NCBI GenBank assembly: GCA_001599295.1
Contig: BCGN01000002.1
Coordinates: 434,001-498,000, forward strand
Direction: 5' to 3'
DNA length: 64,000 nt
Origin: Sporopachydermia quercuum
Taxonomy: Eukaryota
Below the pieces are notes generated by a model. It made no database searches, was not told where the DNA came from, and saw only the letters and a list, made by a program, of their open reading frames with translations. Both the position numbers and the translations under genes were made by a program. Of this stretch, positions 1 through 64,000 are shown piece after piece; the stretch's first letter is position 1; every line of letters starts with the position of its first letter.

Positions 1-765
1 TGAAAATGGATAGACACATGGTATCCGGTTTTGCAGTACGATTATTTCCGTTTCACAGAGGACCTTAAATCTCATCTCAGAAACTTTTTTCGTACTATCC
101 GAGATGAGATGTGAAGCGTTAACGTATTTCCGAAGACATAGAACATATTTATTGCCGATTTGGGAAAAAACGATATTAAATTTACCAAACAGGTAACAAC
201 TAAACATTTCGAGGATGCTTCTGACAGAAAAAAAGATGTTTGATGTTTGATTACTTATTACGAAAGGTAGTCAATAAATTGATTAGAAGCCCTGATAAAT
301 AGTAAACTTATTGGAAAGTGGAAAAAGTTCAATTAAACTTCTTGATTTGGTAATTATTGGAGATTAGTATTCATTTACATCAACAAATAACCCTTTTGAG
401 CTTTTCTTTATCCACTCCTGAACTAATTATATGTGGAAAAAGGAAGATATCTTATAATCTTATAATATTCGTTATTATAGAAAGGAGCAAATGGCCTATC
501 ACTTTCTTTGGTCTTTGTCTTTTTTATACAAATTCTTCCGAGACTCAAAGGTACAAGGGTTCTTGATCTTGTTTTCAATACGGAACTATCAATTGCAGAA
601 AGCAAGTCCTCTACTCAATCATTAACAAAAATTACTACCGCCTGGACAATTGGTTATCAATAATCTGGATTGAGCATAAAATTATAATTAGTCAACTACT
701 AAGACTCTAAGTATTATGTCAAATTGACTATCATAATTCCAAGATATCTCTAAATTTTCAACATT

Positions 766-3048
766 ATGATTGATCCGAGAATTGATGCATTACGAACAAT
801 AGAGAACCAAGAGTTCAACTCAAAGGCTCATTATGCTATCCCTGATAGCAAGTTCTCAACAAGCAATGTGCGAACTATAGCTACACTTGATCCTTCTGCA
901 AATAATAATGCAAAGGGTATTAATGATAATCATTTTCCTTTCAGGAGCAGACATGGTCAGGATGAAAATGCTCGTCAAGCTGAGAAACCAGCTAAGGCCA
1001 GATCAAGCAAAAGAAAGGAAAAACTTTCTGCTCTTTGTAAAACTCCACCATCGATTGTAAGAAATCCCAAAGGTCAAGACTATCAAAGAGGTATCTTCCT
1101 TGGTGAAGGAGGATTTGCTCGTTGCTTTCAAATGAAAGATGACGAAGGACAAATATATGCTGCTAAGACTGTTGCAAAAGCGTCATTAAAAGGTGAGAAG
1201 ACAAGAACAAAACTGTTATCAGAAATAAAAGTCCATAAGTCTTTACATCACCCTAATATTGTTCAGTTTATTGATTGCTTTGAAGATGACGTTAATGTTT
1301 ATATCTTATTGGAAATTTGTGCCAATCAATCATTAATGGATATGTTGAAAAAGCGTAAGAGACTAACTGAGTCTGAAACCAAATACTTTTTGATTCAGAT
1401 TATTGGCGCAATTAAGTATATGCATAGTCGAAGAGTAATTCATCGTGACTTGAAACTTGGTAATATCTTCTTTGATGATAAGATGAATCTAAAGATTGGT
1501 GATTTTGGTCTTGCAGCTGTTCTTGCAGATGATTCTGATCGTAAAAGAACTATTTGCGGCACGCCTAATTATATTGCTCCGGAAGTTTTATATGGCAAGG
1601 AAAAAGGCCATAGCTACGGAGTGGATATCTGGTCTATTGGTATTATGTTGTACGCTTTGCTCATTGGCAAACCACCTTTTCAATCTAAGGACGTGAATGA
1701 AATCTATGAAAAGATTAAATATAATCAATACACATTCCCAGCAGATATTGAAATCTCAGAAGATGCTGAAGATTTAATCCGAACAATTCTTAGTACCAAA
1801 CCTGAAGATAGACCATCCTTGAATGAAATAATCAACCATAGTTTCTTCAAACATTCTTTCCCTGCAAGAATGTCTACAATTTCTTTGACAGGAACACCGT
1901 CAGCGGTTGATATCAGCAGTCAAGATTCAATAATGAATCTTAACAGAGCGTTAAGAAAAGCTGGTCTTTCATTAACTGATGAAAATTCCAAGGATCCTGT
2001 AAGAATTCTTGATAGAGATCTCCATGCAGAACAACCAAAATCAATCTTACCTCACTCACTATCTCCCGGTAATACTAGCAGCAAATATAAAATGGTCTCA
2101 GTAGATAATGATAAATTTCAACAACAACAGCAGTCATCTCAAGAACCTGAGAATCATAGAATATATGGTATGGAAGAGCAAAATGCCCAAGGTATGAATG
2201 GGCAAGTACGCCTGAGATCGAATTGGAATCGATCAACATCAAAGTTTGGTATGAATGGTTTGGAAAGTCTTGCGAAGGTGAAAATTGCTGTTGGATCATC
2301 AAATCCTGAGGCGCAAACCAGTGTTGATCAAGAGAAAAGACCCCAAGGATTAAAACGATCATTACATCAACATCTGAAAACAAGTGAATCAAAATCCTTA
2401 TCAAGTGTTCCGTCTAAACGTTTACTGATTTCCAAATGGGTTGATTATTCCAATAAGCTTGGTTTCTCCTATCAGTTCTCTAACGGTGAAATTGGTGTAT
2501 TGTTCATTGATGGCTCCACCATTGTAGTTCCTGGAACAGCTCATATTGAAGGATTTCGTTACATTGGACCTAAATCCTCTGGTTACCCTAACAAGTGGTA
2601 TAATATAAGCGATGTTGACACTGAATCACGTTCCATAGGTAAGAAGCTGAACATCATTCAGTTTTTCTCTAATTACATGAAAGCAAACTTGAGAAAAGTT
2701 ACCGAGGAAGAAGCTTCATCAGACAGCTCATCAATTTGTAGTGTCTTTGTCTTAGGATTTCAGAGAAGCTCTGATTATACTATGTTTAAAATGAGTGATG
2801 GCTCATATCAATTCAACTTTGCTGATCATAAGAAAATGTGGATATCAGATGATGGTATGAACATTACTTTCATTGCTTTGAACAAAACACTGCATTCTTT
2901 CAAAATGTCAGAGTTTGATAAACTACAAAATATCCCTGATGTCTTGGATAAGAATGATTTGAACAAAAAGCTGGATGTTATTTGTCAAAAACTGAAGGAA
3001 GATCTGGAAGAAACACACGAATCAGGCGTCAAGCAAATGTATCGATAA
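766..3048 (+). CDS. CDC5: Polo-like kinase Cdc5
   Basis: Kinase motifs GEGGFARC, HRDLKLGN, DFGLA and ICGTPNYIAPE, plus a C-terminal polo box (SKWVDYSNKLGFSYQ). Single exon, 760 aa. Confidence 0.97.
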   Translation: MIDPRIDALRTIENQEFNSKAHYAIPDSKFSTSNVRTIATLDPSANNNAKGINDNHFPFRSRHGQDENARQAEKPAKARSSKRKEKLSALCKTPPSIVRNPKGQDYQRGIFLGEGGFARCFQMKDDEGQIYAAKTVAKASLKGEKTRTKLLSEIKVHKSLHHPNIVQFIDCFEDDVNVYILLEICANQSLMDMLKKRKRLTESETKYFLIQIIGAIKYMHSRRVIHRDLKLGNIFFDDKMNLKIGDFGLAAVLADDSDRKRTICGTPNYIAPEVLYGKEKGHSYGVDIWSIGIMLYALLIGKPPFQSKDVNEIYEKIKYNQYTFPADIEISEDAEDLIRTILSTKPEDRPSLNEIINHSFFKHSFPARMSTISLTGTPSAVDISSQDSIMNLNRALRKAGLSLTDENSKDPVRILDRDLHAEQPKSILPHSLSPGNTSSKYKMVSVDNDKFQQQQQSSQEPENHRIYGMEEQNAQGMNGQVRLRSNWNRSTSKFGMNGLESLAKVKIAVGSSNPEAQTSVDQEKRPQGLKRSLHQHLKTSESKSLSSVPSKRLLISKWVDYSNKLGFSYQFSNGEIGVLFIDGSTIVVPGTAHIEGFRYIGPKSSGYPNKWYNISDVDTESRSIGKKLNIIQFFSNYMKANLRKVTEEEASSDSSSICSVFVLGFQRSSDYTMFKMSDGSYQFNFADHKKMWISDDGMNITFIALNKTLHSFKMSEFDKLQNIPDVLDKNDLNKKLDVICQKLKEDLEETHESGVKQMYR

Positions 3049-3868
3049 GAAGTCTAGGAAATTTGTCATCAGTTGCTTTAATTGAGAATTCAAAACCGTG
3101 ACTAATAATGTTAGGCTCGCTCAAATAAATTCTGCTGTTAACATTCAAGAATTTACAAGGTAATAGATAACCAAATTATCGGATAGTTTGAGCAATCAAT
3201 ACTCGAAGCAACTGATAACTTAGGCTCTACACATCGACAACAATTCAATCGACCATGTACAATCTAAACTCATATTTGACTAGGGGTTTCTCATCAGGGA
3301 AAAACAACTCCTCTTATTAAAAATAGATCACCAATTCTCATTTCGCAAACAATCGCTTCTTTGATTATACTTAGTACTTATACCTGCAGAATTGGATCAA
3401 GAAATTGTTTTTCTTAACATATATAAGCATCATTATAAATAAACTCTGTTGTTTTCGTTATACAAAATTTCGGTAAACCGTATTACCATTTCTATGCAAT
3501 TTTTAGTAGTAGGATCAAAAAAAAAAATAATAAACGCGAGAAGAACAAAAGGAATAACACAGGAAACGAAAAACAAGAAAGGATCTGAATCACTGATAGT
3601 CTTAGTGATCAGAAATCACCCGATAGGAAATAAGGACTCTCCAACCAGACTTCGAGTTATTCTTTGAATCCATCTTTATCAACAATGAGAGGATTAAAAT
3701 ATAATACAGTTTCAGAAGATAAAAGCTCAAACAATCCAAAGGAGCAAAACTAACATGAGTAGTATGTTTCAAAGAATGTCTTGAATCTCCTGATGCTTTT
3801 CATAGTTTTAAAAGCTAAGATATAAATGTCTCCGCATGGCTACGACATGATTAATGATACTAAACTAT

Positions 3869-4381
3869 TCAGATATCATCAAATTCTTCATTAGCTACCA
3901 AACCCTTAAGATTCCATTCGGCTTCAAATCTATTTGCTAATTTATCCAAAGTAAGACTGATAGCGTCGCATGCATTTCTAACAGCTAATCGTGGAGCGTA
4001 ACCTTCTTCTGTTTGAACTCGCATTACAAGGTTAGGAAATAAAGGATGTTCTATTTTATATGCAGCAAATAGAACTTTCTCATCCTTTAATAGTTGGGCT
4101 CTTAGTAGATTAGCTAATGTGTGATCTTCTCTTTCAATGCGAATTATGGAAGTTGAAGGTGTTCTTGAATCCTGTTCAATAGTGATTCTAAGGTAGTTGG
4201 TTAGTGATGAGTGTGGAGTAAACAAGAAAAACGTTCAAGCCCCGTCGATTATGCCCCCCACTGAGATCAAGATAACTAGCAAATCACCTAAAGGTATATG
4301 GAATTATCAATTACATATCAATACTTACTTGCTCACTCCATCAGGAAGCAGAAACAATTCAAATCTGTCTGGGGCGTTCAT
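3869..4381 (-). CDS. RPB11: RNA polymerase II subunit Rpb11 (2 exons: 4381-4329, 4187-3869)
   Basis: Spliced product MNAPDRFELFLLPDGVSK/ITIEQDSR...EDHTLANLLR...FAAYKIEHP. Intron 4328-4188 is GTAAGT...CACTAAC...TAG and the phase is consistent. Confidence 0.95.
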
Positions 4382-4645
4382 ACTGATTAAGAGATTCTGC
4401 CTCGAAAACTTTCCAATTCAACCAGAATTTCTCTCTATTATTCACCGATTGCTTACCTCCCAACTTCTAAGCTAGGTTTATAATAACAACAAGAACAACA
4501 AGAAATAAAAATTGGTATCTTCTCTCCCTCTATTCACCACCATTCACAATATACATTATTATCATCATCTTGTATTAATGCTCTTTCACCGCATAAACTT
4601 CATAAGAAATTCCACTTTAATCATATCGTTCATGTTGAGACTTTG

Positions 4646-4832
4646 TTACCCGGATGTATGAGTTAGCTCACAGGAATCTTTTTTGATGACATAATTATTG
4701 ATCAACGGCCAACCAAGACCACACATCCTCCAAGTTAGGAAATACAAAGGGGTATCCGGCTGATCGAGAATTATTGGAACTCACTTCACTACTCATCTGG
4801 TTATTCAATCATGAAGCAAAAACATTACCCGG
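4646..4832. promoter_or_regulatory. Two Reb1-type sites in the RPB11/SIN3 divergent promoter
   Basis: TTACCCGG at 4646-4653 and 4825-4832 matches the Reb1 consensus. Confidence 0.6.
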
Positions 4833-5442
4833 ATAAACTTCTTAGCTTGCGAGAACTTCTTGAAAATCGGGGTTTATCACCTGTAATCAATGATTAATAG
4901 AACCTAGGGAGGTTTATCATCTCAAGAAACTACAAACAATGAGAAGTGTAAAGAGGAAATAATAATTATTAAGTAAAGGGTTTTGACAAAAACAGCAATC
5001 AAAAGTTGAATTTCACTTAGAGAAATTGAAAAGACTTTAACTCTTCTTCCATTATCAAACTTGTCAAGAATTTACTTCTGAGCGAAGGTTTGTTTGGTTT
5101 GACTTAGTGAAGCATTTTTTTGGCTATCTTCCATTTAGAATTGATTGATTGAGATTGCTTTCTCTGAGATCGGCGACTAATCCCGCTATGAATAATAATT
5201 TTTTGGTCAAATTGAACTAAAGAAATCAACATTTGAAATAGTGAATGGTCAACTTGTTCAACTGTTGCTTTAATTTATCTCTACACAGTGTCTAGTCTAG
5301 ATTTGGGTTCGAAGCTCAGTTAATGTCATCATACAAGATTCCGTGAAGTAATTCATTGAAATCAAAAAATCCTTAGAAAAACAATCGACAACCAGTTACA
5401 TTCGATATCAGAAAACTTCAATTCGCAGTTTTATTTCTGATA

Positions 5443-8400
5443 ATGTCTGCTCCTAACCAAATTCCCAACCCAGGCAGAATGAACACGGCCTATAAGCCCT
5501 TGAATGTCAAGGACGCTTTGTCCTACTTAGACCAAGTGAAAATTCAATTTTCGCACGCGCCTGATGTTTATAACAACTTCCTTGACATTATGAAGGACTT
5601 CAAATCTCAAACGTATGTGTTAAATTTGTGTTTTTATCATTGTTAGCTTATCTTTTCTTCGCCTGTCTCAACTCGTCTCTTATCCTACCTGCTCCTATTC
5701 ATGCCTCTCTTCTCACCTCATTCATCAAATATTCTTTCCTCACTGGGAAATATGCTTAACTTGATGCTTGCACATAACCTACAGTCTCACTCTGATAAAC
5801 GTGCAATCAGGGTAATTACACATGTCCAAATTGGGAGAGCGATGAGGTGAAGATTGCATAATTGAACGAGAGGAGACTCAAAGTGTAAAACGAGATGTGA
5901 AGTGAGAGTAGTTCGATTGTGGTTATCTCTCTGTCATCAACAACTTAGGTAGCAAAAGAGCATATACTATACTATTCTTAAGCCTAAAAACAATGCTCAT
6001 CTAAACAGCTATTTGGAAATATCACCGGCTTTTTAGCATTGTTTCTTAGGAACATCTGAGTAGCGTATTAGGGAGGTGTACTTGTACTCTCTGGGTCTTC
6101 TGCTGTCCCTTGGCAGTAAGTGCTCTGGAGGGGGACACCAAAGATCTATAGAAAGAAATGAGATGAGCATGGTAAAACGGGATATTGCTGTGGCAGATCA
6201 AACATAAGCAGAAGAAAGAAAAATTATAGAATAGAATGGAANTAAAATTCCTGTTGAGTAATTATTTGATCTGCGGATTTTGATCCTGTTTTTTCAATCT
6301 TTTCTCTGTCGATTGTTTTGTTTTTCCTGTTGATTCTCATTATGTTTCTCCTACTTATTTATTTGCTTTTTTCGAAGTATATCGAGACATTTCACAGTAC
6401 TAACCGACCGTTTATTTTCATCTAGTATTGATACGCCTGGCGTAATTGACCGCGTTTCACATTTGTTCCAAGGCCATCCAAGCTTGATTCAGGGATTCAA
6501 TACATTCTTACCTCCAGGGTATAGAATTGACTGCTCAATGGATCCTTATGACCCTAACCCAGTAAGAGTTACTACACCAATGGGTACATCTAATATATAT
6601 CACAATGGTCCTCCACCACCAAATACTGGTGCTCCTGGCCAAACTCATGGTTTGCAACGGGCTCAACCAGGTGTTATCGGTCAACCTATCACTGGGCCTC
6701 ATCAGGGCGATGCATTACAACGTGTTAAGAATGAAGAAGCTGCTTATGGAGGTAATGGATTGGATGATGCCCAAAAACAACATTTACATCAAACTTCACA
6801 ACAAGCATTACAACAGGCTCAAGCCCAACAACAGCAAACGCAGGTAGTTCAACAGGGACCTGGTGCTCAAAATCCACAACATCAAGATGTACCGGTATCC
6901 CAGCCATCACAACCAACAACCCTTGCCCCAGGTCAAGTACCTCCTCATCAAGGTGCTCAGAACTACCCCCCAGATGTTGCTGTTATGTATACAGCTGACG
7001 GTCAAGCTTTGACTCACGGAGCTTTGGCCAGTGCTGCCGCTGGTCAACAGCAAACGGGTGTCAAGAGAGCTGGAGGTCCAGTTGAATTCAACCATGCTAT
7101 CAGCTACGTAAACAAAATTAAAACTAGATTTGCTACCCAGCCTGATATTTACAAGCATTTTTTAGAAATTCTTCAAACGTATCAAAGAGAGCAAAAACCA
7201 ATCGGTGAAGTATATGCTCAAGTGACTGTCTTATTTCAGAACGCTCCAGATTTATTGGACGATTTTAAACAGTTTTTGCCCGATACAACTGCTTCTCAAC
7301 AACAGCAACCTGTTACTACTGCAGCAGCAAACCCTGGGTTAACACCTGGTGTAAGCGCTATGCCAGGTACTGCTGCTGGCCAACATGGTTTAGTTGCAAC
7401 TGCTGTAGGGCAAGAGCTATATGGTGGTCAAAACATGCATTTACCTCCAGTTGGTAATTTTGCTGCTCCTACATCTGGTAAAGAACGAAAGAAGAAAGAC
7501 GCCCAAAATGCAATTGCCAACACTGGTGGTTCTGCTTTATCTGTTAGTGATCCAAGCATTCCCCAACCACAAGAAATACCCGTATCTAACTTGCGTTCTT
7601 ATGGTAAAAGTAAAGGTAAAAGCAATATTAAAGGTGAACCAAGTTTAGTACCACCTATTAACGAACCTTTACCGCAGAGCAACAAAAATGGTAGCAATCT
7701 CAGCGAAGAAATTGCATTTTTCGATAAGGTAAAGAAAGCTATTAGTAACAAGCAAACGATGAACGAGTTCTTGAAAGTACTTAATTTATTCTCTCAGCAA
7801 CTAATTGACCGTGATACACTAGTTGAAAGAGTTGAGTCCTATTTAGGTCCTCATAAAGAGCTTTTTGACTGGTTCAAAAAATTTGTTGGCTGGACTGGTA
7901 AACCGTATCATATTGAGAATATCGTCTTCAAGAAGCATCAATTAGAATTATCCTTATGCAAATCATGCGGTCCTAGTTACCGTCAATTACCAAAAGCTGA
8001 GACTTATATGCCCTGCTCTGGTAGAGATGAAATGTGCTGGGAAGTTCTAAATGATGAATGGGTTGGACATCCAATCTGGGCTTCTGAAGATTCTGGGTTC
8101 ATTGCTCATCGTAAGAATCAATACGAAGAGATTTTACATCGAATTGAAGAAGAACGTCATGAGTATGATTTTTATATGGAAGCTAATCTAAGAACGATTC
8201 AAACATTGGAAACTATTGCTAATAGAATTGCAAATATGACTTCTGAAGAAAGATCTAATTTGAAATTGCCTCCAGGTTTGGGTCATACTTCAGTTACTAT
8301 CTATCAGAAGGTTATCCGTAAAGTTTATGACAAGGATAAAGGATTTGAAGTTGTCGACGCGTTACATGAAAATCCTGCTGTGGCTGTTCCCATTGTTTTG

Positions 8401-11226
8401 AAGAGATTGAAGCAGAAAGACGAAGAATGGAAGAGAGCTCATAGAGAATGGAACAAAGTGTGGAGAGAAACTGAAAACATGGTATTTTATAAGTCTTTAG
8501 ATCATTTGGGATTAAATATCAAACAAGCTGATAAGAAATCTCTTACTACCAAACAATTGGTTTCTGAAATAAGTGCTATCAAGACTGAACAAACCAATAA
8601 GAAGATTAATCCATTGACACCAAAACCAAAGAAACAGATTGAATATTCTTTCCGTGATATTTATATTTTCAACGATATCTACCGATTGTTCTTATCAACT
8701 ATTGAACATACTGGAAATTATTCATCAAATGATAAAGATAGGTTAGAAAACTTCTTTAAAGCTTTTCTTACGTTATTCTTTTCATTGCCATCTGGTCATA
8801 TTGACGATTATGTTAAGACTTTGAAAATGAAGAGTTCCTTTGATGACGAGGACAAGGAAGGTCATGAAACCACCAACGGTGATGGTGATGAGAGTAATGG
8901 CAATAATAATGTGAATGGAAATGGCAACGGCAACGGCAATGGCAATGGCAATGGCAATGGCAATGGCAATGGCAATGGTGTATCAAAAAAAAGAAGCCGA
9001 ACTGAAGAAAATAGTTCTTTATCTGATATCCTATACAAATATAAACACTCTAAGAAGAATGATAGTGATGAAGAGAAAGATGAAGCATCATCAAGAGAAG
9101 AACCTGAGTTGCCAGCAGAAATTGAGGAAGCAAGTTCTATTTGGCTTCAAACTGCTGAAGGCACTACTTCTTTAGAAGGTATCAAAGCTACTTTGAATGA
9201 GAAAATTGATCGCCATAGATACAATTTCTTCACCAACACATCAATATATGTTTTCTTCCGTCATTTAACTATCATTTATAGTCGATTGAATGAAGTCAAA
9301 AAGCTTGAAGGTTGGATAGCTAAGGATCTGAAATCAAGAACTGATGTTCAATTTGCTAAAGACTTGGGGCTGATTTCTCATAGATTAGAAGATTTGGGTG
9401 TTAAAATCACTGACGAAAAACCATGCTATGAGCAATTGCTTGATTTAGCTGAAAGAGTTATTCAAGGAGATATTGAATCTCAAATCTATGAGGAAAGTAT
9501 TCGTCAAAGCTATAAAAATAGAGCTTATAAGCTTTATACTATTGACAAATTATTAGCCAACTTAGTTAAACATTTACATACAGTTGTTTCAGATTCTAAA
9601 TCATCAGAAATTGTTTCAATATTTGAAAATGATCGACTGAAACCTCAGTCAACAGCTCGTCAACAAATCATGTGCAGAATGCAAGTTCGATCAATCATTG
9701 GTCCTGATGAAAACATGTTCCGCATTGAATGGAATGAAAAAAACAGATCTATGTGTATTCAATTCCTTGCTCTTGATGATAAAACACTACAAGATCAGAA
9801 GACCATTGAAGAAGAATGGAATTATTATCTCACTACATATATCATGTCTCATCCAACTGAAGGAGTTCCAGCAGACAGAATCTCTATGCCATTCTTGAGG
9901 AGAAATATGCTTGAAATAGATGATGAAGAAAGTGAAAACGAATCAAGTACTCCTGTTTCAACATTGTTAGATGGATATTTAAGGACCAGGTTGAAGGTTA
10001 GAATTTGCATGAATACCTACAAGATATTCTTCGAGCCTGATACCGAAGATGAATATATTAGTAGTAGTGTGTTCAAGAAAGCGCAAAGATTATCACCATC
10101 TTTTATCACTAGTAAAGATGTTAAATTGAAAGAGCTTGTTGATGGTTCTGGTTGTATTTGGAAAGAAGGATTGAGCGAAGAAGCTGTTAAGCAAACAACT
10201 GCTAATTTCCAACGATGGATGGAAAGTGGTGTAGTTGTTAGTGAGGACGCTGATGCCACTATCAATGAGTCTGCTGTCACTGAGATCGAAGAAAAGGAGA
10301 AAAATGGCAATGGTGAAGGGGATGGTGATGTTGATATAACAGATGCCCCAGAAGCTAGTGTTGCTTGTGCTACTATTGGTGCTGTTGATGGTGACGGCGA
10401 TGTTGAAATGGAAGCCGAACCAGAAACTGAAAAAGATGACCAGAAAAATAAAATTGAAAAAGAAACTAGTAAAGAATCAATAGAAGAGAAGGCTGATGTT
10501 GGGACCAGCGTACCTGAGAATAAAGTTGATGTTGCTACAGTTTCTAATTTTCGTGTCAGCACTTCAAGTGCTAGCGAAGTAGTAAAAGCCAAAGAAGCCG
10601 CACCGGTGGCATCAACTGAAGACGATAGCAATAATTTTGATGTTTCGATGGAAGATGTAAAAGCTGATGATGAAAAAGCTTCTACTGAATCTACTGATTT
10701 AATTGAAAATGCCACCGAAGCATCATCTAAATATGAAGCGGATGTTGTCTCTGCTAAAAAAACTGAAATTGAACTGGACGAGAACCAGCCGGCTGCAAAA
10801 GTTGATGATGCTGAACCAGTGACTGAACCAGAGAAAGAGACTTCTCATGAGAATGCTGATGGTAAACCAGAGTCAAAACTGGTAGCTCCGTCGACGACTT
10901 CTGAATCTGGTGAGGCAAATACTACTGCTGATGAGTCCAGTGCCACTGACGTTTCTCCTGGTGAAGCAAATGGTGCCGGCGCAAGTAGTAGTGAAACTAA
11001 AGATATCAAAGATAACGAGGATTCAAAGGAGAATACTATTGTTGATGACAAAAAACCTAAAAAAGCTGTTGTTGAATCCCCTGATGCAGATAAAACGTTA
11101 GCTGAAAGTTCAAATGAAACAGTGACATCCAGCACTAGTGCTACTGCTGTTGGCACCATCGAAACAGATGCAAAGAAAGAATCCACCAAACCAGCAGTTG
11201 ATGATAAAGCTAACGAAAAGTTATGA
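5443..11226 (+). CDS. SIN3: Sin3 histone deacetylase scaffold (2 exons: 5443-5612, 6426-11226)
   Basis: PAH1 ([14 protein letters not shown]...[20 protein letters not shown]) is split by the 813-nt intron 5613-6425 (GTATGT...TACTAAC...TAG). PAH2, PAH3, the HID ([10 protein letters not shown]) and Sin3_C follow. Confidence 0.96.
8912..8978 (+). repeat. (GGCAAT)n coding microsatellite giving an Asn-Gly repeat in SIN3
   Basis: Tandem ggcaat/ggcaac hexamers translate to NGNGNG... Confidence 0.9.
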
Positions 11227-11676
11227 ATTTCGATGCGATATAAACCGCTTCCATTTTATATTCTAGGCTTTTAGGCTTTTTACGTTACTAATCATTCTGA
11301 CACCTATTTGTTTAGTTGTTGTTGTACTAGTATTTCTTACATTATACTATACTATATTATATTATATTGTACTTTACGTTACTGAGCAAACGTTTATTTG
11401 TATTTATTCATTTACTCATGTGTTGTGTATGTTTTAATATTAAATACTTTATATTAGTGTACAAGTAGGTTTAATATGCTATTAATTATGTATGGGGTTG
11501 AGATTTACCGAGAACTATCAACTGAATAGTAATTGAATAAATATATACCAAGGGAAGGATTGTCATTACTATGTTGACACTTATGTTTCTTTAAGCTCTT
11601 CGGCAATTCCAGCTAATACTGAAATAGTCTATCCTCTTCGAGATCTTTTCATAGTACATCCTACCATACGGCTTAT

Positions 11677-13327
11677 CTACTCTGTCTCACAATCGACTCC
11701 AAAATCATCTATTCGTTCACCTTCGAAGTTCCTCCAGTGGTCTCGTTTAAAAAAAGAGGCTTCATTTTCAATACCTCTTCTCCATGTTGGTATACTTTCA
11801 TTATCGTTTCGCTGCACGTTGGTTATAGATGTAGTTGTTGCTGTTGTAATTGCTATTGTTCCTGTTGCTGCTGCTGCATCATCAGTATTACTTTCTTTCC
11901 CGTCGCTTGGATCCTGATTTACATGATCGGCTGGCCAAGGCAAGCAAGGTTCATTCTCATACTCACCATATTCATTCTTCTCAAAATGGATCCCATCACC
12001 AACTGCACGTCCCCACGGCAAAAATAAAGTGGTTATTGGACCCCATGAAGTAACTAAATTATGATATATCGAGATATCGTAAGGAAATCCTATATCTTCT
12101 TCATTGATGTCAGTTTTCTTATAGAAATCCAAATATGCGTCTAAAAACTCTGGCTGGATTCTTTTTTGCAGTAGATTATGTCTTAATTGAGATTCAATTC
12201 TTTCTTCTTCCCAGGATTCTATTTGCGTCATTCCTGATATTATAGTAGTTGAGAATACTCTTATTGTGAGTAGGAACACTGTGAGGAAAACGAATCCATC
12301 CATAGGAATAAGAATTATTGTGAGTGTTAGCTCAGATTTTGAGATTAGATACTATCTGAAGTGTTAGAAAACCAATGGTGTCATGATATATGTGAGTCTA
12401 AGAAGGAGATGACTTGTGATAGCTCCATTGATCAGTAGTTGGCGAAGTCAATCTCATGATAGAAGAGCAATTTGAACGGTTAAATCAACTATAATAACGT
12501 ACCGATGGTAAATTCCTTTGATGGTAATATCTTAATGCGTTTTTTATCAATTGTATGAAAACATACAATGTAAGAGTGTCAACATATACTAAGAATCTTA
12601 TAAAATGTGGCATATTGTTATGACCAACACAATTATATGTCCATGGACCTTGAAAATTGTTAGATACCAAGAAGAAATTATTCCCAATGATAATTTAACT
12701 GGCATGCATAATTTATTTACGTTGAACTAGTAAATCATTGTCAGGTTCCATGGTTCAATAGAGACAAATACGTACAATGATGATCCATTTTCAATACGCA
12801 TCTAGCGAAATGTATTCAGTTAGTATGGCTTTATCAAACAAAAAGAATTTTGATAGTAGAACCCATTTTTCACCTTGTAGATTCAAGAGGAAAGTATTCT
12901 ATCTAGCAACTCTACCTCTCCCAATTTCAAATTACATGCTTTTTACAGGCCTTACAATGATGACTTCTTTCTGGTTTATAATTCTTACACTTTTTGCACC
13001 ATCTTCTCCATTCCTTTTCGTTAGGTTTATAGTCCTTTGGGACACTTCCAGGGTCAGTGAATATAGCTAGAAAATAGGATATCCATAATAAAATCATGCC
13101 AATTTGAAAGATTAGTTGAGCCCTTTGAGGTGTGTGTTTGACAAGAATGAAATGGTATGCAGTGTTACTAATAAATGCAATTAAACAGCAGGGGATCTGG
13201 ATCTAATGTTAATAATCAATCAAATTATATAAAAGTATCATTTTCTTCCCTGCTCCCATCTTCTGTAATGTAACAATCGATCACATACAATAACACCTAG
13301 TATAGGCCATTTGAATGATACTGCCAT
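11677..13327 (-). CDS. PFA4: DHHC palmitoyltransferase Pfa4 (5 exons: 13327-13289, 13196-12940, 12801-12776, 12648-12503, 12351-11677)
   Basis: Spliced product MAVSFKWPILGVI/IPCCLI...WCKKCKNYKPERSHHCKACK/KCVLKMDHH/CPWTYNCVGHNNMPHFIRF...LPS/YLISK...FPYD...WRNFEGERIDDFGVD. All four junctions are in phase. The order RPB11-SIN3-PFA4 matches S. cerevisiae. Confidence 0.92.
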
Positions 13328-13843
13328 CTTGACATTATGTACGGGAATAAGTCTCGAAATATTGTAAATGGTTATACAACTCCATTCTCAGAACTTGGGC
13401 AATAAAACAATATTTGCAATACCCTTTTTCCGTCTCAAAGTGGCTAATCTATCTACTGTATATAAACTGTTGAGGTCCTGATCACAGGGAATATACATGA
13501 CAGTCCAGTGAGCCAAAATGCACAATGCTCAGACCAAAAAGTATATGAGGTAAAAACAATGTTGAGTTAGAACTTTGAGATGGATTTACACTGTGAATAG
13601 TATCAGTATCGAGAAAGTCTCAAAATTTGTAAAATCAAACAAGATCAGACGGTATCGCAATATTCAATGAATTGAGTTGAGTAAACACCGCAATAGATCT
13701 TTGATCTATGAATAAATCCAACCAATAGTCAAAACTGTCAAACGATAACGATTAGATTTAGATGAGACGGATTTACATGCATCATTATGCTCACTGTCCA
13801 GCAACATGCATAATCTGTTCTTGACTCTCAGCCCTTGATAATC

Positions 13844-13851
13844 TCACGTGA
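13844..13851. promoter_or_regulatory. Cbf1-type E-box upstream of RPL4
   Basis: TCACGTGA about 330 nt upstream of the RPL4 ATG. Cbf1 sites are typical of ribosomal protein promoters in non-Saccharomyces yeasts. Confidence 0.45.
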
Positions 13852-14177
13852 TACTCATAAGTTGTGGCTTCCTTCCCGTTTGGGGAATGAACGTCTCATT
13901 TTTCCTGAATTCGAAACAAGTTCCGCTTCAAAAATCGACGCAGTAGTTTTAATTTTCAGTAGCACCTACCCAATTCGATTTGTGTGTGAGTGGCAGAATT
14001 CCTAACCATCTACCAAGGATTCTCAGAAGGTTTGCACCACATCCTACTTTTCTGAAATATTGAATCATAGTTAAGCTGGTTTTACATACTTTCGTAAGTG
14101 TAATTTGCTGATAAAAATCGTTCAACAAAACTGGTTCATTATTTCAGCATCGAAAGGAATCATTAATCATATCAAAA

Positions 14178-15275
14178 ATGTCTGTTGCTAGACCTACTGT
14201 CACCGTTTTCGGTACCAACGGTAAGGCTTCTGAAGCCACTGTTGCTCTACCTGCTGTCTTTTCTGCTCCTATCAGAACTGATATTGTTCACTCCGTCTTC
14301 ACCAAGGTTAACAAGAACAAGAGACAAGCTTACGCTGTCTCCAAGCATGCCGGTGAACAAACCTCTGCTGAATCATGGGGTACTGGTAGAGCTGTTGCTC
14401 GTATCCCCCGTGTTGGAGGTGGTGGTACCCACAGATCCGGTCAAGCTGCTTTCGGTAACATGTGCCGTGGTGGTCGTATGTTTGCTCCTACCAAGACCTG
14501 GAGAAAATGGCACGTTAAGGTCAACCACAACGAAAAGAGATACGCAACTGTTTCCGCTATTGCTGCCTCTGCCGTTCCTTCTTTACTTTTAGCTAGAGGC
14601 CACAGAATTGAAACCCTTGCTGAAGTTCCTTTAGTTGTCGATAACAGCATTGAATCCATCACCAAGACCAAGGAAGCTATTGCTATCCTCAAGAGCCTCG
14701 GTGCCCACAGAGATGTCATCAAGGTCCTCAAATCCAAGAAGCTCAGAGCTGGTAAGGGTAAATTCAGAGGTAGAAGACACACTCAAAGAAAGGGACCTTT
14801 GGTTGTCTACGGAGAAGACAAGGGTATTGTTAAGGCTTTCAGAAACATTCCTGGTGTTGAAACCTCCAATGTTTCCGCCCTCAACTTATTGCAATTGGCT
14901 CCTGGTGCTCACGTTGGTAGATTCATCATCTGGACCGAATCTGCTATCGCTCAATTAGATTCTATCTATGGTTCCGAATCTACTGAATCTGTCAAGGTTG
15001 GTTACACTTTACCTACCAACATTGTTTCCAACGCTGATATCACTCGTCTCATCAACTCTGCTGAAGTTCAAGCTGTTGTTAGACCTGCTGGTCAAAAGAC
15101 TCAAAAGAGAACTCACGTCCTCAAGAAGAACCCATTGAAGAACAAGCAAGTTTTGTTGAGATTGAATCCTTACGCTAAGGTTTACGCCGAAAAGAAGTTG
15201 GGTTCAGCCAAGATTGAACAATCCAAGGCAAAACCTTCCAAGGGTTCTTTCCTTGAAACTTTGAAACAAGCTTAA
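14178..15275 (+). CDS. RPL4: 60S ribosomal protein L4 (uL4)
   Basis: [16 protein letters not shown] and [13 protein letters not shown] motifs, with strong high-expression codon bias. Confidence 0.98.
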
Positions 15276-15679
15276 ATGTATTTTTGTAAATCAAAGAAAT
15301 AATACTTCTAATATTTTTTTCATACTGCTTTAAATGTTAATGTAGATATATATTGTTATAAGCTCGATGGAACATATTATCAATATGTTGATTTTAAGGG
15401 TTTTAAAACTGAAGATATATCACAGAAAAGAGAACGGTAAATGCTACTTGCGTCGCCTATGCGTAGCACCTTAGGATAAAGTGTCATTAGGTGAATCCAC
15501 TGAAAAGGAATTAACTTAGACAAAACGCTTTACGTTTCTCTCTACAGTTGTTTTGTTTTGAGTNAAATTTGATTGAAAAATAGTTCCCTATTATACAAAT
15601 TAATAGTAAATAGTTGTATATGACCGATTACTAAAATGAAAATTATATTTATGTTTATGATTATTACCTAAAAATTGCT

Positions 15680-16729
15680 TTATCTCATAGCATAATGATA
15701 TGAACCTTCTGTTGCATATGATGATTCACTGGGGTACTTCTTAAGAGCCTTCCATTTCACATCAATATCTAAATGTCTGGGATTTGACTCGGCAGGTTTA
15801 CAAGAAATAGTTCCTTCTATAACATCGTCTTGTCTAGCGTCAATATCTTCTTCTAAATAAAAAATTGTTTGCTTCCAATGAGTATAAGGTGCATGTGGTC
15901 CTGTTGAAAACTTAACCTTAGTACATGTTCTTTTATCATCAGCATTCTTAGGAACTGGTTCGAAGTCTGTATCGAACCAAACAACAAGTCCATGTACTAT
16001 ATCATCTCTTGTTAATTTAATATTGAAGTCTGAAGTGAAAGCAAGATCTTCAACCTTGATGGTATAGAGATCAAGGTCAAATATCTTGCAAGCTGTAGAA
16101 ACAACTGATTTATATTCAACGGTATCAACCAATGGTTCAGCCATAGCAATTGGAATAAATGGTGAATAATCAAATCCGTAAACATCTTCCCAGAAGTAAA
16201 TTTTTTCAGCTTTGTAACTACCATCTTCAATTGCAGCTACATGCATTGTCAGATTATTGGGGAAGATCAATCCATCTTCAACCAAGTATCTATCTCTAGC
16301 ATATAGAACAGTATCAAGCATAGATTCATAAAGTAAGAAATATCCCATCCATTCACTGATAATAATGTCAACTTTATCATACGGCAAAACAACCTCTTCC
16401 ATTTTACCTCTCAATAGCGTGATTTTATTAGATAAACCATTAATATCAACTATCTTTGTTGCCATATCGATGATATTTGACATATCAACAGAGATGACAT
16501 GTTTAGCACCTGCTTTAGCTGCAAACATTGACAGAATACCAGTACCACAACCAACATCCAAAACAACTTTATCTTTGAACAAATGTCTGTTTTTTATGAT
16601 AGCGTTTCTGTATGATAACGTACGAACTTGATCTTTTAGCATTTCTTCGTGGATACCAAAATGATCATAGGATTCAAAGTAATGTTTATCCGATGAGGAT
16701 AACTCCTTCTTCTGTTCAGCTTCACTCAT
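15680..16729 (-). CDS. HMT1: Type I protein arginine methyltransferase Hmt1
   Basis: YFESYDHFGIHEEMLKD, VLDVGCGTGILS, SEWMGY and THW loop. The first ATG is at 16729; the ORF track starts at a non-ATG codon. Confidence 0.96.
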   Translation of the reverse strand: MSEAEQKKELSSSDKHYFESYDHFGIHEEMLKDQVRTLSYRNAIIKNRHLFKDKVVLDVGCGTGILSMFAAKAGAKHVISVDMSNIIDMATKIVDINGLSNKITLLRGKMEEVVLPYDKVDIIISEWMGYFLLYESMLDTVLYARDRYLVEDGLIFPNNLTMHVAAIEDGSYKAEKIYFWEDVYGFDYSPFIPIAMAEPLVDTVEYKSVVSTACKIFDLDLYTIKVEDLAFTSDFNIKLTRDDIVHGLVVWFDTDFEPVPKNADDKRTCTKVKFSTGPHAPYTHWKQTIFYLEEDIDARQDDVIEGTISCKPAESNPRHLDIDVKWKALKKYPSESSYATEGSYHYAMR

Positions 16730-19700
16730 TGTTGCTATTATGCTGAGATGTAGCTGCTTCAAGTGTATGTATATTTATCCTTCTAAGGAGAAAACAGAAA
16801 TCAATTAAATCTTCAATATGCAAGACAGTGAAATGCTTCAAAACAAATTTTATGCTAATAAATCCCAACAGATGCTAGTTCCACTCTCAGATATGTAAAT
16901 TGTATTGTTATCACTTGATTCTCACCAGCAAATCAACAAGTCACAATGCTTTTAGTATGCTATTACTTGTAGAAATTCCTGAGGTATGCAAAATATCCTC
17001 CAGATTAAAATATTATAATACAGCTATTAAGATTACTAAGATTACTCAACTCTTGGTTCTTTGCTCACTTGGTTAAAATACAGGTTGATTGATAAGCCCA
17101 TAAATGAGAACTGAAAATGTTCTAACAATATGAAATTTTTTTTTATGTGGGAGTTGTCAAATCCAGAGGAAAACGTAGTTGAAATGAGACATGATGTGAG
17201 GATCGCATGTAGGGATACGTGAGGTGTTGTAATAGATGAGAGGAGATGGATACGGAAATGATGAAGCTTAGCTGATTGAATGTGAACTCATTTTGGTAGA
17301 ATAGAAGAACTGCTTCTGCGAAGAAAGATTTGTCCTAATTTTAATAGTTTGAATGTATTTAAGGTACATTGTTCTGTAATCTAGGAAAGTATTGAGAGCC
17401 AGCCGTAGAATCTGTTGTCAAGTATATTAATGTCTCCAGTGAGCCCAACTTATTCCTCAGGTTGTCTCATTTCCCGTGTGCTAACTACTAAATGTCTCCA
17501 GCGACAAAAAAGTTCACTGATTTGCTTAATGCTCCTGGATACTATTGTATTTGACTCTTCAAACAGTTGCACCTTATCTTTAATTCTAGAAGACTTATGG
17601 TTGATAAAGCTATAGTTTTGGAAAATTAACTTACTTTTTCGCTACATGCTGTTCAACGGCTTAACAATGGATGCATCTCATCTTAAAAAAGGTAAATGAA
17701 TGGTTTTGCTGGTCCTATGCGAGCACTGAAAATAAAGCATGAAGAACAAACCAATACTTGCAAGAAAAGAAATTACACGAGGGACTTGAAAGTAAATTAT
17801 CTAGTAATTAGTTAAATTGTAAGAGGTGTTTGATAAGAGGTTCCTTTACAATTGCTACCCAAGAAGGATTGTACAAGGCCCAGACTCCATCTACACATAG
17901 GCATGCAAGTCTCTACAAAGCCCAAGTAAACTACAACTTTATCTCGGCTCCAAGAATGCGGGGAAATCTCTTGTCTTGGAAACAGAGAGCGGATTTTATT
18001 CTATTGAAGAATGTGAGTTTTCACAAGCAGCTTTACTGATTGTTGATTGAGTAGCAATTAAATGGTAAATTTTGAGTATAATTTCATTGGTTCGTATAGA
18101 TTCTTTTGTTTTAGTCTGTTTAACTCATATAAATATTCTATTCTCTTACCTCAAATCATAATCATCATCATACCAAGATCTGAGTTTTTCACTCGCCGTC
18201 ATACAATGAGTAAGAATTAGTATCAATATTGAACTAAGGTAATCTTTTTTTTTTCCAATATAGTTCATTATAGTATTGTCTTAGAATAATAGTTCCTAAA
18301 ATCAAGTTATCTATGAACCTCAAGAATTATGCAGAAGAATTATTAGAATCAGAATTCTGTTCTCTTGTCTTCTTACCTGTTTTATCTCTAATTCCTAGTT
18401 GAGTAATTGAANAAGTCATTTTAAGATAATACGCGGGGAATATCTGGAGCAATGGAGGTTGAGCTATGAGTTCTCAATTTGCTGTAAATCTAAAAGATGT
18501 TTCATATTATTGAAATAAATATAATAATAAAATCTAAGGATGTTGATTTTTTATGTATTTGTAGCTATGCTATATACTTTCCAAATAGATTTGAATTAAT
18601 AACAAAAAACATCTACTGAAGGTTTGAAGATATCCATAAAAATAAGCTCAAACGTTAACCCTCAGCTTCGACCATTAATCACTACTCTAGTAAACTTAAT
18701 TAATAACCCATGAGAGCATCTCAATATGCTACCAATAAGTAACAACTTGAGATAGCGCTCTCAATTACAGATAACCTCCAGATATTCATCTATGATACTA
18801 ACATAGTAATATTCAAAAAGAAAGAAAGGTTAACTTACTAACTTCTCATCCTCAGTACTTGAGAGCTTTGTCAATCTCATCAGATCCTATCTCTCACTCC
18901 AATCTGCGTCCTTGCTGCACTTCAATGTCCCTACTTAACCTAATTTTAAACCTTATTTAAACTTTAGTTTTAATGCATGATTATACATCATTTTCAACCT
19001 AAATGTCATTTTCGTCATAACCCATTTCACGAAGCGAAATGACTTTCTCCAGATTTTCTCATTTCCTCTCTTTAATTTATTTCCTCTCTTCATTTCCTGT
19101 GTTTATTCTGAATCAATAACAGAAGGATGAATACAATGGTTTTCAATGATTATATAACCTATTTTTGGTGAGATATATTTTAAATATTTTGTATGAATAG
19201 CTTTCTATTTGTTAGTCGTTCATATTAAAACAGATACTGTATATGTAGGTAGGTAGTGTGAGGTGTGGAAGAAGAGCTAGCTGATCACAGGTATCAATTA
19301 CTGGCAGATGAAAGAACAGGGAATAATGTCATTAGGAAAAAAATAAGCATAAGGAATAGGAAGCTAATAGGTGAAAGATCAAATTAATGGCATTATCGAA
19401 AGAAAGAAAAAAGAAAAAAGCTGACTTGAACTGAATGAAAAGAAGCGTATAAACTTGATAGCAGTATTGCATTGTATTCTGTCGATTTCATTTGATCACT
19501 TGACTGGCCTCAGGTGTCATAACTATTTATTCCAACATTTGACGTAAAATATTCTACGTTTGAAGACTAGGACCAAAAACTTTTAAAGCTGAATATTCAA
19601 ATAGTATTCACAGCTCTGAAAAAATAAGAACAGGTGTTGATTTTATTGCTCTTCTCTCTACTCACAATCTCATGCTTTAAACTTGTGCCAGAGAATACTG

Positions 19701-19851
19701 AGTTTTGTCTGCAAGCATCGCTTTAGATTATCTTTGATTGGATGTAACATAACATAGGTTAGTTTTGAAATAAATAAATCTACAAGGAGCTCGCTGGCCA
19801 AATGAATGGTTTTATTTGTTAACTCTTGAAGTGAATGTTAATATCATAAAA

Positions 19852-22293
19852 ATGGCGAGCGATTTTACGAAACTATACGAAAACAATGAAAGAGGTATTG
19901 AAGAATGTGAAAAATTCAATTCTAGTGCTACTAGGACTAGTAGTGGTATCAACACTGTGAATACTTCTAATAGTCTCAATGCTAACCCNGGTGCTTCTAG
20001 CGACCACAGGGCTACATTAGCACCAATAATTCCTCGTTTTACACCTGGAGAGCCATTTGATGATAATACTTCGAAACAGGCAAATCGAATCAATGAAATT
20101 ATCACATCAAATGCTAATACAAATACTGTCTTGAACAACAGCAATAATTTGACAAGCTCCAGTAAACATATGCCTGTTCTTTTATCTCAAAGAAGAATAT
20201 CTATACAGAAACCGAGGAAAAAGAAAGCTTCCAGAGCATGTGGTCATTGTCAGAAGGCACATATGACTTGTGACGATGGAAGACCTTGTCAAAGCTGTAT
20301 CAGAAAAGGGCTTCAAAGTTCATGTCGTGATGGTAGAAGGAAAGTAGCCAAGTATTTAATGGAAGCTGACAATGACAGTAAAACCAATGACATTACCTAT
20401 GCCAACGATACTAATGGTACCACTAGTACTGCTGGCAATGCAACTAGTACTAAGGTTAGCGATACTGTATCATTAGAAGGAGTACTGCCCCAACAGGAGT
20501 TCATCAGTGTTCGCAATGTTATAAATAACCATCAAACTCATCATGCTCATAACCAGGGCGATAGTAATTATCAGATAGAGGTGAAAACTGAACCTCAGTT
20601 TATATTAGAATCAGGTTCTAGTCCAAGTTCTAGATTCAACTTGGGTACTGATGATAATGATAATAGAAATCATCGAAATAATAACAATAGTATTCATATG
20701 TTCCATAGCATCAGCTATTCTGAACCTCGGAGAACGGATGAAACTGAGCAATTCAGTATATTGTCGCATTCTAATCTGCATGCAAATTCACATTCCAATC
20801 CACGTACACATTCAAATATGAATAATCCTTACCCATCACCAAGTACTTCAACATATTCAACAGGAACCATACAATTACCTGGATCGCTATCTGATACATC
20901 AGCAGATCATATCCAGAATCAAATACAAGAGTCTTTCCGTAATCTAGATCACAGTTTAAANCAGCATAGTCATCTTCTACAAAAGCAATTCAATCAGCAT
21001 CAAAATTACTCATCTAATGACAATAACTCATTGGGAACACTAGACGTTTCTGATGACAGAGGCAACTTTGGATCTGTTTCTGCTAATATGGAATATGACA
21101 TATTATCTAATATCCTGTCAGCAGATTTATTAGGTCAGCATTCACCTTTATCTGATCAGCAGTCAATAATATCTAATCAGGGCTCATATAATGGTTCACA
21201 AGTGGTACCTGGAGTTTCATTATCAGAACAGACGTATAAAGATGAACTCGAGTTTAATCTTCATCTCGATCAGCAACCATTAGATCTTGAAAGCAGGAGT
21301 AATATCGTTCATGATGACAGGCAATTCAATCCAATAGAGTCTAATACGGATTTACTAGATATGCCTATTCCCAATCCTGATGAACAAGTTAGTTCTGTCA
21401 ACAATTCTGGCCATAATACTAGTAATAACAATAATGGTATCACTAACAGTAAATCTAATAACAACAACAACACCAACACTTTCAATATGAGTCCGGCATC
21501 TGGCTATAGAACACCAAATTTGTATGACAAACCTATCAAAACACCTGAGGATGTGTACTCTAAGGTAACCACAGCCCATTCTTACACGTTTGCTTATCAT
21601 CGTCTTATAACGTATCTTAGAGCGAGATTCAGTCGTAAAGAACTATTAACAATTGCTGAATTAATGGCAAGTTATCGTCCGTCGTTCATTGCTGCTACTA
21701 AAACATTGCAAAAAGAAGATCTAGTATTCATGGAAAAATGTTTCCAGAGAACTCTTCTAGAATATGAAAAGTACATTCAGTATTCAGCCACTCCTACTAT
21801 ACTATGGAGACGAACAGGTGAAATAGCAGCTGTAGGTAAAGAGTTCTATATGCTTACAGGATGGACCAGAGCGGATTTGCTTGGCGTTGATGGTAACGAG
21901 CCAAGGTTTATAGTTGAGTTAATGGATGATTCTAGTACTATAGATTATTTCAGAGTGTTTTCTGATATGGCGTTTGGTGATTCTAAAGGTGCAACCATGA
22001 CAGAGTGTGTTTTATTGACTCCAGAAGCAGTTAAAAGAAATGTGGAAGCACGGCGAAGAAATTCAACTGGTGTATCTATTGGAAAAGTGTGGAATAAAAG
22101 AAAGAGAGATTATGAAGGTACTGATAATAATAATAATGTCAATAATGTTAATGTTAGTAGTATTAAAACTATTGGTAATAGTGATGGATTATTTGATGAT
22201 GGTAAACTAAGAACTGCATGTATCTGGACTGTTAAAAGAGATGTGTTCGATATTCCTATGATGATAGTTGGTAATTTTCTCCCTATGTGGTAG
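19852..22293 (+). CDS. ERT1: Zn(II)2Cys6 transcription factor of the Ert1/AcuK family with C-terminal PAS domain
   Basis: [22 protein letters not shown]...[12 protein letters not shown], plus [20 protein letters not shown] and [20 protein letters not shown]. The start codon is uncertain. Confidence 0.85.
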
Positions 22294-22735
22294 TTTTTTA
22301 CTAGCGGATGGAATGAAAATAATAATAAAAAAAAATATTTATATTTGTCTGAAGAATGAATGAACTTAGAAAATACAATGATTTGGTTGAACTACTAATT
22401 GAAGTAGGAATGGGAATAGGAATAGGAATTAGGTACTAAAGTCTGTAGCTTGGACAGGAACTAAGGATAAACTATTACACATGAAACCATGGTACGTTAT
22501 AGTTATTTATGAAGATAATGATAATGATGTAATATATATGCATATGTTAATATAGGGCCTGATCCGTAGTTTTTTAGATAGAAGATAGTATACTGTGAGA
22601 TAGCATCTTTACGGTAATGTTACTTTGCTTCAAAAAAAACTGAGTGTTCGAACATAAGCACTTTATGTTCATTAAATAGACTTCAGCCCTTCATCCATAA
22701 TATGACACCGTATGATTATTTGTCACCAACTATCC

Positions 22736-24610
22736 TTATAAAGATGGCATTGAAAGCAATCTANCAAAATCCTCAGCTTCATCATCTACTACTTCTAAAT
22801 CTTGAACTCTTGTCCACGAACTATTTAAATGTTTGCTCGTCAATTTATCTTTACTCTTAACATTGCTCTTGCTCTTATCCTTGTTATTTTTATCACTGCT
22901 ATTGTTGTTTTTGTTCTTGTTCTTGTCCTTTTTATCACTCTTAGGTCCTTCCTTGGGGGCTCCATCACTACCATCCATATCTTTACCGCTTTCCTCCTGT
23001 TCAGCATTTTCATCCTTTTTAACATACACAGGTTTGATCAGACCTTGATGGCTGGTACGAGGATCCCAATAACGTTTATAATGTTCTTCCATTTCTTTTT
23101 TCTGTTGTTTCTTCAGTTCCTTCTTTATGGCTTTTACATCTTCTATGTGCTCTTTCGTCTCTGAATCAACTAATCCATTATCACCAGCAAGCTCTCCTAT
23201 TTCATCATCATCGCCTTCTATTTGATCGTAGTCATCAGGAATTAAAGATTTCTCTCTATTGGTCTCATCCTGCAAACTCACTTTACCGTTACTGCCGATT
23301 GATATGCTAACCACGTTTTGAGCTCTTCCAGACGCAGCGGCCTTAGCTTCTTCCATTTTCCTTAATAATCTCTGTTGCTTTTTCAGTTGTAATGCTTTCT
23401 CCAGCGCTGATGCCCATGGATTGACATTTCCATCAGTTGGCAAGTCGAAATCGCCTACTTGATCAATAATTCTTGTTCTCTGGGTTGATGTCTCTTGAAA
23501 GTGTAATAAGTTATTGAGTCTTTTCTTTGCTTCTTCTAAATCTGGGTCAGAGTCCTTGTTTTGGGAAATCAACGACTCTTTTTCAGCTTGCTCGATTTGC
23601 CTTTCCAGTTCTTTGTTCTCAGCAGCTTCTTTCTCTTGTTGTTCTTTATCCTTCTGGTTCTTTGCTGTCACTCTCTCCATTTTTTTAATAGCTTTTTCAG
23701 CTTCCTTGAACGAATTGATTCCGGTATTTCCAAGAGAGAATTTGATTACATCCTTTTTCTTTCTCTGTTGAGAGCTAATTGGGTTCTCTTTCTGTTTGTT
23801 TATATGATTAGAACTCGAAGTGTCTGTTGGTTTGACTCCATCCAATTCATCTCTTTCCTTGTCTAAGATGGTTTTGATACTGTTTTTGTCACTATCCGAA
23901 ATCAGAGGCATTCCGCAGAAGGAACAAGGCCATAGACCTTCTTTGATGCATATTATTTTCCCACAGTTTAAACAGTTGGGAGCCAGCTTTTGTAGAGGGT
24001 GTCTTGTAGCATTGCAATTGCAAGAAACTCTTTCAGTTTCATTAAGGGGGACATCATTATTCTCTATTTCTTTGATTGCGCTTTCTAGNTCTTGCAAAGA
24101 TGTAAGTTTCCTTGATTTCTTGGCGTCTTTTGCTGATGATGACGATGGCAGTGGCATTTTACTGCTGGCCAGTAGGTCTGATGTATTGATGCCTGATTTA
24201 TTAGAAGCCAGTCGGGGTTTGGTAACAATGATACTGTTTTTAGGAACTATTCCCTTAGGTATATTCCATGGTTTCTTGGTAGAGGTAATTTGTTGTGCTG
24301 GTTGATTTTTTAATGATGATTTTTGCTCACCATTTGATTTACTTCCGGTTTTATTGACACTGGTGGTAGACATGGNCTTAGGTGACTTTGATGATGATGA
24401 CGATGAAGCCCTTATGGTGTTCAAGTCAGATATGAATGTCAGAGCTTCTTTGTCGGTACCAAGAAACTGCTGCAGGTGAGCCGTTGATTCTTTAGGAGAA
24501 AGGGTCAGAGTGTATTCTATGATTTGATTGATGGAGTCATCGTCTAAGGGTATTGATTTTGGGAAGTTTCTTAATGCAAACTCTTTGACAAGTTTGAGGT
24601 TTGAAGACAT
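22736..24610 (-). CDS. RQT4: C2HC5 zinc-finger protein (ASC-1/TRIP4 family, ribosome quality control trigger subunit)
   Basis: CNCNATRHPL...NCLNCGKIICIKEGLWPCSFCG, followed by RTRIIDQVGDF and NPWASALEKALQLKKQQR. Confidence 0.88.
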   Translation of the reverse strand: MSSNLKLVKEFALRNFPKSIPLDDDSINQIIEYTLTLSPKESTAHLQQFLGTDKEALTFISDLNTIRASSSSSSKSPKXMSTTSVNKTGSKSNGEQKSSLKNQPAQQITSTKKPWNIPKGIVPKNSIIVTKPRLASNKSGINTSDLLASSKMPLPSSSSAKDAKKSRKLTSLQXLESAIKEIENNDVPLNETERVSCNCNATRHPLQKLAPNCLNCGKIICIKEGLWPCSFCGMPLISDSDKNSIKTILDKERDELDGVKPTDTSSSNHINKQKENPISSQQRKKKDVIKFSLGNTGINSFKEAEKAIKKMERVTAKNQKDKEQQEKEAAENKELERQIEQAEKESLISQNKDSDPDLEEAKKRLNNLLHFQETSTQRTRIIDQVGDFDLPTDGNVNPWASALEKALQLKKQQRLLRKMEEAKAAASGRAQNVVSISIGSNGKVSLQDETNREKSLIPDDYDQIEGDDDEIGELAGDNGLVDSETKEHIEDVKAIKKELKKQQKKEMEEHYKRYWDPRTSHQGLIKPVYVKKDENAEQEESGKDMDGSDGAPKEGPKSDKKDKNKNKNNNSSDKNNKDKSKSNVKSKDKLTSKHLNSSWTRVQDLEVVDDEAEDFXRLLSMPSL

Positions 24611-25371
24611 TATTATGTACGATATTCCTTTTCTAATAGGTGGGAGGAGTCGGATGAGTGAATCGTTACGGTCGTTCAGACTTGTAGTCTATTTTTGAAG
24701 AATTGTTTCGTAGCCACCCTGGATGAATGGTCTACGTCTGCTGTCTCTGTAGTACTCTACTACGAAAATTCGATGCATTCGTTTCAGTGGTTGAAGAAAA
24801 ATAAAAAGGTCGATAGCAAGGATAGAACCGAAGGTTGATAAAATAGTAGACTATTGAGAATAAGACTGATTTATCTATGTATCCTACGTATCCTACCAAT
24901 CCTGCTCCGTTTACTCTTGTGATAATTCCTCGCTCTCATTCACTCTCACCCTCAATCAATAAATCATGTTCATATGCAATGATTATTTCACCAGCAACGG
25001 GTCCGGTGGCGCAAGGAAGCGGTTGTGAAAACATGTGCCACAATTATGCATGTCACATGCAGGATTGAATATTAGATCCGGTTTCAGTAAAATGTGGCAA
25101 AGATCACACGAACACCCCCCAAAGTGNTACAAACATATACAAAACATCGCATTTGCTTTTGCTTGTTAACTAACTATTTGACCGTCATTTTACCTTCTCC
25201 GTCTTTGCTACTTGTGTATGGTTAACTGAAGTTGATGCTACTACANGGCGATATTAACTGACGGGAAGTACATCGATGAAGGACGATACTACGATTCTAC
25301 GGTGTGTCTAGAAAGCAAGTTGATATTACTGTAGACGATTTAATACCTGGGTTCTGAACCCATATTATAGG

Positions 25372-27469
25372 ATGTCAGACTCTGAACTAATGAAGCAGAT
25401 TGCCTCCCTAGCAGGTATGTCCGATAAGAAAAGATGAAGAGGGAAGAAAAGGAAATAAATAAACGGTGAGGAATTGAACATTGTCGGTAGAATTGTTGCT
25501 TTGATTACATGACAACGAAATCAGGGAATGAGTTGATCATTTTGTTGAAAGCCAACAACAGCCATTGTCATGTACTGCTCCGCACTATATCTACTCGTTC
25601 GCTCCCGGCGGGCAATAGATGTTTTCTTTTTTTTTTTTTTTTTTTTTTTTCTCGCTGTAAGGTTGCAATTCATATTTAGTCTCATCGACACACGGAATTG
25701 CTATCACGCCAATGTTACATTTAGCTTTAAATACTAACATACTAAACAGGGGCAATCAATCGCCATAAAAACAGCCAACAGCAACCACAACTCAATCAAA
25801 ACTCAACTTATCACCCATTCCACACTAGAGGACGAGGCAGAGGTAGAGGAAAAACAAGAGGTATGCCGTTAATTCTGGTTATAGCTCTACATCATGAAGA
25901 GATTAACTTCATCACTACCATTTATATATGTATACTAACTGCTTTATAAAGGCTTCACAGATGGTAGACATGATTCTGGATCATACAGGGGAAGAATAGG
26001 GAAACCAAATAGAAGTGATTTAGTATATAAACGAGACACCAGCTCAGAGCCCTCAACGAAGGAACAACTAGCGAAACAACGAGAAGAAAGGAAGCAAAAT
26101 GAAAAAGTACCAAAGAAAGTGATCGGTGGGGTTGCATATTCATTAGAAAGAAACGGCACTAAGCTGGTTCCCTTATCCAATGTGAATAGTAATAATCTAC
26201 CAAAATCAGTTTTGGTTGATGGCCATTTATTCAGAAAAAGCAAATCAGGTAGTTACTGGAAAGTAGCAGCTGTCAAAAAGTACGTTTGGGATTTCAGATT
26301 GATATCCAATTATCAGTTGTGAATTTTATTAGTAATTTCTTTCAATTGGAATCGATAAAATATGTCCTTTTGCTTAGGTTGGATAATTCAACAAAATCGA
26401 ACCAGTACAGATCGCGTATTTTAGATGATATACAAATATTTTTGGTTGTACCAGAGAGATTTGATTACTAACAAAGAAGCAAGATTAAAAGGCGAAGCAT
26501 GCAAGTTCTTCACAACAACAGGTTCAGTATTATTTTGTTTTATAATCGATTTATTACTTATTAGCTCAAACTACTTATCTATCAGGCAGTGTAACATTGT
26601 TATTGTTTCCTGTTAGCAGCGATTCACTGTTTGCTACTATGTGATTCGATGCTAATTGGATAGTATCGTTCGGGTGGAAGACGATTATTCAAATGAAGGG
26701 AATAACCAGAGAAAACTATCAACAAATTGCTTACTAGAATAAAAAGAACTAACATTATAGCTAAACAGGTGAATGCTCTAAAGGATTATCATGCCCTTAT
26801 CAACACGATGTAAATACAATCGCACTCTGTAAAGATTACTTACAATCTAACTTCAAAAAGTGCGAGAATCCAGTCTGTACATTATCTCATAAACCAAATG
26901 AACGCAACGCACCTCTTTGCTTACACTTTCTTCGAGGGAATTGTTCCAATGAACACTGCCTTTATACCCATATGACAAATTTAAGTCCTGATTCGAAGAT
27001 ATGTAAAGATTTTGCATTGAATGGGTATTGTAGTGTTGGTGCCAAGTGCAACAACCGTCANGTTTTTGAATGCCCTGATTTTGAAGAAAATGGGTTCTGC
27101 CCAAGAGGTAAAAAATGTAAACTTCGTCATTTGAACAGGGCTGTTCAAAAACGTGATGATACTGCAAACGAGAACAATGTTTTGCTCTCAAACTCTGTAG
27201 ACGATAAAATTAGGAACAAATCAATTAATCTTGCTGAAATAACCAAACAATTAGAAACGAGTGAAGAGGAGGACGAAGAAGATGAAGAGGAAGAAACAGA
27301 GAAAGAGAATAATAAGAAAGATAGACACCATGTCGGTACTCATTTGAATGAACTAACAGTCGATGATCACAATGATGAGGATGAATTATCATCTGAGTTC
27401 GAATCAGACGATGAAATGAATAATCCTAGTGTTTTGAATGATAATGAAGATTTCGTTAGAATTATGTAA
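25372..27469 (+). CDS. Multi-CCCH zinc-finger protein, Red5/ZC3H3-like (5 exons: 25372-25414, 25750-25860, 25952 or 25961-26279, 26484-26521, 26769-27469)
   Basis: Spliced N-terminus MSDSELMKQIASLAG/AINRHK and an RGRGRG patch. Five tandem CCCH fingers follow (CKFFTTTG/ECSKGLSCPYQH, ..., CPDFEENGFCPRGKKCKLRH), then an acidic tail. All junctions are in phase and have branch points. Confidence 0.82.
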
Positions 27470-27932
27470 TAAGAAGTAACAGGGTCAATATACTATAGTA
27501 TCTCCACTGATGACAGTGATGATTATAGTGAAATAGGACTAGATTCACATGTACATACATACAATGAAACAAGAGTGAGTAATCACCAAGAATGTGATAA
27601 AAATGCATACAAAATATAATACAGAAAAGAATAAACAAAGAGGCAGATAATCAAAACAGGACTATTAATTGTATGGTTATCTTGACGTTATTCGTAGGTA
27701 CGTAGTCATTAAAATATCGCTTTACTTTAGGAGTTGAAGGAAAGCTAGTGAAGCAGCAATCATAATAACAACCAGACTACAAGTTGGTTTACCTACAATC
27801 ACCTGCAAGATAACAGGGCAATAAGTCGAAGAACCAAAAGAACATAGTGCATTTCAATATATAACTTTCATTCTTAAAGCTTCACATCAACTCTTATCAC
27901 TATACGCAACATACACAACACTATATATTTAC

Positions 27933-28340
27933 CAATGTCTCAAAGAGATTGATCGCACCTTATCCAAAAGACAAAATGAACTAGCTATCAACTCATTGAT
28001 TTCCTTCACAGGAGCAGGGAACGGAAGGAGATCCACTATTCTCGTTTCATGGAGAATCGAATTCCATCAACTGAAGATCAATTGACCATTCCAACTTATG
28101 AAATGACAATATAGATCAAAGCTCCGCTTATTTGTAATTATATTATCTTGAGATAGTATAACCACTACTGTAAATAGGAAATAAGATTAGTAACGTACTC
28201 TTGAACGACAAATCAAAAAAAAAAAATTTATTAACATGCTCGACCTTATAGGTCACTTCAAACACATACCTGATGATAAGGAAGGGAAAAAAGACTTTTC
28301 TTGTATCGCTTGAAAAGAATAATAAGGAGGAGAAGAACTT
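27933..28340 (-). ncRNA. SNR37: Probable H/ACA snoRNA snR37 (5' end uncertain; intron at 28269-28168)
   Basis: H-like box ATACTA (28159-28154) and ACA+3 nt (27938-27933). A terminal stem CTCAAGA/TCTTTGAG and a TTGATC/GATCAA stem are present. CGTTCCCT (28023-28016) is complementary to 25S AGGGAACG, next to the snR37 target U2944. It lies directly downstream of PAM16, as I recall SNR37 does in S. cerevisiae. There is no ORF. Confidence 0.7.
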
Positions 28341-29050
28341 TTCTTGAGACAAACCAAATATTTATATGAAAATAAGGAAGTGAAAACTACTGAAGTTCTC
28401 TGGTATGTAAATTACTTCTAATGGTAAATATGAGTATTAATTAGTGCAGATTCTTTTAAGCCAGGGGGTACGAAAGAGACGGAGATTTGATGGTGAAGGG
28501 AAGCTAGTGTTTGTATGGTGGAACGTTTGACCCGGAGGGAGTCATTCTTGAAAAAAAATGGGTTCTAAGTCGGCTCAACGCAAGGTAAGGATGAAGGACC
28601 ATGCATAATAGAACGTGATGACAAATATGCTAAATAAAATAAAACAGTAAAGCATCTACCGATGTGACTTCTTTGCTACAAAGATTATTAAATCAAGAAT
28701 GATCAAATACATTTTATATATACAGGATGACCAATACCAATAGAAGAGATAGAAAAACAGACAATGCAACCAGAAAAGATACGATGGACCAAATGCAAAA
28801 ATACTGTACCAAATGTGAAAAAACTAACAAAAAAGGGACAGCATCCTAAATCAAATACCTCATTAACACCGTAAGCGAATTGGCTTCTAAAATAGTGTTC
28901 GAAATATCCATACTGATATAGTCTATCTAATAAGATTTCAATCTAATAACTCTAAAACATATATCTAATCTCTTCAATCTGTACCAACTAATAGATACCA
29001 CACATCCAACTACAAATCCAACATCAAAGCCAAAGGCTTAGCATACGATT

Positions 29051-29574
29051 CTAGTTAGAAGGGGCCGATTTACTTTGACCTTCACCAGCACCGGCACCAG
29101 CACCAGCACCTTGTTGCTTAGCCTTAGCTGCATCTATCTCACTCTGTAACCTTTCCATCGCCCTGTAAATCTTACTCTGTATATAGAATGAACCACCTTT
29201 CTCCTTTGAATTTATGCTGAAAAGGTAATCATATCGCTGTTTTAATTTATCAGGATTCAAATCTCTAGGGTCCAAATCCAAAATCTTGAATGCTTCATCT
29301 AACCTCACGCCTGAAGGATGTGATTGAGCTGCTGCCGCTTGAGTACTAGTATTGGCTGTAGTTGCTGCAGCTTGCTTCCAAGCTTCTCCAAAGGCTTTAC
29401 CCATAGCTTGGGTGCCTGTAATCATGATTTGGAAAATCAGTCGATAAGCCTACAAATAAATGTTAATATGATGTATTTTNGACTCTTGATTCTTATTTGC
29501 TGATCATTCATGATCGTCACTACGATCTGATCAGTTTATATTGCCTTCCCACACCGTTCTGAACAACTTACCAT
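29051..29574 (-). CDS. PAM16: Mitochondrial import motor J-like protein Pam16 (exon 1 = ATG only, 29574-29572; exon 2 29449-29051)
   Basis: M/AYRLIFQIMITGTQAMGKAFGEAWKQ...GGSFYIQSKIYRAMERL. The intron is GTAAGT...TATTAAC...TAG. Confidence 0.94.
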
Positions 29575-31108
29575 GTTGTTACTTTTCTTGATGTGTAAAC
29601 CAAATCTTCAATGGAGTGTATTACTTGTAGCTATAAAGAGCAAACCAAGCGTGTAAAAAAATGCCTTTCTTTCATTTAAAATGCATAAATTTAGTATCAT
29701 CATGATGGAGTTATGTTGTAGAATTAAATGGCAATAGAAATGAGGACTGAGATTTTGCTTCTTTTTCAACTTAAATTCCTATTCAGGACAAATGCATCCA
29801 AACACCGCATATATATACAGAAAACAGCATATTCATGCATACAGATAGGTAACCCAATACCAAAAATAGTACAGTCAACTGAGATGTTTGACATGATAGT
29901 TTACAAGACAATGCATAAAGGTTGATTAGACTAAGGAAGGGTCCATTAGTATCATCACGGTAGTATACAGCTATAATAGAGAGTATGAAGAGCAAGAGAA
30001 AGATTAGAAATATTGATAACGAAGTTTAGTAGAGACCCCACCCAACAGAATGCCTCTCTAGGGCTATATAATCTTCTAAGCTCTACCAATGGGTTAGACA
30101 GTCCCCGGAACATCAAAACATCAATGCTTCTTCCACTTCAGGCTCCACCTCTACCATGGACCAAAAACAGTTTGATCAATACACCTCTCCTATTGCTGCT
30201 ACCTCGAGCTCAAACAAATATACAAAGAAGATACATCACATCACACACTATGTGCCGGTTATTGTATCTATCTGCACAGTAGTAAGTCACTTACCAGACC
30301 CTTANTATGTATGTATATGCAATGTTTGCAGCTTTTACATTTGTCATACAAACGGGGTAACATGTAAGAATACCTTTTGCGTTGAAGGTTTCGAGACACT
30401 CTTCCATCACTACTCCCTGCATCGCTCTCAACTCTGTGTCTATTTATGCACATTCGACATTGAACGATATGCCATAGTATACAGGGAAACTAGTAAACTA
30501 CAAACAAATCTTCACAGCCAATTTAAACACCAACTAATCTCAGGATGATTCCCATTCTAATATCTAGTTCGCACAGTATTCCTTCTAGCTCCATTCTCAT
30601 CTTAATCTCACCACTAGATCCCCTTTCTTGTTTCTCACCCATCCACCCGTCAAGAAGTACATATAAACTTTCCTTAATAAATACACAAATTCCACAATTA
30701 TACAAAAGATGTTTCCCATCTAAAATGACCTCTACACACTGTTATTTTAGTTTCGCATCTTGGTTGCATTCCTTTTGACGATACTGGATATTATAAGTTG
30801 AATATTGTAGTTTAAACAATATAATCAACGCTTTGATAGCAAATAATGGGTGAAAATTGGGTATTCTCATGAATATTAGGCCCTTTGTCTCAGTGATACA
30901 GATTTAAGAGATATCGTCAAGCACAGGTTATAGAAGAGTAACAAGAAGACATAGTTGGTGGAGTAGTAGTGAAACTACCAAAGAGTGAATTAATACTACG
31001 ACTGTATAATAGGAAATGATAAGGCTAATTATAACAGGTTGAAATATACGTTTATAATTAGGATTTACTGTCAAATGAGCTGTAAACCCTGCAGTTATAG
31101 AGACACCC

Positions 31109-34100
31109 ATGGCAGAAAATTCACTGAACGCCAACGGCAACATAGCTTCAGCAGGGGAAGGAATAAACCAACAGCAGCATCAGCAGCATCCACAACAGCA
31201 TTTGCATCATAATACTCACCAACAGCAGCAGCTGCAGCAAACACTACAGCAGCAACGCATACAGCATACACAACTTCATCAGAAATACGTCTATAATGAT
31301 CCCACCACATCCCAAACAATAACTGCCGATGCTCAAATGCTAGAAGATGCTTCAGCACTTCTTATGCTTTCTGGTGCTGCATTAGGTACGCTTTACCTTC
31401 CCGAAACAGAGGCTCCACAATCCCCTAGACCAAGCCAAGACCCAATAGGCCAAAAAGCACCTATTCTTGGTACTAACTCTTCGAATAGCGAATATCAACA
31501 GAATCGTGTAGCAAATATATCATACACAAACCATGAACCACAAAATATCTCTAACCAGCAAACATATAATCAGAGATATCAGCAAGAAATAACCGATTTA
31601 CCTGCATCTCGGTTTTCTGCTCAATATAAAGCACCACCAACTTATCCTTATAAACCAGAACATTCACAACAAACAATTCACTATCAGCAAACTACATCCC
31701 AACCAATACAGCAATCTACACCACAACTATCACCTCAAATACAGTCACATACTCAGCCATTAATGCAAACGGAGACTCAACCCATTATTGACAGTAAAGT
31801 CACTGGGAATGCAAATAGTAGTATGAATGGCCATTATAGTCATTATAATAACCCTTCATTAACACAACATGACAACAATAGAGGACCACCAAAAGGAACG
31901 TTTCCTTACAACTCGACATCTGCATCAGTATCAAATATTTCAACAACAAAAGTACCTTACTCACAGAAGCTTCCATCTATTTCTTCCATCACAAATCCTG
32001 TACTTGAGAGTCCATCATCATTAACTAGCTTCAATGCTAGTCATGATAACCAAAGCTATGCTAATTTTTCTCCAGCAATTACAAAGCCAACATTGAATGA
32101 ACATAAACTAAGGCCTATTCATGCAATCCATGTCAGTGACATAATAGAGAAAACAGACACTCCTTTCCCATCTGATGCTCATAATGAACCTGTGAAGGAA
32201 AATGGACATGTTCACAAAGCAAATATTAACGAGCTTTTGTCTTCTGGGCCAAGCATATTTCCAGAGTTGAAACAAGAACGTAGTAAGTTATTGTCAGGTT
32301 CAGAGCTTCCAGCTAGAGTTGCGGCCGAGGCAGAAGCATTGGCCGTAGCCAAGGCAGCAGCAGAAGCTAGAGCAGTGGATGCTCGAAAGAAAGCAGAAGA
32401 AGCATTGAAGAAAGCGGAGGAAGCGCGAGTAAAAGCAGAAGAAGAAGCTAGACTGTTGGGAGAGGCTGAGGTAAGGTTATTAGCAGAAGCTCAAGAAAAA
32501 GCTCGGTTGGAAGAAGAAGAACGTCTTTCTAGGGAAATGAAGTCCAAGAAAGCTGAAGCTCAAGCACAAGCTCAAGCAGATACAGACACGGAGACAGAGA
32601 CAGAGTCTCAGGCGGAAACTGAATCAAAAGCACAAGAGCAAGTTGAAGCCAACAAACAGGTGCACAATGCTAGCACAGCTGAAAGTGCTGTTACCGGTAA
32701 TCCAACAATTGCTGCTGATATTTTGAATATACCGGGTTCCCGTATGGGGAATCTGGAGGTAAAATTAGAAACAGAATCCAATGCTGAAACTCAGGCAATA
32801 GAGACTATGCAAGCTATGCAAACTATGAAAGCCATGCAAGCTGTCCAAGCCATTCAGGCTATGCAAAGCATGCCTCCATTGGGAGAAGCTTCTACCAGTC
32901 TATATCAAACTGCGGAAGTGCCGAAGACAACAGAACAAGATGAGGAAGAGAAACAAGAGAAGGACCCGAACCAGACCCAGAACCCAAAGCGACTGAACTT
33001 GGAAATTGAGGCAATCTCTGAATCCTCACTACCAGTAACATCTGCTGTCACTACTTCTGGGGAAATAATAGCCCAAGAAGCCATAGAACAATTCGCTGAA
33101 GACGAAGGAATCATCAAATGTATATGTGGATTTGATCATGATGATGGATTCACTATTCAATGCGAAAAATGTAACCGTTGGGAACATGCTATCTGTGTAG
33201 GTATTGAATCTATTGCCGATGCACCAGATAAGTATTTCTGCGAGAAATGTTCACCAAGAGTGCTAGACGTCGAGAAAGCCATTGAACTACAGCAGCAGCG
33301 ATTGGAGAAAGTAGCGAACACAAGGAAAAGACAACGGAATAATAATAGAGCAGGAAAATCATCCACTTCTACTTCGGATACTCAAACACACAGTGCTTCT
33401 ATCTCAGAAGAAGAGAACAGTAAATCGAATGCTGATCTTAGTACTGGTGTACCTAGTAGCAATACTTCAAACAATAACTCAGCAAATAGCAGTAATGGAA
33501 CAACAAAAAAGAACCAGAAGTCAAAACCTGGTTCTAATGCAGGCTCAATCACGGGAGATACAACAGCAAGCAATGTTCCTTCTGATGCCACTTCATATAA
33601 TAAGAAACAAGAAGAACCTAAGGTACTTGCTCCTTATGAACATTATTATAGACCTATGACGAAAAGTCTGTTTTCTGGTGACATTGAAGTTCAGACAGTT
33701 GCTCAAATGTTGAGAGCAGTAGCAGCAGTGAAAGATGAAAAAGTGATCAAAATGAAAGTGTCAGAATTCAACAAGTTAGAAGCAGCAAAGGTAGCAGTGA
33801 GGTTCTTCCCTCATTCACAGAAACAAAAGTTCAGTGGCATAGAGAAATATGGACTATTTGCTGAACAATCATTGGGAAAAGATCGTTTCGTTGGGGAATG
33901 TTTCGGGAAAATAGTATTGCAAGATGTTTATAAAAGCAACTCTATCAATCAGTATAAACTAGTTGCTTGTCCTAAGCCCCATGTGTTCTTTATTCCAGGA
34001 GTACCTCTAGTGATGGATGCCAGAGGATATGGAAATGAAATGAGATTTATCCGTCGTAGCTGTGAACCAGCATGTGAATTAAGAACGATCTATAGTGGAA

Positions 34101-35047
34101 ACACTCTTCATTTGAGTGTTTACACTGTGAAGTCTGTTAAGAATGGAGCAGAGTTCACATTACCCTGGCAATTTGATCCAAATCATCCTATCTATGAACT
34201 ATACGAAACCGGAGTTACACCTCAAGGTTTGGAAAAGCTTTCAGAACCAGAGAAAGTTGAAGTTGTTAAAATGGTGAATGCTGTTTATCATATCGGAGAA
34301 TGTGGTTGTGGCAATGGACATACCAATGACTGTAGAATGAGTAAGATCAAACGATTTGCAGTCAATTATTCCAATCATTTGACAACTACCAAATACGAAG
34401 ATTCTAAGCAACTCAACAAAAAGATCACGTCTAAAAGGTCTCAATCAACATTGAATTTGATCAACTTGGGTCTAGACCCGTCGGTTCATTTGCCCATCAG
34501 ATCTTTGTTAAAGAAAGCTTCTGAAGTGTCTCGGGTCAAGTTTGGATTTGGGAATGCTAGTGAAAATGAGTCATCACAGGATATAGAGATGAACTCTCCT
34601 TCTCTAAATGAAGAAGAAGATACGGAACAAGAAGTTCAATTACCTGTCCCATTGAAGAAAAGATTGTTAGACCGTTGCAGGCATAGGAAGGCGAACATAT
34701 ATTATAATACAACAGCCATAGCAAATACGACAACACCAATATTAACAGCTGTAGCAACTGCAGCAACAACAGGAATTTATTCTGCTCCACAGCAGTTTTG
34801 TTTAGAGAATTATACGACCCTTGCTAAATCAACCGATGGGGGAAAGGCAACGTCACGAAACGTAAGTCTCAGTGAAAATGAACTCCCCCCTTTACCAATA
34901 GCCACATCTACGTATTTTTCTAAACGAGAGAAAGATAGTCATCGAACATTTTCTAGAGTTGCATCTGAAATACACAATAAGCCTGTGAAGAAGTTCAGTT
35001 TTGCTGATTATAAACGGAAACAGAAGCCTGAGAAAGGGGAATCTTGA
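31109..35047 (+). CDS. SET3: PHD + SET domain protein Set3 (pre-duplication Set3/Set4)
   Basis: LEDASALLML N-terminal motif, PHD (IKCICGFDHDDGFTIQCEKCNRWEHAIC), degenerate SET (DARGYGNEMRFIRRSCEP) and C-terminal KKFSFADYKRK. Confidence 0.9.
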   Translation: MAENSLNANGNIASAGEGINQQQHQQHPQQHLHHNTHQQQQLQQTLQQQRIQHTQLHQKYVYNDPTTSQTITADAQMLEDASALLMLSGAALGTLYLPETEAPQSPRPSQDPIGQKAPILGTNSSNSEYQQNRVANISYTNHEPQNISNQQTYNQRYQQEITDLPASRFSAQYKAPPTYPYKPEHSQQTIHYQQTTSQPIQQSTPQLSPQIQSHTQPLMQTETQPIIDSKVTGNANSSMNGHYSHYNNPSLTQHDNNRGPPKGTFPYNSTSASVSNISTTKVPYSQKLPSISSITNPVLESPSSLTSFNASHDNQSYANFSPAITKPTLNEHKLRPIHAIHVSDIIEKTDTPFPSDAHNEPVKENGHVHKANINELLSSGPSIFPELKQERSKLLSGSELPARVAAEAEALAVAKAAAEARAVDARKKAEEALKKAEEARVKAEEEARLLGEAEVRLLAEAQEKARLEEEERLSREMKSKKAEAQAQAQADTDTETETESQAETESKAQEQVEANKQVHNASTAESAVTGNPTIAADILNIPGSRMGNLEVKLETESNAETQAIETMQAMQTMKAMQAVQAIQAMQSMPPLGEASTSLYQTAEVPKTTEQDEEEKQEKDPNQTQNPKRLNLEIEAISESSLPVTSAVTTSGEIIAQEAIEQFAEDEGIIKCICGFDHDDGFTIQCEKCNRWEHAICVGIESIADAPDKYFCEKCSPRVLDVEKAIELQQQRLEKVANTRKRQRNNNRAGKSSTSTSDTQTHSASISEEENSKSNADLSTGVPSSNTSNNNSANSSNGTTKKNQKSKPGSNAGSITGDTTASNVPSDATSYNKKQEEPKVLAPYEHYYRPMTKSLFSGDIEVQTVAQMLRAVAAVKDEKVIKMKVSEFNKLEAAKVAVRFFPHSQKQKFSGIEKYGLFAEQSLGKDRFVGECFGKIVLQDVYKSNSINQYKLVACPKPHVFFIPGVPLVMDARGYGNEMRFIRRSCEPACELRTIYSGNTLHLSVYTVKSVKNGAEFTLPWQFDPNHPIYELYETGVTPQGLEKLSEPEKVEVVKMVNAVYHIGECGCGNGHTNDCRMSKIKRFAVNYSNHLTTTKYEDSKQLNKKITSKRSQSTLNLINLGLDPSVHLPIRSLLKKASEVSRVKFGFGNASENESSQDIEMNSPSLNEEEDTEQEVQLPVPLKKRLLDRCRHRKANIYYNTTAIANTTTPILTAVATAATTGIYSAPQQFCLENYTTLAKSTDGGKATSRNVSLSENELPPLPIATSTYFSKREKDSHRTFSRVASEIHNKPVKKFSFADYKRKQKPEKGES

Positions 35048-35690
35048 GATGATTCGGATTTGATTGAATGATTGATTATTTAATTGGAGTTTTTTAATGA
35101 TTTATATTTATGTTTATAAGGGTTATATTTTATTTTGTTGCATTTGCTTTTGCTTAAATTTTCAATTGTATTGTATCATTCATTAGCTATAGCTGTGTAT
35201 ATGTGTATATTAATGGTTTCGATAATAATGAGATGGGATGTAAAACGTTAATGTAGAATACATTTGTATGATAGGATGACTATGGTGAATGTGAATGTAA
35301 GACAAATTAATATCTATAGTAGTTATTGAAACCTGACCAAATGACAGGAGATTAACATTCGTGGTAGTTAAAACAGATAAGTAGAAGATGTGTATGCCAT
35401 AACACGGTTGAAGCATATAACACACAAATGTAAATAAGATATGGTCGTTTATAATAGCAAGTAAAAAAGCTATTGTGCGGCAATGAGTATCGAATTTCTG
35501 AGGTATTTATTTTCAGGCTCGGTTGCAAATAACACACGCCAACTCCAGATGAATAATTATTCGCAGTATCAGTGAAATTAAGAGTCAATAAGTAGCATTA
35601 AGTATTATGATGTGTTTCTAGTGGTTGGTTCCTTCGGCTTTTCATAGCAGCGCATAGGTATAATCGATGCTACATTACATAATAAGAGCT

Positions 35691-37898
35691 TCAGAATTGA
35701 CTGCTGTATACTACTAAATTTCGATGATGATATGTCCCTTGGTACCATGACTCTTCTTCAATACGAATGCTGTCTTCACAATTCATAAGATCATATGAGC
35801 GTTCTACTTCAAACGCATTGTTGCATTCAGATGATAATTCATCATTACTATCATCATNCACAATCCTATAATTATTATCTGAATTAGAATCATTGTCATC
35901 ATCTTTACAGGCCGTTGAGCATTGACAATCAAGACTTCCAGGAAGATCTGATGAACCAATAGAATCAATAATGTATTCATTTTCACTCATCAAATCAGAT
36001 GGTAGTTCAAGTGAGTATTCAAGGTCAGCATTCGACAGTTGATTCAAAGTATTCAATCCTTCAATATTCATAATATAATCATTAACATTTTCATCGATAG
36101 ATTTCCCAATCCTTCCTTCATTAGCTCGTGGTATCTCCATTATGTCAAGTGATGAGTCATTATGGGTATTTTCGTTTTCATTCTCTAATGAATTTGAGTA
36201 CCTGTTTGAAGAATTCATTGAATGTTTAGCAAGTTGTTTGGATAAAAAATTCTTGGTACTAAACATAGATGCTTTTCTTGGTATTTTCTGTAATGACGAG
36301 AACTTTGGCTTCATGATTTCAAATGGTTCGTTGCTAATATGCTTTTGTAAATCATTAGAGCTATCAGTGTCAAAATCCTCGACTGCTTTTACATTCTCCG
36401 ACAATGCCTCTTTTCTTTCCAAGTCGATATAAGTCGAAGACTTTTTTGAACTTGATCCGACAAAATATGTTTGACAGGACAGCTCCTGGGCAGTCACTCG
36501 CTTACTGGGATCCCATATGAAGCATAAGGATAACCAATCAGTAAAACTAGGATCATTGAGACTCGGTGTCAAACTACTAATACGCTCTCCTTTGATCTAG
36601 AAAAGATTGGGTTAGTATCAGGTGATTATGCGTGAGCGGGGCATAAAGAATTGGAGATAGAACTATCAATGAGTGACATAAACACATGGCATTGATAGAG
36701 ATAAATCAACTCCATAATCTCAAGCACTAAGTATGACAACACGGTAATTAATACATCTGGAAATCCTATATTCGCCTTTTCGCATAATGTTATAGCTTCT
36801 GGCCATGATTTACCGGTTGATGAAGATGAATCGCTACCAATATTGGCTAATGATTCCAAGATGGATCTGAAAGAAGTTTCACCTTGCTTGGGAAAAGGAG
36901 TGCCTAACACTTTAAAAATTTTCCATATCTGGTCAATTTCATCATTCCCAGGGAATAAAGGGGCTAGATTTACGATTTCAACGGCTAAAGTAGCAAAGGC
37001 CCATATATCCACAGGTTTTCCATAACTATTCTTTCTTAGTAAGATTTCAGGAGATCTATACCACCTTGTTGAAACATATTCCGTGTATTTACTATTATCG
37101 TATATTGTTCTTGAAAGGCCAAAATCACCTAGTTTAATCACCAAATCTTTATTGGTGAACTTTTTCTTCGATTGATAACCCATTGGAGGGACAGTTACTA
37201 GAATATTCTCCGGTTTCAGATCTCTATGGAAAAATCCATTGTCATGAATATGTTTCATACCAGCTAGAATCTGGCTAAGAATGAATTTCACTCTTTTAGA
37301 TGGAAGGGCTTTACCGTTACGACCTTTCATGTACTGATGTAGATTCTGTTGCATGAATTCCATTACAATGTTGAGTCTGAACTGTTCAATGTCAATAAAA
37401 ACTTCAAACACCGATACTAAGTTCTCATGAGGAGGCATATCTCTGATGAATCGAATCTCTCTTTCATTATCGTAATGTCGAACATCCAACACTTTCTTCA
37501 TTGTTTTGATAGCCACCTGAAAATAAACATTAGTAGTAGTTAGAATGTGGCTTTTCAGTAAAGTAGATACAAGAAACTGAGATGAAGGGGTTTGTTCATA
37601 CCATATGTGTATGTTGGGAATATCCTGAGATCAGAGCAAATGAAGAAGACTTTTTATTGGCCGCAGCCGAAGTATTGGCGTTTATATCATTTGATGGTAA
37701 ACTAGATGGTAGCAAACCAGTTCTGAAGTCATTATCTCTGCAAACTTCAGCTAAGATAACAACTCCAAAGCTACCATTGCCTAATGATTGGATACCGGAA
37801 TACCGTTGACAATAGGACCGAAAGGGAATATTGATTCCTGGGGCCTCCCGTCCAGCACGCTGCAATTTTTGCTTTTCATGGTTGTTTCTCTGCTCCAT
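35691..37898 (-). CDS. IME2: Meiotic Ser/Thr kinase Ime2, MAK/ICK family (3 exons: 37898-37602, 37516-36755, 36596-35691)
   Basis: LGNGSFGVV...M/VAIKTM, HRDLKPEN, DFG, YTEYVSTRWYRSPEILLR, GFPD/IKGER...WDPSKR and an acidic tail. It neighbours SET3/4 and PAM16 as in S. cerevisiae. Confidence 0.9.
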
Positions 37899-40845
37899 GA
37901 TTGACAATTTTTAGTGCTGCAGAATATGAAATTAATGCCTTCCTACTTAGGCTGTATGGATGATATGGGTATGTGGAATCTTATCAGCTTTCTGAAACCT
38001 GATATAGAGAATCTGAAAACAAAATTCAGGAGCTCTGATTTTGATTAAAGGCAGATTCACTTTCTCATAAACTTCAAAATAACAACAATCTTCATATCAA
38101 TAATAGCTAATCCACTTGATATATGATCTGTCAACTCAAGATTAATAAACTAGAAAACTTTCATCTCAAGAAATCAATCGGCTCTTTCCCTACAGTTCTG
38201 TACTTGATAATGGAGTAGTCCAATGTTCAGATAGGTAACATTCAGCTTATGAGCACTAGAGAAGATCGTCAGTGAGCGATGCATACTACGGATGATCTGT
38301 TCATCAGGCAGTGAAGAACAATAAAGAAAACAAAAGTGGATTTGTAATTTGAGTAAGTGTTTACATGAGCCGCAATAGCAAAACCCAGACAATAATAATC
38401 ACAAACGATAATGCTCAAGGGAAGACAAGATGGGGTATTAAAATATTACATAATCTTCTATGTACAATGAGGAATTTTAGAATAGGAAAAGTGTACACAA
38501 TAGTGCATTGGAATGCATGAGAAAGCCAGCCTAATAGGTGTAAGACAATGGAACGTGCAGCGGTGCACTGAGCAACTAATCAAACAATTAAATGAGGGTG
38601 TTCTATAACCGCTGGCCAAGTCAACAGAGGCGGTGAAACCAAAACTATTTTTACTCAAAATATATCATTCTTACCATCAATTAATTTTGCCTTTCCTCAC
38701 AGTGCATCTTCCTTAGGTCTGGTAAATGGGATGCCCTACGTATTTTTATGGGACATCGATGCCCCACAAGTCTAAGACAGATAGGTGCTTAGGCAGTGTG
38801 TCATATAAGTAATGAAAAGTCAATGCAAACTTGCTCCCAAACCATCGCTACGCTGTCTGATTTGATTCTGCACGTGTTTTTTTTCTTTCATTTCTTACTT
38901 TATAAAATTTCAACTAGTTTATTGAGATGAAAACTTAGATGCCCTTATGTCATTTGAATTGGAGGTACCCAGCGTAAATGATATTTGTGCTATGGAATCG
39001 TAAAGTAGCATTAATTGTGTCCGGATAGGATTTCCCAATGAGGCATTTAGAAATAATGTTGGCTACAATCATTGTCCTTTTATGGCTTATAATGAATATA
39101 GCAAGAATATATGTCTACGATGATGCTTAGTTCCGGATGTTTTACAATTGAAGTTTTAGACTGAAAACCGTTAATAGGATCTTTTAGAAGAAGAGTGGAG
39201 GAGGAAGCAAGCATAGCAAGAGAACTACAGGAGATTCAGTTTGGCAGTATTTGGAATATACGATAATTCACGAAACTTAATGCTGATTCAATCACACTCA
39301 TGTCCGATATCTACCAGGTTTTCAACTACTGTGGTGTGTGTCCGAAGAATATACGAACCGCTTCACTAGATATAAGGGACAGTTGGAAGCTCATCCTGGG
39401 TGACGGTTAGTACAATGATCCGGCTCGAATATTGATTAGAGCGTTGTCGACTGGTGAAGAGTTTGATGCTAACTAGATTGCAGCACATTATTTTCAGTAT
39501 GAATTTAAATATCTTACCTTTCCTCTTTGAACCACTGAAAATCGCTATTTTTTATCACATTATGCCCATGCTTTTCCTATGATCAATCAAAATCATTATA
39601 CATAGATGTCCAATAAGAGGTGCTCGTATGTTTACCAAATACTCATTCATTTTCAACCGGTTCATAAAATGTTTCAAATAGTAACCGGACAACGGTTTTC
39701 ATCCATATGACAAGAACTTCCGTCTTCTATTTACCATACACTCGGAGTATAAACAGAACAGCTTCCAAACCATTTCGGATACTTTCTAGTATTGTCAACA
39801 CTATATTCAAACGAGTACTACGCAGAACTATGTTCTCTCTCTAATGACCATTGTTCCATACTTCTTCCATTCAACTTCCCACAGTTGGGCAATTGACCCA
39901 GGTTTCAAATACACTGTCCGGATAAACAATTGTCCCATATCACACTTATTGTGTCCCAAACAACCGCTATCAAGAATTTTCTCCCATTCACATTGTCATC
40001 TCACTTTTACCGTCCGCAATTTTTCTCTCGCACTCTTTCTCCTGTCCCGAACTTGTTTTCATTCCAATGTATGTAATATGTAGATTCTTCCTGGAGATCG
40101 AGGCTTGGTTTGATAATAGTTACTGATGCAAATATTGTTGATCTGTAGAGCAAACTGAAAAAGTAAGCAAACCGTTTAGAAGGTGCTTGTTAAAGTAAAC
40201 ATTGAGTTGTACACTGTGGAACTGCAAGGTAGATCGGGCGATTGAAGCACTTGAANCAAACACATACCATACCAACTGGAAGTTAGTGAATTGTTTGTCC
40301 AAGTAAACAATACTNCAAAAGAAACGTCTGTTGTTGGTATTGAAAGAACAATAATAATCAAGTCAATTGGCGTTTAGTTGAATTGTAGTGAAGATTTGCA
40401 AAACAATTGGTTGCTGGGTATCAGAGTCAATTAAGTAGCTGATCGGCCGAACAAACAAACAAACAACAGTACTAGATAGTATCTATTGTCCATAATACCA
40501 TTCATACACTATTTACATTAGTCATAACAAAGTATCAAGACGCGAATAGATAAGAATTCTGATATAGGAAATCTCTGTATTGATCGATGGTTGGAAAATA
40601 GACAGAGATATCTGATTCAAATTGAATACCTGGTTAAGAACGTGGAACTTAATGGTGCTTGATATTTTGATGTATCATTGAACGTGGAAGGCTAAACATT
40701 GAGGTTCAACTAAGAGCAAGAAGGATCTATAAAGAATTGGACATTCAAAGGACATTCTCATATTGAATATTTCAAAAACTTATCATCAAACCAATCATTA
40801 ACAGAAGTATACTTCACCCTTACATAACTGAAATCTAACATCACA

Positions 40846-42939
40846 ATGAACCAAGATCATCTANCCTCAACAGCACAAGGTGCGCTGACTCAATCATTGA
40901 GCACACACATTATGCTAACGAACACACAAGTTAACTCACAAGTTAATAGCTTGGGAGTGACAAATCAAGGATCACCAGCACAATCGTTACCAAGAAAAAG
41001 AAAAATACCTGATGACCATATTATCTCCCAAGCAATTGCAGAGTATAGGAACCCACAAAATACTAAATCTATCAGAAAGCTTGCTGCTGAATACGGCATA
41101 CCTAAATCAACTCTTCATGGACGTTGCAAAGAACAAGAAAAGTTGCTTTCGTCTCCTGACCAGACTCATTTGAAGGGCAACCGCCGTACTTCGAGATTTT
41201 CAGCGAATTTAACTGCATCACCAGCACATATATCTTCTCACGATGCNTCTAACTTAGCTGGCAATTCCCCAAACAACAGATCTGTTGTTGGAAATACTGG
41301 TATGGTTGGCGGTCCTGGAGGCATGCAACAACAACAACTAAGAAAGCCCAACCGACCAATGAATGCAGATATGGTAGATGGAACATCTTCAGGTGGAGGT
41401 AACACAGGAAGTGGCCAATCTTCCTCAGGACACGTTTCTCAGAACAATAGAGGTGTTCGATCGCGAGGAGGGATAGCTACAGGATTGGTGTCAAACGATG
41501 GAAGTACATTAGGGGCTTTAGGCTTAAATGATGATTTGGACTATCCAGCTATTGTCACATCTACTTCTTCATTGGGAACGATATCAACAGAAGCAAGCAA
41601 AGTGGCCAACCAATTGACAGCTATTGAAGAAAGTCTTTTGGCAATGTTTTTAGAAACCTTGTCAGCACTGTATTTCACACCAACTAGAAAGCTGATTGAG
41701 TCTTATGCTTTGAATATACAAAGCATGAAGTTTCATGACTATATAAGACGTCAGAAATCAAATGGACTCAGTGTACCTATTGTCAATAATTTATTAGGAA
41801 TGGAACGAGGCATTTGCCATATCAGATCACAGTTTGTTTCTCGCCTGTTTAATAGACTCTCTAATAGAAGAGTCGGCAGTACTGCTATTACTTTGACAGA
41901 TTTGCTTGCTTCTTCTATGAATCTCCATCTTAGAAGTGGGCCCATTGGTCAAAATTCAGGACATCACAATAATAGGACAGGAAATAACAATAATAACGGG
42001 TCTAATGCTAAGAATAATAACACTGGTGGTAACTCTGAGACCGGCAATAATGAAGCCAATAACGCTGATCCTGGTAACACTATGTCTCCTGTACTTAGTG
42101 ACATCTATTCAAGTGCCAATGCCTTATCCTTCGGAGGAATTGATCTTCAAATGCGTGATTTCACTGTTTTACTACCAATTTTGATCAACAGACTTAACGT
42201 CGCCATAGATAATGTCTTCTTCCTCAACGAAGTCTCATCTACTGTTTCCTCATCCTTATCGTCCGGAGAAGCAGGAGGNACTATTGAATTCTCAGAAACA
42301 AACACTATCACTCTAGTAGAACTAGTAAGAGGATCAGGTACCCTGGTTAACCCAGGATATTTTATATCTAAATTTGAATCAATAGGTACGGGCTCATTGA
42401 ACTCTCAAGCTTTAGATTTAGCATCAACGAACCCGGAGATGTTTGGATCGCATAATGCAAATCTATTTGCTCTTCAAGAAGACAGTCAGCCACCTAGTAG
42501 CTATCAAAGCATAACATTAAGAACAGGATCATCTTCAGATGGATTTTTCCACTCACGAAATGCTTCAGAATACTTCCAGGATGTTTTTGTATTTGATTCT
42601 CAATACAAAATACTTGTTGTTGATCGTTATATCTCGTTTCTCAATGAAGAGATTTTGGACTTCTTTCGAAGAAACAAGATTATATTATTATTTCTTCCCA
42701 GTATTTATAACAGTCCTTATAATGAAACAAATGGCAGTATTTCTAGCAATGTAATGTTGAATTTAAGCTGCAGTTTCTTAAACCAGGTTCGAGGTATCCG
42801 GAACCAATTGGATTCAATTGTACAGAATTTGGAGCAAGAAACAAGTGACAATACTATCTCTGGTGTTATTCGAGTTAGAAGTAACACGTTCATAAATGAT
42901 TGGATTGCTAAGTATGAAGGTGCACGAGCACGACTATAA
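40846..42939 (+). CDS. Pogo/Fot1 transposase-derived (CENP-B-like) protein, probably domesticated
   Basis: Psq-type HTH (AIAEYR...SIRKLAAEYGIPKSTLHGR) and CENP-B-type HTH (LTAIEESLLAMFL...TPTRKLIESYA). Degenerate DDE_1 blocks are NVFFLNEV, TITLVELVRGSG and ILVVDRYISFLNEEILDFFRRNKIILLFLP. The 697-aa ORF is uninterrupted. Confidence 0.8.
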   Translation: MNQDHLXSTAQGALTQSLSTHIMLTNTQVNSQVNSLGVTNQGSPAQSLPRKRKIPDDHIISQAIAEYRNPQNTKSIRKLAAEYGIPKSTLHGRCKEQEKLLSSPDQTHLKGNRRTSRFSANLTASPAHISSHDXSNLAGNSPNNRSVVGNTGMVGGPGGMQQQQLRKPNRPMNADMVDGTSSGGGNTGSGQSSSGHVSQNNRGVRSRGGIATGLVSNDGSTLGALGLNDDLDYPAIVTSTSSLGTISTEASKVANQLTAIEESLLAMFLETLSALYFTPTRKLIESYALNIQSMKFHDYIRRQKSNGLSVPIVNNLLGMERGICHIRSQFVSRLFNRLSNRRVGSTAITLTDLLASSMNLHLRSGPIGQNSGHHNNRTGNNNNNGSNAKNNNTGGNSETGNNEANNADPGNTMSPVLSDIYSSANALSFGGIDLQMRDFTVLLPILINRLNVAIDNVFFLNEVSSTVSSSLSSGEAGXTIEFSETNTITLVELVRGSGTLVNPGYFISKFESIGTGSLNSQALDLASTNPEMFGSHNANLFALQEDSQPPSSYQSITLRTGSSSDGFFHSRNASEYFQDVFVFDSQYKILVVDRYISFLNEEILDFFRRNKIILLFLPSIYNSPYNETNGSISSNVMLNLSCSFLNQVRGIRNQLDSIVQNLEQETSDNTISGVIRVRSNTFINDWIAKYEGARARL

Positions 42940-44152
42940 CTGATCTAGATAATTGAGATGTGGTGAAAGTGCTGAGATAAAATAGTATATTAGTGGTACA
43001 TTAGTTAGTATCTTGGTATCGTTGATGACGGTGCGTTATAGTGTTGCTTATCAATAGCACTATCTACTTAGTGATTTATTATTGTCATTATCTCTTTATT
43101 CTACGGTTGTTCTCTTTGTTCCTTGCCTGTTGGTATATCATTGTTGCTACACTTTTGTCCATTTCCTTTCCTTCTCTTTTGCTATTCCCTGTTCTTTCTT
43201 TTTTATTCATAAACACTGCGCTCATGGAGGATGGTTAACCAGGAGCCCAGTTTATTACGGCTTTATTTTTTCTATCTCTTACGGGGATAGCTGGGACTGG
43301 AGATTTATAACTTTTACCTAACTGACAAAAACAGTTTCACCCTATTTCTAGTATTTTTATTTCATTATCTTATTGACTTTACCTCCCTATTTTTGTATTG
43401 TATGATTGCTCTTTTTCTGTCATCCTGCATCTCATTCTTTTCTTTCAATGGTTCATTGATGGCGATTGACGTCTGCACCACGCTGGGTATCAACGTGACT
43501 ACCTATCTGCTACGGTGTGTTTGGTTGCGGAGGACATATATGTGTTTTTTATATTGCCATTTTGCTATGTGTTGTGTATAGTAGTGTGTATTCTATTTGT
43601 TTGTATATCTACCTGTTTTATATTGTGGAAAAAACTGATTTTTATATACTATAACGGTAAGATTGTAGAAGAAGAACTCGAACCAGTATTTGACATGGAG
43701 CTCAAANACTATTGAAGAACTGGTAGGAGGATATGCACTACTAGTAGATTCTGTGCATAGATGCTCATTATGTATCCTTTGGTGAATTAAACCAAAAAAG
43801 AAGCNATACCTTTTTCTCTTTCTCATAATCACGTTGGAATCTTTCCAGAGGTAGTATCACTCAACGTCTTCTCTCCCTCTAGAAGATTATACAGTGAGAG
43901 CTGATACCAGGGAAGGGTAACTAAACATGAAAGGAGACATGAAGGCCTTGGATCTCAGTCTCATTGGGCAAGCAATGTGAGAATTATTCACTTCTTATTA
44001 GTGTCTGTCCTATCCGATAGTACCAGTCATATAAATAGATACGATGCCATCTATCGCCGTAAACAAAATATCGAGATATTATTCTTATTATCAGCAAATT
44101 GGGTGTTGAATCGAAAACATCAATCATTGTTATAAGCTTTATTTAGTACAAA

Positions 44153-44847
44153 ATGTTTGCCAGAATTCATACTACAGCTTTCGCTTCCAGCAAGAGATTT
44201 TTCTCTTCCACAGTTGCTGCTAATAAAACCAAAGTGTTCTTCGTACCTGGTGTTTACGAAGGAAAAACTGGTAAGTTCCAATTGGTGTCTGAATGGCTGT
44301 AACCCATGTTTAGATATGGCGAAAGCTTTCAGTTTCGTTCGAAATTGAACAAATGAATCCATTGTATTAACTGAGTACTCTAGCGAAGCCATTACCAAAA
44401 ATCGAATTTGAACTATATGATGACGTTTGTCCTAAGACAGCTGAAAACTTCAGAGCTCTTTGCACTGGTGAAAAGGGATTTGGATATGCCAACAGTCCTT
44501 TCCACAGAATTATTCCCCAATTCATGATTCAAGGCGGTGACTTCACTAATGGCAATGGTACTGGTGGTAAATCTATCTACGGCAACAGGTTCGATGACGA
44601 AGACTTTTCCAAGAAGCATGATAGACCTGGCCTTTTATCTATGGCTAATGCCGGTCCCAATACCAATGGATCTCAGTTTTTCATTACCACTGTTCCTTGC
44701 CCTTGGTTAGATGGAAAGCATGTTGTTTTTGGTGAAGTTACTGAAGGTTATGACACTGTTAAGATTCTCGAGAAGTATGGTTCTTCTTATGGTACTCCCT
44801 CTGCCAAGATTGTTGTTCTTGAAGCTGGTGAAATCAAAGACGAGTAA
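44153..44847 (+). CDS. CPR3: Mitochondrial cyclophilin Cpr3 (2 exons: 44153-44270, 44384-44847)
   Basis: Presequence-like [19 protein letters not shown], then KVFF.../[46 protein letters not shown] and [10 protein letters not shown]. The intron is GTAAGT...TATTAAC...TAG. Confidence 0.93.
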
Positions 44848-46027
44848 ATAATTGAGCTTGCTTCTATCTAGTTGTAAGTGCTTAATGATATAATGCTTCT
44901 TGTATATGACTGATGATTTATTCACTGAATTGAATTGAATAGAAGTATTTAATATGAATGCATAGTAGATGCAAGTTTATGCATGTCATGAAATGTATGA
45001 CTTAAGTTGTTTTGATAGTGTAGTATGTCGAAGACGCTGATGGACACGAGCATAGTAAAGCGCGACGTAGCAGGAGCGGTTCCTATAGCCTGGTCAACAT
45101 ACATTATGCAATTATAAAATTAATTTTGGCTACTTAAATAATCCACCTAAATAATCAAACAAATTAAAGCAAATCTCCTAAAATACTAGTAAAATCTATC
45201 AAAAGTATAGATTCTAAAAGTATTTCTAAATCATTTCCACTTGATCTCCCGGCCTCCCCCTTCAATATACAGTCTTTGTCGTATGTCACAAACCTTTCCG
45301 CTTACATCGGGATTTGCTTCACTTTTTCCTTACATTAATCACAGTCACCCCTTTCTTCTACTGAAGATAAGTAAATCGATTGATATCATAATACCTTTTG
45401 ACTATAATCAACCACTTGTGATCGATGACAGAGCACTGTTCTGCTTCATTGTTGTATGGTATGTAAATCTTCGATGGGTATCTCTTGTTTTCTATGATTG
45501 ATGTCACATATACATATTCGTCACCTTGTATCAACGACGCACTGTCGGAGACCGTATGTACTGGATCCGAAGGTTATCAACTACAGGAGTATCAATAACA
45601 CTGCATACAATTACTATACACTTGATACCTGAAACAAATCAGGCGTTTTCATGACACAAAGCGCTCCCAACGGTTTTGCTTGTACCTGTGGGCCAATCAC
45701 ACAGGTCATAGGATCTGATCTATTGTCATGATATGCTGATATAGGTAGTATAGTAAGCAGGGACACATAACTTTTTAAACAGATGGACGCACTTCTACAC
45801 ACTTCCCTGTTAATCGTGAAAAACGGTGATCATCAAAATATTTAAAACCATGCGGGAATATCTAGCTTAACTGATAAGATCGTTGATTTTTACTAACAAA
45901 CATCTGTTCTCGAACAGCATAGAGTAATATTGTCTATTGCTTTTCAACTTTTTTCCATTACTCAGCTACTTCTATAACATCCAATTGACTCAAGCCATTG
46001 GGATTACGTGAGCATTTATAATTCACA

Positions 46028-48138
46028 ATGGATTCCATCAAAGATAAGATCCAGAACATATCATTGTATGATGTGAAGGCTTACGTCCGGAAGGCGCAAA
46101 ATGGTAAGTAGAAATTGGTTGTGGTGGTGAAAAGAGGATCGTTAGAATGTATGGTAAATCCTAATGGAAGTCATTCACAGAGTGCAATGTGACCGGGCAG
46201 AGTAAACATGATAGTTGATGATATAAATGATGGTTTACCTTAAGAGAGAATGATAGAAACTTTTTTGTCAATGCAGAACATAGTTCTTGCTACAGTCTTT
46301 CAATGCCCTCAACGTCTGCTCAATATATTAATAGCTTTTTTTCTTGAACCAACAGCAGTTCGAACTGAAAAAAGATTGATGAGAATGGACCATGCACGAG
46401 GAGTGAGGTTAGATTGACAACTTGGTTGGGGATACAGATTTGCAGTAAAGGTGTCACTGATATCTGGCAATAAGGATAAATCATGTCACTATGCAAATTT
46501 CTAGAGTGAAAATGAAACGAAGTACTTAGAAATGGAAGTCTTGACTAATTGTCATTCTCATGTTTCTTGTTTGCCTGCCTGTTACCTCCTCTCATCAGCN
46601 ACTGCTATGCTGTCATCTTAGCTACCTATTCTATCGGGGGTTTCCAAAAACCCTTGTTTTTCTTCCTATTTGTACACGACAAGTTTTGTCAATGTCACTT
46701 GTTCAATTGTCATGGTAATCAGCTACTTAATGTACTATTGAAGCAATGCAACCCTAGCTATTCTGTCAACCTATCTAACATGATCGATCCTTTATCTTTA
46801 TTTCTCTTGATTCTTCTATTATCACAGCTAACAAAATTTCTAGCCGTTATGAATTACACTGAAACCGAAGCTAAAGTAAGGGAAGCCACCAACAACGAAC
46901 CTTGGGGTGCCAGTTCTACTTTAATGCAAGAAATTGCCCAAGCTACAAATAACTATCAACAACGAGTAGAAGCCTTAAGTTTCATCTTCCGTAGATTTCA
47001 AGATAAGTCAGCCCACGAATGGAGACAGATTTACAAAGCTCTACAATTATTGGAATATCTCATCAAAAATGGTAGTGAAAGAGTAATCGACGATGCTAGA
47101 GCTAACCTAAGTCTTATACAAATGCTCAAATCTTTTCATTATATTGATCAAAATGGTAAAGATCAAGGAATCAATGTTCGAAATAGAGCAAAGGAGTTGA
47201 CTGTTTTACTTAATGATGACTCATTAATACGATCTGAACGGAAAAAGGCAAGAGAAAACTTGCAAAAGTATAAAGGAATGTCGTCAAATGGATTATATGG
47301 TAATAGTTCAATTGGTGGAAGCAGTTATGCTTCAAGTTCTAATTACGGGAATGAAGATTATTACGATGATACCACCGGGGAGTACGGTGGATATTCTGGA
47401 GGGATTTATGGTGATGGAGGAGTTTTTGGTGAAAGGTTTGATGCTGAAGATTCAGGAATAAGAAGTTCTAGAGGAACTGGTAATGGTTTCACTAGTGGAA
47501 GTAGAAGTGAGAAGAAAAGATTTGAGGAGTATGAAGATAGTAGTAGTGAGAGTGTTAATGATAAGGGATATTCACAAGCAGCCACCAGTAAAGTTAATGC
47601 TGCTGGCAGCTCGAGCCGTGCTAGTTCTGGTGCTGGAGCTGGAGCTGGCAGTTTAATGGATTTCCTTGATGCGCCACCTGCAAGTTCCGCAGGTGCTGCA
47701 ACAGAGGACGACGATGAGTTCACCGATTTCCAAACGGCACCTACAGAAACTGCAACTGGCACAGGATCTGCTGTAGCACTAAGTAAAGATATCCTTGCAG
47801 ATTTATTCAGCTCTGGCTCCAGCAACACTGCTNCTAATAATGATTTGAATGTGTTCATGTCAAATGTTCCCCCAGCCAATTCCAATTCGAACTTCAGTGG
47901 CAACTTTGGTTCTAACTCCAATACCTTTGGCTCTTTTGCTACTAATACTGGTAGCACCAATAACACAGCTCAATCTAATGTTTCTTCTGCATCATCAAAA
48001 CCTGACCCTTTTTCTTCATTGTTGTTCTCTGCTAAAACAACCAAAAAGAGTGATCATCATGCAAGAAGTGTTGATGCGGCTAGTACTAGCACCAGTAAAC
48101 CAACTACTGCTGGAAATTCTATGGACTTATTACTATAA
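46028..48138 (+). CDS. ENT3: ENTH-domain epsin-related protein Ent3 (2 coding exons: 46028-46103, 46844-48138)
   Basis: SLYDVKAYVRKAQN/AVMNYTETEAKVREATNNEPWGASS...EWRQIYKALQLLEYL, DDDEFTDFQ and a C-terminal DLLL. The 740-nt intron is GTAAGT...GCTAAC...TAG. Confidence 0.94.
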
Positions 48139-49485
48139 TTGCAGTGTTTATCTACGAACCGAACTGTGAAGAATGACCGTTACTGTGATTATTGGAAGTT
48201 TTACCTGATATTTGAATATGGTATGTGATAATTGGTAGATAGGAGATGATGAAAGCTGTTTTAACAAACATGTTTTATTCGAGTATGAGTAGTATAAACA
48301 CGTAGAAATATGAAGGANAACCTGCTTGATGCTGTAGAATTGAATCGTTAGTATAAGAAACAAGATTTGAGACGTTGAATGAGTAGTTGTAGTTGGGAGT
48401 AGTGAACAATATACACAGAATAAGGTATTNAGCATGGATTAGGTTGCATGATGCATAACGAATATTACTACCACTTGAACAAATAATATTTGTATATTCC
48501 CACAGGGTAAGAAAAATTCAAGCTAGATAAAACAAGTTCATTCAAATATTCCGTTTAACTCTGAAAGACTAAAGAGACCATTTAAAGAAAACTAAAGTAC
48601 GTTTCGTGCTTAGGTGATATTGTCACCAAGATCTTGGAAGCGCAGAATGAGTTTATAGATGAACAAACGAAGAACGACGATCAGACTGGGGCAGTATGTA
48701 GCGAACCAGAAATTGAAATGGATAGCAATACTATAGTATTTTGTGATACTGCTGGTGACATTGGAATTTCTGTTGCTGTCGATCAATTTTCTCTGAAAGA
48801 TAGTAATGAAGTACTAGTTGTGGAAATTATCTTAGTTTGATCTACGGTTGGTATTCATTTCTTCATACAACTAACGCCATAAAATGTCATGTCATACTCA
48901 TAGTACGACATACACCTTATTGGTGCCTGCTGTACATCACGTGTGTGACATGACGCAGAACTCATGCAGACTCATAACTCTTATCCGTATCAACATAGGA
49001 TTGATTATTTGAATGATATGACTGATCCTGAATTAATTATTAAAAAAAGATTGATCCTGATCTTGGCTTGATAGGTTGAAAGTTTAGTATATTATTCTTG
49101 TGTGCTTGTTTGCTATTGAACTAGCTATTGATGATTATTTTTGAAATTGAAGATTAAGCCAAGTAGGAGAGACAGCAAGNAATTAACATAGAACATATTG
49201 TGTTCTATGTCTATCAGCAAAACATACTGCAAGTCATTCATTAACTTGCTTATTTCATACAGTGAATCATCAAAGGACATAGTTATTATTGTCAATTTTA
49301 TTGTCAATATACTGCTTCTGTTCTAGTTGATATATATTTTTTTATTAGGAGGACGTATAAATAAATAATTGCTCCATTAATAGGATATGACATGTGCTGT
49401 ANTAGTGATAGGTACTGTCTTACATTGATTTTAATTAGTGGTATCTCAGGGCACTCCTAACAGCAATTTCTTGGATGTTTTTCTG

Positions 49486-49528
49486 ATTATATTATATTAT
49501 ATTATATTATATTATATTATATTATATT
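49486..49528. repeat. (ATTAT)8 microsatellite
   Basis: Perfect tandem pentamer downstream of GSF2. Confidence 0.9.
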
Positions 49529-49762
49529 GTCATAGTTGCAGAACGTTTACATCGTCTTTTATAAAAAGACGATATAAATAACGAACCAAATACATTGGAT
49601 CTCTCACTTAGCTTGCCTGATATTCTCAAACAACATAATACATTCAAAAATAATACATTATTAACGTTATTAACACTATTACAACTATCTCAACTTGGTA
49701 TTGGTACTGGTAGTTGGTATATATTANNTTCACTACCTTACTTTATTTCGCTTACTTATTCC

Positions 49763-51586
49763 TTATTCTTTCTCTTCATCAATATCACCATCTCCTAAAG
49801 TCTTTCTTCTATTATAAACATCCTTGACAAAAGCAGATGCCTTGAAAGCACCATACTTTCTAAACTTCTTGATTATCTCACTTCTCTTGGTTAACACTTC
49901 TTTCTCATCTCCTTCAGTTATCGTTTTCAATTCTTCTTCAACTTCATGTGCTTTCTCGTCATACCATCCTAAACAAAGCTTGAATTTCTTGGATTTGCTT
50001 AAGGAGTTAAGAGGAGCAGACATATTGCTCAATGGAGTTTCAAATCCTTCTCCCTTGCCAAGGTAGACTCCTGCTGTAGATAACCCTTTGAGAATGCCTA
50101 GTTCGCTCGCTTTAAGAGCCCCTCCGACTTCTTTCAAAACATGGCTTCTATAGACTTCTCTCCATTCATCAATAGTAGCTCTTCTAACGCCTGCCCAGCC
50201 AATATTAAAGAAAGTCTCTGGTGATAGGTTCTTTTCTCTGTTGCGGATCACTCGGAAGTCAAGAGACAGTGGATTGATAATTCCCAAGGCCAAAACAGCA
50301 TATATAGCCAGGATCTTGAAAACATGGAAAACACAGAAGAAGATCTGGGTCTTGACTGAATAATCCTGGTAGATTTCCTCTATAATTGCTGATTTCATTT
50401 TATCTAGATTAGGATTGGCAATATAGTCAAGGAATCGAATAGCAGCTTTTAGAACCAATGATGTTGGAGAGTGTCCGGGAGTTGGAGACAAGAAATCAGG
50501 TAAGTCCAGATACAACCAGCCTAAAAGAAAGGTTACAACAGCTAACCAACGAGTGTTATTATAAGCCCAGATAGGTACAATGAGCTGTTCTGGCCAGATA
50601 TAATCAAAGATCTTTCCATCTTGCGGGACAGCTTCTACGTATTTATCCTCATGGGCATCATAGTCGAAAAGTAAGGCACCATTAGGGGTCAAGAAGCCGG
50701 GTTTTTTTGATACTGCGAAGCCGAGAGGCTCTGATTGGTGGAAGAAGGAAGGAGAAAGAGAAAGAGGTAAGCAGGTGAAGATTTTGTGCAGTGATTCAAA
50801 AGTGTCTAAAGATGGTAGTTAGTAGGGAAGACGGTAAAAGATGCGATTGTGGAGAATATGATTATTGTTGTGACATGTGTGATAGGTGCAATGTATGATA
50901 GTTGTGGTTGATGAAATGAGAATGTTTATTTGATCTAGGACTCTATTAGAAGCATTTCTAGCATTAATACTAGCACTTATACTAACACAATTCAGTTCAA
51001 ATCAATTCAATTATCACTTCATAAGATGATCCCCCTGGCATAAATATACAATGGATTTTTGTCAGCATTCATTCTCAATTGTTGAAATTCCAAGACCTGA
51101 TAGAGCCTTCGGAACCATTTGGCTTCAAGGGTGCTAATCGTAGTAGTGGAAATCATTCTTGTGAATTGAATATCAATTAATTGTAAAAATACAAGAACAC
51201 TGATACGAGAACAGGGAGACAAAGTCTTAGAAAAGATACCCACGTAGTCAAATCATGGATATCCATTACTTAGCATGCTTATACTGAAAGTGCAACCAGT
51301 TGGTCAGCCCAGAGGCTTCTTCCCCTTTTGTACTCCATATTCACATTCTCAATGAGTCAATTGACCTAACAAACCAAATCAAATCAATCCAAATAATAAA
51401 ATACTAACCTTTATGGCCAACTACAAAACAGTAATCCTTTTCAAAATCATTATTCATACGAATAAACACATCAACAGTTTTACCGAGAGCAAACACAGCA
51501 TTTCCACTACTAGTAACAGGTTCAGGGTTTTCCTCAACGGTATTCTCCTCTGTTTCAACAGAGTTATTATTTTCTGTTTCAGACAT
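49763..51586 (-). CDS. GSF2: ER membrane protein Gsf2 (2 exons: 51586-51409, 50805-49763)
   Basis: VFIRMNNDFEKDYCF.../DTF...PGFLTPNGALLFDYDA...WPEQLIVP...WLYLDLPDFLSPTPG. The 603-nt intron is GTTAGT...TACTAAC...TAG. The order GSF2-RSE1-AIM32 matches S. cerevisiae. Confidence 0.9.
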
Positions 51587-53187
51587 CCTGTCAATTTTAT
51601 ATGATAGTATTTGCAGTTTGTTGCGATGTCTATTGTATTGTTGCTATAACTGCTCTCTCTGATAGCTTTATCAACGGTATGTATAAATCTACCTGTACAG
51701 ATCAGTCAGCCGAACGACCACTTAAACAATACAATCAATTGGTTACCTTTGACAGAAATTCACTCAATAGCAGCTCACAGCTTAAACAAAAACAATTGAG
51801 TATTTGTTTCCTCCTTACAGTCGTCTGACTGAATTCCTGATATTCACCATGAATAATTGCTGCGCTGTTCACTCTTTTATCAATCATCGAAAAGATGGAA
51901 AGAACAAGTGTACAACACAGTTCATAAGACGGGAGGGATACACACAATCTTTCGCAATGAGAGACAGAATGTCCGGATGGTTTGGGCAAGCTGGTGGCGG
52001 AGATTTTGCACAGGATTGGAACGAAAGGGTCAGGTTGTGGGGATTCTCCAGAAAGAGACTTTTCGCGGGGAGAAAGAAGTATTTTCTTGTTTGCGGACTG
52101 AAGCAGGGTTTAAGAAGCCTGTTGGAGAATTATAGTTGAAATAGAAATGAGACACTTCAGATGGATCAATTAGAAGGGACAAGAATCATATAAGTTGAGT
52201 GAATGTATAAATAAAAAACTGTGAGTAGAAGAAAAGTGTGGGGCGCAGATTATAAACATTGATGAGTAATTGAATTCCTATATAAAAAGATAGATAAAAT
52301 AGCCAGATATATAAGCTATAGAGTGTTTTGGATCACTTCCTCTTGTCGTTCGGGCCAGGAAGGCTGATGGACGGGAATAATCTGACACAGAATTGTCTCA
52401 CATTTCAGATGGCAATAGTACCAGTTAATGGACAACTAAATTGGGGACGTGATAACATAAGATTAACCGAACTTAAATTGTCGGGTACGAAGCGGGTAAA
52501 CAGAGAGATTGCTTCCCTTGTGACAGTTCAAGTCGGGCAGGCACGGCGAATAACTTGGGAATTTAGCTATTGTTGAAGATACTTGTGCAAGGAGATATGA
52601 GATTGGAGACTATTGTTGAAGTTAAATCGAACCTGTCAGGCTGAAGGAGCTATGATATAAAATAATCTCTCTCTACTTTTCGGTGCAATTCCTAAAATTA
52701 CGCTAAATTCTCATTATGGGTAAATATNAGCACAAATAAACCGAAATCCCGTACCCCTGATTTNAGACAATAGTATAATGAGACCCGATGTTCGTAGTAG
52801 TGAAAAACTCCTTCTATACTTGCTCTTCAACTATTATCAGCGAACATACCCAAATGAATTAATAATTGACCACTCAGTCTCATATTTCAAAGCCCATCAA
52901 TACGTTTACTCGTTATTCTGTTCTTTTTTAATTTCCAGAGAGAACAGNTTGTTTGTACAGGCTTCTGCTACAGATTTATTCCGGTATTTATTTTTCTAGT
53001 TTCTGGTTTACGCTAGCAAATAATATACATTCATCAATAGTCACATCAACGTGCAATTGCATTTTATTTTAACTAAGATTTGCCATCCGAAGACTAGGAG
53101 GACATTTTTATAGTATAGAGGGGCTGTGGGTTACTGGATTTCGATTATACATACATACAAACCGGTAGGTGGCTCGTCGTTTCAACA

Positions 53188-56100
53188 ATGCATTTGTATT
53201 CCCTAACATTAAAACCATCCTCTTCAACCTCACAAGCTGTGACTGTTCAATTGATTTCAAAAAAGTCACAGGAGCTTCTTTTGGCACATGGCCAGTTTTT
53301 ATCGCTATACAAACTCGACTCAGACAATAACCAACTAATAAAGCTTCTGACATTCAACACATATGCTGAGGTGAGACACATATCTGGGTTCCGGATCTAT
53401 GGTTCTGATTTGGACTTGGTGCTGGTTACCTCAGACTCAGGAAAGCTAGCTGTGCTTCAATATGATGTGAAAAATAACGCATTTCTGAAAATCCACCTTG
53501 AAACGTTTGGTAAAACAGGTGTAAGAAGAACTGTCCCCGGACAGTACCTAGCGGTAGACCTTAAAGGCAGAGCCTGCTTGATAGCGTCTGTAGAAAAGAA
53601 TAAGCTAGTGTATGTTTTAAATAGGGATACCAATGGGAAAATAACAATATCATCTCCTTTAGAGGCTCATAGACCTAGAACTCTGGTTTATACTATTATT
53701 GGGTTGGATGTGGACTATGATAACCCATTATTTGCTGCTATAGAGACTGATTACAATGATAGTAACAAAACTAGCTCTACTGCTGGTAAAAAACACTTGG
53801 TGTACTATGAACTTGATCTGGGACTAAATCATGTTGTTAGGAAATCTAGTGAGGTAATACCTGACACTTCTAATTACTTGCTATACGTTCCAGGAAGTGT
53901 GATCAATCGTCAGAAATCCAACAAGGCTTTCCCCGGAGGAGTCCTGGTGTGCTCTAAAGGGTTTATTTCCTACTATAAATTGGGATCTAACAGTAAGTTA
54001 CGGATGAGAGTACCGATTCCCAGGAGGTTTGGTACAACTGACAGTTTTATCGTCACTGGAGCTGTCCACATCCTTGCAGATTCGTTTTTCTTCCTGCTGC
54101 AGAACGAGTATGGTGACCTGATCAAACTCACAATGGAAATCGAAGGAGAAGAAGCGGTTGAGATGACCACTTGCTATTTTGATACTGTTCCCCAGGCTGT
54201 AAACCTTAACATTCTGAAAGCCGGCTACCTCTTCATTCCAACTGAAGGAGGTTCCAGTATGCTGTATCAGTTCGAAAGATTGGACCCAGAAAATGCTTTA
54301 ACGTTTTCTTCCGATGATTTTTCTCTTTTCCAAAAGGAATTCTTTCAACAATGCTTTTTCAATCCTTCCGAATTAACAAATCTATCACTAGTAAGTAGTG
54401 TGCCTAACCTAACACCTTTAACGGATAGCTGTATGTCTCACGGGGCATATACAGACATTCCTGAACTTTTGACAGTCTCGGGGAAATCATCGCAAGCTAT
54501 GTTTTCCGTTGTTCGAAATGCACTCCCGAGTTCATTATTAGCATCTTCCGAACTTCCTGGCTATCCAACTGGGGTTTTCACTACTAAGAAAAGCTCCAGT
54601 GACTTATTTGACCAATACATAGTATTATCTTTCACTCATGCTACATTAGTACTGTCTGTGGGAGAATCAGTTGAAGAAGTGTCCGATTCAGGTTTAGATA
54701 CTACTCTGGAAACGATTGGGTTATGGCAGATGGGACACTCAAGCCTAGTTCAAGTCCATAGTAACGCTATAAGACAGGTTAGCGCGAATACGGGACAGTA
54801 CAATGAATGGATCCCAAGCAAAGGCAATAGAATCGTAGCGGCATCAGGAAATTCTCAACAATTAGTTATTGCTTTGTCCAACAGAGAAATCATATATTTT
54901 GAAATAGATGATGAGTCCAACTTGAATGAGCTTTCTACCCATAAGACACTGTCCAGTAACGTGAATTGTTTATCCTTGGGCGATGTGCCATCTGGAAAGC
55001 TGAGATCAGAATCCCTGGTTATTGGTTCTGATGATTTAACTATTAGAGTGTTATCTTTGGCTCCTGAAGATCCTTTAGAGACTCTAAGTGTTCAAAGCTT
55101 ATCGGCAGCACCTAGCGATGTGCGAATATTGTCCATGATTGATCCACTTACTGGCACCAGTTCAAATTATGTCCACATAGGGATGGTCAATGGGTTATAT
55201 GTCCGAACAAGTATTGATACTCAGAACGGGACACTCAGTGATACTAGAACGAAATTTCTTGGTCCCAAAGCTATTCGATTCTCTGATGCTGTAGTTAGAG
55301 GTCGAAAAGTGTTGATAGCATTATGTAGTAAGACCTGGTTGGGTTATATCAACGAGGTTACAGGAGTCTATGAATTATCACCATTGGACAAGCCAAAAGA
55401 TCAGGAAGCAGAGGATTCAGAAGAGACAGAAAACGGAGATGGATCAGAAGAGAATGAGAATAGCGCTTTGGTATCTACATCATCAATAGTTAATAATCAT
55501 TATTCAACACTATCTTTTGCTACATCTTTTACGTCTGAAGATTGTCCGGAAGGTATCATTGGTATTAATGGCGCTGAACTGGAAATAATAAGCTTTCCTT
55601 CTTTAGCGGACAATATCTCCATCAACAGTTTACCTTTACGCTACACACCTAGAAGAATCACCACGAGAACTGTGGTTGACTCAGAAGGAAACGAAACAGT
55701 GGTTGCTTATTGTATCCAGAGCGATAATAACACAGTGTCTCCTTACAGTTCAAGCAATGTGCTCATTGATAGTAAGGAAAGCAGTCATAGAGGCTATACA
55801 AGAAAACAAGGCTCGTGGGCTTCTTGTATCCAAGTAATTGACGTTAGTAATAAGAAAATATTTCAAACGATAGAATTTGATGATAATGAAGCAGCATTCT
55901 TGATGGCTGAGTGTGAATTTACTAGTTCTAATAACAGCTCTGACAGCAGCAGAAGCTCTTACCTAGTAATAGGAACAGCTAAGAACCAAACAATACTACC
56001 AATGACCAGCTCACAGGCCTTTCTGAGGGTGTATAAATACAGCCACAACTCCAGATTACAACTTGTACATATAACAGAAATACCAAGTACTCCAACAGCT

Positions 56101-56916
56101 ATGATTGCTTTCCAAGGGAAGCTCTTAATAGCTATTGGCAATATACTAAGAGTATATGACTTAGGATTGAAACAACTGCTGAGGAAAACAGAAACTGTCG
56201 TTGAAAATTTAGAAGCTATTGTCAGAATGGATTCTCAAGGCTCGAGAGTTGTTGTTGGTGATAACAGAGAGTCTGTTGNGTATTTAGTATACAAGCCAAA
56301 AACTAACACGTTTATTCCATTCTGTGATGATGTCATCCAGCGACATACAACAGGATTGACTATGCTAGACTATGAAACAGTTGCTGGCGGAGATAAATTT
56401 GGTAATTTCTGGATTCTACGGTGTAATGCCCAAGCATCAAATGATTCTGATTATGATAGTCATGGTAGTTTTATTACCAATAAACCAGGATATTTGAATG
56501 GATCCCCATATAGAGTGGATTTGGTTGCAGCTTTCCATACTGGCGATATACCTATTGGAATCCATAAAACGTTTCTGGTAGCAGGTGGTGATGAAGTAAT
56601 ATTATGGACAGGGCTTCAAGGAACCTTGGGTGTATTTATTCCGTTCAAGAGTAAAGAGGACATATTGTTTTTCAATCAACTGCAACCAGAGCTTCGTGAA
56701 GCAGCGTTTGAAGATGAGTTAGGCTTATTAGGAAGAGACCAGTTGAGTTATAGAGGAGCTTATGAACCAGTAAAGAATGTGATTGACGGTGATTTATGTG
56801 AAGGTTTTGGTAGATGTTCACTAGTCAGGAAAATGGATATAGCAAAGAAGCTGGATAGAAGTGTTGCTGAGATTGAGAAGAAGATAATGGAAATGAGAAC
56901 AAGAAATGCATACTAA
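53188..56916 (+). CDS. RSE1: U2 snRNP SF3b subunit Rse1 (SF3B3)
   Basis: MHLYSLTL, ETFGKTGVRRTVPGQYLAVD, YYELDLGLNHVVRK and PVKNVIDGDLCE motifs. Confidence 0.97.
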   Translation: MHLYSLTLKPSSSTSQAVTVQLISKKSQELLLAHGQFLSLYKLDSDNNQLIKLLTFNTYAEVRHISGFRIYGSDLDLVLVTSDSGKLAVLQYDVKNNAFLKIHLETFGKTGVRRTVPGQYLAVDLKGRACLIASVEKNKLVYVLNRDTNGKITISSPLEAHRPRTLVYTIIGLDVDYDNPLFAAIETDYNDSNKTSSTAGKKHLVYYELDLGLNHVVRKSSEVIPDTSNYLLYVPGSVINRQKSNKAFPGGVLVCSKGFISYYKLGSNSKLRMRVPIPRRFGTTDSFIVTGAVHILADSFFFLLQNEYGDLIKLTMEIEGEEAVEMTTCYFDTVPQAVNLNILKAGYLFIPTEGGSSMLYQFERLDPENALTFSSDDFSLFQKEFFQQCFFNPSELTNLSLVSSVPNLTPLTDSCMSHGAYTDIPELLTVSGKSSQAMFSVVRNALPSSLLASSELPGYPTGVFTTKKSSSDLFDQYIVLSFTHATLVLSVGESVEEVSDSGLDTTLETIGLWQMGHSSLVQVHSNAIRQVSANTGQYNEWIPSKGNRIVAASGNSQQLVIALSNREIIYFEIDDESNLNELSTHKTLSSNVNCLSLGDVPSGKLRSESLVIGSDDLTIRVLSLAPEDPLETLSVQSLSAAPSDVRILSMIDPLTGTSSNYVHIGMVNGLYVRTSIDTQNGTLSDTRTKFLGPKAIRFSDAVVRGRKVLIALCSKTWLGYINEVTGVYELSPLDKPKDQEAEDSEETENGDGSEENENSALVSTSSIVNNHYSTLSFATSFTSEDCPEGIIGINGAELEIISFPSLADNISINSLPLRYTPRRITTRTVVDSEGNETVVAYCIQSDNNTVSPYSSSNVLIDSKESSHRGYTRKQGSWASCIQVIDVSNKKIFQTIEFDDNEAAFLMAECEFTSSNNSSDSSRSSYLVIGTAKNQTILPMTSSQAFLRVYKYSHNSRLQLVHITEIPSTPTAMIAFQGKLLIAIGNILRVYDLGLKQLLRKTETVVENLEAIVRMDSQGSRVVVGDNRESVXYLVYKPKTNTFIPFCDDVIQRHTTGLTMLDYETVAGGDKFGNFWILRCNAQASNDSDYDSHGSFITNKPGYLNGSPYRVDLVAAFHTGDIPIGIHKTFLVAGGDEVILWTGLQGTLGVFIPFKSKEDILFFNQLQPELREAAFEDELGLLGRDQLSYRGAYEPVKNVIDGDLCEGFGRCSLVRKMDIAKKLDRSVAEIEKKIMEMRTRNAY

Positions 56917-58278
56917 TGTGAGTTTCTGCTGATTTACTTTCTTTGTTTCTTGCGACACAGTTAGCATTGAGCGCGTAAGAATATAAGATAAGCACTTAAC
57001 AGCGAAAGCCACTGATAGAGTCCACATTTGCATTGAGCTGGAACGTACTAGAAGTGAATATACAGCAAGGAAATACTCACACTATAACGTACAATTCATC
57101 AATAGGATTGTTATCAGAGTTGATTATGATAATGATAATATTATAATAATAATATTATCTATGAAAAATGAACTGACCTTTATTTATTCACTTTCTCTAT
57201 TGATCCCGAACGGCACTCAGTAATGGACGATTATAACTGATTACGTGATCACAAAAGTGTTCATGAAACAGTATAGTTTCCGAAATTTCATTTTCTTCTC
57301 TTTGACATCGTTTCCTTTTTAGAGAAATCTAATGGCTTATTAGCCATTTATTAGATGATGATGAACTATCAGGAACAGTGTTGAGGATTCTGGCTACTAT
57401 AAAACTTGTAAAGACTTGTGCTGATTGTGCTATCAAAAGGAAGATGGTTTAGTTTCAACATCAACATACGGAGCTGATATTGATTGAAGAGCAATTATCA
57501 ATCCAGCAAAGATAAGCCATTGCAAAAAGAGAAACAAAGAGAAGCTCTAAAGCTGTTGAATTGAATGATACCAATCATTGAGGTGGCTTTTTGATTTGCC
57601 TATAAAGATAATGAATCGGAAAGCTCGTATTGTCTAAAGGTTTATCTTCTATGTATTTTTCAATACGTTTGCGCTATGGTTGTTGCACGTATTGAACAGA
57701 ACGAAACAAAATTGCTAGAGAGAGCATTAATCCAACTTTTGTCATTTATCCAGTAAATATCCATCACTTATTCGACATTTATCCTGTATACAAAAATGTG
57801 ATGATGAAGATAATGGGTAGGAATATTCACTATGAATTATTTATCACAATATACTTCTACCACTAGTATTAGTGTGAACTACCATGCATCCTAGACAGGC
57901 TGTACTATACATAACTACAATTTGTAATTAAATAGCAGTTAGACAGGTAATAGAAAGACTTCCATAGAAATTTCAATCAAACTACTAGAACAAATTAATG
58001 GTCAGGGATCTACTGTAGGATTCTGATATAGCTTTATAACATATTATGTGCCTTTGCCTAACTGTATTAACGGTATTTATTCGCTGTTCCGGGCAATTGG
58101 ATGCTTGAGCATTAAAATGAACTCGGATCTGACAAAAATAACCTTGTAGGCAAAGCATATATATACATGAGCTTATGATAGATGTTAGTCTTTTAGATAT
58201 GCTAATCTATCCAAATCTATCCAACATATCTAATCAACTTCCTATTATAACATCTTCAATTCATCATCAGACCGATTT

Positions 58279-59879
58279 TTAGATATTACCCTTCGCTTGA
58301 ATTCCACGTAATAACTGTTTAATCAATACTTTATTTTCGACAGTTTGTTCAACAATGCCTTGAATGTGTAAAGGCTTCACTCTTCCATACCAAATTCCAA
58401 CACCATTAGTATCGAAATAAATTATGTTTCCAGCAAACTGAAGATTTCATTAGTATTCAGACTTTCATTGAAATGAAGTAAATCAATGATCTATTTCACT
58501 GACTGGAATTAGTAAGAGTTCAAATAATAAAATATACATACCATATGACCTGATAAATGAGATCCAAGCACTACTCTTATACCATTCTTATGTTCATTCC
58601 ATAGTATTCCTTTCTCTTGTAGAACCTTTTCCAGTTCGGCTTTCAATAAAGGACCTGCAATTCCACAACGAATATCTCTTGACCCATGACTACATATCAG
58701 TATCATCCCGTTGTTGTTGATAGGTTCGGGTTTATACATTTGTTTCAATCTATTGATATCCTCTATTGATAAGCCAGGAAAATCTTTTTCATAGTTTGAT
58801 TCAGGTTTTAGAAACAGTTTCATGAATTGAATAATAGATTCTTGATCGTTTGGAATATTGTTGATGAATATGTTATCAGGATAAATAACACCTGAAGTTT
58901 TGCTTGATTTGGAAGGAGTGTCTATAGCTGTGATAGCAACAGGTGCAGTGTTCTAAGAGTGTTAGTAGCGGTAGAGAGAGCCAATCGTCAGGAAGACGGT
59001 GAGGAGAAAGAGAATCAATACTGATGATATGAGATTTATTGACAGTGATTTTGTTGATTGTATTAGTAGTGATAGGAAGGTTGAATTGTATGTTGTGGAA
59101 GACATAAAGCATTTCTTGCTTATAGAATAAAGATATTAGGAATCTACTTGGAAAAAGTTAGTTTGATTCCAGTAGTACAATATCAATGTGCTTATTATTA
59201 GTAGCAATGTTTCTTGAATCAGCGATAAAGTACTCTCTGTTTAGAATCCCTATGGTGTCACTTTGTTCAGTTATACATTACCAGATTATTATTACCGTTG
59301 AACCTATTTCCACTGTTTTGCCTAATTGTTATCCTTTGTTATCTTACCTTTCTTTATTTCTGTCACATTCTACACAATCACCGTGATAAATTCATCCTTC
59401 AACTCTCATCTTATCAACTCATTCGATATTTCAATCTCAGGCTCAAATATACCTCTAAATATACTTACATCTAACACTTTTCGTTTTAAAGAACTCATCG
59501 TACCAATAATAGAACCAGGGATCAGTTCCACTTTATTCGGCCAGTTAGACGTCCCAGAATGTATGATTAAATGTTTGTACAATGGGCCAATACTTCCATT
59601 CAATTCAACATTGTAGTTGATTGGAAACTCAGCTGGGTACTCTGGTTCGCAGTATGTACAGCCTGTATCATGAGACGGCAGTTGGCACTCTTCTGTCATG
59701 GTGTATCCTATTGATGATATGGACACGTTACGAGTTGGGATTCGTATGTGAATGCGCTGGATGTTCATGNTGTGGCCGAAGTTACTGGAAAAGGTTCTAT
59801 TTATGCTGTTGGTGATGTTATTGGATAAATAGTTCCATCTTAGGCNTGTTCGCAATGCTTTGGATTTTGATCTGAACAT
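58279..59879 (-). CDS. AIM32: Aim32-like thioredoxin-like 2Fe-2S ferredoxin (3 exons: 59879-59469, 58952-58542, 58437-58279)
   Basis: Basic presequence, DTGCTYC, ILICSHGSRDIRCG, SHLSGHM/FAGNII and GIWYGRVKP. Both introns are phase 0 with TACTAAC or TACTAAT branch points. Confidence 0.88.
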
Positions 59880-61089
59880 TGTGACGATAAATAATATACT
59901 GTGTGGAAATTATGCAAATAAACGAATGATTCGAGTATCTTTTCTAGTTATTTAAATATGCTGCAAGATGCTGAAAATCTAATAGCCCAGGCGTAGTCGT
60001 ATTCACTTCAATGATCTGTGATAGTGTAGTTAGTAGGAATAGATGCTTGCACTACTTTTCTTTTCTCTTTCTCTTTTTTCTTTCCTCATTTTTTATTCTA
60101 TTTATATATATCATGAAGTGCCTTTCCTTTTTCTCTCATCAGTCTCTTCTATAATTATTGTTTATTAATATTCTGCTCATATGGACATTTCCATTCAATC
60201 TCGACTATTCGACCGTCTATAACCTGAGTTTTATAGTATTGTTCTCTTACTCATAATCTGATCTGATATCAGTTAATCTTTTTCTACGCCCGTGCTTATT
60301 TAACTTTATATTGACGAATTATTGAATATTCATATTGGATTACACAGCTTCGTTGCTTGAAGGTAGAGACTGTTCCGGTGAGTTATAGTTTGGAGAATCT
60401 GCGTGTTTATGTATGTACAAATGTAAGTATATGCCGAGTGGAAATCTTGTTCTGCTTATGAGATNTAGTAAGATTTGGAATAAGATTGAATTTTTATGGT
60501 CTTTTTCGTTGAGAATTAGAGGATAATAGTGAGATGTGTGTAATTGAATTTTTGTCTCGTATGAGTTATCTGATAGCACTTTCAACTGGATTATTGAGAC
60601 CCATCATAGAGTTGTTCCTGTAAGTGGTACTTGTTTATAGGCAATGTGCATGAAGGTACATCAATTCTGCAGGAGGAGGATTTTCGGACTTAAGTGTTAC
60701 ATGATATTCCTGAATTTCCCTACCTCACAAAACCCCGGAGATAGTATTGTTCTTACTGGAATTTCAGGGCTACTAGAAATCTTGATTTGCATAACGTAGA
60801 TCATTCTTCATTTAACTGCGATGTGAAATTCTTAAATGGATGACATTCTTAGGTTTCACATGCATATGAAAAGGTAGTACTCATGAAATGTACTGAAGGA
60901 TTGATGAATATAAATTAAAGAGAAGAAATAACAATGACGGCAACTGATAAACCGACGTACATATTGAGCTAATAAAGATTTAAAATTCCCCGCTGATTTC
61001 AACTAGAACATATGATGAAAATAAGAACTTGCAAACACTACTATTGATGTATAAACGAAAGAGAGTTTCCACTTCCACTGTTTAACAGC

Positions 61090-61163
61090 GGTTCGATGGT
61101 CTAGTTGGTCATGGCATCTGCTTAACACGCAGAACGTCCCCAGTTCGATCCTGGGTCGAATCA
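61090..61163 (+). tRNA. tRNA-Val(AAC)
   Basis: Acceptor stem GGTTCGA/TCGAATC, anticodon arm TCTGC-TTAACAC-GCAGA, T arm CCCAG-TTCGATC-CTGGG, then T-runs consistent with a Pol III terminator. Confidence 0.97.
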
Positions 61164-61490
61164 TTGTTTTATTTTTTCTTATTTTTATTCCTTTTTGCTA
61201 TTATTTTTCTCCTAAATGGCTTACAATGGTCAGGTGGAATTTAAATTTATTCCTTCCTTACTGAAAGTGCCAGCGAATCATACAACTTTTCGGCAACTTG
61301 TCTGACAGACCGACTCGAATATATCGAGCGACTAGTGCCGGAAAACAGTAAATCCACTCATAGAATATGGGACTGTAATTAACTTGTTATTAATTTTTAT
61401 AATCCAATTGAAACGTACTGCCATCAGCAATACAACATCCTAAACAAATATAACATTTATATTAATAAACTATACGTAAATTCAACTCAT

Positions 61491-62825
61491 CTAATTGATG
61501 TTAAGCAACTTAACATCGAAAGTCAATTCACTGTTGGCTGGAATACCAGGAAGTGCCTTCTTTCCATAAGCCATTGGGGCAGGAATGATGATTCGTCTTT
61601 CACCACCAACAGCCATACCTAAAAGACCAACATCCCATCCCTTGATAACTTCACCTTTACCAACAGTGAAAGTAAATGGCTTTCCCTTAGTGTTTTTATC
61701 AAATACATTTCCGTTCTTGAGCTTTCCAACATATCTCAATGAAGCTTTGTTACCTTTCTTCAATTGAGCACCCTTTCCGACAGTTCTGTCTTCGATCTTA
61801 ACTCCACCTTGAATAACCTTAGTGGTAGGAGTAGGCTTAGCAGTAGAGCCAGAAGGGCCTTCTTCAAGCTTAGGAGGGAACTTCACTTCCTTCTTTTCCT
61901 TCTTAGCTTTCTTGGACGATTCCACAGGTTGCTCTTCAGCAGGTCTCTTCTTATCTTCCTTCTTTGACTTCTTAGCAGGCTTCTTTTCAATCTTAACTTC
62001 TTTTTCTTCTTCTTCTTCCTCCTCCTCCTCCTCCTCTTCTTCTTCTTCATCGTCTTCTTCGATTTCTTGAATTTTAGGCTCAACACCAGGAGGAAGGACT
62101 TCGTCTTCATCAGGTGTCAAATCATACTCGTCACTATCGAATTCACCTTCATCAGAGCCATAATCATAATCATCTTCATCGGAGTCATATGGTAAATCAA
62201 CGTAGTTACCAGTAAGGTGGACAGAATGGTCACCAGAAACCATGAAGTAAACTCTTTCATTAGGTGTTATAACAAGATCTAATGGTTGTTGGAAAACAGA
62301 CTTGGTAGACAAAGTGCAAACAGTGTAAGGTGCGTTGTTGAATTCTTCATCGAAATCGAAACCTTCATCATCTTCATCATCATCTTCTTCTTCTTCGTCT
62401 TCATCGGAGTCTTCATCTTCATCATCATCAGAGCCAGCGTCTTCGAATTCATCGGAAACGGTGACTTCTTTGGCTGATCCGTTAGCCTTTTTGCCTTTCT
62501 TACTCTTAGGAGTCTCTTCTTCCTCCTCTTCTTCTTCTTCTTCTTCTTCTTCTTCTTCTTCTTCTTCTTCTTCGATATCCATAATATCAGCTTCGTCATT
62601 ATCATCTTCGCTATCGAAATCATCATCATCGGTATCTACATCGTCAGAAACACGAATTATGCTCAAAGTAGTGGGTTTTTCTTCTTTTTCGTTGAAAGAT
62701 TCAAAATCCAATGCAGCCATAGTGATTCTGACAGCACAAGGAACTCGCAAAGCTGGGACAAGCTCTTGAGGACTCACATCTAAGATGTAAGTACCAATTG
62801 GCACAGCAGTAAATGACTCGGACAT
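61491..62825 (-). CDS. FPR3: Nucleolar FKBP Fpr3/Fpr4 (nucleoplasmin-like domain, acidic tracts, FKBP domain)
   Basis: [14 protein letters not shown]...[14 protein letters not shown] and C-terminal FKBP ([21 protein letters not shown]...VIKGWDVG). The first ATG is at 62825. Confidence 0.94.
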
Positions 62826-63063
62826 GATGCTATGTGTGGATAGAGATATTATTGAATTACAGTAAATGACANACAACCAAATCAATATAAACGGTTATTA
62901 TTATGTTTATAGAACAATTGATATATTATTGCTTGAACTAATATTGTTATAATTACTGTAGCAGATTTTATAACATAGCAGTCAAACAGTAAGATAGCAA
63001 GCAAGAAGAATAAATACTGAAGTGCAAACAAAACTCACAGTAAACATCTTTTTTTTTATATTG

Positions 63064-63074
63064 TGAAAATTTTT
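63064..63074. promoter_or_regulatory. RRPE-like element upstream of FPR3
   Basis: TGAAAATTTTT about 240 nt upstream of a nucleolar gene. A similar TGAAATTTTT lies at 17131, upstream of HMT1. Confidence 0.5.
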
Positions 63075-63755
63075 TATTACTATGGGAGCTATAGAACAAG
63101 ATATTTCGGAAATGATGTCATTGAATAGGATAGGAGATGTGAAGTTGTCAAGGAGATCATGAGTAGAATATTTCTACAGAAATGTGCGCATAAATAGTGA
63201 AAGAAAGCAAAACGTGCTGGGAAATTAGCTGAGGTACTAGTTTAGACAGAACTACAAAGATTATCTAAGAATGTTGACAGCTGGAATTTCGTTTTGACTG
63301 ACATTACCAGTTATCGAGAGCAAATGCTTTACTATTAGATTTTCAGAGTATTTGTCGTATTATTTCCGATATCCATTCGAGGGAATGTGAATCAAATCAT
63401 AATTTGCACGTGCTAGTCAAGCTTGCATCTGAAGCAATTGAAAAACAAGNACCAGTAAATAGCAGCAATTCCAATTGAAATTTACAGAACTACTAATAGG
63501 TATCATTAGAAATAGTTTCAATACATGAAAATAAATAGTATCTCAAAAAAGCCAATGAAAAAATTGAGAGTAGGAACTATATGACAGAGAATTATTAAAT
63601 GATGACACAATCATGTAAGCCAGAAAAACACATAGTCACGTGTTACCACATGCTCATCTTAACTATTCAGCCCTTGTACTATCATAATTATACAAAACAA
63701 TCCAATAAAGCATCTATAAACATACAAAATGGAACCCAAAAGAAATATCAATAAT

Positions 63756-64000
63756 TTATAGCTGCTTGTAGTTGAAATTAGCAATCAAAGAGCCTCCTGT
63801 TCCAGGTATATCAATAGAAACATCCTCATTCACCCTATCCAGTACCACTGACAAAGGTAATGAAGTTTTACCTATTTCATGATGACGACCGAATGATTTA
63901 CTCTCAAATAATCTGAACAACAAGTTGCAATCAGGTGACGCTCTAAAAGGGAATGATTCATTCCAACGAATATTAACTGAACTATTTTCTGAATCGGTAC
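63756..64000 (-). CDS. 3' end of a C2-domain protein, probably a tricalbin (partial; not in the ORF track)
   Basis: Open frame from the window edge: TDSENSSVNIRWNESFPFRASPDCNLLFRLFESKSFGRHHEIGKTSLPL...GSLIANFNYKQL*. It has the C2-type WNE-F motif, and TCB3 lies near FPR3 in S. cerevisiae. Confidence 0.72.
   Translation of the reverse strand, partial: TDSENSSVNIRWNESFPFRASPDCNLLFRLFESKSFGRHHEIGKTSLPLSVVLDRVNEDVSIDIPGTGGSLIANFNYKQL

Follow-up and report, generated by a model that had tools for sequence, protein, structure and literature searches.

Results

Organization of the locus

The stretch of DNA analysed here, hereafter called the window, is 64,000 nucleotides long and covers positions 434001–498000 of contig C2 (G000:C2) in a genome of 16.4 Mb, assembled in 15 contigs, whose gene set is that of a budding yeast. 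Gene A lies at window positions 40846–42939 on the forward strand (474846–476939 of the contig) and consists of an open reading frame (ORF) of 697 aa free of internal stops, as stated in the initial annotation. The standard genetic code applies, because CTG falls on leucine positions of conserved host motifs. Three masked N bases are present in the ORF (codons 7, 134 and 478); the distribution of N bases over codon positions 3/2/1 (7/5/4) is uninformative as to heterozygous sites. In a second sample, which may be the source strain itself, the ORF of gene A showed no differences.

Gene A is flanked by ordinary host genes, a kinase gene that we take to be IME2-like and a cyclophilin gene. Other genes of the window presumably encode a polo kinase, a Sin3-like protein, RPL4, a Zn2Cys6/PAS factor, a PHD-SET protein and an ENTH protein. 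The kinase gene (35691–37899, reverse strand) is apparently split by introns, with a 5' exon at about 37899–37601, a main exon at about 37520–36750 and further open stretches down to 35691, and between it and gene A lie about 2.9 kb devoid of long ORFs. At position 40069, some 780 nt before the gene A start codon, a donor-like GTATGT hexamer follows a pyrimidine-rich stretch. An intron in the 5' UTR of gene A with this donor is possible; no strict branch site was found between the hexamer and the ATG. The region 37000–47000 contains no Rfam match. The GC3 of gene A (0.28, against 0.22–0.40 in 11 host genes) and its codon use are both inside the host range, and such host-like codon use could come from long residence alone.

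Domain layout

Gene A is made of recognizable blocks parted by four in-frame inserts. Near the N-terminus lies the basic cluster PRKRK (residues 49–53; 40990–41004, forward strand as for all features of gene A), a candidate nuclear localization signal that we read as such from general knowledge. It immediately precedes the first helix-turn-helix (HTH), of the psq type (residues 57–99; 41014–41142), which is detected by Pfam as HTH_psq above the cut-off (residues 60–96, E 1.7e-6) and scores 18.7 bits on a profile of Fot transposases; its recognition helix keeps the T and R that are near-invariant in Fot. Insert 1, rich in G/S/N/Q (residues 101–248; 41146–41589), leads to an eroded second HTH of the Tc5 type (residues 249–345; 41590–41880), identified by the Fot profile (8.7 bits) and by alignment, in which the G..W motif of this domain reads S..F. 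The N/G/S-rich insert 2 (residues 346–430; 41881–42135) is followed by an RNase H-like DDE/D catalytic domain (residues 431–697; 42136–42936), recognized by profile, alignment and model, probably dead, and including insert 3 (residues 511–560). Inserts 1 and 2 were delimited by composition and landmark spacing. The G/S/N/Q content is 40–49 per cent in the inserts vs 20–32 per cent in the domains, which bears out the low-complexity inserts described in the initial annotation.

That annotation had also announced two HTH domains and DDE_1 blocks. Pfam agrees with respect to HTH_psq; the second HTH and the DDE_1 domain are visible only with the Fot profile, HTH_Tnp_Tc5 and DDE_1 being missing from the Pfam matches of gene A even at E<=1; our family searches of the genome likewise missed gene A for both. 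The description of the protein as ‘CENP-B-like’ had to be replaced by Fot/psq-type: CENP-B_N reaches 14.2 bits, below the Pfam cut-off of 21.2, and HTH_ABP1_N is not among the Pfam matches.

The spacing between the HTH landmarks is 168 residues in gene A vs 21–22 in the 15 Fot proteins measured, and the remaining landmark spacings compare with the Fot medians as 131 vs 57, 31 vs 38, 101 vs 74 and 47 vs 35. The C-terminus lies 57 residues past the third catalytic site vs a Fot median of 231, so that about 170 C-terminal residues are gone; a search of the flanks for a frameshifted remainder gave no profile match. Introns were considered as the source of the inserts and rejected, as the ORF contains no donor-branch pair. 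All five changes of block spacing, as well as the truncation, leave a single frame.

Fot ancestry and the catalytic site

A Fot reference set was assembled by searching metagenome contigs for a motif pattern. Among the 117 loci obtained, 104 had the motif in an open frame and 23 were long enough, of which 22 were kept once a near-duplicate had been dropped. The search pattern imposes the first Asp of these references and leaves the other two free; 19 of the 22 show the DD35D spacing, and the other three were unmatched by the pattern. On the profile of these 22 transposases gene A reaches 39.3 bits, summed over three collinear segments, residues 57–99, 249–297 and 561–619 corresponding in order to profile positions 7–48, 51–99 and 243–307. 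The best of 200 locally shuffled copies of gene A (156 scored) reached 3.3 bits, and no other frame of the window exceeded 1.8 bits. The C-terminal part alone scores 10.7 bits, HHalign gives probabilities of 88 per cent for the HTH and 74 per cent for the block of the second Asp (D2), and identity to the reference transposases is about 19 per cent over aligned core columns. Gene A descends from a Fot-type DNA transposase of the pogo superfamily, the origin that had been proposed for it.

Erosion of the catalytic triad had been proposed as well, and the alignment with the 22 Fot transposases agrees with it at each site. N461 (42226–42228) replaces the first catalytic Asp, the adjacent E462 being kept. 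The second, D593 (42622–42624), is retained, as the profile also indicates, and the G and H that should follow it are lost. The place of the QPLD block with the third Asp is taken by MLNLSCS (residues 637–643; 42754–42774), non-acidic in every register: the third site falls on S641 or C642 by alignment and on N629 by DD35 counting. Read in this way, the sequence shows gene A to have lost two of its three catalytic acids.

We modelled the fold of residues 432–697 from an alignment of 37 rows, comprising gene A, two paralogues and 34 of 39 Fot domains. The predicted structure (pLDDT 70) is laid out like RNase H, and N461 and D593 sit on the strands expected for them. Compared with 48,161 chains, it most closely resembled Mos1 (Z 10.1, rmsd 3.5, 157 residues aligned), followed by Metnase (Z 9.6, rmsd 3.5, 155 aligned); as the alignment consists mostly of Fot transposases, this agreement is partly circular and does not constitute independent proof. 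Foldseek found nothing at E<=0.001 with the model, the same kind of protein being ranked first at a best E of 0.023. A model made from the single sequence was unusable (pLDDT 35), and sequence searches of the PDB with gene A gave only weak psq-type matches (E 0.55 and 1.2).

Absence of transposon features

Gene A is present in a single copy and has no transposon ends, in agreement with the initial annotation as to the ends. A DNA search of the genome with the 6.7 kb around the gene (37600–44300) returned a single match, i.e. at least one copy, and the matches listed in a protein search of the genome were gene A itself and a stretch of 42 residues in another gene, paralogue B. No pair of inverted repeats of >=20 nt brackets the ORF within 37500–44400; terminal inverted repeats (TIRs) were seen at two of six reference Fot loci tested (43 nt at 93 per cent and 63 nt at 95 per cent). 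When the transposases of these TIR-bearing loci (n=2) were used as queries, the matches listed in the present genome were only paralogues B and D, at 23–27 per cent identity, so that we saw no active Fot-type element; counts from such a search are minimal ones.

Evidence for selection

Gene A keeps 19 of 50 near-invariant Fot columns and 65 of 75 core hydrophobic columns (0.87). Neutral simulations (n=880), continued until they had lost as many invariant residues as gene A, retained 0.69 +/- 0.06 of the core, with a maximum of 0.85, so that none of the 880 attained the value of gene A, a comparison in which gene A is helped by alignment optimization. All 880 gained at least seven stops, and the frame was still open at 10 per cent neutral substitutions in none of 3000 runs. 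The retained core, together with the lack of any stop, argues therefore that selection has kept gene A; long purifying selection is strongly favoured by these indirect tests.

Other pogo-type genes of the genome

Searches of the genome revealed five more single pogo-type ORFs, designated B to F. Their scores on the Fot profile are 144 bits for B, 94 for D, 30 for E, 5 for C and -1 for F, compared with 39.3 for A, and their identity to gene A is 25 per cent for B, 20–21 per cent for D and E and 12 per cent for C. Gene A is thus not a lone domestication; it is one of four diverged single-copy Fot-type genes (A, B, D and E) in this genome.

Paralogue B (560 aa, triad absent) is located on the reverse strand of contig C2 at about 615,660–617,350 (L016:4664–6346) and is the best pairwise match of both A and E. 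Its domains are the least eroded and it is the closest relative of gene A, on the same contig; it adjoins a VPS35-like gene. Paralogue E (729 aa, with long inserts and a seemingly dead triad) lies on the forward strand of contig C9 at about 586,720–588,910 (L014:3720–5909). In A, B and E alike, no more than one of the three catalytic Asp remains. Paralogue D (629 aa, single copy), on the forward strand of contig C2 at about 2,097,660–2,099,550 (L017:4664–6553), keeps D289, D406 and E442, the latter two being separated by 35 residues (DD35E). NPVE forms its last block, a sequence that we take to be nearer to the Tc1/IS630 pattern than to QPLD. D is the only Fot-type member here that, judging from its residues, might still cut DNA. 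No TIR pair was found at B, D or E. In all four genes the stretch linking strands one and two, which Fot proteins conserve, is shorter or of low complexity.

Gene C (587 aa), on the forward strand of contig C10 at about 370,030–371,800 (L018:4035–5798), is Pdc2-like, with a DDE_1 match at E 2e-29, an Abp1-like N-terminus and all of D198, D310 and D340 present (DD29D). By its N-terminus it is presumably the PDC2 orthologue; the sequence data say a CENP-B/Abp1-type protein. Gene F (1194 aa), on the reverse strand of contig C6 at about 329,440–333,030 (L015:3445–7029), combines a Tc5-type HTH with a DDE-like domain that N/Q/S-rich inserts interrupt; three Asp of this domain fall on the triad columns, at wide intervals. 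We read it as a sixth pogo-type host gene, which by its profile score is not Fot-type. A match to CENP-B_N on contig C4 was below the cut-off, looks like an unrelated protein and was discarded.

In a tree of 28 rows A joins B (93/76) on long branches, that of gene A amounting to 1.56 changes per column. The grouping of A, B, D and E as one clade is acceptable to the AU test (p 0.41), yet it was not recovered in this tree; once the two CENP-B-type rows were removed, it appeared with 98.4 SH-aLRT support in fast IQ-TREE and 0.80 in FastTree. A clade of A with gene C has a p-AU of 0.083. Trees built from these sequences cannot decide between one domestication and several for A, B, D and E.

Searches for homologues

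No homologue of gene A was found among 8000 scored candidates, none of 104 pattern matches from metagenomes could be confirmed, and the C-terminal 219 aa gave no usable match in the ESM Atlas. A single match among 1.84 billion representatives was rejected as an unrelated psq-repeat protein resembling gene A in the HTH only. Run X4, from another organism, yielded a 197-nt contig identical to gene A (window 41377–41573) at depth 2, plus cyclophilin matches; we did not accept it as an orthologue, and it is most simply explained as cross-sample carry-over within one study. Run X5 covers cyclophilin only. The same kind of search with paralogues B and D found none either, and, as both are clear relatives of transposases, these blanks show low reach rather than novelty. 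Moreover, two host housekeeping proteins were also absent as exact sequences, so the lineage may simply be unsampled. In viral contigs the Fot pattern had no match.

Discussion

To our knowledge, DNA transposons are almost absent from budding yeasts, in which Pdc2/Rag3 is the known host gene of pogo origin. The four Fot-type genes described here add to this picture. According to parts of a survey by Gao et al. (2020, PMC7386202), Fot elements are defined by HTH_psq and/or HTH_Tnp_Tc5, a DD35D triad and TIRs of 40–60 bp, and are reported in Pezizomycotina and Basidiomycota, Lemi being the only element named there for Saccharomycotina. For an active element we looked for TIRs of 40–100 bp with a TA/TAA target duplication. 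Gene A shares with the Fot and Fot-like elements covered in those parts (Fot1, Pot2, Tan1, Flipper) the collinear series of HTH_psq, Tc5-type HTH and DDE_1-type domain; it differs from them in having neither DD35D, TIRs nor the C-terminus, in being single copy and in carrying four low-complexity inserts. Among the papers ranked first in our literature searches, which covered main texts, mostly open-access, none reported a budding-yeast host gene derived from Fot. The sections seen of PMC10799480 describe many co-options of transposable elements in Saccharomycotina and name only CENP-B/Abp1 for the pogo class.

A close parallel is provided by Pdc2 and Rag3, presented in a portion of PMC2134285 as degenerate pogo-related transcription factors. 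Like them, gene A is a budding-yeast host gene derived from a pogo transposase, with a degenerate catalytic domain and an N-terminal DNA-binding domain; unlike them, it is of the psq/Fot type and coexists with a separate Pdc2-like gene on contig C10. Pdc2/Rag3 appear to us the best model for how gene A may work. Repeated domestication of pogo transposases has been described (PMC4231638, PMC7325037). CENP-B, Abp1/Cbh1/Cbh2, TIGD and JRK likewise go back to domesticated pogo transposases; they are host proteins that bind DNA, encoded by single-copy genes and forming sets of paralogues. Other pogo families gave rise to them, and they bear CENP-B_N or HTH_ABP1_N, neither of which Pfam recognizes in gene A above its cut-off.

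We consider it probable that gene A was domesticated long ago from a Fot-type transposase and is now a host gene for a catalytically dead, nuclear DNA-binding regulator. Its protein would enter the nucleus through the basic cluster PRKRK and bind DNA by the psq-type HTH. The insert of 150 residues would uncouple this HTH from the eroded second one, and we propose that a transposon end is therefore no longer read by the two as a rigid pair. The RNase H-like domain, folded and dead, could serve as a scaffold or oligomerization surface, and the disordered G/S/N/Q inserts might recruit cofactors. Gene A would then act as a sequence-selective regulator of transcription or chromatin, in the manner of Pdc2/Rag3.

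A structural chromatin factor resembling CENP-B or Abp1/Cbh, which binds centromeres or LTRs and recruits silencing, would share with gene A both the domain plan and the dead or degenerate catalytic domain (PMC4231638, PMC2134285), and S. pombe likewise keeps three partly redundant copies. We regard such a role as unlikely: the donor family, with its psq-type HTH and subthreshold CENP-B_N match, is a different one, nothing in the data ties gene A to centromeres or repeats, and long G/S/N/Q inserts fit, as general knowledge has it, a transcription factor better. The length of the branch, the modest share of invariant columns kept, the C-terminal truncation and the blank orthologue searches could also be those of a functionless relic, either a transposon fossil or a once-useful gene recently starting to decay. 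Neutral decay, however, gave at least seven stops and a poorer core in every simulation, and all length changes of gene A are in frame, so that this reading fits only a very recent loss of function and is very unlikely. That gene A is a diverged duplicate or orthologue of PDC2 we find scarcely credible, and the same holds for an active transposon. The AU test leaves the clade of A with the Pdc2-like gene formally unrejected; gene C, however, has the DDE_1 domain, an Abp1-like N-terminus and D-D-29-D spacing, a negligible Fot score in comparison with A and little identity to it. The initial annotation had tentatively set gene A apart from Pdc2; gene C fits the part of the Pdc2-like protein better than the psq-type gene A does, the tree alone being equivocal. 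With a dead triad, a single copy and no TIRs, gene A cannot be an active element.

The four genes also lend themselves to a bolder reading, in which A, B and E are dead, non-catalytic helpers of D in a complex for programmed DNA rearrangement. PiggyMac and PgmL1-5 of Paramecium, and Kat1 and alpha3 of Kluyveromyces lactis, are sets of several domesticated transposases in which one retains a full acidic triad and others are dead (parts of PMC6143343, PMC5499181 and PMC13469147), the first two of these sources also supplying the precedents for helpers. The single-copy D, with its DD35E triad and no TIR pair, beside three genes each short of at least two Asp, recalls this arrangement. Those systems, however, belong to the piggyBac, hAT and MULE superfamilies and their interaction and rearrangement are proven, whereas for the present genes interaction, co-expression and rearrangement would be conjectural. 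Furthermore, the altered segment between the first two strands is found in D as well as in the others, the G-H found in Fot after D1 and D2 is lost in D, which may for this reason be dead too, and the tree leaves a common origin of D and A undecided. A helper function of A, B and E is accordingly highly improbable, and we give as little credence to the Fot family having been tamed into a multi-gene system in which A, B, E and D jointly perform such rearrangement. If true, the rearrangement could be mating-type switching or element excision, and the four-gene system would be the first from the pogo superfamily as far as the literature was searched.

On the preferred reading as a regulator, gene A by itself is a further case of a well-known kind of recruitment, and the four-gene set, D above all, deserves more attention than gene A alone; interest would rise sharply if D were active and the dead members assisted it. 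Four Fot-derived genes plus one more eroded gene of pogo type, the majority at or under the limit of what Pfam detects, suggest that standard domain screens have passed over a source of DNA-binding regulators specific to the lineage.
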